Assembly: GCA_951406725.2 (NCBI GenBank)
Contig: OX597815.1
Span: 207,390,001 to 207,454,000, forward strand
Direction: 5' to 3'
DNA from: Octopus vulgaris
Taxonomy: Eukaryota
Length of the DNA stretch: 64,000 nt
Shown one piece after another: positions 1 to 64,000 of this stretch (positions are counted from its first letter, which is position 1; every line of letters begins with the position of its first letter). The translations under genes and the position numbers were made by a program. The notes below the pieces were generated by a model, which was given only the letters and a program-made list of their open reading frames with translations, had not been told where the DNA came from and did not search any database.

Positions 1-1405
1 TTAGTCTTTCTGCATTGCCATAGTTATTGTTAATTGGACTTCATTTTTCATATTATGATCATTACTATGGTTTTAGAAGTGTTGTTGATGTTCTCCTTTA
101 GAACCAAGTTAGTACCGATCTAAGAACTATAGTTCCAGCCATGACCACTCTGTATTTCACATGCATTATTTACACTGGACCACATTACCTAATGTTGTCT
201 GGAATCCGTGGTTGAAGCCAATGGTGATTTAATAGAATAAATTTGCTTTTTAGTATTTCAAGATTTTTTCTGTGATTTTGGTAAATATATCTGTTAAAAT
301 GAGATGTAAGTGTTGCTTTCATTTTTGCCTAATGCAGACGACAATTTATTCACCGCATCCTGTATATGTGTGTGTGAGTGATTGGGTGAGTGTGTATGTG
401 TGTGTGTAAGCATTTCGTACAGAAATACAGGTATGCTTAATACCTTCGCCAGGTGTCGCGCATTAATACAACCAAAAAGCCGGAGGGTTTAGGTTCTCCA
501 CCCATGTCTTAAGACTTCTAAGATAGTAGAGTATAATCTGATGAAGTTTTGGCTGATAGGCGCAGGCACGACTCTGTGATTTAGAATCGCGTTTTGCAAC
601 CACATACATTTGGATTTAGTTTCACTGTGTGCCAACACGAAAAACTGTGTATATGTAAGTGTATGGATATGTATGTATGTATGTATATATGTATTTATGA
701 TTGTTTTCACTCCACTGTTTGACAACCGGTGTTGGCTTGTTTACAATCCCTGTCTCATGCAGCAAAGCCAAACTATGTTTCATGGGTCCACTTCTCGAGA
801 AAAGGTTGTCCATGTCCGAACTAAAGAGACGATCATAGCATGCTAGTCGAGTGTTGTATGTTAGCGAATGAGTTGAATAACTATTTTGAGGATACAATCG
901 AGATCATAATTGCAGACATGTATGTGCGTATAAGCTTGTGTGTGTGTGCATTTAGCAGCTGCCAACACTTCTTTTCTTCTTGAGAAATATTTTAATCAAC
1001 TGCACACAATGTGCTGTGTAGAGTATCATTAGCTTATTCAAAGCTCATCTTTCTAGCTTTGAAGGGAAGACCGACCTCGCCTTTGAACTGCTGCATCGAC
1101 AAATTAGGCTTTTTATGGATAAGTAGTTGAGAGGGAATAGCATTAGCGATTGTTATTTGATATTGTCAATGAAGCAGTTACTATAATGATATTCGCTAAT
1201 TAAGCCATTTTCCATTATTGATGCAGCTATCATAAAACAATTCGTGACCATGTTTTAGCGTCTAATTTCTTACTCAAATTAATCTTTTATAGCGTTTTGC
1301 ATTAAACATTTGGCCTTATATTTCTACCATAACTATTTGGAAATAACCGTTTCAAATTACTTTTTGATATATATATTCTACTTCCCTTCTATTTTTTCTC
1401 CTTAG

Positions 1406-1539
1406 ACTGGTTACCAAGAAGCTGACCTACAATGTGCCAGTATAAGATCCGGAAGGCCCGTGGAACAAAGCCATTGCGTTCAAACACAAGGATGGATAGT
1501 GACAAGAAAGCAGTGTAGTATGCCAACATGTGAAGCAAC
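1406..1539 (+). CDS. ADAMTSL1: ADAMTS-like (ADAMTSL1/3, madd-4/punctin-like) internal exon A, C-terminal part of a TSP1 repeat
   Basis: Polypyrimidine tract and ctccttAG acceptor. Translates TGYQEADLQCASIRSGRPVEQSHCVQTQGWIVTRKQCSMPTCEA(T). Donor AC|GTTAGT at 1540 is phase 2, matching the phase-2 start of exon 34663 (AC+A=Thr, then Trp). Confidence 0.8.
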
Positions 1540-2634
1540 GTTAGTAACAGAATGTCTTTTCATTGTCCTTATTATTATTATTACTACTACTACTACAAAA
1601 TGGTATTCATATTTCAGACTCGTGATTATTCATTAAATGTGTTTTTGTTTTTGTCTTTTTTTTTTCTTACAGGAATTTTTGAGATGTGCTTTTGAAATAT
1701 AATGAAATTAAAGCAAGAAATATTATCGTTCAACTCAGAGATTAACGCGTCTAAATTTAGTGGTCAGCTTATAATGATCACCTGAAAAATTCAAAACTAA
1801 AATAATTTTGGTTTATAAATGTTCACAAGTAACCTCAGATACGCAGCAACGCAGTTGTCAATATGATATTTCGGAGAGGACAAAAACTACAGTACTTTAT
1901 ATATCGAGTGTATAGATGTTCAATCTGGCTCTTAATCACCTTGTACTGTCTAACACATAACAATTTCTATATCAGATGCAGTATTGTAAATTAAGCTTTC
2001 TTTAGTGCCGAGAGGTTTTGATAGGCTTGAAGCAGAATTGAACTTGATCGTATCTAACAAAATCCTTGATTTAACATGGGTTCTATCAAGCAATTTTTTT
2101 CTATCAGACAATCTGAAACAAGAGCAAATACTCATATGGCGTTGTTTCTCTGTGTTTATGATTTTTGTGAATTAGATGGGGAAGCAGCGATAGAATAAAG
2201 AAAATCATTCAGGCTAAAGAAGTTCGTGGATCGATCTCGATTCGATTTCAATTTTTGAATGAAAGCAATGTTATTGTAATAGATACAAAAGTGACCCACT
2301 CGTCAATAATTTATTTAATGTGTTATAATTATGTTCTAATTATTTGAAACATTCACATGTAAGTGTTCTTGACTACTAACGGCGGGTCACTGGTTGTTAT
2401 TCCATAACCACCGTCATGGCTGTGGTTAACTCATTTCATCTGGTCTAGAACAGTTGCAATGTTGTGATAATGTAAACCACTGTTAGTAGTATAGACGCTG
2501 TATTGTCAAAGAGCATATTATTAGCGGATTGGAAATACAGTGAACGATTTTGACACAAACAAATATAAAAAATTTTCATAAGCGAAATTTAATTTTTATA
2601 TTTGTTTTCACAAACAAATATAGACATTTTTTCA

Positions 2635-3035
2635 TAGGCGTGGGAGTGGCTGTGTGATAAGTAGCTTGCTTTCCAACCACATGGTTCCGGGCTCAGTCCC
2701 ACTGCTTGGCACTTTGGGCGAGTGTCTTCTATAGCCTCGGGCCGACCAAAGCCTTGTGAGTGAATTTGGTTGACGGAAACTGAAAGAAGCCCGTCGTATA
2801 TATATATATATATATATATATGTTTGTGTGTCTATGTTTGTCCCCCAACATCGCTTGACAACCGATGCTGGTGTGTTTACGCCCCCCGTTACCTAGCAGT
2901 TCAGCAAAAGAGACCGATAGAATAAGTACTGGGCTTACAATGAATAAGTCCTGGGGTCGATTCGCTCGACTAAAGGCGATGCTCCAGCATGGCCGCAGTC
3001 AAATGACTGAAACAAGTAAAAGAGCAAAAAGAGTA
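2635..3035 (+). mobile_element. tRNA-derived SINE family A, full length
   Basis: A-box-like GTGGCTGTGTG and B-box-like GGTTCCGGG..AGTCCC head, internal (TA)n, tail GACTGAAACAAGTAAAAGAG; more than 10 copies in the window. Confidence 0.9.
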
Positions 3036-3946
3036 TAAGCATTCAACATAAAAATGGCCGCTGTGTTGTGAAACTTTCCATGAACAAACAGAACGAACGT
3101 CATTCAATATTAGTAACGCTAATTTGCCTCGTACATTAGCGTTAACTATGTTTTGAATTTGATCACCATTTGAGCTTTATAGGTAACTATTATGCAATTC
3201 CTTAGCAGATATATTAGGTATGTAAACAATGGTCATATGTTTGTAAGTATAAGAAGCAGCCATTCAAACTGAAAAACGCGAATGACTGAACAACAACATA
3301 AGAAGCTTGTATTAAGTGGGTTATGTCTTAACGACATTCAACTCGTTCAGGTATATCGAAAGTGTTTTGTGTTAATGGCGTGGTGACATATATCAAATGT
3401 TCGATCGTTACTTGTTTGTTACAACAGGCACCCGCAAGTCTTCTATTAAACACATTTTATACGTTATTACCGATCTGACCTCCATATGAACATTCAGCAA
3501 TTATTGCCAACCTAGGATGGATTTTTTATGACTAGAAATTTAATAGAAAAAAAATATTGAAGTCAACTTAAGAATGTTATTTTGCAGAGTTGTGCGGTAA
3601 TGTATTTTTGTATGACTAAATGAACGCAGACAGAAACACACACATGTAAGTATATATGAGTTTCACTGTATGTGTATGCGAGAATGTGTGTGCATGTGTG
3701 TGTATGTGTGTGTGTGTGTGTGGGCCTGTTTGTGTGCGTGTGTATGTGTATTAGTAAGCAATGAAGCAGAAGTTGTTTTTTCCATTTAGCAGAAAATTGA
3801 CGAGTTGTTACATTATACAACTCGAGACAAACAACATTTATACATCAAATATTAAATATTAAATGTATGTTTACAGACGTATACTAAATCCAAAGGATTT
3901 ACATATGAATTGTATATTCGTGCATTACACACATATACACACACAA

Positions 3947-4002
<56 letters not shown>

Positions 4003-4334
4003 ACTTTAAACGGAATCTGGATAGATTCCTTCAAGGAATACCAGATAAGCCACCCATAATTGGATACAACTCACCCAATAAAAACTCACTACTTGAATGG
4101 ACCATAAACAAAACTTGACTTAAACAGGATTCAAATAATCCTATCAGGTGGTGCTATTAAGTTAGACATGGCCTGGACCAATCTTTGGTCGAAACATATC
4201 TAAGTTTATCTAAGTTTATATATATACATTAAGCAAAACAAGACAGATTTTTTAGAAGTATTTAGTGATACCATTTTACACGCTTCTGGTTAACAAAGAA
4301 TGTCTCTCATCGTTTAACCTCCAATGATGGTTTG

Positions 4335-4645
4335 TTTGTTTTTCCTAGACCTAGCCGTTCGGCAAAAAGAGACCGATAGAATATGAACCAGATATAAAAT
4401 ACACGCTAGGGATCGATTTGATCGATAAAACCCTTCAAGGCTGAAGCTAGTGAAAGAATAAAGAATTTTTTTTTTAAATGCCGTATGCATGTAACGTGTA
4501 CCTTGTTTCTTATACATAGACACACACAGACACATACACATATGAAACAGGCTTCCACACAGTTTCCGTCTACCAAAATCCCGCTTAAGAACACGTACAC
4601 ATACGTATAAATATTTTCTTTTTCTTTCATTGGTTTCAGCCACTG
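4335..4645. mobile_element. Degenerate SINE A fragments in both orientations
   Basis: GTTCGGCAAAAAGAGACCGATAGAA on + and CAGTTTCCGTCTACCAAA on -. Confidence 0.6.
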
Positions 4646-4744
4646 TGATGTTGCTAAGTTACTTTCAAGAGTTTTAACCGATCAGATCAACTGACGGGAT
4701 CTTTTCTGCAATAACCTATGTCTGAAAAAAGAGCATTCTGAGCA

Positions 4745-5070
4745 TTCATTTTTGCCTTTCATCCTTTCGGGGACGATAAAACGATGTACCAGTCAAATAC
4801 GAAAATTAGTAGTATCGAAAAGCCTCTTCCGCTTAAAATTACTGTGCTTGCACCTAAATTAGAAACTTTAGTTCCTCATCAACGTGACGGATTTGGCAGA
4901 ATCGTTACAGGATCAGAAAAAAATGTCCCGCTAAGGTATTTGTTCCGGCTCTTTACGTTCTGAGTTCAAAATCATACCAAGGTCAAATTTGATTTTCATT
5001 CTTTCGAGATCAATAAAATGAATTATCTGTTGATATAATCGAATTCTCTCCCACCCAACAAATTTCAAGC
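4745..5070 (+). mobile_element. SINE family B fragments (+)
   Basis: GGCAGAATCGTTA...TTACGTTCTGAGTTCAAA...TTTCATCCTTTCGGGG motifs. Confidence 0.7.
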
Positions 5071-5084
5071 TGTGTGTTTATTAT

Positions 5085-5640
5085 ATTGGTTTCAAATTTT
5101 GACTCAAGGTCAGCATTTCTGGGGCGGGAGCAACTCGATTACATTAACCTCATTGTTCGGCTAGCACTTATTTTATCAACCCCGAAAGGATGAAAGACAA
5201 AGTCGAACTCGGAATTTGAACTCAGAGCGTAAAGACGGACGAAAACCCTATTTCTTTACTACCCACAAGGGGCTAAACACAGAGAGGACAAACAAAGGGA
5301 TTAAGTCGATTATATCAACCCCAGTGCATAACTGGTACTTATTTTATCAACCCCGAAAGGATGAAAGGCAAAGTCGACCTGGGAATTTGAACTCAGAACG
5401 TAAAGACGGACGAAAGCCCTATTTCTTTACTACCCACAAGGGGCTAAACACAGAGAGGACAAACAAAGGGATTAAGTCGATTATATCAACCCCAGTGCGT
5501 AACTGGTACTTATTTAATCGACCCCGAATGGATGAAAGACAAAGTCGACCTTGGCGGAATTTGAACTCAGAACGTAAAGACGAACGAAATGCCGCTAAGC
5601 ATTTTGCCCGGTGTGCTAACGATTCTGCCAGCTTGCCGCC
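5085..5640 (-). mobile_element. SINE family B (-) with an internal tandem duplication of about 172 bp
   Basis: TTTGAACTCAGA.CGTAAAGACG at about 5215, 5387 and 5560; head ends ...GCCAGCTTGCCGCC at 5640. Confidence 0.85.
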
Positions 5641-6299
5641 TTCATGACCCCGTCATTATATTCGAGACGCATACTAGTCTTCATTGATAAGCTTTTTTTC
5701 TTTCTGTACGCTTGTTAGTGTTGGCGTGTATTTTGTTATTAAATCTCCTTCATGTTGATGAACAAAGAAGGAATCAATAAGCGCTAGGTTACTTCTAAAG
5801 TACCTATAGACACAACTACGTGTGCATTGTCAAATTATGAATGTTCAGTTCAATAGTTTGTAGGTCATAAATTTCAGTGTCACGATCTGTGGCGGGAAGA
5901 ATAACCCTTTTCTTTTCATATTCACGGCAAGATGAACATCGCCCTTGTTTCATTGACTTGTTTCTCCTCCCCACCCAATATCTCAAACAGTTCAGTCACA
6001 GTGATGTTTCAAAAATACAGAATATAATAAACCATGTAGACATTGACACCGATAATTGATCCCGTTTATGTTTAAGAGTTTTAAATAATATGAATGATAT
6101 CGAGAGGGGAGAGGGAGAAGGAGAGAGAGAGAGAGAGAGAATGACAGGAGGGGGAGAGATACTATTGGTATAGTTTAATCATTGTGACAAATTCATTTGC
6201 AGGTGTGTCGTGTGAGAAAACTTACATTTCTAATAAAACGATAGCATTAAAACGGCTGTATGTTAATATTCACATGAGAAGAGGGGAAGGACAGGAAGG

Positions 6300-6398
<99 letters not shown>

Positions 6399-6872
6399 AT
6401 ATATATATATATAGATATATAGATATATAGAGAGAGAGAGATAGATGAGGAAGAAAAGAGGGCAAAGAGCTGGAATGAGGGGGACAGAAAATATACGAAG
6501 AAAAGGGTTCAGTTCAGATTGAGAAAGTAGGTGGAATAACAGTCAGGTATTATAGGGTTAAAAGGCAAAGAGAACAAGAGAAGAAAAAAAGCAGAACGGG
6601 TAGATATATAATAGATAGGTGGACAGAGGGAGGTAGATAGATAGAGATAGATAGATAGAGTGAGTGAGAGAGAGAGAGGGGAAGAAACAGGGGCAGACAG
6701 AGAGAGAGAATGTGGAGGTGTGTGTATGTTTGAACACACTGTGTATTTTTGAGAAAGGAAATTATTATAAAGAAAGATTAGGGTGGAGAAAGAAGAATAA
6801 GGATACAGAGAAAAAAGACGGCAGAAGGGGATGATGAAAGGGAAATCTAAAATATAATAAAGGGAAGCAGAC

Positions 6873-7262
6873 AGTGGCTGTGTGGTAAGTAGCTTGTTTA
6901 CCAACCACATGGTTCCGGGTTCAGTCCCACTGCGTGGCACTTTGGACAAGTGTCTTCTACTATAGCCTCGGGCCGACCATAGCCTTGTGAGTGGATTTGG
7001 TAGACGGAAACTGAAAGAAGCCCGTCGCATATATATATATGCGTGTGTGTTTGTTTGTCTGTGTTTGTCCCCCTTAGCATTGCTTGACAACCGATGCTGG
7101 TGTGTTTATGTCCCCGTCACTTAGCGGTTCGGCAAAAGAGACCGATAGAATAAGTACTGGGCTTACAAAAAGAATAAGTCCCGGGGGTCGAGTTGCTCGA
7201 TTAAAGGCGGTGCTCCAGCATGGCCGCAGTCAAATGACTGAAACAAGTAAAAGAGTAAAGAG
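6873..7262 (+). mobile_element. SINE family A
   Basis: Near-identical to the 2635 and 39033 copies. Confidence 0.9.
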
Positions 7263-8818
7263 CATAAGTAACAATGGGTTATGATCGAAAGCTTTTGTTC
7301 ATTAATATTCCAGAAAATTTCAAAACTGGGTACGAATAAAACTATTCCCATATACTTTTATGCATAATCGCACAGAAGATTTATGTTTATTTGTATGCAT
7401 ACATACAGTTAAACTTGAATTCTAATGTATAGCTCGTTGTGTGTGCATATTGTAGCGTGTGGCTGTGTGCTTCTGCGCATGTGTGTATGTGATGTACGCA
7501 CACAGACACGCGCGCGCACACATATTTATTTATATTAGTATATGTGGTATATATGATTGTGTTTTGAGAAAGAAATAAATGAACAACAATTATAAAAAAA
7601 AGGTAGGGGGAAGAGGTAATAACTTGGTGGTTGAGAGAGTAACATTATCATTGCTTTATATATCAATTTTCTGGTTCTCCAATGAAATACGGATGCGTAT
7701 GCAGAAAGGTCAATTGTCGTCAAATATAGCCCGTCCCCTGGTTAGTCAAATACTCAGTATGTTTGGAGAACGCCTGCATGGCCTTACTGTATCCTGTCAA
7801 AAGTTTATCGTCGTCATCAGCAACAACACCAACAACAACAGCAATAATAAACTACAATAGAAGAAGGAGGAACAACATTTATTGTGTCGTTCGGTGCGAC
7901 TGACTACTTAGCGAAAAATGATACTTCAACTGGTTACCTGTTTCATCCTTTTGCCGGGCTATACGTTATCTCAATGGAATAATATACAAAGCGACTTACA
8001 CGAAAATGTATTCTATGGGCACTTCCGGTAAGAAAAGCAAAAAAAGCAAGAATTCCTTACTGTTTTATTAACTAAAAATATCGGAATGAAAAGTTTGTAA
8101 ATTGCATGTGTGTGAAATGAAGGAAAGAAAGGATTTTGAGAGAAGGAAAAATGTTAGAAAAATAGATATTTATTTTTCTGTGTTGTAAATAGTTTCCATT
8201 CATTCACAAAATAATTGACGTGACATTAATGAATGGAATTGGCAAAAAAAAGGATAAGGGAATAATAAGAGAATGGAAATGCAGTGATAGAATTAGCGAG
8301 AGAGAGAGAAAGAGAGAGGGGGTGGATGGCGTATAGATGATAGAAAGAGAACAGGGGTCGAAAAAGGGCAGTAGGGAAAGGCCAAATTTAGTAATGGGAT
8401 TAGATGAGGAAAACAAACTAAGTAATTGGGTAATTTGAGTGCAAAAACGGAAAACGATAATGTAAGATAAACAGGAATTAAAGACAATTGTAGGTAAAAT
8501 AGCCAAATGTGTGAGGGAAGCAAAAAGGGAAGGTTCTTGTGGGAGGGGTGTGTGTTGTTTATTTTGCGTCCTTATTTGCTTTAAAAACACAAATACACAT
8601 ACATTTACATACAGGCGCACATACAGATTTTAAAAAAAATTTTTTAATTATTTTATAATTGGCAGAAAGTAACGAAAGTAATACAAGGGTCGAGAGTGTC
8701 GAACATGTCACTTCTCATGTGCCACGCGTATTTCGCCTGCCCCCTTGAGTCACGTTTGTAACTTTCGGTCGATTAAAAACAAATAAACATGTATTGCCTT
8801 CTGCTTGTCTCGAGTATT

Positions 8819-8855
<37 letters not shown>

Positions 8856-8882
8856 ACATATATATATATATATGAATATATA

Positions 8883-8941
<59 letters not shown>

Positions 8942-9205
8942 CTGTGTGCGTGTATATATATGCAAACATACATATATGCATCTATGTGTATATACACGTA
9001 TAGATATACAAATACGTGCACACACACACACGCATATATATATATATTCATATGTATATACGTATGTGAATACACACGCGTATCTATATCTATCTAGTTA
9101 TGTATCTATCTATCTATTTATATATTTATCTAATTATCTCTATCGATTTATCTATCAATGTGTGTGTGTGTGTGTGATTTTGTTTGTGTATATATATATG
9201 TGATA

Positions 9206-9243
<38 letters not shown>

Positions 9244-9646
9244 TGTGTGTTTGTGTGTGTGTACACATATATATATATACTCATTGATACATGTATTTAC
9301 TGCCTACCCTCCCTTGAAGTTTAATCCCACCTTAACACCTTCTTAGAACTGCTCTCTGATCCCTCACTAACTTCCAAACTCCCAATCGACTGAAAAGACC
9401 TGTTTTTTCACTATTTGAACGGGTCTTTCACTTATTTCTCTCTATCTTGACGTACCCAAGCCGACATCTACCCGTCTATTCAAGTTTTCTTCATACACTA
9501 ATACCACCAGTCTCCTTTTCTCTCAGGCCGCCTGGTACTTCTTCATCAGGCCTGGATTTCTTCGAGAGTTCGTTGTTTGACTCTGTTTCCACTAAGTCTA
9601 TTTATTTGAGTTCGTATCAAACCTCAACGATATTAAAATCATAGAA

Positions 9647-10607
9647 TAGGCGCAGGAGTGGCTGTGTGGTAAGTAGCTTGCTAACCAACCACATGGTTCC
9701 GGGTTCAGTCCCACTGCGTGGCATCTTGGGCAAGTGTCTTCTGCTATAGCCCCGGGCCGACCAATGCCTTGTGAGTGGATTTGGTAGACGGAAACTGAAA
9801 GAAGCCTGTCGTATATATGTATATATATATAAGTGTGTGTGTATGTATTTGTGTGTCTGTGTTTGTCCCCCTAGCATTGATTGACAACCGATGCTGGTGT
9901 GGTTATGTCCCCGTCATAGGCGCAGGAGTGGCTGTGTGGTAACTAGCTTGCCTACCAACCACATGGTTCCGGGTTCAGTCCCACTGCGTGGCATCTTGGG
10001 CAAGTGTCTTCTGCTATAGCCCCGGGCCGACCAATGCCTTGTGAGTGGATTTGGTAGACGGAGACTGAAAGAAGCCTGTCGTATATATGTACATATATAT
10101 AAGTGTGTGTGTATGTGTGGGAGTGTTTGTCCCCCTAGCATTGCTTGACAACCGATGCTGGTGTGGTTATGTCCCCGTCATAGGCGCAGGAGTGGCTGTG
10201 TGGTAACTAGCTTGCCTACCAACCACATGGTTCCGGGTTCAGTCCCACTGCGTGGCATCTTGGGCAAGTGTCTTCTGCTATAGCCTCGGGCCGACCAATG
10301 CCTTGTGAGTGGATTTGGTAGACGGAGACTGAAAGAAGCCTGTCGTATATATGTATATATATATATATATATGTGTGCGTGTGTGTTTGTGTGTCTGTGT
10401 TTGTCCCCCTAGCATTGCTTGACAACCGATGCTGGTGTGTGTTTACGTCCCCGTCACTTAGCGGTTCGGCAAAAAGAGACCGATAGAATAAGTACTGGGC
10501 TTACAAAAAAGAATAAGTCCCGGGGTCGAGTTGCTCGACTAAAAGGCGGTGCTCCAGCATGGCCGCAGTCAACTGACTGAAACAAGTAAAAGAGTAAAAG
10601 AGTAAAG
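9647..10607 (+). mobile_element. Tandem array of SINE A: two 3'-truncated units (9647-9916, 9917-10180) and one full unit (10181-10607)
   Basis: Identical junction GTCCCCGTCA|TAGGCGCAGGAG occurs twice. Confidence 0.92.
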
Positions 10608-10835
10608 AGATGCATACTCTTGTCTGTGAAACCTACGAATTAGTTATACTCGAACTCCCTCGCCTATTCTCAACAGAGGAATAGATGCGAATAAGCTTAC
10701 ACTATTATGCATTCTTACACAAACATACACAAACACACTATACATTCACATTGCTTTGTTGAGACGGTTATTACGCTTTCTTTATATTTCCACCAGATTG
10801 ATAAAGAGCAAGAGGCTCTTGACTTGGTTTGTTTT

Positions 10836-11040
10836 TTTCTTTTACTTGTTTCGGTCATTTGACTGCGGCCATGCTGGAGCACCGCCTTTAGTCGAGCAAA
10901 TCGACCCCGGGACTTATTTTTTGTAAGCCCAGTACTTATTCTATCGGTCTCTTTTTGCCGAACCGCTATGTGACGGGGACGTAAACACACACCAGCATCG
11001 GTTGTCAAGCAATGCTAGGGGGACAAACACAGACACACAA

Positions 11041-11090
<50 letters not shown>

Positions 11091-11254
11091 GACAGGCTTC
11101 TTTCAGTTTCCGTCTACCAAATCCACTCACAAGGCATTTGTCGGCCCGGGGCTATAGCAGAAGACACTTGCCCAAGATGCCACGCAGTGGGACTGAACCC
11201 GGAACCATGTGGTTGGTTAGCAAGCTACTTACCACACAGCCACTCCTGCGCCTA
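10836..11254 (-). mobile_element. SINE family A (-), inverted partner of 10181-10607
   Basis: Reverse complement of the family consensus, ending CACTCCTGCGCCTA. Confidence 0.92.
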
Positions 11255-11413
11255 TGGTATGGTTATTAAATATATTATTTGAAGTAGGGAATGTCGGTGT
11301 TGGGGAATACAGCCAAGATTACGATCAGGAATGTTGCTCTAGCAAATCCCAAAATGCAACCATCAGTGAAGATTCTATATATAATAATTATATATAAATA
11401 TATGGAATAATTA

Positions 11414-11469
<56 letters not shown>

Positions 11470-11786
11470 GCATATTGTGGTCGTGCAAATGTGTGCGTAT
11501 GTGGGTATGAACATCATGTATAAAATACATCTATGTGTTTATACATACATTCACCCACACACATATAAGGATATAGTGTGTATGTGTGTGCCTTTGTGAG
11601 TGTGTGTATGCGTGTGCCTTTGTGAGTGTGTGTGTGGGGGGGCGCACGCGAACTTGTATCTTCGCACGGGTTCGTATAAACCTGAGTTTAAACTTTACTT
11701 TCTTTTAGCGACGACAAACTCAGGACTGGAATGCAAATGGGCTAATGTATTTTTTCATGATATATATATATATATATATATATATA

Positions 11787-12150
11787 CTAGCAGTATCGCC
11801 CGGCGTTGCTCAGGTTTGTAAGGGAAATAACTATAAAGCATTTTTAGAGAGTTATAGCCAAAAAATAGCAAAAAAATGGGGAAAAAATGATGGTAAATTT
11901 TTTTGAGAGTTAAAAAGGTGGAGTTGCGTCCCCTAGACGGTCTGTGGTTTGGGTTTCTGATTCTCGACCCCATGTCGAATTTATCGATTTTTTCAGAACT
12001 GGGGGAACTTTTCAAAATTTTCGCTTCGTTAGTTTTGAATTATGACATTGGGCTATGTGTGTGTCAAGTTTCATCAGAATCGGTTGAAAGCCGTGGTCAG
12101 AGTGAGGGTACGAGAAAACAGACACACAGAAAACGCACAGACAAACTGCC

Positions 12151-12180
<30 letters not shown>
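11787..12180 (-). mobile_element. Non-autonomous Helitron (-) inserted in (TA)n
   Basis: Minus-strand 3' end CCTGAGCAACGCCGGGCGATACTGCTAG|T (GC hairpin + CTAG); internal AAGTTTCATCAGAATCGG...ACAGAC motif as in small Lep1-like helitrons; 5' TC lost in the TA repeat. Confidence 0.75.
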
Positions 12181-12181
<1 letters not shown>

Positions 12182-12183
12182 GC

Positions 12184-12397
12184 TTTGCCAACATAACGTG
12201 GTAGTCACGGTTGGGACAAATGCTGCTGTTGTTTAGCCCCAGGAAACTGCTTTTGTTGAGTGGAGATTCTAAACTCCACTTTTTGAAAATATAAGGACAC
12301 AGATATTGTCTCGTATAGCCAGCTGAAGATGGTGTTTCCAGGGGCTAAATAATGGTAGCATTCGTCCTAACCGGGGCTGCAACGATATGTTGGTAAA
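12184..12397. repeat. Inverted repeat, 64-bp arms (12184-12247 / 12334-12397), MITE-like
   Basis: Manual ungapped alignment gives 51/64 identity between the left arm and the reverse complement of the right arm. Confidence 0.85.
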
Positions 12398-12410
12398 TTG
12401 TCTTTACGAT

Positions 12411-12465
<55 letters not shown>

Positions 12466-12469
12466 TATA

Positions 12470-12865
12470 TCTTTATATATAAAAGAGAGGTTGTGTGCTG
12501 TCTGTCTCCTACGATTTAGATTCCTAACTACTCCCACATTTTGCGGTGCAGTTTAACCAAAAGCGGGTATCTTATAGTCGTGATTCATATCGAGCCCTTC
12601 TGGGTATTAGCGCGCGTCTACGATGAGTCTACGATTTTAAAAAAAATTTACCATGAATTTTTTCCATTTTTAATGCATTTTTGGCATATATAAGGGAAGT
12701 AACTCTCTAAAAATTTATTATTAAATCTCAGAACGTAAAAGGCTACAGTAACACCCCCCCTTTGTGGTTAGCCATATTGAGATGGCTATTATACTTTACA
12801 TCTCTAAAAATGCTTATATAGTTATTTCCCTTACAAACCCGAGCAACGCCGGGCGATACTGCTAG
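12470..12865 (+). mobile_element. Non-autonomous Helitron (+)
   Basis: A|TCTTTATATAT 5' end, 3' hairpin CCCGAGCAACGCCGGG and CTAG|T end; inserted between A and T, the canonical Helitron signature. Confidence 0.85.
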
Positions 12866-13239
12866 TATATATATAAATCTCACTCTCGTGAAGTTATACA
12901 AAGTCTATGTGAGATGATAATTTATAACCCCCGTAGCGATGAGTGCTTCTGAAGAAAATAGAATTATAATAGATGGAAGGTGTGTGAAGCTTTTTAGCAG
13001 TGAAGAGCATTTGATTGCAACAGATGGTATCTATGCATAGAATGTAAAATGTGTAACAGAAAGGTATTACAAAACCTAAGTGCAGGTGTGTGTGCTGCAT
13101 ATATATATATTCACTCATATATAATGAATAGTAGTCAGGTAAACATGTAATACAATTTTTCTTTGTATTTCGGGAGGTTCATTTGGCCAATAATAAACTG
13201 ATACTATTTTACTTCTTTTATTATTATTACGCAATTAAG

Positions 13240-13445
13240 TGTGACTAACTGACAGAATAGTTAGCACGCCTTACCAAATGCTTAGTGGCATTTCAACTGT
13301 CTACATGTTCTGAGTTCTAAATCCATCGAGATTGACCCCGCCATTCATTCTTTCGGGGTCAATAAAATAAATACTTGTCACGCATTGAGGTCAATGTAAT
13401 TGACTTGTCCCTTCCTGTAAGCCTCCAGACCTTCTGTCTATAGCA
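13240..13445 (+). mobile_element. Degenerate SINE B
   Basis: GACAGAATAGTTAGCACGCC...TTCTGAGTTC...TTTCGGGGTCAATAAAATAA. Confidence 0.7.
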
Positions 13446-15164
13446 GAAATCTTCACTCTTACTCAGTTACCATTTAATCAATTAGCTAATCGACTGTTTG
13501 ATTAACCATTTGGTCAAACCACCAGTCAGGACTTTGACAAACGTGATTGATTGAGTGATTGAGTGGCTGAGTACACCAAGTTGTAAATCAAATACAAAAA
13601 TATAATACAATATATACAGAAAAGCAAATAAACAAAGAAGACAACCCAATCGCATAAGGAAGAAAAACGCACTTTGACCTCTTTTGGCCCAAGTTGAGTC
13701 ATGGAGGGCTCCGTACACGATTGGCCACGATCCACCAGCTGTCCTCATCAGCTGTCAATATGCCTCTGGCGCAGCCTTTATCAAAATATCTGGGTGTTGC
13801 CTGGTACTTGTCCTCCATTTCCTTTTTGTCAGCACAATGTTTAGCTGGTGCTCCTTTAATCTCAGCCATAGATTGATTATACTGGAGTCTAGCTTTCAGA
13901 TAACTGTAAAAATCATGCAAAACAACGATGTGGTGCCACTTTGTGATGGACGTCTATCACATATAAATGCCACACTAACACATTGCACGATGCTACACGA
14001 AAATCCACCGCTTGTTCTTGCTTGATTTTTTTTGTCTAGGGTCACTCATGCTTTTAATTCTCTCGTTGTTTTCTCAACATTTTCCCACCCCATATCCATC
14101 TTTACCTGATTCAGGTTACTGCTTCCACAACTGTGGCGATCCTCTGTTCCAGCTAATTCCAGAGAAGCCATCTAGCAACACGCGTAATATTGCAAACCAC
14201 TACTTTTAAAACGAATGTGTAATTAGTATGAAATATATAAAGACAAACCTTTCCTCATCTCCAGATAATGGGGTAGACTTTCAAATATTCCGAACTCGTT
14301 AGTGGTAAAAAGTGAATCCACGTTAAGTAAGCTATACACAATACTATTCTGAAACGATATTGTTTCCGTTGCTGATAAAGAATTTTTACCCAGCCTGCTA
14401 GTTATTTGCGATACCAGTGATTTGTTAATCACTATTTTTCTATATCAGTAGAAGCAAAATTTGCCTATGCGAGTGATTGATTGTAGATTGTTATTACGGA
14501 TTAAGTGCAATGACATAGAAATGAAGATTGAGGGATTCCACCACTGTTGCAGGACAATTTTCTCTGCTATGTATACTTCGGAGCATTTTAGCTCTGCAGT
14601 TTTGCAGCTTTTGGTAGTACAGCTATGCTAAGTAAGATATATAAATCCTATTCTAAACAATTTCTGTTTTACAAACGATTATCCCAGAATGAAATAAAAA
14701 GCTATGTTCTATAAGGGGTACTTAGTAAAGTGATCATCCACAGCGAACCAAAGGAAAACAAAAATAATAATAACTAAAACGGTAACTACAATAACAATTG
14801 GGAGCTATAGAAATAAAGCTTGAGATACATAAGAAAACATATTCCTTTGCAAAAAAACAAACATAACAACAATAACTAGCCAGACAAACGTAGTGGCAAT
14901 ACCTGTCTCTTCCTCCTCAGCGCTAGCACTCTTCCCTCGCTCTCTCTCTCTCTCTCTCTCACTTCGCCTCTCCCTTGAATTAACCACGTGACAGCGTCGC
15001 ACATTCGGTGTAAGCGTAATAACTATTACTTTCTCCACACCTCTCGCCGCTTATACTTTTTCTCCCGCACTTTGCTTCTCCTTTCATATAACCACCTGAC
15101 AGCGTAACACATTCGTTCTTAGCATATTAATATATGGATTCTTATTAATTTTTGCACGAGATCA

Positions 15165-15345
15165 CTGTTTTTAGTGGAGGAGGCTGGTGATTACATCGAC
15201 ACCATTGCTCGACTCCTTATTTTATCGATCCTCAAAAGATGAAAATTTAAGCCAATCTCGGGAAATTTGTACTCAGAACTCAAAGACAAATGAAATGCAG
15301 TCAAGCATGTTACTCGTCGTGCTAACAATACTGCCAGCTCGCCAT
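15165..15345 (-). mobile_element. Degenerate SINE B (-)
   Basis: TATTTTATCGATCC...CTCAGAAC...CTGCCAGCTCGCC. Confidence 0.65.
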
Positions 15346-15419
15346 CTTATAATAATAATGATAAAAATAATAATAATAATAATAATAACAATAATAATAA
15401 TAATAATAATAATAACGAT

Positions 15420-16025
15420 AATTTGTCACTGCCCTTCTTCATCATTTCTGGGGCACCTACAACAACAGGGATGGTTTTGGTTTTTAATTGCCACGTCTTA
15501 GATATTTCAATCTCAAGGTTCTTATATTTCGACAGTTTTTCAAATTCCTTTGCCGAGATGTTTCTATCAGAAGACACTATCATATCAATTAACAGGAATG
15601 TTTTTTGTCTTAGGTCTTTGATAACGATATCTGGTCGGTTATCATTTATTTGCCTGTCTCTATGTATCTCATAATCCCATAGGATGGTAAAATTCTCTTC
15701 CCCAGTGACTGATTCTGGATGGTATTCATACAAGTTTTTAGGGTGCAAGATATCATAGTGACAGTATACACTCCAGTGCAAGTATCGGCCAACTCGATTA
15801 CGCCTAGTTTATGTTCTATAGGGCAAAGACTGAACAAACAACAACAATGTGGTCAATTCTCTCTAGTTTATCATTCTAGAGTATACACTTTGTGTTTACC
15901 TCATTGCGTATGAGATTGGCTTGATAGGTCCGAGTGAGGAAACTCTGACCCTTGTTGCTATGATAAATCCTTTTGTTTCGGCTATCAAACTAGCACTATG
16001 TAGCCACTGATGAGTCCTCATATCT
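15420..16025 (-). pseudogene. R4/Dong-like non-LTR retrotransposon fragment (C-terminal region with restriction-like endonuclease)
   Basis: Minus frames THQWLHSASLIAETKGFIIA... and ILWDYEIHRDRQINDNRPDIVIKD...LLIDMIV...EKLSKYKNL...IPVVVGA (RPD..D..K..KY RLE motif); frameshifted; abuts (AAT)n. Confidence 0.85.
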
Positions 16026-16039
16026 ACTTTTTTACTCCT

Positions 16040-16150
16040 AAACGGTAAAAGGCAAATCGACCTCGGTAGAATTTGAACACAGAACATGAAGACGGACAAA
16101 ATACTGTTAAGCATTTTACCCGGCGTGCTAACGATTCTGCCAGCTCGCTG
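16040..16150 (-). mobile_element. SINE B head (-)
   Basis: CGACCTCGG.AGAATTTGAAC...GATTCTGCCAGCTCGC. Confidence 0.75.
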
Positions 16151-16190
16151 CATAAATAATAATAATAATAATAATAATATTTTTTTTTTT

Positions 16191-16308
16191 AAAATGAACA
16201 AACTATTGAGTTTAGTTTAATGGCCTATCAATGTATACTATGAGTTTCTTTGCCCTAGGAGTCGGGAAGACACTCGGCAAGAAATGGAAGCAAATTTGAA
16301 AGAAGAAG
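16191..16308 (+). mobile_element. Short repeat (probable retroelement 3' end) in (TAA)n; second copy inverted at 56674-56790
   Basis: TACTATGAGTTTCTTTGCCCTAGGAGTCGGGAAGACACTCGGCAAGAAATGGAA is shared by both copies, both next to (TAA)n. Confidence 0.75.
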
Positions 16309-16352
<44 letters not shown>

Positions 16353-16553
16353 CCTTTCTACTATAAGCACAAGGCCTGAAATGTGGGACTAGTCGATTAT
16401 ATCGACTCCAGTGTTTCACTGATACTTAATCTATCGACCTCGAAAAGATGAAAGCAATGTCGACCTCGGCGGAATTTGAACTCAGAACGTGGCGACGGGC
16501 GAAATATCGCTATGCATTTTGCCCGGCGTGAACGGTTCTGCCAGCTCGCTGCC

Positions 16554-16555
<2 letters not shown>
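16353..16555 (-). mobile_element. SINE B (-) between (TAA)n tracts
   Basis: GTCGACCTCGGCGGAATTTGAACTCAGAACG...GCCAGCTCGCTGCC. Confidence 0.85.
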
Positions 16556-16589
<34 letters not shown>

Positions 16590-16854
16590 GAAGAAGAAGA
16601 AAAAGAAGAAAAAGAAGTAGAATTAAACGATTGATAGTTGTAAGCAGGTGTGTGTGTATATATAAAAGACAGATCAAATCTATAGAAAATAGGCAAACAT
16701 TAACTGTAACAAATATAAAGTAAATTCCCAGAAGTTTCTCATATTTTTTAATCTTATTGTTATTAATTCTGTTTCGTTACGCACACTTGCTTATAAGAAT
16801 TGACTATGTACGTATGGAAGTGTAACAGTCTCTCCGTCTGTCTGACTATGTATG

Positions 16855-16932
<78 letters not shown>

Positions 16933-17032
16933 ATAAGAAATGGATATAATGACTGTACCTACCCACCTAATAACCAGGAGCGACTCTGGATTTAATTATC
17001 CCTTAGAGGTATTAAACTCCTCTAACTTTATA

Positions 17033-17083
<51 letters not shown>

Positions 17084-17475
17084 CTAGATATGCACGCGCG
17101 TGTGCGTGTGTTCGTGTATGCTTCTGAATAAATGTATAAATGAACGAGTAGAAGCAACAGTAAAAGTATATATGCATATATGCTATGAATATTCATATAA
17201 ATACAGGCGTGTATAACTCTACAAATGTACGTATATGTGCGCATATATTCATTCACAATTTTGCACGGTCTGAATTAATCTACACAGAAAGGAGACTAAG
17301 TTATGAGCTTCAAAAGTGACCTTGCACATTAATACAATGATATATTATGTGGAAAGTATACTTAACTTCCTTGTCTTAATCAGAGAAGACAGCAACCATG
17401 ACTTTTCACAAGGGGAGCCTCTAAGAGTGGCGGTGAAAAGTTGGTGGAACCACTGCTTAATGAATATACTGCAGT

Positions 17476-17851
17476 GTGTGGAAGCACTCCGTCGGTTACG
17501 ACGACGACGAGGGTTCCGGTTGATCCGAATCAACGGAACAACCTGCTCGTGAAATTAACGTGTAAGTGGCTGAGCATTCCACAGACACGTGTACCCCCAA
17601 TGTAGTTCTCGGGGATATTCAGCGTGACACAGAGAGTGACAAGGCCGGGCCTTTGAAATACAGGCACAACAGAAACAGGAAGTAAGAGTGAGAGAAAATT
17701 GTGGTGAAAGAGTACAGCAGGGATCACCACCATCCCCTGCCGGAGCCTCGTGGAGCTTTAGGTGTTTTCGCTCAATAAACACTCACAATCGAAACTGCGA
17801 TCCTATGACCGCGAGTCCGCTGCCCTAACCACTGGGCCATTGCGCCTCCAC
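17476..17851 (-). mobile_element. tRNA-derived SINE family C1 with 10-bp TSD
   Basis: Head GTGGAGGCGCAATGGCCCAGTGGTTAGGGCAGCGGACTCGCGG on -; TSD ATACTGCAGT at 17466-17475 and 17852-17861. Confidence 0.88.
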
Positions 17852-18139
17852 ATACTGCAGTACGAAGCAGCAGATTAAGGAATCAAGATTGGAGACTTGA
17901 AGTTGAATTCGGAATACTTGAACAGAGCTGATCCCGTTAAAATATTCCCCTTGTCATGCCAATGACATGTTAATTCTACCGCTACATGACGATGGGAAGT
18001 ATTCCAAATGAAACTTGACAAAGAAGTGTTGATTTGAACGAAAGCGTTTGAACTTCGTGAGGGTTTTTTTATCGGAAATTGGACGTAGAGTCAAAAATAA
18101 CTACATCGTCATTGAGTCACTTTAGTAATATTGGTTTGG

Positions 18140-18340
18140 TTTCAAATTTTGGCACACAGCCAGCAATTTTGAAGGACGAGGTAAATTGATTACATCAGCC
18201 GCCAGTGCTCAACTGGTACTTATTTTATCGACCCTGAAAGGATGAAAGTCAAATTCAACTCCCGTGGCATTTGAACTGAGAACCTAAAGTCGAAAGAAAT
18301 GCTGCTAAGCATTTTTTCGGTGCGTAACGATTCTGCCATT
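18140..18340 (-). mobile_element. SINE B (-)
   Basis: AACTGGTACTTATTTTATCGACCC.GAAAGGATGAAAG motif. Confidence 0.75.
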
Positions 18341-19994
18341 AAAGTCTTCTACGATGTAAAACTTTACTGTTCCGTAAATACAAATGGACTTCAAAATGTC
18401 TCCTGTATTGTAAAGGTTTTTCACGTCATAAATTTATGCATTTCTCATTGAAAAATTTTCTTACGTGTATTGTTAAATGATATCTTATTATGCACGAAAG
18501 AATAAAATACTATTAATGTAATACTATTCTAGATATCAAAGACTGGATAGTTTAAATTCATTGCTACAGTTTTCCTTGTTCTCTTTCGCTTTAGTTTTCA
18601 GTTTTCTTGCAAAATATTTCTCCGGCGGTAGTTTAAAACTCATGTTTACCAAATGCATGATTGTCTCGGTCAACAACTTCAGCTAAGATGTGGATTTTCT
18701 TTGGCTGAAGAATTGACACCAACGTTGTAGTGGAAGTGTGAGATTGTTACATCATTTACTTATTGCATTGAGATCAGAGAGTCACTTATCCATCTAAATG
18801 TCTCACTACATCAGTTAGTGTTTCATTCCAATTTTTTCTTCATAAAAACAACCAATCCTCGGCAACGCTTCATAGTTTCTGCTTATATATCTCATACAGG
18901 ATTTAGACGTGATAATCTAACTTTCGACCCTATTCTGAAGAGTTTTTGGATTGTAGTATATTAAACGGCAAATCTCCTGGACTTTAAAGCTCTACCATGA
19001 GAAACAATTTACCGTGATCTCTAACGTATGAAGTTTCAACGGTTGTTATACTATAAAGTGTATAAAATTACATGTTTTCTCTCCCGCAAACAAGGCCACC
19101 CGGTGGCCCCGGATATAGGAGCAGACTAGTGGTTTTCTGCTACTGGGATGCAAACTGGAGCTTCATCCACCCCGGCTGTGTTAACTGGGAAAGGGTGTAT
19201 GATATTGAAAAACCCGAAAGCCCTTGAAACTCCAGAAACAGCACTGAGGTTATTGCCCCGAGACATATTAGGGGGCAATTCTAATAAACTTGAAGCTCTA
19301 TCGTTAGAAGCCTTTTAATCATAATCTCCAGCTTAGGAGGTTTGTTATATTATTAAGTTTGCTCATTAGGGTGTTAATAAAATGTCAAGTATTGGATTAG
19401 GGCATTCATATAGTTCTAATTCACTGACGTTTAAATAAGGACTTCGTCAGAGAGATTTTTCGGATTCAAAATCCTTGCCGACATATTGATCTTTCAGCAT
19501 GCTGGCATGGAGGCCAACCGCCACAGGGATTATTTTGCAAATTGTAACACATTTATTTGGTAAGATACACATAGATTCAATTTCTATCAGTTTATTCATT
19601 GTTAATTACACTTAAATTGTTGTTTCTATAAAGTGTTCACAGTTTAATGCCGTTGTATTTTAAGTTTTGCTCCGGCCCGCTCAACATCGTTTCCCCTCTG
19701 CCGAAAAGGCAATTGTTTCCACGCCTGCTAGATAAGTTATTTTTTGTCTCATTTTGTCTAAAGTCGTAAGACACCCGCTGTTATCCCGTTTTTAATTTTG
19801 TTTTCGTTTTTTGTATTTATATTCGTCTCTGTTGCGTTTACATTCGTTCCTTTCAACCAAGAAATCTGGTGCTCACAGCTTGGTTTTTCCTTGGGGCTGG
19901 CCGAGTTGGAGCAAATATCAGAATTAATCAGCCGAAATTTGCCATGATGATTCGGTTTCTGACTGGGGATTGAAGGCTTCGGGTGACCTTCTGT

Positions 19995-20118
19995 TTTCAG
20001 TTTCCGTCTACCAAATCCACTCACAAGGCTTTGGTCGGCCCGAGGCTATAGTAGAAGACACTTGCCCAAGGTGCCATGCAGTGGGACTGAACCCGGAACC
20101 ATGTGGTTGGTAGGTAAG

Positions 20119-20120
<2 letters not shown>
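19995..20120 (-). mobile_element. SINE A 5' fragment (-)
   Basis: TTTCAGTTTCCGTCTACCAAATCCACTCACAAGG...GGAACCATGTGGTTGG. Confidence 0.85.
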
Positions 20121-20159
<39 letters not shown>

Positions 20160-20751
20160 AATGCGCTGCTCTATTTTAGCCGTGGCTCTGCTAAAAACAA
20201 ATTAGAGCATAAGAAAAAACTAAATAACAGACACAGTCATATTTATATACTTGTCTCATAATAACACAGCTATAATCTAATCTGTAGTATTCAAATATCT
20301 ATTAATATACGAAAAACCTTTGATGACAGCCAGACTTCTAGATTATGAAAACTACAAAATCTTAATATTCTTCCGAGAAAAAAAGACGCGTAAAATCGAC
20401 ATAAACACAAAATTAATCGAACATAACTTTACACACTACAAGTTTATTGTCTTGTACTAGCATCTGGAGAACAATTCTATATTTTATTGAATATTTAATA
20501 AAAAATTGCATTATAGATGCTTGCTTCGATTTTTTCGTCTTCCTTATGCGCTTGCTTGATCCTATAGCAGTTAATTATTCTTTGAAGTTGTCTTCTGATT
20601 TGCTTTTCTCTTTCTGTATTCAAATCGATATCCGTTATTTGCCACTTGCTTTCCCTCTTCAAAATATTCAAGTTCTTTAAGAATTTCTCTCGTTTACACC
20701 TCATCTTTATCTGTTCCGTCTTGGGCAATCAACAGCATATATATATATATA

Positions 20752-20787
<36 letters not shown>

Positions 20788-21176
20788 TATGTATTAGGTC
20801 CTGGTATGTGGTATGGTAGAAAGATACTGTATTTCCAATGCAACACTCGACCCGAGTTCTGAGCTATCAGCACTATCAGATTCCTGGCTAATACCGAAAT
20901 TCTTCCCATGTACAAAATCCTGGTTTCACGACGGTAAAACCGTTGCATAGATTTAGCGAAGAGTAAAATATAATCCAAATTATAACAGAAACATATTCTT
21001 TAGCACGTCTTTAATGATCAGTTACAGTTGTTTCCGTACCCACTGAACAAAGCAGAGTTGCTCCAGAAACATGTGTAATTGTTAATTAAACATGCTAAAG
21101 TATTTTATTGTCTTATTTGGATTACACATACACAAACACACAGAAACACACACGTGTCTGTGTGTAAAGGCTTTGA

Positions 21177-21479
21177 ATTTTCAAGTTTGTTCCTTCTCAA
21201 GTCATGCCTGGCTCATACGGACCGGTTTCCCAGTTTCCTTGGCGTATAGGTTCCCCACCTGGACGGGACGCCGGTCCGTCGCAGGTGAGGTGCAAGAGGA
21301 AACTGTGAAAGAAAGTTGTGGCGAAAGAGTCAGCAGAAGTTCATCAATACCTTCTGCCGGAGTCGCATGGAGCTTAGGTTTTTCGCTTATAAACACACAC
21401 ATCACCCGGTCTGAGATTCGAACCCGCGATCCCTCGACCGTGAGTCCGCTACTCTAATCACTAGGTCATGTGCCTCCAC
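21177..21479 (-). mobile_element. tRNA-derived SINE family C2 with 11-bp TSD
   Basis: B box GGTTCGAATCTC on -; TSD AAAGGCTTTGA at 21166-21176 and 21480-21490. Confidence 0.88.
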
Positions 21480-21929
21480 AAAGGCTTTGACTGCTTACTG
21501 GTAACATATAATGTAACACAGCCTATGGCTTAGCTGGATTGCCGAAACTTATCCTGCACTAGGTTAACTTGGTCAGGAGATTTATTAGAAAATAGGCAGG
21601 ACAGATAAAAAACCCGCTAAAATGCCTATGAATCTTGTATAAGGTAGAGGTAAAAGGGTTATTTGGCAATACCTACGTTTCGAAGGGAACTAAGTTGGAA
21701 AGTTTCCAGAAGAATACTTCATAGGAAGTTGCGTCCTTTGGCTCATGCTGGAAAAACCGAAGTAAACCTGTTCAAAAATCTCAGTTAAACGCAGCAGGTG
21801 CGTTTAACGTTGTATTGTGGTTGCATGCGTTATTTTGTATACTCCTGTCTAAGCATAGAATCTGTGTAGGCGTTTGTTAAGTATGAGTGGACAACCTTCA
21901 GCAAGAAGGAAAATCACTTTTCACATGGA

Positions 21930-22340
21930 CAGGAGGAGTGGCTGTGTGGTAAGTAGCTTGCTTAAGAACTACATGGTTCTGGGTTCAGTCCCACTGCATG
22001 ACACCTTGGGCAAGTGTCTTCTACTATAGCCTCGGGCCGACCAAAGCCTTGTGAGTGGATTTGATAGACGGAAACTGAAAGAAGCCTGTCGTATATATGT
22101 ATATATATATATATATATGTGTGCGTGTATGTTTGTGTGTCTGTGTTTGTCCCCCTAGCATTGCTTGACAACCGATGCTGGTGTGTTTATGTCCCCGCCA
22201 CTTAGCGGTTCGGCAAAAGAGACCGATAGAATAAGTACTGAGCTTACAAAGAATAAGTCCCGGGGTCGATTTGCTCGATTAAAGGCGGTGCTCCAGCATG
22301 GCCGCAGTCAAATGACTGAAACAAGTAAAAAGAGTAAGAG
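21930..22340 (+). mobile_element. SINE family A
   Basis: Matches the family consensus over its full length. Confidence 0.9.
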
Positions 22341-22684
22341 AGAGATGGACAGCTGCGATCTATATGGGGTCCGCATCCCACCCTTTCTTTGCATGTACCC
22401 GTTATATCTGGCAAGTAGTACGCTATGCACCGGTTCAGGTTACCTAATTGGTAGGAGAGAGTCGGGTACACGCTCCACAGCCCTGCCTCCTCCGCTTAAA
22501 TGTTTTCTGTTGATTGTTCAGTTACGGCCCTTTATTTTTTTCCTTTCAATGTCATGGTGAGCGGAACAGTCGAAGTATAATGCTGGGTATTCCAAGTGCG
22601 TGCTTTATAAACACGTAACCAGTGCTGTTGAGAAGATCGTTCACCGCTCTTGATGAAGTGATCCATCAAACACACACACATACA

Positions 22685-22740
<56 letters not shown>

Positions 22741-23631
22741 GCATGTATATATTTGTGTAGTTGTGTATGCATGTATTTATGTATATGTGAGTGATGTGTA
22801 CAATGGAACATACTTATGTGTGTGTGTGTGTACATACATATATATATACAACCTTGTATATAAATATATATCTTCAAAGTATACATTTCTGCCTACAGGG
22901 AAATGCAAATATATATATATATATATATATACATACGTATGCTACTACTATTCTCAGAATCTAATTTGCTGAATCTGTATCTAACGTCGCTTGAAATGTT
23001 GACATTTAAGGACATTTAACTCAAATTCTGCTAGTCAATTTACAAAATGTTCCAGCTTAGGGACACACCAAATATATGGCAATGTTTTCAAAAGAACTTT
23101 TCTTTCATGAAATATCACATTTTTTCCCCTGAAATTTGTTATACATAAAAGAGGCACTTGATATTAATACAAAGACTAAGTTGCATTTTTACAAGACTTT
23201 TGTCGCTATTGCTTTATTTTATGTACATTTAAATGTTGAAATGTTTAAAATGTATTATTTATTTGTCTTTTTATATATTAAATGAAATTGTTTTCAAATG
23301 CGTTATTGTTTGGATAAATATATTTTGACATATAATTTTCATATTGTATTTCGTTCATTTTTTTAAAACAATTTTAATCCTATCTCTCTTTTGAGAATTA
23401 TTTTTCAATGCGTTCAGCATGATATTTACTATATTTGCAACACAGCTCATTGGTGATAATTGTCTAAAATACAGTATATTCTTGAAATATTATTTTAAAC
23501 ACCTAGCCATTTTTCTAAGTTCTATTCCATCAACACCCTCAGAAAAAGCAGGTTAGTGGTTCTCGACCTATCGTAACTTTAATAGTAGATGTATACGCAT
23601 GCATTCGCGCACACACATGCAACAAACAGGA

Positions 23632-23664
<33 letters not shown>

Positions 23665-23742
23665 TGTATGTATGTATGTATGTATGTATGTATGTATGTA
23701 TGTATGTGTGTATGTATGTATACATGTATGTGTGCGTGTATA

Positions 23743-23773
<31 letters not shown>

Positions 23774-23778
23774 CAAAG

Positions 23779-25793
23779 GAAAATAAGAAAAGGTAGAAAA
23801 TGCTAAAATAATTTTATAATGAAATACATTTTGTAACGGTTCGTACCGGTTTTTGTCTTTTCGACTTTTTCAACTAGGAGTAGAACGAAGGTGGATATTA
23901 AGAAGAAAAACTATTTATTTGAAGAAAAAAAATCAAATGAAATGTTTTGTATATATTTTCATAATATTCAAATAGGTGGGACATTTTCCTTTTTTCTTTC
24001 TCTCTTTTCTTTTGTGAAGGCTCGTAAGGTAGGTAGTAGCAGATCTAAAAAAAATGTATTTATCGGTGTAGAGATATACTTGGTTCTGAAGTTTGATGGT
24101 GTGAGCAGCAGCAGCAGAAGAAGGCGAAAAGTAGGGGAAGGGGAAGAGGAAGAAGAAGAAGAAGAAGAAGAAGAAGAGAGGGAAGAGGCAGAAGAAGTGA
24201 AGTAGAAGAAAAAAGACGGGAGTGGTATTACCCAGTAGTACAGGCATTAACAACTTCGATTCTTCGACATCGTCATTAAGAAATCCAACAGAAACATAGA
24301 AATAGACATAGAAAAGCCCACTGATTCCAAGCAATATCTATCATTCAACTCATACCACCCAAGACACACTAGATTAAATATCCCTTTCAACCTGGCCGAA
24401 AGAATTTGCACTATAGTATCTGATACAAGCACCAGGGACGCATGACAACATGAACAAAAGGTTACCCACCATCCATAATTGATATCGGTTTTCAACGTGC
24501 CCTACAACTTTACATCCACGAACTAAAGAATGAATTACAGCTAAAAGCCTTACCGTACATATCCACACACAACACGTAAACAATGAGACCTTCGACACCA
24601 TCCTCCAGAACATTCCTTTACTAAAAGGGGACCAGAGAATTAATAAAATTCTCCAAACGCACACCATCATAAAGAGCAAAAGACAGCCCAAGTCAATGAA
24701 AAATATTCTAGCACATAGCCAAGGACACTCGTCAACAACATCGAAGCCGGTAGTAAAAAAATGCGAAACACCTACTTGTAGTATATACGTCAACCTAATT
24801 GAGGGATCGGTGTTGTTCAAACAGAGTCAACGTTTTACAGGGAAAAACAACTTTACATGTGTTTTGGAGAACCTAATATATGTGTGAACTTGTTCAGGGT
24901 GTCAAGAGTAATACATTGGTCAAACTAAAAACAGTCTACGCCAGAGGATGACAGTACATAGGTCCCAACTTAAAATACGCGAATACAGGAAAAATAACAT
25001 TAAGTGAACACATCGATATTTACACTACGAATGAACAACCCAATTTCGTGATAATGCTTCCTACTATCAGCGAATTAGTAAAGAATCATATTTTATCGCA
25101 AAATATAACCTCTTTTTAATGCTTGCACCACAGATGACACTACCTTAGGGATCTTAGAATAATAGCCACAGAAATATTAAATACGATAGATATATTAACA
25201 GTCGTTTCCCACGAATTTATTTAGAACAGTTCCTGCTATTACTGCTGCTACAACCACAACATGTCACTTTGAGGTTACTTGACCATTAAAGTAAATTCCA
25301 CGGAGAGCTTCTACTACTGGATAATACCGCTCCCGTCTTCTTTTCCTTCTTCTTCTTCTTTTCCTTCTTCTTCTTCTTCTTGTTTTCCTTCTTCTTCTTC
25401 CCCTCCTTTTCGCCTTCGCCGTCTTCAGCTGCTGCTGCTGCTGAAACCATTAAACTTCAGTACCAAATATATCTCTGCGCCCATATATACAATTTTTCAG
25501 ATCTGCTACTACCTACCTTACGAGCCTTCGAAAAAACCGAGAGAGAGAGAGAGAGGGAGAGACAGACAGACAGACAAACTGAGAAAATAGAAAAATGCCT
25601 AACATCTTTGAAGACTATGGAAATATTTACTAGACATTTCATTTAATTTTATCTTTTAATAGGTTTTCTTCTCAATATCTACCTTTGTTTTACTCAGTCG
25701 AAAAAGTTGAAAAGGAAGAAACCAGTACTAACCGTTAAAAATGTAATTTCGTGATAAAATTATTTTAGCATTTTCTACCTTGTCTTATTTTTC
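23779..25793 (+). mobile_element. Decayed 5'-truncated Penelope-like element with inverted pseudo-LTRs (about 23779-24240 / 25312-25793)
   Basis: RT thumb remnant KPTDSKQYLSFNSYHPRHTRLNIPFNLAERICTIVSD (about 24310-24425) and GIY-YIG remnant FTCVLENLIYV*TCSGCQE*YIGQTKNSLRQRMTVHR (about 24850-24965). Diverged inverted arms of about 460 bp; TA-rich microsatellites on both sides. Confidence 0.9.
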
Positions 25794-25824
25794 ATATACA
25801 TATAAGCTTGTGTGTCACTTTTCA

Positions 25825-26220
25825 ATATTATATATATATGTGTGTGTATGTATATATGCATATATATATATGTATATATGTATATATATATATATGTATA
25901 TACATATATGCATATATATACATTTATATATACATATATATATACGTATATATATGCATATATATATACATATATATATATGTATATATACATATACATA
26001 TATATATATATATGTATATACATATACATATATATATATATATATATTTATATACATATATATAGACATATATATATATATACATGCATATATACACATA
26101 TATATATGCATATATGTATATATATATATGCACACGCATATGTATATATATATACATATAAATATATATGTACATACATATATATGTATATATATGTGTG
26201 TGTGTTTGTGTGTGTGTGTG
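25825..26220. repeat. Compound (TA/CA/TG)n microsatellite
   Basis: Direct inspection. Confidence 0.95.
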
Positions 26221-29200
26221 TTTTATTTCAAATCTGTGAGGTGAATAACACAAATCTGTGATCATAAAATCATAAAAAGGTAGACGTCAGTAGTTTTTCC
26301 CCTTAACTTCACAACCATGAGAAACCATGTTTTGTTTAATGTTTGCCATCGAATAACCAGTCTTTATTTCCCATGTCATTATTTCTCATTCTGACTGCGT
26401 TCGTTTAATACCAAATCTAGTGGATGGCTATATTCCCAATCTTAAACCCCAATATCATTTCTCCAAATATTCTTATCCCATTTCTCCCTCTATTTGTACT
26501 CTATGAAATTCATCTAAGTTTTGATCAGACTAGTTTTCTGAGAATGATTATATTATGCCCTAAGTATATTTTTTAGTCTTCCTGGTTTGAATTTTCATTC
26601 ATAACCCGTGTGAAATCTCTAATATAATACATGAGACCATGTGTAGGATTGAATTAGAAGTAGCCAATGCATTGTGATGCTTCTAGGACGTCATTTTCAT
26701 TAATTTCACGATTGTGTTATTCTTTCAACTTTAATTTAAATGCAAACAGACGATTTTTTTTATATTTCAGAGAAACATTAAAACATTCCCATTATCAGTA
26801 ATTTACTGTTCTTTTACTTATCAATTATTTTAATCAATTAATCTTTCATCTCATGCTGCACAGCCTGCAGTATATTATGATATACTGTCAGTAGTATAAA
26901 TTTATACAAACGAATAATTTTACCCTTTTTCCCAGTTACATTATGATTTTATATTAGCAAAATAAATTGTTTAGAAGTACCAAAGTAATTCTTGTTATAC
27001 TCTCCCCACACCAAACTTATCTCTCTCTATTCAAATTTTAGGTGTAGGGTACAGTTGGCATGCAACACAGTTATGTGTATGCTTGAAATTTTACATTTAA
27101 AACATTGTTACATATGAAACGGCTGCATGAGGTAACTAGGAAGATAGACTAATAACCTCCAAAGAAATGGACGGAAATAAACTAAAATAAGGCTGTGAAG
27201 AGTGATGAGGAAATGAAAGCAAAATTATAGAATATATGTGTGCATGTTGTAGAAAGAGAGACATACAAACAGATAAAAATAAATAGAAAGTTCTGTTAAT
27301 AATTTATTAAGGCCGAAGAGGGTAAGGCCAAAGAAATATAAAAATGTTTGATTTGTTTTATGCAAAATCAAAAATATATAACCTAAGATACGAATTTTGA
27401 AATAGAATCATTAGTTGTTATATTCAATAGGAATTTTGGCGGTTTGGTTATAAGAAGCAGTACTTCCTTCAAATTATATTGGTTAATCCTAGATGTTATC
27501 AGAATGAATGTACCCATGATCAGGGCAACACAGTATATCGCGCACGGTAAAAAGCACATTGATACAGAGTCGAGTTCTCTGTTTTTTTTTAGTTTGATTT
27601 TTTTAATGTTTTCCGTACATTAATTGCAAAATGTCAACAAAGACACAGTCTACTCTTGAAGGATTCGCACTGAGGAATTTGTCCGTTACCAATTCTTCTA
27701 ATCAACCACACCTGAAATATTAAACTAAATATACATTTTATATAAGGTCGAACACCATCTTGATACGTTGAAGTATCACAAATGTACATCTTTAAAATGA
27801 TTGTCTTACTCCAATTGAGCAAAGAATATTAATGAATTTTCTTTACATACATTTTCTATGCAATTATTTAACTTTGCAGATATTTGGTCTTCAATATTTA
27901 ATGAAAATTTCATCTTATTTCAGCTTAATACCGTGTTTTATTTTCCTAAATTTTCTTGTAGCATTGTTTACAAGTGACGTTTCAATCTCTGAATTATCAA
28001 TTGTTTTTTTTTCTATTCATGGAATTCATGTTATTGTATTGTGTTATATATTTATGTTGTTGTAATTGTTGTTTACTATATTGTAAATGTACTTCATACT
28101 TAATATGTGTGTTGTCATCCTGTAATTGTTATTTTGTACGTTTTGTGATTTTGCCTCCCGCGCTATTATTGCTATTTGATACCCGCGACCCCTTTGCTTA
28201 TTGACCATTTAAAAAGACATTGCAGAAAAGCTAAAAGTGCAACAACTGATCCATAAATAGTAATAATTATTATCCCAAACACAACCATAGAACACACACA
28301 CACACACGCACACACACAGGCACGCGCATAAACACACGCGCGCGCGTACATACGCACATTTACACACATTCACTTAACATATAGATAGATTCATACATGC
28401 AAATGCTAGCAAGCTTCAAATGACAAGATGATTTTGATAACTTTTCATGTAATTTCAGAAGTAATATGCACATGTAAATATATATAAAATATTAAAAATA
28501 TTTATTTGTAATACCATATACATACAAATGCATTGATACACAAACGCACATGTACGTAAACACACATAAACCCACGAATATATGACCATTGTATCTTGTG
28601 AGCAACACATATTTACATGCATGGAATATAAGAATTCGGATGTGCATATATCACTACAGGTAATTATGTAAATATGCGTCAAAGCATATTGATAGCGAGT
28701 TAAGCAAAACCTAAGCAATTCCAAAGATGCGTGCACACTTGCGTCTTAAGTTTATACATATATACAATGGACTATAACAGATGTTGCTAAAATTTGTATC
28801 GCGCTTGTTTGTATTTTTCAGAAATAACCAGGGTCCACTGTCTCGGGTGGACAGGCAACCATCAAGAGAGTATGTGTGTCTCTTTATTGTGACTAAATTC
28901 ATACTTCTGTTTTGTCATGTCATGATAAAATAGGGCTTCCTAACAACCATGTCCCTTGCAAAAACGTTAAAGGAATACGTCTACTCTTTGAATCGACAAT
29001 TTCCATCTGCTTCGCGCTTAACATTGCATGTTATAATAAGTTGAAGGAAAGACTGCAATTGAAGTAAAGCATAATTGTTAATACTAAGTATAACAGATTA
29101 TTCTTGAACTTTTGACTAAACGGTTCTGTTATTTACAAACAAACTCCTTTTTTTTCTTTTCAACGCAACTATACTTCAAAGTATAACACTAATTCTCCTT

Positions 29201-31229
29201 TCAAATGTAACACACATTTCCCCCTCTACAGAAATTATTGTTTATGTCATGAATGTAAATAACACTATTCCTATTTTTCTACAATACTTCAATCCTAACC
29301 TTTTTTTTTAATATAATTATTCAATATATCGTTCAAAGCATAACATTTCTTACTTATTTTCTCTTTACGTGTAACAAATATGCCTTCTTGAGATTATCAT
29401 TAATATATTTGTTTAAATGATAAATAACATAACCTTTTTAATGTGATGTGTCATGTAATATATATTTTAAGATATATCGATAATTCGCTTATTGGTTCAA
29501 CATGAAATTCCTACTTTTCTGTATGAGAAATTTATTTACACGTAACCCTATCATTAATCGTGAAAAGCGATAATTCCATTTCTCCCACCTTCTTTTTTTT
29601 TTAATTCAAATTTAAATATAAAATAGATGTAGACTAACGTATCATTAAATAATTTATTGACAAGAAATTACCACACATCATCACTTTAATAATTTAATTT
29701 CATTAATTGCCTTACCCTGTCATGGACGGTTCATTTGTCTCATGTAAATTGTCATGTAAATCATACAGATTCAGTTGAATTACAAAGTTAGAAATAAACA
29801 ATTGTTGATCAAATTCCATTATACAAACTGTTTCGGAAGAACTGAATAGTTTAATAAGATGATAATGTTAATAATCATATAAATAATTGCATTGTCTGTA
29901 TTATTTACCCTTGAGTTTAGCCAAAATTAATTTAATTAAAAAGTAGTTGAACATTTTCAAAAAGTAGGAATTATATTAGAAAGTAGCCCAAAACGAAAAC
30001 CTTGGTTGTAAATTAAGGATATATAATAGATGGGTTGCTTTTTCATTGGTTCTAAGATAATTAGTTAAATATATGATATTCAGTAGGATTCTTACCTTTA
30101 AAAAAACTAACACACTCAAGTATCTTGCCGTCCTGAAAAGTAGCTCAATCTTCAACGTGTAGCCCAAACTTCCAATCAACCTTGTCAATCAACAGTTTGA
30201 CTAGTAAAAGTAGATATAGAAAAATAAATAGAATTTCGGTGAGAAATGTCAAACTTTTCCTAAGAAATTGACGTTCAGAAAAATATCACGAACAATTATG
30301 TAGTATCTATAAATTTCGTATAAGATAAGACTCAAATCTTTATGCTTTATTTTATTCAATCACTGCAAAAAAGAATTCGCAATGCAGCCGTTTTCGAGAC
30401 TTTTGAACATCTAATAATGATTTCTGGCATGGACACAAGTCTGTAAATTTTGACAGAGAGTTAGAGTTGAGCTTAGAGCATATCATGTATTTTATTTTAT
30501 TGACTTCAGAATGATAAATAGCAAAGTTAACTCCGGCAAGATTTAATCACAGAACTTAAAAGACTGTAACGAAATACCGAAAAGAACTTTGTCGTCTCTC
30601 TCTCTTTGCAGACTCTTAAAGATCACTCACCGGACTAAGCTTGTTAGAAAATAAAATAGAAAAAGTGATTAACAGTCTACAATCATCTATAGTCTTTCAA
30701 ATGGCGTCCAACAATCCAAATAAGAAATGTAATTTCACTTCTCGCAAAATTACTGGAAAATTAGCTACGATTGCTTACGTTTTAGACATATTTTTATTAG
30801 ACACAATGAATTAACTATTAGAGACAATTTAAGACAGTCGGTAGTTTCAAGCGTATCCGTTATCAGTCTCAAGTTGGCTTTTTACTAATGTTCGATATAT
30901 TACACAGAAAGTTTTAGAAATTAATTCACTCATAATATATTTTCATATTGTAAAGTTAGTACACGAATATTATTACAGAGATAGAGTACAAATAATTTCC
31001 ATTTAATGAATCTAAAGCTTCATTTTCCAAATTCCATCCTTTATCAATTTTAGTGCTTTTCTTCATTTGTTGAATTTTCTTTCCTTCTTCTTTTCTTTTC
31101 TTTCTTCACAGCGGTTTTCGATCAGTCATCTGAATTTCATAATAGCTATACTGAATTATCTATTTCACGGCTATTTATATCTGCTATACCAAATACACAC
31201 ACACACACCTTTACACGAAACCTTCTATT

Positions 31230-31281
<52 letters not shown>

Positions 31282-34009
31282 GGTAATAGGTATTCCTTCA
31301 TTTCTGAGTACTTTTCTTCTTTCCGTTTCTTCTATGACATGTTGGTGTTTCTGGCGACTAGGAAGTCCAACTTATATATATATATATATATGTATATATA
31401 TGTAAAAATATGTATATATATATATATGTATGTAAAAATATGTATATATATATTTATATATATATATGTACATACATACATATATACATACATACATTAC
31501 ATTACATTACATTGCGCGTAAACACACACCACACACACCTATATAATGATCTCATTTAAATACACTAATGCTAGACACATTTCACGCTTTCTTCTATTGG
31601 TAAATGTCTTTACTAACACTGTATCATATTCCAGCTGCTCTAGCACCAAAATGATGCTAAGCTTGAAGCATTAACTGTTTTGTTCTTTAATACCTCAGTA
31701 TTGTTGTTATGGACATCGTCAACATTTGTTTTATGTTAATGTTACTGTTGATGTTGTTGTTGTTGTTGTTACTGTTTTATTATCTGCTCTCAACCTTGTT
31801 TGCAGCATTAACTTAATGGAATCATGCAACTATTATTTGGTAGACACAGTTGCTCATACAATGTGAATTATATACGTTGTTATATGAGGCAAATATGAAC
31901 AAATAGGCATGAAATGTTGATATTCCTATATAACTATTACGTATAAAACTCTGAGTATCAAATGGCTCAAAACAGATATAGTCATGAAACAAGAGTATGA
32001 AAATAATGATACTAACTGTTTATGTTTCTATAGACACGTACATGTACAGATGAACGTTTATACTTAAATACATATGCACGTGGAGATGGGTATCTGTACT
32101 TAAATACTTATGTGTATACATATTTAAAATTGTATATGCTAAATATATAAGTTTATAGTAAGAAGTTCATGTGTACTGTTTATTCCCAATATGTCTCTAT
32201 ACGCTAGTCTTTTAATAAGATTAGACACCATCGATGCACGTCATCAGTATGCATATACATAAACGTCTAAATACGTTCTCAGAAAAAAAACAACATTATT
32301 ATTAATATATTTTGTACATGCACGAATATGTTAATACTCACCCGCATTGTGTATAAATATATGGATACAAACATGCAAGTGTATGTAAATGTCATTGCTT
32401 AACCGTTATTATGATTAGTGTTAATTCTACAAGTTAATTGCTGTCAATTATTTCATAGATATCAAAATATGAGATGTAGAATACAAATTTAATAGTTTAC
32501 TTTTTCACCGTTTGCATTCTTTTTCTTTCTTGATGAGGTCATAGTTATTATTGTGAATATAAATGAATTTTAGCTGAGCATTCATTCTAGCTTAGCATTT
32601 TCCAAATATCCCTTGAACCATTGCCATGAATGCCATAGGGTAAGCTGATGTTATCAAACATCATATAGGCTACCGTTCGAATTCATTGAGGTATTTTAAA
32701 ATTTTTATGAAGGAAAAACTTTTGCTTGGTTGTTTTTCTTTCACTTTAATATTTGGCAAGAATAAACTAACACAGAACCGTTCCTGTAAGTCACAAAATA
32801 TTCAAGGCACAGGTATCATTCCGCAATTGAAAAAGCAACTTTTCTCTTTTTTACAATTCATCATCCTTTTAGGAGCAAATATTGCATTTAGCCAGCTTAT
32901 AGAATATATAGAGTCAGATCTCTAATCTAACGCTTACAGTTTCAGTTATTATCTCTCTAGATAATATATTTGCTTCAATTTCCGAAGTGGTCCACGTAAT
33001 AGAGACTACGATATATTGCTACAGCATCTCTTTGAAACAGTACTCGCAGACATTACTCTTAGATGCTTCATAGTTACTGCTGAATTTCCTTGCTACTAGT
33101 TGTTTGTACAGCGTATAGGTTTCTAGAGTGCATGATACATGGTAACTCTCTGATAATCTGGTCTCGGTCAATTACAATACTTCATTGGTGATTGACTCTG
33201 TTGGTAAAACTTTTGGAGCTGAAGAGTCCGGTCCTCTTAAATAAATATTCATTGTGTGGATATAACAAGTGGTAAGTAAATTGTTAGATTTTTTTTACGA
33301 GGTCACAACTTATTCTATACTTACATCACACCACCGAATATCAAGAAATAAAATATAACTCACAGTTAAATTAAATTTAGGCGAACTACAGCCGTATCGA
33401 GCTGTCGTATTTCTTTAATTTATTGTATATTTTCAGCTCCATATAAGAAACAAACGAAGACTAAAATATTGATTATTAACTACATATTTCATTTCATATA
33501 ATTGATTTTAATTACACCAATTCCAAAGCACAGAAATACACATGGCCTTTACTCTATTCATTTACATGCACCGAACCTGTTTTGCCAAGAAATGATCAAA
33601 GTTATTTGTTCTAGGAGATGAAAAAAATACCAGTTCATATGCAGATTTCCTATTCGAATTCTGTAAAGTCGACAAATATAAGGCGGGGGGGGGGGAATAT
33701 ATAATATAAATATTGACATGAGAAATTAAAAGTAATTCGTACTAGTTCGTACTAGAATCGATGCTCAACTCTGCTGCTCTGAGCAAGTCAAACGTCAATC
33801 CCCAGCGGTTCACTATCGAGTGCTTTATGGAATATTCCACTTTTTCTATCTCTCGATGAGTCCTACCAAGTTGACAATTAAGTGGTAATAAAGAGTTTCG
33901 ATCCGTTTTACCACCCCCAGCGCACAATCTACACACATACACACACACATACACGTTTATTTGCATTATAAAGAAAGCTGAGTTTTATTAGATACTTATT
34001 CGAAAGTTG

Positions 34010-34277
34010 GTGGAGGCGCGTGGCTTAGTGGTTATTGTGTCAGCATCATGATCGTAAGATTGTGGTTTCGATTCCTGGAGCGGGCGACGCGTTGTGTTCT
34101 TGAGCAAAACACTTCATTTCACGTTGCTCCAGTTCACTCAGCTGGCAAAAATGAGTAACGCTGCGATGGACTGGCGTCCCGTCCAGCTGGGGAACACATA
34201 CGCTATAGAAACCGGGAAAAAAGGCCCATGAGCCTGGTTAGGCTTTAAAAAGGGCGCATTTATTGTATATTATTTTT
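34010..34277 (+). mobile_element. tRNA-derived SINE C3 with CORE-like body and 14-bp TSD
   Basis: A box TGGCTTAGTGG, B box GTTTCGATTCC, CORE-like TGTGTTCTTGAGCAAAACACTT; TSD TTATTCGAAAGTTG at 33996-34009 and 34278-34291. Confidence 0.88.
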
Positions 34278-34662
34278 TTATTCGAAAGTTGAATAGTTGC
34301 ATTGTAAAACGCAAAGTATCTCCAATAAAGTTAACTGATTTTCACTGAACAAAATCAGTTTCATGTTTTGTGTACTTGAGCGGAGCGTCATGTTTTTAGC
34401 GTATAATTTTCTACAATATAAGCAAGGGCTAACGTTTCATCTTTTTTATATTTATATGTGAAGCTTCAAAATGCTTCTCTCCCTCTCTCTCTCTCACTTT
34501 GTATATATGTATGTGTATGTATGTGTGTATATACGTATGCGTGTGTGTATATAACTTATATATATAAAGATAATGTTATATATATATATATATATATATA
34601 TAACAATATCACATTTCCATACAAAACGAACAAATTTTCCTAAATCTTCTCACTATCTCTAG

Positions 34663-34864
34663 ATGGAAAATTGGCAAGTTCGGTCCGTGCACTTCGGAAT
34701 GTGGCGGAGGAATGCAATATCGACGTGTCGAGTGTGTTCAGGGAAATCAAGAAATCAGCAGAGTCGTCGACAATAATCTATGTCCCCTACCACATCCAGC
34801 CAGCGAACAGACGTGCAACAATCATAAGTGTGGATCTTTGTGGTCCGTTGGTCTCTGGAGCCCA
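34663..34864 (+). CDS. ADAMTSL1: ADAMTS-like exon B, TSP1 repeat
   Basis: ctatctctAG acceptor. WKIGKFGPCTSECGGGMQYRRVECVQGNQEISRVVDNNLCPLPHPASEQTCNNHKCGSLWSVGLWSP. Donor CCA|GTAAGT, phase 0. Confidence 0.93.
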
Positions 34865-35025
34865 GTAAGTCGTTTATGTTTTCGTGTAGTTTTTTTTTTT
34901 CTTTATAAGATTTCGAATCTGTTTTTTTGTTGTTGTTTTATTGTTTATGATACAGTAACACTAGAGCGAATATCTTTTAAAATAATTCTCACATTATTTA
35001 CTGCTTCTGTAAAATGAAATAAAAT

Positions 35026-35376
35026 ACTCTTTACTCTCTTTTTACTCCTTTACTTGTTTCAGTCATTTGACTGCGGCCATGCTGGAGCACCGCCTTTAGT
35101 CGACGTAAACACACCAGCATCGGTTGTCAAGCGATGTTGGGGGGACAAACACAGACACACAAACATATACACACACATACATATGTATACATATATATAC
35201 ATATATATACATATATACGACGGGCTTCTTTCAGTTTCCGTCTACCAAATCCATTTACAAGGCTTTGGTCGGCCCGGGGCTATAGTAGAAGACACTTGCC
35301 CAAGGTACCACGCAGTGGGACTGAACCTGGAACTATGTAGTTCGTAAGTAATCTACTTGCTACACAGCCACTCCTA
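35026..35376 (-). mobile_element. SINE A (-) with internal deletion
   Basis: ...CGCCTTTAGTCGA|CGTAAACACACC junction removes roughly 80 bp of the consensus. Confidence 0.88.
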
Positions 35377-35394
35377 CGATGATGATTCAAAAAT

Positions 35395-35575
35395 TATTTT
35401 GGCACAAGACCAGCAAGTTCGGGGTAAGTCGATTAAATCGACTCCAGTACTCAACTGGTACTTATTTTATCGACCCTACAACGATGAAAGTTCGCCTCGG
35501 TGGAATTTGAACTCAGAAAGTAGAGACGGGCGAAATGCCGGTAAGCATATTGCCCGGCATGCTAACGATTCCGAT
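35395..35575 (-). mobile_element. SINE B (-), degenerate
   Basis: CAACTGGTACTTATTTTATCGACCC...GGAATTTGAACTCAGAA. Confidence 0.75.
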
Positions 35576-35611
35576 TATTTACACATATCTACTACTTTCA
35601 CGCGGACGAAG

Positions 35612-35646
<35 letters not shown>

Positions 35647-35708
35647 ATACTACCACTACCTCCACCACCACCACCACCACCACCACCACCACCACCACCA
35701 CCACCACC

Positions 35709-35764
<56 letters not shown>

Positions 35765-35775
35765 CACTTCTACTA
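35612..35775. repeat. (TAC)n/(CAC)n compound trinucleotide microsatellite
   Basis: Direct inspection; source of the poly-Thr/Val/Tyr ORFs. Confidence 0.95.
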
Positions 35776-35994
35776 TTGCTGCTGCTGATGATGACCGACG
35801 TTTTACACCTTTGCGGTTGTAATTTCTATGGGCTAAAAGATATTTTCTGGTCTCCACTTTAAGTATGGTGACCTATACGTATTTTTTGTTGATAATTTTA
35901 ACTCTACTACTTGGAATCATGCAAACTTGAGGGTGTGTGTATGTGTGTGTTCGTGTATATATGCATATAATGTGTATACATGTATATATATATA

Positions 35995-36041
<47 letters not shown>

Positions 36042-36061
36042 ATATATTTTGTGTGTGTGTA

Positions 36062-36168
36062 TGTGAAGGCGCATGGACCGGTGGTTAGGGTATTTGGACT
36101 CACGATCGCTAGATTCCGGCTTCCATTCCCCGACCGAGTGACGCGTTGCGTTCCTTAGCAAAACACTG
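36062..36168 (+). mobile_element. SINE C-type tRNA head fragment
   Basis: GTGAAGGCGCATGGACCGGTGGTTAGGG...GCGTTGCGTTCCTTAGCAAAACACT. Confidence 0.65.
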
Positions 36169-36170
36169 CG

Positions 36171-36201
<31 letters not shown>

Positions 36202-37895
36202 GTATATATATATATATACGGTTTGCTGCTTCACAAGATTATACAACATCGTTTCCATTATTCAACTGAATATGGCTCACATGATTCTCCAGATTAGTCG
36301 ACAGCTTGTTTAGCAAAGCTAATTATTTTTTTCCCATCGGTGTACTTATATTATGAAATAAAATTTATTAAGAACATTTGTCAGCAGCCGTAAACTTCCA
36401 AAATATATTTCGTAAGCAGAAAGCATAATAATTTTTCAGGAATTAAATCAATTACTTTAATGAAAGTGGGACAGGATGTTATTATATTCCTCTTTCACGA
36501 TCTATTTCTTCTCATAAATATACATATTTAAGTCACTTAATGACTAGAGAAGGAATGTTGTCGATCTTTGAGGAATTTGTGAAGGAGTTAGAAATAGGAT
36601 CAGACTGTAATAGGCTTTTATCCATTCTATCACAGAAAAGAAAAACAAGTAACAAATTCTTTAAGTATTATCATATCTACCATTTACTGTTCAGAAGATC
36701 TTAATGAAGCCTACCATTGTAAGATTGTTAAACATTGTAATCTATTTAGAGTCCACATAGCAAATTAGTCTTCAGGTTCGTTCAAATATAAAACGATAAT
36801 TTTAGATTCACTTTTACTGAAATCAAAATGTATTCTCTCTATAGCGTAGCAACAGAATAATCTTTTGCTAGGAAGAACGGTCATCATGAACATTATCGTT
36901 GTCGTATCATCGTCATCGTCTGACAGTTGTTTACCATTTGATACAAGATATTTATCATAAAGTAATTATGGCTGGTAACTTTAATAATTATGTACGATTA
37001 GTATAGTATTTACTTCAATAAATACGTTGCTACGTTTTGATAATGCCACGTAATTTTAAGACTGTGTGAACACACACGCACACAGTAAGTTTTTCTCATT
37101 GCTATATGAAAATCAGAGAACCTAGTTTATTCTGGAGCATACTGGACAATTCGGGTGAAATACTAGCTTCCAGATTAAAGAAGCACTAATATAAAGATCA
37201 TTACATTCGCTTTACCTGTGTTATACAGAGCTACATTATTCTATGTTTCCTTCCGTTTTTCAAGAGTGTAAAGGTAATGGTAAAGGTACACTGTAATTTG
37301 AGTGATATTCAGTTACTATTTTTAGCATATCTGGTGACCACCTTGAGACTCTTTCAGTGTTTTGTATAAAGATCCTCGCAAGAATTTCTTGATAAATTTG
37401 AACAACCCTAGATTTTGTAGCGAAAAGTATACTTTGAGTTCCAGCATATTCTTTTCCGAAGAATATATTGAACTAAGAAATTTACCTCTGTACTACAATA
37501 TCCAATGCATTTTTTGAATAGTTATTTCTTCCAATGAGGCAAAAAGTTTTTAAAAGAGTGAAACAGAAATTTGTGCTAGTAATGCATTTCCTACGGACAT
37601 CAAAGGTTTAATTATATGATACAGTCTTAAGGTAAAGATCAAGACGATGCTAAAAACTCGGCTTACAGAGACTTTAAGCATTGCTTACATTGTTCGCCAC
37701 CTTACTTAACAATTGGAAATATTGTAGACGAGTAATTCAATATGACATTTGAATATTTTATTTATATCTAAAAGGCAACTTCTTAAATATGTTGCATAAT
37801 ATTTTTTTTATAAATATATTCCCTACATTGAATTGATTTAAATGAATATCGATAAATGCATTTCTTTTAAATGTGACCAAATGAAAACATTAATT

Positions 37896-37929
<34 letters not shown>

Positions 37930-37957
37930 GCGAGAAAGAAGCAACAAGAATGGATAG

Positions 37958-38053
37958 GTTTTTAGTACAATCGTTTCATACAAGGACAGGCTTTATTAAA
38001 AGTTGCAAAAATTACAGCATATAAACGTGTCCCGTACTCATCAGCTAAAATAC
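37958..38053 (-). ncRNA. Type I hammerhead ribozyme, inverted copy
   Basis: Reverse complement of 38715-38810 (TCATCAG at 38038-38044). Confidence 0.75.
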
Positions 38054-38714
38054 ATGTGAGTTCTCTAGACATCCTAGTGGTTGAGGCTATACTCATGAAG
38101 TAATGTAGATAATTAAGTAACATAAACAGATTTCCAAAGTTCATTACAGTAACATAAACAGATTTCCAAAGTTCATTCTCTGCCTCTCTAGAAAGCCCTT
38201 CAGCCTTTAAAAGTTAAATAGCTACAGCCTCTTGTAAATAGCAGTAATGTGATTAATGTGGCAAATACCTAATCATATAACAAGAATTGATACCTACCTC
38301 ATGTGTTCAACCATTGATAAATTTATCGCCTGTGAATATGAAATTCCTCTTCATTTCTCTGGAAATTTACATCTACACCATTGGAAATTGTGCATCTATA
38401 CAAAGGATTAATTCACCCTCTCTGTAATGCTAATAAGCAGGAATTGAGACCCACCTCGTTGTGATTAACAATGGATAAATTTGTCGTCTGTGAGTATGTA
38501 ATCCCTCCTCATATCTCTGGAAATTCATATGTGCACTATGGATTAGGTCACCTTCTCTGTGATGCTATTAAAACTTTTTTAAAATTCTGTGATAAGACTG
38601 TACATCATCTTTAAAGAACTTTAATGAACTTTGGAAATCTGTTTATGTTACTTAATTATCTACATTACTTCATGAGTATAGCCTCAACCACTAGGATGTC
38701 TAGAGAACTCACAT

Positions 38715-38810
38715 GTATTTTAGCTGATGAGTACGGGACACGTTTATATGCTGTAATTTTTGCAACTTTTAATAAAGCCTGTCCTTGTATGAAACGATTG
38801 TACTAAAAAC
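38715..38810 (+). ncRNA. Type I hammerhead ribozyme (sense to the host gene)
   Basis: Stem I TTTTAG(38718-23)/CTAAAA(38803-08); CTGATGA 38724-30; stem II GTACGGGACA/TGTCCTTGTAT; GAAA 38791-94; minimal stem III AC-GATT-GT; GUA cleavage triplet 38800-02. Confidence 0.78.
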
Positions 38811-38957
38811 CTATCCATTCTTGTTGCTTCTTTCTCGCTTATAATCACCCCACATTACTGTATTGTTAAAACACTATAGTTTTTTTTTGGTGCATCTAAG
38901 TTAGGTACCATATTCAAGTAAATTCATTTAAATTAACTTGAATCTTTATTGCTTTTG

Positions 38958-39032
<75 letters not shown>

Positions 39033-39036
<4 letters not shown>

Positions 39037-39459
39037 CGCAGGAGTGGCTGTGTCGTAAGTAGCTTGTTTACCAACCACATGGTTCCGGGTTCAGTCCCAC
39101 TGCGTGGCACCTTCGGCAAGTATCTTCTACTATAGCCTCGGGCCGACCAAAGCCTTGTGAGTGGATTTGGTAGACGGAAACTGAAAGAAGCCCGTCGTAT
39201 TTATGTATATATATAACTATATATATGCGTATGTGTGTATATGTTTGTGTGTCTGTGTTTGTACCCCTAGCATTGCTTGACAATCGATGCTGGTGTGTTT
39301 ATGTCCCCGTTACTTAGCGTTTCGGCAAAAGAGACCGATAGAATAAGTACTGGGCTTACAAAAGAATAAGTCCCGGGGTCGAGTTGCTCGATTAAAGGCG
39401 GTGCTCCACCATGGCCGCAGTCAAATGACTGAAACAAGTTAAAGAGTAAAGAGTAAAGA

Positions 39460-39460
<1 letters not shown>
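39033..39460 (+). mobile_element. SINE A inserted in (TA)n, about 130 bp upstream of the exon C acceptor
   Basis: Full consensus with (TA)n on both sides. Confidence 0.92.
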
Positions 39461-39510
<50 letters not shown>

Positions 39511-39590
39511 TTTAAATGTATTTTTCTTGTTTTTGCAATTTATAGGTAATTTAATATGTTTTTTTTTCTTTCTCATTTTTCATTTCATAG

Positions 39591-40412
39591 TGTTCTGCAA
39601 GTTGCGGTCCAGGACGCATGAAACGAAGTGTAGTATGCACAACTAAAATGTCAGATGGTCGTCATTTACCTATAAAGGAACATATGTGTAGATCGAACAA
39701 ACCAGAAACTGCAAAACCTTGTTATACGAAGGCGTGTAAAGTTGATGCTAAATATATTCCCTTAATTCGCTCAGAAAATCTTACCTTTATTCAATTAAAG
39801 CAGGTTCCATCTATAAACGTAAGAGTCGGATCGAACGCTATCATTATTCCAAAGACGCGAGTTACAATAAGATGTCCAGTAAAAAACTTCCCACCACATA
39901 TAGTTAACTGGAAAAAGAACGACTATATTTTACCATTATATGGTCGTGTACGTAAATCTATGAAAGGAGCTTTGAAAATTCGTTATTCGATAGCAGAAAG
40001 AGATGCAGGAACTTACACATGTTTTGCAGGTTCTCTACAAGCCAACTCTTCAATTCAGTTCCAGACGTTGAAGAAAGCTCAAAAAATCGCTTCAGCTTTT
40101 AACTCCGCCGATGAGGATTTACAGACTAATGTGAAGAAAAATTACAAAATGTCTCCCGGAATTATAGCTGATGCGAGTGGAACTCGGCACAAAAAAGTTC
40201 AGTTTTTGACCAAAAAATGGTCTCCCTGTACCGTTTCATGTGGCTCTGGTACACAGATGAGAGAAGTGGACTGTGCAATAAAAACTGATAGTTATTTAAA
40301 GTTGTACCCAGATTCAGAATGTTTGAGAGCTGGTTTACAGAAACCTGGAACTGTTCAAAAATGTGTAGAAATGCATCAATGTCCAACATGGAAAATTGAT
40401 AACTGGACAAAT
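39591..40412 (+). CDS. ADAMTSL1: ADAMTS-like exon C: TSP1 + Ig (I-set) domain + linker + TSP1 (274 codons)
   Basis: catttcatAG acceptor. CSASCGPGRMKRSVVC...FIQLKQ...VGSNAIIIPKTRVTIRCPV...IVNWKK...LKIRYSIAERDAGTYTCFAG...WSPCTVSCGSGTQMREVDC...CPTWKIDNWTN. Donor AAT|GTGAGT. The Ig and its lead-in resemble, from recall, the first Ig of ADAMTSL1/ADAMTSL3; the paralog cannot be resolved. Confidence 0.95.
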
Positions 40413-41787
40413 GTGAGTACATTTTAAAACACATTTTTCATCTTATTAATTGCTATGTCAATCCTTCTTTTCTTTGTCTCAGTTTTTCTTGTGTGAAATC
40501 ACGAATATGCATTATCTCCTATTCTGATTCACAAACGAATCGCAATTACTTTTCAGTATTTTAGTTCATTGTCTAAGCCCCTTAAATTCATTTTTGCCAT
40601 GGAAAACACATGGTACAACAACATTCTCATGCTTCGGTAAGCCGTAACAGCAAAACAAATCAAATTTCTGGCCCATTGACGTGATTCTCGCTCGCTCGGC
40701 CTTTTCCACCGTTACTACATGGCTTTTGCTTCTCAAAGTTGGTTGGTCTCGTCATCTCCACTCAAGCATTCCCAACTTATTCGTCTTACCTTTTCCTGCC
40801 AGTGAGATCTTGTCCAGTGCCATCCAATTACCTGTGCTAATCCCTAAGCTGATTCTACCACCCCAGAACATTGGCTGTTCGGAATTTCCTCCTTCCTGTT
40901 TATTCAACAGCTGTGGGTTTTCAAGAAGAAATGTTCACTACGCCGATCTCTTCCCATCTCGTTGAGCTTGAAAAGATCATATTAACAATTTCTTCCTCTT
41001 AACCAAAAGAATGAAAGCATCTAAACCATCTTCAACCCCGATATTTCGGTTGTAAAGATTTCTACCATGGTGCCAACTCGGAAGCATTTGTCTCACATTT
41101 CACTTATTCGCAATCATTGTATTGCATTTATGAAGACTCGCTGCCTCATCCACACCGTCTTTGAATATCTTTCATTTGTGAAGATTTTAAAGACAAGCTG
41201 CTGTGTATATTAAACCATATTCATTAATATATAACAGAAGTCAATAAATATATTGGTAAACAAAAATTCACTAATAACCTTCAATCCAAACTGTTCAGAT
41301 CGGGTAGGATTTATTTGTGAATTCTAACTCTAAGCAATTCACTTTACCTTGGCTGTCAGAATTTAAGTCTTCAATGGGTACTACTCATATGCGTAGCATA
41401 AAATCTCTCCATGAAAAAAATTTGCTCCTGGTTTCAGTTCGGTTTGCCTTCAGCCATCAGAACTCGACGGAATCGGGATTAGTCCTACTCAATGTAATTG
41501 AACCCGGGCATAGCACTAGGAAATAGCTACATGTTTTTTTAGATTGGTTTACTTTTTGGTTGTGTATTTTACTTTCTCAGAATTATGATATAAAACGAAA
41601 CGAGAAACCGGTCTTCTGAGATGCAATAATTAGATGTTTGTATTTTGCGAAAGCCGTTAAAAAAATATTCTGCAAGAAATATTTCATCTCAATGTTCACA
41701 CACACACACACACACACAAACACACGAATTAAATTCGATTTTATAGCCATGACATTTAAGCTAAATTTAATTTTTACACGATTTCAG

Positions 41788-41970
41788 TGCACAGCGCAAC
41801 ACTGTATTCGGGATGGAATTTCCATGATAACCCGCCAAGTTGACTGTATATTCTCCAATGGCACTGTTGCTAAACCATCAGCTTGTCATGGGGAACTGGT
41901 TCCAGAACATCGTCGTATTTGTGGAAATAATAAATGCATTTCCTTGTGGCGTACTTCAAAATGGACTGGG
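41788..41970 (+). CDS. ADAMTSL1: ADAMTS-like exon D, TSP1 repeat
   Basis: atttcAG acceptor. CTAQHCIRDGISMITRQVDCIFSNGTVAKPSACHGELVPEHRRICGNNKCISLWRTSKWTG (61 codons). Donor GGG|GTAAGA. Confidence 0.93.
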
Positions 41971-42759
41971 GTAAGAAAACTAGAGATTTTCTTTCCTTTT
42001 TAATCTTAATTTTGTATATTAGTAATATAAAGCATTTCAATATGTAATTCACGTCCTGGGTTCTGGTGTTTTGATCCGGTGACTCAGCATGTTTTGAAAC
42101 GATTCAGTTATGTGTTGTTAAATAAAATGAAATTGGCATACCTTTTATAAACGTCAGTTATATATATCTGTTTTGACTTATATAGGTATGTGTGTGTGTA
42201 TTATGCATGTGTGTATGTATGTATGTATGTATGTATGTATGTATGTATGTATGTATGTATGTATATATGTATGTGTGTGTATTATGTATGTATGTATGTA
42301 TGTATGCATGCATGTATTTTGTTGAGATATTGTTTTGTCTTATTTTGATACAAAACTAAATTAGTTTCCTATATACGAATTGACAGAAAAAAATACGGTG
42401 CTTCGTACAAAATTTCCCAGCGTGTCTATAATACATAACAAAATCTTTACATTTCAATGAATTAAACTCGTTTGAATTAATACGTTATGAAGTTAATCTT
42501 GACACAGGTGCCATTTTAATACGAAGTTAGTTCATAATCCATTCTAATGTAGGCACAAACAATTTGTCCAGCCTACCAACGACCCAAACACCTCAAACGC
42601 TTACTAAGTGAAATTATAATAGTATGTATAATAATATATATGGTATATAGTGTACATATAGCAGATACAATAATATTTATAATAGTACGTAGAGTGTATG
42701 TATAGTTTATATCTATAACGGTATATATAACGTATATATGGTATATGTAATGTCTAAAT

Positions 42760-42920
42760 GCTATATATATATATATACATATACAGAGTACATATGATAA
42801 TATTTTTAATAGAAAATATAGTGTATATATGGTATATGTAATGTCTAAATGCTATATATATATATATATATGTATACAGAGTACATATGATAATATTTTT
42901 AATAGTAAATATAGTGTATA
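42760..42920. repeat. AT-rich tandem duplication of about 80 bp
   Basis: GGTATATGTAATGTCTAAATGCTATATA...ACAGAGTACATATGATAATATTTTTAATAG occurs twice. Confidence 0.8.
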
Positions 42921-43030
42921 TATAGCATATATAATAAAACTTATATAGTATGTATGGTGTATAGATAGTATGTTTATCTATAATGATATTTATAATACTG
43001 TGTTTCTGATTTCATTTCACACAACTTTAG

Positions 43031-43178
43031 TGTCGACCATACTGCGGTCCAACCAGATACAAATATAGAATCTTGTCGTGTATATGGAAACACTCAAAGA
43101 AACCCGCTGGAATTAACTGCAAGAGGAAGCAGAGGCCTCATGCCCGAGTTGCTTGCGAAAGCAGCTCTTGTATTAATG
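43031..43178 (+). CDS. ADAMTSL1: ADAMTS-like exon E, last TSP1 repeat before the expected PLAC domain
   Basis: caactttAG acceptor. CRPYCGPTRYKYRILSCIWKHSKKPAGINCKRKQRPHARVACESSSCIN. Donor AAT G|GTAAGT, phase 1. Confidence 0.92.
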
Positions 43179-43606
43179 GTAAGTACAATATATATTCACA
43201 CTTCAATTCTTTACTTTATATACACGGCCAGTGCTGTAACCCTGTTGAGATAACTGTCAGAAAGTGTTTCTAATTGAATTTCAAAAATCAATCAGTATGA
43301 TTTCAATGTTGATTATATGAATATATGTCTCATTGTCGATTTGGTGAATATATATGATTAATGTCGAAATTCAAGTCTTATATGAGCTCTTTTTTCTTTT
43401 AGTTTTAGTTTTAGATATACCTACTTCCCGTTGTTAACGTAACTGTTTTAAATATTTCAACGAAGTGGAATTTACATTCTACTATTTAGAAACAATATTT
43501 TAGAGGTAGGGGTCTGCATCTGACAACATTCACTTTAGGTCAAATAATGTTACGTTGTAGTATAGTTTATGTAGCTTATGTAGTGCTTATGTATGTTTGT
43601 AGGTTA

Positions 43607-43815
43607 CGGTGAGCTGGCAGAATCGTTAGGACGCCGGACAAATGCTTTGTAGCATTTCTTGTGACTTTATTTTCGAAGTTCAAGTTTCGTCAAGTTAGAC
43701 TTCGTCTCTCATCTTTTCAGAGTCAATAAAATAAGTACCAGTTGAACACTGGGGTCGGTGTAATTGACTAGCCCCTCCTCCAAAATTCCAGGTCTTGTGC
43801 CTACTGTAGAAAGAA
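43607..43815 (+). mobile_element. SINE B
   Basis: CGGTGAGCTGGCAGAATCGTTAG...AATAAAATAAGTACCAGTTGA. Confidence 0.8.
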
Positions 43816-46098
43816 TCGTATTGACATACTCTAATTTAATTATCGAATATTTGCAGTTGATAATACTTTATAGGCATAAATTACATCATCTATATTTTCG
43901 CAAGTAAGTTTTTTCTCTTGTATTTTTATGCAGGGCAACGACTTAAATATTTAAAGTCTAACATTGAAGAATCACACTCGGAATGCAGTTGTAGTCCAGA
44001 AAACATAACTTAGATATTTTAAGAAAATCTTTCGAATCCGATTTTGTTCGTTCTTCGATTACATATATGGAAAGAGCATGATGTCTTGCAAACAACTTGC
44101 ACATGCAAGTGCTACCAGTTAAAAGCTCCGTATATCGGAAGCTAGCAAGTGTATGGGGTCATCAGGAGAGAATGCGCGCCGTTTCGGGGCCTACCTCTCG
44201 ACGGCATCAATGCGCACCGGCCCCACCTCACTGATATGAGGCCCCGTTTGCTAGATCAGCTGGTTATGAAGAACTCAATATACTTCTAGCCATCGCTCAT
44301 CGTCTCTTTTTAACCAAATCCAGTGGCTAGCCTTCTCCATTGTAGATTGGATATCAGTCATGGTAAATGTGACACATTCATTAATACCTGTTACAGCCAT
44401 AGAGCATTATATTCATACTTCGTTGAAAGATCACAACGAACTGAACTGCCCAATATCTTTCATTTAATTATTTTATAAAATATTGATTTAGAGAAATTAC
44501 TTATCTTTGAAACCATAATAAATTATTAAAATATGGGTTGATTGAAACATCTTTCATAAATTATTTTGCTTTCAGACAATGTTCTGGATATATTAAATAG
44601 GTTTCAAACACGAGGGGCATATTACGATATAACTTTAATGGATATTCCATGACATTTCGCTTCACCTCGAAACTAGCATTTTAAATACTATTGAATGGTT
44701 TACTTTTAATAATAATAAGCTTCTGAGCAAAAACAGTATTTTTCAAAGTTCTTCACTATCAAGTCTTACCTTTGTTTTTAGAGCTGCCGAACAAGGTAAT
44801 TCTGTATAACTTTTAACTTGTTCCCAGAATACACCTTTACAAATAGAAATATCTAGGATAGCGTATCTATATCGATTACTGGCACTCTAAAACGCATTCA
44901 AAAGAAAACCATACAATTGATCGATAACATTTTGTTTTACTAGAGATCGTCAGGATTTATCTTTATCTAACTGTTTATAAAATCTTGTCTCCATCAGGAA
45001 ACCAAGCTTTCCACGCTTCTGAAGTTTTTTGTCATTCGAGCTGCAAATACTTCTGTAAAACTTACTTAAATGTTATAGACTGTTCTTCATGGTTAAAACT
45101 GCTAAGCTATAGTATACGCAATGCATTGTTATGTAGTACTAATCTTTAGAACGAAACAAAAGTAACCTGTTATTAATTAACGTATGTATATAAAAAATAA
45201 TGTTCAGAATTTTTTTACAGATTGTACCAGAAATACTCGAGCAAATTTTCCCACCTGTCTCATATTAAAATAGTTCAATCTTAATGAGTATTGTATTTAT
45301 ACACTAACACGCAGAGATGCACACACACATACATACACACACACACGCATACACACGCTCACACTCACATGCACACAAGGAAATACACACACGCATGCAC
45401 ACTAATACACATGACTATATACGCATATATATATATATATAAATACACACATAACCCTATGACCTTAATGTGAAACGATTAGACAACAATTCCGTTGAAT
45501 TGATTACATTCGAGTTAACTATGCTGGCTATAATGTCGTCCATTGGAGCACTCTTGTCTTTATTTTCAGCTAATAATACAGGTTTTCGTTCCACTGCTCA
45601 GAATGTTTGGAACGACTTCATGGTAGAAACCGAAACCCGATTTTCTTTCTTGACATTTAGCTGTGCTGTCATAGCTAGTGCAGTAAGTCGTCTCTTCCGC
45701 TTGCTTGTACTGTTATGTATTGGTCAATTTCCTGTTCCATCCTTTTCTTTTTTTTTTCTTATTTTGTTTCTGTTCCTCAGATATCTTCCCTTTGTCTGTT
45801 CTATGTTCTGTTGCAAATATTTGTACATTTCTGTGACTCATGCTTTGCGATGTTCGTTCCGGTTTAATATAACCCACATCCTGGTCCTATGTTACATTTA
45901 TGTTTGTACAGCTGGTCACATGACGTCTTCGTGGTTACCCTTGGCATAGAGCCAATTGCATTGATGGTCGTCTAATCATGAAACGTTGTCCGAAAATTAA
46001 CACTAATACTCACCGCATCTAACTATGTTTCTATGTTGCAATATATGAATATATGAATGTATATATATATATGTGTGTGTTTGCGCGTGTATGTGTGT

Positions 46099-46153
<55 letters not shown>

Positions 46154-46372
46154 GAAACACCCGTTCTTGTATGCAAATACGAATGTATGCGAATATGAAT
46201 TTGTATGCGAATATGAATAAGTAATCACTGTTGTAAAACTTGTTTTTAAAAATATAAACGTTTGGCAAGCTAAAATTAGTAATTTCATTATTAAGATGTA
46301 TATTTTCTTAAGCTATCTCATTCGATCAAATCATTAGTTAGAGAACTTCAGAAATTATATGGTCAATTGTAG

Positions 46373-46432
<60 letters not shown>

Positions 46433-48853
46433 GCAGAAAAACAAAATCTAGTCAGGTCTAAAAAAAAGTAGACACCAAATTGCTATCAGTACACACCAAG
46501 AAAGCTAGTCTAGGAAACGTTATTATTCTAATTATATTCATTATTTCATGAAAAATTACTTCATTCGAAACTAGTCATCGCAAAAGTTATAGCAACATAC
46601 AATTTCATATACATAGAATATATATTTATATAAGCATAATAACATTTGCATCACTCTAACATATATATATATATATGATTAATTTTAAATTTAATATTCA
46701 TTGATGTTCGTTGATTGTAACGAATAATTGTCGAATGGTAGTTATTAAAAATGTCTCGAACTTATTGCACTTCCGAATTTTTCGAATAATTAGAGCTAAA
46801 ACTAAAACTCAAATATATTAAATTGACATTCAATAAATTTAGCAAACGTCTCCAATTGTAGGAAATATAATTATATAAAATATTAGAGGTAAATTACATT
46901 ATTGATAACAACAAAAGTTTATCAAATTATAAAAATGTATATGTGTATAAGCAAGCGTCCACAGTTAGGTATGAATAAAACTATGCTCAATTCACGTCTG
47001 AAATCCAAATCTCATTATAACACGAGATTTTACAAGACAATAACCTTTATTCATATTTACCCCTAAAAACTTCCATTTCAAAAATTAGTGATAGCTATGA
47101 ATAAGTAGCTTTAAACAGAGATGTCGTTTCTTTATAGTATCTTAAGACAGAAGCTAGATATATTTACTAGTAACTTTGTTACCAATTGATGCAAAGAGCC
47201 AAATACTTTAAGATTTGCTTACGTTATTCTGATTTTTTATGAGATTCAAAACGGCCTCATAATATAATCAACACTAAAGATGTACTATGTCTGGGTTTAA
47301 GTTACCTTGATACATACCATCTATATCAGAGAATGTTTAATGGAATTTCTCGTTGTGATCGTTAATTAATGAACCAGAATTTCATGGGATGGCAAAGTAT
47401 AAAGAAACATTGTATTTTGAGAGAAATCCAGCAGCACAAATCTTACATTTACAATCATTTTCTATTAAGTAAAATGAAAGATAGAAAACTTCAAATGACG
47501 ATGAAGAACTTATAGAACTGCTCAAGCATGGAACCATGGAACTTTTTTGCCAATATTAAATCCCCACCAAGTTTGTTAAACTGTTCCAATAGATGTGGGG
47601 AACAATTGATAACTAGAGCTATTGATTGTTCGATTCAACATTACAATCGCTTCTAGATTTTTGAAAAGAATCCTCGGGTAAAGCAATTAACGGTAAAATA
47701 TGTAGTATGACTGTTTTATCATGTAGTGCATATTTCAAGTCTGTTAAACAATTCTGCGGATATGACGTTAGTTTTATTTTTCTATCAAACATTTACTATT
47801 TTTGCTTCGCATATATAGGTCCTTAGACTCACATCATATCGTGGCAACAGTAAATGGCTGGCTTTCAGTTTGAATTCATTGAAACTGTTAACATTTTGCT
47901 ACTGTGTGTACAATAAATTAGGTGTCTAACACTTTTCTTAATCTCCTATAGAATAGCCAAAGTAGTATGTGTAGACATATCTAATTTTCAATGCTGTATT
48001 TATGTTTCTCTGTTGTTAAAAACGTTGTACATTCCCTTATACATAGTAAAAACTATCAGAGAGGTTTCACACGAGGGAAATAGATATTTACTCGTTGACG
48101 CCATACTAAACGAATACAATTCATAAAAAGTATCTTGAGTGCAAATAAGATGCACTACATTCCTTGTACAAACAAACTATACAGCCCCCTTAACCTAATT
48201 CAAATATATTAATGAGTAGTCTAGCGGGAGGAGCCACTCGACGTCTGATTGGCCAGGCAGTAGAACCATTCAGCTACACTATTGTCCAATCGTGACCTCC
48301 TTTATTTGACAAAAGAAGAATGCTACGGTGCAATTTTTATAGCTGAATTATTTTGGATCTATTTTATAAGGAGTTTACGGCTAAATGCTCAAAGATACAA
48401 GATAAGTTTTGACAAAATCTAGGCGTAACAGAAAATTTTAGTCAGCATAATTAAAATCAATGTACTGAGATTACTAAGAAACACCTCCAAATATCCCAAC
48501 ATGAAGCATATTCATTGAATAGGGTAAAAGAAAATAGATGTTTTTCAGAAATGCTTTTAAATACAGCAATACAATATTATAACGTAGGTGTACGTTGTAC
48601 AGATGTACACACAACAGTTTGAGAGTTTGCCTCTAATTAAATATGTATCTAATAAGCATGTGTATTATACCGAACGCTACAGATAGTAAAACGAAAATAC
48701 TGTGATGGACATTACTATGATCTAAAGGCAATTAGATAACAAGAACCAATTCAAATTTAATTTCAAAATATAACATCAAAAATAAAGAGCAACCAATATG
48801 TTTAAGTCAACCCGAACACTACTTAATTTCATACGAATGCAATCACTTACACT

Positions 48854-48854
<1 letters not shown>

Positions 48855-48936
<82 letters not shown>

Positions 48937-49041
48937 CTTTCTTTTATTAGCCACACAGAGCTGAATACAGAGGGGACAAATACAAATGCAGAGCTTTTCT
49001 TTTCGAGGGTGGAAAAAAAAGAAGATAGATAGATAGATACT

Positions 49042-49136
<95 letters not shown>
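48855..49136. repeat. (AGAT)n microsatellite interrupted by an insert of about 90 bp
   Basis: Direct inspection. Confidence 0.9.
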
Positions 49137-51464
49137 TAAATTTTCTTAATTCAAGTATTACCGATACCACATACTTAACATGTGTGAAGTGTTTAAATGC
49201 CATGAACTACTTTATCGTCCGAGGAAAATATTTTGGCGATTTGATCTCATATATGTTTTGCTTAAATTGCCAGTATAACACATCAAATTATACAGGGTAA
49301 GATCAAGAATTGCTAAAATTTCGACATACATGGAAGCGAACGGGGCTACCCGAAAGAAAATTTGAGATGCTTATAGATTTAAACAACTTTCTTCGTTCTG
49401 GATTATTTCCTTTAATCAAATCAATCACCTCAATATAGGGTCGTATAGTTTTACAAACAAATATATGTGCATGTGTATATATGTGTATACTGTCATATGT
49501 TAGTATGTCTGAGAGGATAAGAGATTGTGTGAATGATTATTGTTTTCCTTTATGTTAAAGCCGCTTCATTATGTTTACCGTTTATTATAAATATTTATGT
49601 TAATTTTAATTTTAATTTTCTTTCCAAGCTTTTGTTGTCCGTATTTGTTATGCTAAATGTTACATGTCGCATATCGGGTTCAAGATCTCAAAAACGTATT
49701 TCTCTCATCTTGTGGCAACAATTATTGTTCATATGAGTGCGTTTCTTTACAGAATTGAAAAAATGCCATGCATATATCAATGGGATGTAGTTAAGTTACC
49801 TCTGAGGTAGGAAAAGAAAGAATGCATATTCTGCATGCAACTTGAAAGGGATTTTTGAGAAATGAAAAGACTAGCAATCATCACTTGAAAAAATTTGGCA
49901 AGATTCGATAATAGAAACAAAATATAGTAATATATTACTATAATCTACTGCTGGATTATGTTGTAAAACGTATTACAGTAACAGAAACTTTTTATTTAGT
50001 TTGATCATACTTGGCTGGTTTCCCGGTCAAGCGTATCCTTTTATGAAGTCAGTACTATATGTTAAAAATACGTTCATTAGCCATTCAACACCTTCGCTTC
50101 TTATGTAAAACCAAGTGAATACGGTTACTGTGAGTTAGGTGAAGTGACGTTTGACACAGATTCGGTGAGAGAACATAAACAGCCGACTCTTAAACTGTTA
50201 AACGACATCCTCTTAACTCACTCACCTAGTAGAAAAGATTTGGTGAAATGTCAAAATATTATTTTCAAGTAGAATATTGACATTTTATGCAATATATTTA
50301 TTAGGGTAAAATTCTTTCCTTATCGAGATAATTCTAAAATGTCTCACAGCAAAACCTACTTGTGCACAAACGAAGAGAATACTGCTTGTCAACACAGATG
50401 AAATGTTAAATTGTCATGAGGGGGTATGCCTCTGCAATCATAAAGTTTTCAAAACGAGCATCGGAAAAGTACAGCTTTCAGACTCTTCTATCTTCATTCG
50501 GTCTCCACACCTTGACTCTGTGCTCTTTTGCCGAGATTATCTCCGATAACTTTGTCAATTTTAACCGCCATTGATCAATCAAAATATAGTAAGCAAAAGT
50601 ATAGTCTCTTTGTCTTCGATAATAGCCAAATACTGGAGACGATTATATGGATGGCATTTTTCTCCCAAACTGTTTCGGAATTGTGCCCACGTAAGAAATG
50701 ATTGTTATAAGAGCGGTTGATATCAGTCTATAAAGTAAAAGACAACATGCACCACCGCACTTAATTAGATCCATTTGCGTTCTGATTGCAAATCACAATT
50801 GGATAAAATGTAACTTTTAGCCTACTGAAGTGGATAAAACCAGTGCCTGTAATATACTGAGGTTCATTTGGGTTGCTTAGATCCTTTCATAAATGTCTGC
50901 CATTTCACTAATGTAATAAGTTATTCCATCGTATAGTAAAACATTGTAATGCTGGGAAACTATGGACAGCAGGCGTTAGCAAAATGTAAGATATTTAATC
51001 AAAATAATGGAATATGTTGTTTTGTAACTTGAGAAAAGAGAGAAATCTACCGCTTCGGACCCATGTTCTTGGGAGAAAGAAAGAGTGAAAAGAGAAAGAG
51101 AGGTTTTAACACTAAACTGTAAAACTGCGAAGAAAATAATTTCTTACACAGGTATGCGAGAATACTCGATTCAACGATATTAGTGTTTGGTCGGTTCTAT
51201 ATAACACAACGCATTTCCGCTGCCGTTTTAATTATTCAAACCATCCACCATTCTTAAAAGAATATGATAATTGTTTCTATGTCAAGCATGAGACAATAAA
51301 TTCGATGGCAGAAGCAAAGCTAATTGTACCAAGCCCAGTACCTGGTGGGTACTCATTTTATTGACTTTGGAAGTACGAAAGCAAAAATCGAGAAACTCAT
51401 GGTTATTACTCAGAATGTAACAGTTGTCATTTTATGTGATAAACAGCAGTCATTGGCATAATGA

Positions 51465-51660
51465 ATGGATTGGCAGAAACATTAAGAGCGTCGAAGGAAT
51501 TACCTTGTAGTAATATAGGGACGACCATTTTCATTCTGAGTTCAAACCCTGCGCAAATTACATTTGCTTTTCGTCCCCCATGAACTTGATAAAATAAAGC
51601 ACTGGGATCGAAATAATCGATTAATACCCTCCTCCGAATTTCGGATCGTGCTTGTATGTT
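51465..51660 (+). mobile_element. Degenerate SINE B
   Basis: TTGGCAGAAAC.TTA...TTCTGAGTTCAAA...GATAAAATAA. Confidence 0.6.
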
Positions 51661-51671
51661 AGAAGTGATAT

Positions 51672-51975
51672 TGTTTGTTCCTTCTCAATCCATGCCTGGC
51701 TCATAGGGCCGGTTTCCCGGTATCCTTGGCGTATAGGTTCCCTACCTGCACGGGACGCCGGTCCGTCGCAGGTGAGCTGCAAGATGCAGGAGGAAAGAGT
51801 GAGAGAAAGTTGTGGTGAAAGAGTCAGCAGAAGTTCGCCATTACCTTCTGCCGGAGCCGCGTGGAGCTTAGGTGTTTCACTCATAAACACACACATCGCC
51901 CGGTCTGAGATTCGAACCCGCGATCCCTCGACCGCGAGTCCGCTGCTCTAATCACTAGGCCATGTGTCTCCACAC
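51672..51975 (-). mobile_element. SINE C2 with 12-bp TSD
   Basis: Homologous to 21177-21479; TSD TAGAAGTGATAT at 51660-51671 and 51976-51987. Confidence 0.9.
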
Positions 51976-52114
51976 TAGAAGTGATATGTATAATGAAAAT
52001 CTTTGATACTGAAATGTCTTTTCCTTCGCCTGCGATCAGAGAAAGCAACGGTAAGAAGAAGAAAATTTGGTTTTTCTACTTCTTTGTGTGAATCAAGCAA
52101 AGCAAAGTAGCGAG

Positions 52115-52185
<71 letters not shown>

Positions 52186-53484
52186 TATTCTTCGAATGTG
52201 AGCGAAGGGGCAAATAAACTATGCGAAATTACTGTGAGTTTTCAGTAGCGTATTATACATACTCACATACAAATATGATTCGAATATATTAAATTCTGAT
52301 TTTATAGATAATCATAAAGAGAAGAATAATCTGTGTATATATATGTTTTATTTCTGACGAATATAAATATCGAATGTGTTTATGTGTGGGTGGGAGAGAA
52401 AAATAGATAGAGAGAGAGAGAGAGAGAGACATAGCGATAGAGAGAATTGGTAAAGTAAAAGTAGAGACTATTTCTTTTATTCTCTTCTTGCTTATCTCAC
52501 ACCAATATTATATTTGTTGATGTGAAGGCGGTTGTGACTCCAGTTTTCTCTCAGTTACTTTCTGTTGCATTCTTCTTACACACACACACACATATATATA
52601 TATATGTATATATATATATGGAGTGGGGTGTATACACACACACGTATTTTACGTAGTAATGTCAGTGGATGTTCGTATATTATGAATGCATAGGAGCTAG
52701 TGTTTGGTTCGCGTGATTTAATTATAGCTAACACCCTTTTGTGGGATTTCTATGATTCATTGGATTCCCTATGACATTTCCCTGTTTTCTTGTTAAAGAA
52801 AAAACCTGAACTATCACGGTCTTACTGTTTCCAATAATTGCAATGACATTTTCTTGTCTTATGCGGAAGAAAACCTTGGTTTCCATTGCTCTTAGTAACT
52901 CCATTGACTCACTTTTTTATTAGATTGAAAGAGTTGTCATGTTTACGAACGCTTTGGTATTTTGCCAAGCAAATCATGCAAAAACACAAGATCGTCGAAA
53001 ACTTTACTCAAAGCAAAAGTTTAAGCGAAATAAAGCAACTATGACAGCTGTTGTTTTGTACATAGGGTATACCATTTAATAGTAACATCCGTGCTTCTAA
53101 TTAGTGTATTGTTATAAGCACTGGTTTTTGCTATATTATTGGTGTCGCCATTACCAATAACTGTAAAAAAGGCGAATAACTATTGCACCACCAGACACCA
53201 GTAACAGTTTAGTAATAAAAACCCTTTTTTGGACAATTCGACGAATAGGTAACATAATATAGAAAAGGTGATAAATAAAATAGATGAGCCGTGAATGGTA
53301 GGCAGATATCGACGAAAAATAGAAAAGTTTCATTAAATGTAAAAAAAAAAAAATGAGACCCAAAATATGTGTCTAGGTTTGAAAATGAACTTGGAATACG
53401 AATTAATCAGAAGAAAATTTCACTTCCTGCTGAATAGTATAAGACACATAATCTATACACAGCAAATAATATGTGAACTAAAAA

Positions 53485-53716
53485 GGGCGGTGAGCTGGCA
53501 GAAACGTTAGCACACCGGGCGAAATGCTTAGCAGTATTTCGTCTGCCGTTACGTTCTGAGTTCAAATTCCGCCGAGGTCAACTTTGCCTGTCATCCTTTC
53601 GGGGTCGATTAAATAAGCACCAGTTATGCACTGGAGTCGATGTAATCGACTTAATCCCTTTGTTTGTCATTGTTTGTCCCCTCTATGTTTAGCCCCCTGT
53701 GGGCAATAAAGAAATA
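53485..53716 (+). mobile_element. SINE B, near full length
   Basis: GGCGGTGAGCTGGCAGAAACGTTAGC...GAGTTCAAATTCC...TCATCCTTTCGGGGTCGA...GGGCAATAAAGAAA; TGAACTAAA on both flanks. Confidence 0.88.
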
Positions 53717-54240
53717 TATATGAACTAAAGTATGCATAAAAAAAAAACAAACGGTTTCTAGATAATGTTAATTTTGCTCAACGAACTAGCACATATTTTC
53801 TAATGGGGTGAACCGGGTTAAACAGTAGTAATTACTTTGTTAGTTACAACTGACTCCTTTGAATATAAATACAGGGTGGTATTGTGTCTCTGCTAATCAG
53901 GTGGAACTTATGTGGCCTCTTCAGTTTCATGAAGCATTCTAAAAACACACACACACACACATGCGTACCGTTCGTAAGAATCTTAAGAATTATGTATTGA
54001 TCATACATATTAGATCTTTTATATCTTTTTACATATAATAGTAAAATACGCCAATAAGAGATGGCCCCTTTAAGTAGTTCAATAGCGTGGGATTAGACTT
54101 ACTGGCTCACAATAAAGGAAGTCAACATTTTATCATTTTATATCGCCTCATGAAAATAAAAGCTCTTTTGTCATTTTGCGTTAAATTTCATGAAACTCGA
54201 GCTGCAAAGCTATAGGTATAGATATAACGATCATACATAA

Positions 54241-54585
54241 TAGGCGCAGGCGTGGCTATGTGGTGAGAACCTTGCTTCTAAACCACATGGTTTTGGATTG
54301 AGTTCCACTGCGTTCGACGAGTGCCTTCCAGAGCCTCGAGCCGATTTGGTAGACGGAAACTGAAAGAAGCCTGTCATATATATATATATATGTATTTAAA
54401 TAATGAGGGAGATAAATTGAATATTAATTTAATTAATATCAATTTTAAACTTAGCATATATAAAAAATCTGAAAAATCAGAAAACATTTCAATACATGTC
54501 TATATTTAGGGATAAACCACTAGGTGGATAACCGTGTGTGATTTTCTTCTAGCGTATGGTTATCCACCTAGTGGTTTTTCCCTAA

Positions 54586-54651
<66 letters not shown>

Positions 54652-54862
54652 TTATAACAGTGAGTCTCTGTGTTTTACTCCCGTCATCGCTTGACCAACG
54701 ATGCTGGTGTACCCGTAAACGAGCGGTTCGCCAAAAGAGACCGATAGGATAAGTACTAGGCTTACAAAGAATAAATTCTTGAGGTCGAATTCTTCGATTA
54801 AAACCCTTTAAAGTGATATTCCAGCATAACCGCAGTCAAATGAGTGGAACAAGTAACAGAAT
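54241..54862 (+). mobile_element. Old SINE A split by an insertion (about 54392-54590) in its internal (TA)n
   Basis: Head 54241-54385, tail 54660-54862. Confidence 0.8.
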
Positions 54863-55107
54863 AAAGTTAATCAAAGTTAAGTATTTGGATTTGTGGCCAG
54901 GAAACTTCTATTTATTCGAAAAAAAGAAATGCTTAGCGAAAGTATATTTTTATGCAGTAAATCGAAAGATTGCTTTTCGAATAATTTTACAGGTGATGAG
55001 AGAATACTATCTAAATATGCCATTAGAATGTCTCTGAAATTGTTACGAAGTTTACCAGAAATTGTACACGAAGAAACATCAGAATGAAAAATAATTGTCG
55101 GCAATTA

Positions 55108-55266
55108 TTAGGCGTAGGCGTGGCTGTGTGGTAAGTAGCTTGCTTACAAACCACATGGTCCCGGGTTCAGTCCCACTGCGTGGCACCTTTGGCAAGTGTC
55201 TTCTACTAAAGCCTTGTGAGTGGATTTAGTAGACGGAAACTGAAAGAAGCCCGTCGTATATATATG

Positions 55267-55305
<39 letters not shown>

Positions 55306-55508
55306 ATTTGTGTGTTTGCGTTTGTCCCCCCAACATCGCTTGACAACCGATGCTGGTGGGTTTACGTCCCCGTAACCTAGCGGTCCGACATAAGTGACCG
55401 ATAGAATAAGTACTAGGCTTACAAAGAATTTTCTCGACTAAAAGGCGGTGCTCCAGCATGGCCACAGTCAAATGACTGAAACAAGTAAAAGAGCAAAAGA
55501 GTAAAAGA
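55108..55508 (+). mobile_element. SINE A with small deletions
   Basis: Family consensus. Confidence 0.88.
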
Positions 55509-55914
55509 GACAAAATAATTTCGATTTTATTTAAACTGTTAACTTTCTGATTCCTCATAATTATCTCTTCTCCTTGACGACTATCATTGATATCTGAGGA
55601 TATCAAAGGAAAAATTCCTGGAATATTGTATGCAGTGGTTTAATGGTTTAAAGGCATTGTTCAGCACTCAAGGTTTCAATCATTCTCTGCAAAGAATATT
55701 ACTGTTGTTGTTTTAGTCAGTTAAAATACAATGTCGAGTATTGAAGTATGGTTGTATTATCGAAACTTTTTGAACAATGTGGTGAACTGTATGCAGAATA
55801 GAATTGTGTGAGTGTGTGCGAGAGAGAGAGAGAGCGAGAGAGAGAGAGGGGGGGAGTGTGAGTAAATATATTGCTTACATCTAAAGATGAGGAAAAGAAT
55901 GAAAGAATAGGTGT

Positions 55915-55985
55915 GTGTATAATATAGATTCATAACAAATTTCATATATTATCTTAGGTTATTGAACGCGCATCCATATTTATAA

Positions 55986-56024
<39 letters not shown>

Positions 56025-56044
56025 TGGATGCGCGTTCAATAACC

Positions 56045-56086
<42 letters not shown>

Positions 56087-56148
56087 TGGATGCGCGTTCA
56101 ATAACCTAAGATAATATATGAAATTTGTTATGAATCTATATTATACAC
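55915..56148. repeat. Fold-back palindrome (arms of about 67 bp) centred on (TA)n
   Basis: GTGTATAATATAGATTCAT...GCGCATCCATATTTA versus TAAATATGGATGCGC...ATCTATATTATACAC; extra partial arm at about 56019-56047. Confidence 0.9.
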
Positions 56149-56624
56149 GTAGGATCACGTGGATGAGAAAGGCGCGATCCAAAGAGGAGTGGACAGCGTG
56201 CTGTGACCAGCGGTGTCAAATGGACGCCTGACGGACTGGTCGGTCAAAGTGAAGTGATCAAAGTGATTACTAGTTGTATGTTAAGTATTTTAAAGATCTT
56301 ATGATGATCGTAAGATATTCATTGCCAATAATTCTTACTTATACTCCATTCTTATATTTATTTCTTCCATTTTTTTTTCTTTTAACACTTCAATTATCTT
56401 TCTAACACACAATTAACAAAGCACAAACAAATACTCACTAAGTAGTCTTCACTAACCAAACTGAGAAAAGCCTGTTCGTATAGCAAATGACCAGCATGAG
56501 AACACACTGGAAATGAAACCACGTCAACGGAATGCGTGCACACTGCCTATGTTCAAAATGACTATGTCATTTCAACTATTTACACTCACCTTTATTACCT
56601 CTTCAGCAGTTTATTATCAATTAA

Positions 56625-56664
<40 letters not shown>

Positions 56665-56673
56665 GTTTTTTTT

Positions 56674-56910
56674 TCTTCTTCTTTCAAATTTGTTTCCATT
56701 TCTTGCCGAGTGTCTTCCCGACTCCTAGGGCAAAGAAACTCATAGTATACATTGGTAGGCCATTAAACTAAACTCACTAGTTCGTTCATTTTTATTTTTT
56801 ATTTTTTTTTATTATCATTATTATTCTGTGTTTGACTTTTGCTTTACATTTGCACAAGCTGGCTCCAAGTCTCACCCAGAGACCTCAACAGACAACAAGT
56901 TGGAAGTTCA
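56674..56910 (-). mobile_element. Two short retroelement 3'-end fragments embedded in (TTA)n
   Basis: 56674-56790 is homologous to 16191-16308; 56826-56910 is a different short insert bounded by (TTA)n. Confidence 0.6.
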
Positions 56911-56994
<84 letters not shown>

Positions 56995-57057
56995 CATTAT
57001 TATTATTATTATTATCATTATAGTTTTTATTGTTATTATTGTTATTATTATTGTTGA

Positions 57058-57108
<51 letters not shown>

Positions 57109-57109
57109 C

Positions 57110-57153
<44 letters not shown>

Positions 57154-57308
57154 CATTATTATTATTATTATTATCATTATAGTTTTTATTGTTATTATTG
57201 TTATCATTATTGTTGATATTATTATTATTATTATTATTATCATTATTATTATTATTATTATCGTTATTATTATTATTATCATTATTATTATTATCATTAT
57301 TATTATTA

Positions 57309-57339
<31 letters not shown>

Positions 57340-57404
57340 CGTTATTATTATTATTATTGTCATTATTATTATTATTATTATTATCGTTATTATTATTATT
57401 ATTA

Positions 57405-57483
<79 letters not shown>

Positions 57484-57484
57484 C
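56910..57484. repeat. Long (TAT)n microsatellite with a higher-order duplication of about 160 bp
   Basis: Variant block TAGTTTTTATTGTTATTATTG...TGTTGATAT at about 57021 and 57180. Confidence 0.95.
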
Positions 57485-58023
57485 AATTAAATGTTGGAAA
57501 AAAGTGTTTCAGATGTTTAATTATGGCCCTTTATATCCAGAATTCACAATTCACATTTCGTCAAAGTTTGCTTTGTTTTTCTATCCTTCTTAGATCGATA
57601 AAAGTGAGTACCTTTGAAGTACTTGTGTCGATGTCTTTGACTATATCAACGCCTAGAAAATCGTCGTCTTCGTCGTCGTCATCTGCATCTTAAGTTTTAT
57701 CATCTTGTTATATTATAAAATTTACATTAAATGCTTTAAAGTATCGTTAAATTAAGCGACGTCATTTTACTTTATTTTTGTTTCTTTTATTGAAAAATTT
57801 TTTTACGTATCTTTCTGGATCCCAGAACTCTGCAAAAAACTAAACGCACATTTTAATTTTAAAAAATTTGAATTTATAATCTCCGTATGTCACCAACCGC
57901 TTGACATCCTAAATATTTTCTCAATTTCATTAATTTGAAATGCTCTTTCACTTTTCCTCTCTCTCTTTCTCTGTATATAAATACACGCACAAACAAATAT
58001 ATGTATGTATATATATACATACA

Positions 58024-58089
<66 letters not shown>

Positions 58090-58463
58090 CAATCTAACTG
58101 ACAATAACCATCTCTCTGAAAACCTAACTTACTAACTAGCAAACTAATTTTCACTATTAAATTGCCTCTTTCTTATTTCAGCTAATTAGTCTCTTCATTA
58201 TTGTTCTTTTGTTACATAGATGTATTGATATCTAAATTATGCAGGGAAATACCTAAAGTATCTTATTGTTAAAATCATTCTCGTAGTTTTTCTAATCATT
58301 CAGACATGGCATGGACAACTTTTTTCGAGAAGTTGGCCTCATGGGGCATCGTTCATCAACAGGCGGGCTGTACAACTGAAAAAAGTTCTCAGGAATTTTT
58401 CATTGGTTGTACAGTTCAGAAAGTCACGCAAGCTACAGCTTAACCATGACTGATTTAGACATA

Positions 58464-59722
58464 CGGAGAGGGGCTGAAAAGTTCACAGGGACTATAAAGG
58501 GGTGACGCTAGAGCTGTGAAATCTTCCCTGCATTAATTTCAACTCATCTTATTAAGAACTGGCTTGTTTCTTTCCAGGTAAACTTATTTCTTTGGAAGAC
58601 GTCAAAAGAAACAAGTATCAACTTCTGTTAAAAATGGACAAAATTTGCCATCGTAGTGTTATCACGTACCTGCAGAAAAAAGGTTTGGCCGCCAACGACA
58701 TTCATACTGACATATTTGCTACATTAGGGAATGTCGTTCCATCTTTATAAGCGCAAAAGTGAGCAGCTAAATTTAGGATGAGGAGGGAGAGTCTTCATCA
58801 CTCAAGATCTAGACGTCCTGCAGCTGCCGCCACCGGGGAAAACATTAATCGTGTTCATCACATATTGACGGATGAAAGGCGATTGACTATATATCAAATA
58901 GTCATGGCTGTTAGTATAACCCGTATGAGAGTTGAGAATATTCTGTTTAATAAACTTGGCATGATGAAGGTTTCTACTCGGTGGGTGTCACGGCTTCTGA
59001 CACCTGATCAAAAGTGCATCAGGCCGATCATATCATGGGAAAATCTGACGTTGTTTGAGGCAGATCCAGAAGGTTTCCTTGAGTGTTTCCTAACCCAGGG
59101 TGAGTGTTTGGTTGATCACTTTGAGCCAGAGTCAAAACGACAATCCTTGCAGTGGAAACATCCCTCCTCACCTCCTCCAAAGAAGATCAATGTCGCATCT
59201 TCAGCAAGGAAAGCGATATCCTCTATTTTACGGATGTAAAAGGGGTTGTGCTTATTGACTATCTTCAAAAGGGCCACACCCTCAATGGAAAGTACTATGC
59301 CAACTTGGTAAGGCAGTTACAAAAGGTTATAAAAACTAAGCGCCAAAGGAAACTGATGAAAGAGATGTTGTTTTATCAGGACAGTGCTCCTGCACACATC
59401 TTTGTGTTCGATGGCTACTATGCGCAACTGTAGCTTTGAACTGGTTGACCACCGACCCTATTCTAATTTGGTCCCTGTGACTATCATCTGTTCTCCAACA
59501 TGAAAACACAATTGGCTAGTAACCTGTGTTGCAGTGATGGTGATGATATATGTTGTTGTTACTAGTTGCCTTTGAAGTCTTTGAACAGTCAGATGTCAGT
59601 TTACCTGGGGACAAAAACAATGTAGTTATTAATAAGGAAAATTGAAATGAATAAATGCAGGATTTCACAGATCTAGTATCACTTCTTCATAGTAAGCCTA
59701 TGAACCTTTCAGCCCACCCTCG
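58464..59722 (+). mobile_element. Decayed full-length mariner transposon (about 1.26 kb, irritans-like TIRs)
   Basis: TA|CGGAGAGGGGCTGAAAAGTTCA ... TGAACCTTTCAGCCCACCCTCG|TA degenerate TIRs with TA target duplication. Confidence 0.9.
58634..59620 (+). pseudogene. Mariner transposase pseudogene
   Basis: MDKICHRSVITYLQKKG..., RWVSRLL (WVPxxL), TQGECLVDHFEPESKRQSLQW, IDYLQKGHTLNGKYY, YQDSAPAH, then PYS..CDYHLF; stops, frameshifts and loss of the first catalytic Asp. Confidence 0.9.
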
Positions 59723-62700
59723 TATGAAACGTAAGACTGCCTGCCTTCATGATTACCCCATTCAATGAAATTACTACTATTCAGTATGACAAGAAAATGT
59801 CGTTTGAATTTTCGTGCAAAATTCGGGTTAATTTGTTTGTTTCTTCCTTCAGTTTATGTATTGATTTTCCTGTGTACCATGAAGGCTTCACACGTGAACA
59901 TACGTATGTAATTAACGAAAGTTCATTTATGTATCTAAATCTACCTCTGTAATGTCATCTCATTTTCAGTATTATCTTCATTACTTCCTATAATGTAAGG
60001 CAATATCTTCTGTTTCTTTCCCCTTGCAGAGTTCAACGACTGTATTCCTAGATTTGTATTAAAGGATTTTATTGATTTTGTATTAAAACTACAGCGTAAA
60101 TGGCATCACGTTCCATAATTTGATATCTTTGTTTTCTCTAAATCTTTTCTTGTCATTAGCTAAACCCCAAGACGGTTACAAGCATTGGTTAAATCATAAA
60201 GCATTTCTCGCAAGAAGATTAATATTAGCTACAGCTTAATGTACATTTGAGAAGTAGATAAAGTTCATTCAAGACGACGGAATCAAATAGTTAATAAGGA
60301 TAATGCAATTTTAGCTCACACTAACATACATTGACCAATGAAGATGATCCATATTTGTATAAAGAAAAGACTTAGAGACAGAAGCAAAATACAATAATTT
60401 TGGAGAGTTTTACAGAGACGAAAATGTAAAATGGAAATAACAATAGCTTTATTTTTAACCATTGGTAAACTTCACTAATTAAAGATAATTAGGTGGAAGT
60501 AAAACGTTTGTTTATATTTCGGTAGAAGGTCGTGTATTTATCGCAAATTCTGATATTCTACGAATATCTCCCTCATCCATGCAATGAGCATGGTGAGTTT
60601 GTTAAGAGGGAAGTCAGGAATTTCTGATTCTGTTGTGTATAGTGTGAGGCAAGGTTTCTCTTCTATTTATTGATATTGTTTATAATAAATTTGTTCCTTG
60701 CTAAACTATTTCTAGTTTCTTATATTCATACATTATTGAACCGTGAAACCCAGTAATGCTTTCTAGTTATGCATAATTCAGCCTTCTGCACAGCTTCCAT
60801 CAATCAAATTCCACTTACAGGATATGAGAAAGAAATGTGAAGCACATTAAAGGTTTCGAGGAGTATCTAACTTACAATATATTGACTATGTGCTGAATAG
60901 GAGAGAAGCTACATTGACCCATGTTTTACTTCTTATCTTAAATACAACTTCTGTATTCATACTTGATAAACATCTACCGTTTTGTCAAGACCTTTTTATT
61001 TTAAAACCTAAGTTGCTTTTATGTGTATGTGTGTAAAGGACGATAGAAGGAAATAGTGTGGAATAAACGACTCAACAACTTTACACGTATTTCGATGACA
61101 GATATATGATGGTTACGTAAGATTAATCGTACGTATTTCTTTTGCACAAATCGATACAACTTATTTAGTGACCAGTATTTATTGTAGTCCAGAAGTCTGA
61201 TAGAGAGATTTAATAAAATGGTGACATTGGTCTAAAACGCATACTTGATTACATAAATATATAATTTTTACATTATTTTCAACTGTCTTGCACTATCTAT
61301 CAATACACTATGACTATTATAACCAACAACCTTATATTGTGCAACTATTTGTGTAAAAGCACGAGTTTTCTTTCCAGACTTACTTTGGAATATAACGGAA
61401 TATCGTATATGCAGTTCTTACTCAATGGTTATGTTGAACACTTTAATAGGCATTATATAAACGTTATACATACATACATACATACATACATACATACACA
61501 CACACATACATACGTACATACATACATGCATGCATGCACACACGACATACATACATACATACATACATACATACATACATTATGGCACACCACCTCGTTA
61601 TCAGTATGGTACATACATACATACACACATACATATACACACACACATACATACATACATACACATACATACATACATACATTTGATTTTGACGATGACA
61701 GAAAGAGAAGTTCTGCTAGTTACCATTTTAGGGGTATAATATTTTAAAAGCTATTAGTCAGGAAATGTAGCAGCAAGAGCAGGAGAGAAAGACACTGCCG
61801 ACATGTGTATGTACGATCGTGTGTGGGAGTGTTTGTGTACAGGCTGCGTGTATACACGCGTTTGGAATTGTGAAGATGAACATATTTAAACCGAAATAAC
61901 ACTATATGTCTACAAATCGGTGCCGGTCTTCTGGAGACAAATTAACTTAGTGTTACGTGTACAGAAATTTAACCCCTGTACATATAAGTTCGGTGTTTTA
62001 GTTCATGTTAAGTTATTCAGTAAATACTGTCATGTCATAAATTTGTTAAACAATCCAACCACTACCGGTTATGGTATCAGATTGTTATCATTATTCTTCT
62101 TAGCAATTTACACTTAGATATTCCAGTCAAAAATTGGATATTGAGAGTAGTTGCTTTTTTTCAATTATAATATAAAATGGTGGGTGAATATACCATAAAA
62201 TTCGCGTTGTTTTTCTTATTTCTAATGAGGGACACTAAACTAAAGAGTAAGGAACACGCGTTAACTATAACATTTAGGTACAGAATGAAACGTTTGAAGA
62301 ACGAGGCTCTCATCAATCATATTATTAAAACCGTCGAAATATTAAAGAAGGGGGGAAAAAACAAGAAATAAAGATAGAGATAGGGAGAGAAGGAAAATTA
62401 TCTATATGCGAGTGTACATGTGTTTGTGTGTGTGTGAGTCATAAAAAAAGAGGGTGCAAACTTACAAAACAATCACCCAGTGCTTAATCGCACCCGGCAT
62501 CCTAAGGTCAGAAAAGAAAACATCCAGCATTTTATAATAAATACATTTTTAGAAAATAAACAAAAAAATGTCAAGTAAAATAAAATAACCAAAGAAATAC
62601 AGTAAGCTTTAACTATTTGGTAATCATATGTATGTATATCAAAAATTAAAATAATGTTTCGCATCCATGATATGTTTTATTGCCAATAATAATAATAATA

Positions 62701-62732
62701 ATAATTAATATTATTATTATTATTATTATTAC

Positions 62733-62766
<34 letters not shown>

Positions 62767-62785
62767 GTTATTATTATTAATATTG

Positions 62786-62819
<34 letters not shown>

Positions 62820-62820
<1 letters not shown>

Positions 62821-63306
62821 TAGTTTTATTTTTATAGCGTGCTTTCACTTCACTACCGAGCGCAGCTCTGTGTGCCTTGGGTATGTGCTGTGGTTTGGTT
62901 TGATGTTCTTATGGTTACTGTATTGAAAGAGTTTTGCATAGGATGTGCGCAGTGCCAAGTAGTGCAATTTTCTGTATGTTATATATATTTGTAAGTCCTG
63001 GTGTTTTTGTTATGTATTTGTCTGAATGTTTTTTTTATCATACGTAATGCGCCTCCTATGATAGGAATTGTTTCTGTTTTCAGATTCCACATTCGAGTTA
63101 ACTCTATTTCCAGGTCTTTGTATTTTGAAAGTTTCTCCATTTCTTTTAGAGAAACGTTATCATCTGCTGGTATTGATACATCAATTAGAAAGCATTTTTT
63201 TCTTCATGATCTCTGACAACTATATTAGGCATATTGGCCTTAATTTCTCTATCTCTGCGTTTTGGCATATCCCAGAATATGGTGGCTTTCTCGTTTTCTG
63301 TGACCC

Positions 63307-63310
<4 letters not shown>
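62820..63310 (-). pseudogene. R4/Dong-like LINE 3' end (RLE domain + 3' UTR) inserted in (TAA)n
   Basis: Minus strand NRPNIVVRD...DVSIPADDNVSLKEMEKLSKYKDLEIELTRMWNLKTETIPIIGGAL...IQKIALLGTAHIL; (TTA)n on both flanks. Confidence 0.88.
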
Positions 63311-63346
<36 letters not shown>

Positions 63347-63447
63347 GTGTGAGAGAGCAGTTCATATTATTATTATTATTATCATTATCATTATTATTAT
63401 TGTCATATACTCATTAATTTCCACACACGTATATATGTGTTTGTTTA

Positions 63448-63509
<62 letters not shown>

Positions 63510-63980
63510 AGAGAGAGATTATTGTGTAGAAATAGAAATAGAAATAGAAATACATATAAAGGAACATACAGTCATAATATGTATAAATAAATATATTTAT
63601 ATATTAATAAATCTGCTCATCTATGTATAAATACATTTATGTGTGTGAGTGTTTGAGTATGTAATTAGTGAACTCCCAAATGAAACCAGAGAGTGAATTA
63701 AAGCTGCTTCTGATCGTATTTCAGAATAAATGTATATGTTGATGGTAGCGAACTTTAAATGCATTAGCAATAAAACTTATGTATTACTCACTGAGATTTG
63801 TTGATTGTACACTGTATCGTTTGATACTCTGTATCCTTTGCAAAACAATTAGAAGTCAAATGACAATTAATTGGAATAGAATAATTACGGTTAATGAGTG
63901 TATTTTAGTGTAGCAGCCTATGAAATTGTGATAGTGGAGTTGTTAATAATTCTATAATGCTCACGTTGTGGTTGAAAATA

Positions 63981-64000
63981 TTTTCCTTTTATTTTCAGAA
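63981..64000 (+). other. Probable 3' splice acceptor of the next (PLAC-domain) exon; exon would start at 63999
   Basis: ttttccttttattttcAG|AA is a strong acceptor. Phase-1 G + AA = GAA (Glu) fits an E-C-x-D PLAC start. No PLAC-like exon was seen between 43179 and 63998. Confidence 0.5.

Follow-up and report, generated by a model that had tools for sequence, protein, structure and literature searches.

An intron of a madd-4-like / ADAMTS-like gene carries a hammerhead-bearing element with long inverted arms, which probably goes back to a single young insertion, into (TA)n, of the 3' end of a very abundant Penelope-like family. On this reading the inverted arm likely arose at integration, and the predicted masking would be incidental, not a means of controlling the ribozyme. 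The family is assigned to the Penelope-like elements (PLEs) putatively, from its structure, no RT or GIY-YIG ORF being linked to this truncated copy.

Organization of the element and its host intron

The host gene shows 83% identity to the madd-4-like gene of Argonauta hians, which makes an octopod the likely source of the DNA, and contains TSP1 and Ig domains. The features referred to below are listed with their coordinates in the window, by which we mean the whole 64-kb stretch of DNA analyzed.

23763..25804, + strand: older decayed Penelope-like element with inverted-arm layout, in an upstream intron of the same gene
34880..39590, + strand: host intron, between exons at about 34664-34879 and 39591-40421
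37899..37928: (TA)15, left part of the microsatellite target
37930..38146, - strand: left arm, a 5' inverted copy of the pLTR-like terminal segment, complementary to 38622-38838 throughout
37960..38050, - strand: mirror hammerhead motif, core from 38044, cleavage base 37966
38148..38177, - strand: second short inverted piece of 30 nt repeating the start of the arm, with 2-3 nt of microhomology (38175-77) to the start of the body
38175..38621, + strand: body of the 5'-truncated family copy; in runs X1, X3 and X9 the summed depth is high from 38175 onward and contigs have loose ends before 38175/6
38622..38843, + strand: sense terminal segment (pLTR-like), to the family's shorter 3' end
38718..38808, + strand: type I hammerhead motif with a 2-bp self-complementary stem III, predicted cut after A38802
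38844..38960, + strand: optional 3' extension ("tail") of approximately 115 nt, repeat-family sequence by summed depth, at the right end only
38961..39034: (TA)37, right part of the microsatellite target

The arms at 37930-38146 and 38622-38838 are exact reverse complements (217/217 nt) lying 475 nt apart, and the inverted repeat grows to 226 nt once 2 mismatches are allowed. These data bear out a first-pass annotation of this DNA, which had described an apparently perfect 217-bp inverted repeat with two core-intact type I hammerheads, one per strand. The distances it gave also agree with ours: the antisense arm was placed about 475 nt upstream of the sense arm, and the end of the unit about 750 nt before the acceptor, whose AG at 39589-90 lies 752 nt after 38838. 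The bounds it set for the unit, 37930..38838, were too narrow, because the element continues to approximately 38958-60 and the second tract (TA)37, and contains the extra inverted 30 nt at 38148-38177. The arm at 37930-38146 is antisense to the host pre-mRNA; it reaches no further than the shorter of the two family 3' ends, next to (TA)15. In the assembly this inverted 5'-truncated copy adjoins the 5' end of the body, and the flanks of the inverted repeat are not mirrored. The flanking (TA)15 and (TA)37 represent an AT-rich/(TA)n target, as in Penelope-like insertions.

Scanning of six frames of the element revealed no informative ORF and no Pfam match above threshold, the copy being 5'-truncated, and no tRNA was found in 37800-39600. 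A sub-threshold Pfam match to DUF223 in a frame of the arm was rejected. The body contains two degenerate internal repeats, 38277-38436 and 38433-38571, of approximately 79% identity (about 107 nt at 79% plus 32 nt). Contigs of the family show a 32-33 nt skip at 38433-38469 as well as alternative letters before 38463, suggesting subfamilies.

The hammerhead motif

The + strand motif satisfies the conserved core CUGANGA ... GAAA ... NUH. Stem I is formed by 6 bp between 38718-23 and 38803-08, and the core consists of CTGATGA at 38724-30 and GAAA at 38791-94. Stem II opens with G38731-U38790 and has 7 contiguous pairs, 23 in the whole helix. Stem III is the near-palindromic ACGATTGT at 38794-38801, with 2 bp, followed by the cleavage base A38802. 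A topology scan of the 64 kb matched only this copy and its - strand mirror, and 100 dinucleotide shuffles of the window yielded 0 matches when these stem lengths were required and 0.19 per shuffle under looser limits. The bare core pattern had 19 database matches (14 metagenome, 5 viral), 0 of them with comparable stems and none with real similarity to the element, and core-pattern scans of genome contigs and of a second viral set gave 0 matches. The metagenome contigs L001 (- strand near 99), L013 and L014, which are unrelated to one another, share 11 identical letters before CTGATGAG and have GAAACGATTGTA downstream, and L001 carries a 134-nt direct repeat at the CTGATGAG/GAAACGATTGTA site; these three sites may be hammerheads of another topology.

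The Rfam hammerhead search put forward in the first-pass annotation came back empty: no hammerhead match was obtained in the window at the gathering score, and the 5 matches at E<=10 in 37800-39000 were at chance level and did not include a hammerhead. The long helix II probably exceeds the Rfam hammerhead models. The usual G10.1-C11.1 pair is absent, its place being taken by the G38731-U38790 wobble, at which there is no family variant of at least 5%. Folded without constraints, 38710-38820 does not exceed shuffled sequences in stability (z 0.48).

In the available portions of PMC4209133 and PMC6765202, the type I hammerheads of PLEs resemble this motif in the 6-bp helix I, the intact core, and a 2-bp helix III with 8 self-complementary nt for which a dimer is predicted to be more stable. 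They differ in that the motif described here has G-U instead of G10.1-C11.1, a GUA site and no Rfam match, lacks the extra base between 9 and 10.1, and has a helix II of approximately 23 pairs. A branch-point-like CTCAC and an acceptor-like TTTTAG occupy 38708-38723, ending exactly at the 5' strand of helix I. The pLTR intron of D. virilis Penelope ends at helix I, as given in the accessible text of PMC4209133; the spacing of the two signals here is short (12 nt), and they may be due to chance.

The repeat family in public sequencing runs

Of the sampled words of 38147-38960, 70-87% were present in 20 of the 24 runs listed (7 studies, three organism labels), among them runs of just 43-141 million letters; none of the runs with these words is recorded as RNA. 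Contigs were aligned from four of those 20 runs, the large runs X1, X3 and X9 and run X4; X3 is by guess DNA and X4 by guess RNA, and X1 and X9 are unlabelled. The number of contigs aligned to the element was 4345 for X1, 1326 for X3, 762 for X9 and 182 for X4. Summed depth was very high across 38175-38958, a figure that is not a copy number. The family is very abundant in three organisms as judged from these public runs.

The loose ends of contigs served to locate the family's limits. Ends with pyrimidine-rich letters occur before 38175/38176 in X1, X3 and X9, and X4 has loose ends before 38186; because of the ends before 38175/6, we conclude that other copies reach further 5' and that the present copy is truncated. 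Behind 38843, the loose ends of 20 contigs of X1 and 9 of X9 are (TA)n. Summed depth drops by approximately 40-55% after 38846, yet it stays high to 38958 in X1, X3 and X9, and (TA)37 follows. The (TA)n ends together with the continued depth indicate two family 3' ends, at approximately 38843 and 38958, about 115 nt apart.

Within the arm the family varies at 14 places (variants of at least 5%), and both arms carry identical letters at 14/14 of them, so that one template and one event are likely. The strand-change joint is absent among the joints listed and 38147-38174 has zero depth, neither of which is evidence either way. In X4, variants at 38448, 38531, 38533, 38687, 38694, 38870 and 38873 reach 30-60%, compared to 1-8% in the large runs, which suggests that most of the RNA stems from a minority subfamily. 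A loose end in X4 carries the 3' half of a diverged hammerhead with a perfect palindrome.

An older element with the same layout

The older Penelope-like element has an inverted 5' arm at 23763-24240 and a 3' arm at 25312-25804, 75% identical to one another, with (TA)-rich flanks. Between the arms is a truncated coding remnant (approximately 24300-25050) with RT-end and GIY-YIG-like frames. The GIY-YIG match (E=0.0028) is below the Pfam cut-off, and Atlas leads to HTH_animal and GIY-YIG clusters had scores <0.9. A 117-aa frame gave no homologue at E<=1e-5, and a 47-aa piece gave no Pfam match. Homology between this element and that at 37930-38960 was undetectable, local scores lying within the shuffle range. 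Both Penelope-like elements in the host gene (2/2) are sense-oriented with inverted arms. A GAAACC(G/A)GTA-like remnant is found near the 3' end of both arms of the older element, without an intact hammerhead core, and approximately 35 nt of extra sequence precedes the TA-rich array at its 3' end only.

A model for the insertion

The model starts from a family that extends 5' of 38175 in other copies and has two 3' ends beside (TA)n. Following published Penelope biochemistry, an RT/GIY-YIG protein would nick the AT-rich target, and reverse transcription would start at two internal sites of one RNA. The cDNA from 38958 to 38175 would yield the sense copy with its tail, and the cDNA from 38843 to 38622 would enter in inverted form, joined via the 30-nt restart and 2-3 nt of microhomology. 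The identity of the arms at all 14 family-variable places would likely reflect a single template.

Each component of this layout has a counterpart among known PLEs. As described in the available text of PMC8557442, PLE insertions are 5'-truncated and often have an adjacent inverted 5'-truncated copy that forms inverted repeats; their pLTR contains hammerheads, a tail of 30-40 bp is often confined to one end, and a (TA)n target bias is described there for Naiads. According to the accessible portion of PMC11167929, reverse transcription by a lizard PLE protein, which also cleaves AT-rich DNA, begins from two internal positions, and this accounts for the PLE tail; the hammerhead of that element was active only when the protein was present, and read ends at its cut site were not detected. 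The element thus shares with EN+ Penelope-like units (Penelope/Poseidon, Neptune, Nematis) the 5' truncation, the inverted 5' copy of the 3' end, the one-ended extension, the AT-rich/(TA)n target and a type I hammerhead near the 3' end; it differs in that the copy has no ORF remnant and in a tail of approximately 115 nt compared to the published 30-40 nt.

Judged from sequence features (family extent, 5' truncation and layout), the young Penelope-type unit proposed in the first-pass annotation is supported, whereas its alternative of a retrozyme-like unit fails on tandem layout and size. Its view of the inversion as unusual, or as a device, is not supported: the available text of PMC8557442 presents inversion as a standard PLE outcome, and it recurs in the older element. 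The element illustrates a known layout cleanly, its tail exceeding the published length; this helps annotation without being surprising. In the literature searched we found no description of a PLE hammerhead family from octopus or other cephalopods; supplements, repeat databases and most subscription papers lay outside that search and may list the family. The insertion layout is known, and the octopod hammerhead family is apparently undescribed and likely new.

Predicted folding and masking of the ribozyme

The predicted fold of the host pre-mRNA contains all 217 arm-arm pairs, and enforcing the hammerhead costs approximately 143 kcal/mol. The antisense arm is transcribed first, and by prediction 99 arm-arm pairs are available before the first base of the hammerhead emerges. 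The earlier proposal that the antisense arm is made first and captures the sense arm is in keeping with these predictions, both in the 99 early pairs and in the energy difference. The arms would pair co-transcriptionally, and the hammerhead would then be unable to fold, the arm-arm duplex being predicted to block it.

A related question is whether the hammerhead needs to be masked. For the unmasked monomer at 37 C, the predicted probability of the hammerhead fold is 2.5e-3 when the motif is folded by itself and 1e-5 to 2e-4 within four longer sense contexts; it is lower still at 18 C, tertiary contacts not being counted. Stem III is predicted at +2.4 kcal/mol as a monomer hairpin and at -5.8 as an 8-bp duplex between two copies, and the dimeric fold at -31.6 compared to -21.0 for two monomer folds. 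At 38796, a family variant found at 19-22% in the three large runs turns stem III into a perfect palindrome. From these predictions the hammerhead would work as a dimer. An unmasked lone hammerhead would still cleave little, since stem III would be unstable in the monomer and would pair between sense copies.

The published PLE motifs with short helix III show low or no activity as monomers and low activity even as dimers (available portions of PMC4209133 and PMC6765202). In mammalian reporters, slow intronic hammerhead cleavage was compatible with splicing and a fast ribozyme was not (accessible text of PMC2995048). Because a lone intronic sense copy has no partner in cis, the monomer fold is predicted to be rare, and slow cleavage is compatible with splicing, we consider that the mask is probably not needed. 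Of the claim that masking is needed to prevent cleavage, the part that stands is that the duplex is predicted to block the hammerhead; the need itself is put in doubt by the rarity of the fold in the unmasked monomer (1e-5 to 2.5e-3, as modeled). Nothing on antisense masking of PLE hammerheads was found in the literature searched.

Together with the dimer predictions, variation within the family fits with the ribozyme being kept by the mobile family for tandem transcripts. None of the 8 variant places within the hammerhead span touches the 34 core and junction-stem positions (p approximately 0.02); pairing is kept or improved at three, two are unpaired, and the remaining three disrupt pairs in the distal part of stem II. 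None of the 8 is matched by a change at its pairing partner.

Probable A-to-I editing of the family RNA

The table of family differences has 39 rows, 32 of which were also seen in the large runs. The other 7 are specific to X4, and all are A>G on the ribozyme strand, at 38567 (30%), 38746 (35%), 38748 (23%), 38755 (18%), 38756 (38%), 38794 (5%) and 38807 (20%). At these sites the large runs have zero depth of the variant letter for five and traces for two (6.67 and 375 in approximately 1.1 million, X1 only). No T>C change is specific to X4, though the arm has 85 T compared to 63 A (p approximately 0.006 if the sites are independent). The pattern resembles A-to-I editing and points to X4 being RNA, and on the evidence of this one run the family RNA is likely edited. 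The 5' neighbour of 7/7 sites is A or U, which is a weak indication since the same is true of 68% of all A.

The location of the sites bears on which structure would be edited. All six sites in the arm lie inside the 91-nt hammerhead, which holds 27 of the 63 A of the arm (p approximately 0.004), and no X4-only change is found in the T-rich 38809-38843, despite the highest X4 depth there. Within the hammerhead fold, one of the six is a bulged base and the other five are paired; four are in the long helix II, and one is the core A15.1. Because the A>G changes are on one strand, clustered in the hammerhead and absent from 38809-38843, a symmetric duplex is disfavored as the main source of editing, and the data from this run suggest that editing targets the hammerhead's own fold rather than the arm-arm duplex. 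When the sense strand is folded by itself without constraints, 38794 and 38807 are rarely paired (0.10 and 0.04), which would favor a longer duplex or a dimer.

A potential concern with the editing signal is its source: it comes from the unstranded contigs of one run from another individual, in which changes below 5% are hidden and clustered sites are not independent. One arm only was used as the reference, so the edits apply to the family and are not assignable to this locus. X4 is also enriched for minority family variants, which leaves a rare genomic subfamily some residual probability as the source of the A>G changes.

In our model the duplex in the host pre-mRNA is likely treated like other intronic inverted repeats, being edited by ADAR and removed with the intron. 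The X4 editing lacks the two-strand pattern that arm-arm duplexes would give and counts against this last step. Similarly, the description of the duplex as an ADAR substrate in the first-pass annotation is upheld insofar as the family RNA is likely edited, but the one-strand, hammerhead-clustered edits are unlike those of a symmetric duplex. An edit at A15.1 would be expected to impair hammerhead cleavage, and would more likely disable cleavage than release it. The proposed gating of cleavage by editing, in the sense of switching it on, is unlikely, because core adenosines would likely be struck as well once editing had become heavy enough to open the duplex.

Published systems provide a partial parallel. 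The available text of PMC3681739 describes inverted Penelope copies as a source of double-stranded RNA, with siRNA from the inverted regions, and that of PMC5625713 reports heavy editing of Penelope in lizard and a high level of hyper-editing in octopus. The element resembles these dsRNA sources in having inverted arms within one transcript, with long duplexes predicted, and in its likely edited family RNA; it differs in that its editing is one-stranded and clustered in the hammerhead. No paper joining hammerhead, Penelope, ADAR and editing was found in the literature searched. If the editing signal holds, it would tie retroelement ribozymes to the strong A-to-I editing known from cephalopods, and would allow a direct test of host control of Penelope hammerheads by editing. 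A tentative and rather unlikely extension is that ADAR edits the hammerhead fold in the family sense RNA (A15.1, helices I and II), tuning or disabling self-cleavage, which would represent natural A-to-I editing of a genomic ribozyme, with the inverted arms perhaps also filtering intronic copies.

Other explanations for the inverted arms

With the same origin, the mask might matter as a selective filter. Sense intronic copies would then survive mainly when an inverted arm covers the hammerhead, with unmasked copies cutting or disturbing the pre-mRNA. We regard this as improbable. Masking is predicted to be complete and early, both Penelope-like elements in the host gene are sense-oriented with inverted arms, and the family keeps its hammerhead core positions, all of which speaks for such selection; but two elements are too few to establish enrichment, inverted arms are common in PLE insertions whatever the place (PMC8557442, available text), the monomer hammerhead fold is predicted to be rare, and the hammerhead-like remnant of the older element has lost its core. 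Xenopus retrozymes, in the accessible part of bioRxiv 2026.07.22.740005, point both ways: they are depleted from introns, but approximately 42-44% of copies are still intronic.

The perfect inversion could in principle be an assembly or library artefact, arising from a fold-back read or a mis-joined high-copy repeat. The 217/217 identity and the missing strand-change joint among the joints listed are what an artefact would give, and such structures trouble assemblies (PMC8557442, in the portion available). An artefact would not account for a left arm that ends at the alternative 3' end of the family, with (TA)n beyond it as in other copies, for the unmirrored flanks, or for a junction with a 30-nt restart and microhomology. 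Nor can a fold-back read have produced the older inverted pair in this gene, whose arms are 75% identical, and a single-copy joint can vanish among thousands of family contigs. We consider an artefact quite improbable, and retain a single PLE insertion as the preferred explanation.

A DNA transposon, such as a MITE, that has terminal inverted repeats of 217 nt, a TA target and, by chance, a hammerhead would explain long perfect terminal inverted repeats that flank a non-coding core beside TA, but is highly improbable given that family contigs 5' of 38175 continue into pyrimidine-rich letters rather than the inverted arm, and that the family runs approximately 115 nt past the right arm, the unit not having been amplified with fixed arms.

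Just as improbable is a non-LTR retrozyme monomer deposited in inverted form. Metazoan non-LTR retrozymes (available portions of PMC7229834 and bioRxiv 2026.07.22.740005) are likewise non-coding, with a type I hammerhead and high copy number, and a preprint derives animal retrozymes from PLE pLTRs, but in the known ones small units (220-240 bp in coral, 331-353 nt in axolotl) are repeated head to tail, whereas the unit here is at least 784 nt, with no head-to-tail joint within 38147-38960 among the joints listed and no head-to-tail hammerhead array in the 64-kb window.

Neighboring repeats

Two further frames in the window are presumably transposon fragments. The 153-aa frame at 15347-15808 (- strand), which we take to resemble the restriction-like endonuclease end of a non-LTR retrotransposon, and the 158-aa frame at 58763-59239 (+ strand), which we take to resemble a fragment of a mariner-type transposase, each gave no Pfam match. 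A SINE-like dispersed family is abundant in both orientations, with copies at 39035-39460, 2633-3029, 6873-7254, 9633-10599, 10832-11275, 21934-22330, 35102-35400 and elsewhere. At 9630-11271 its members form inverted pairs of 92-96% identity, 400-1200 nt apart, and the host gene therefore already offers many intronic duplexes.
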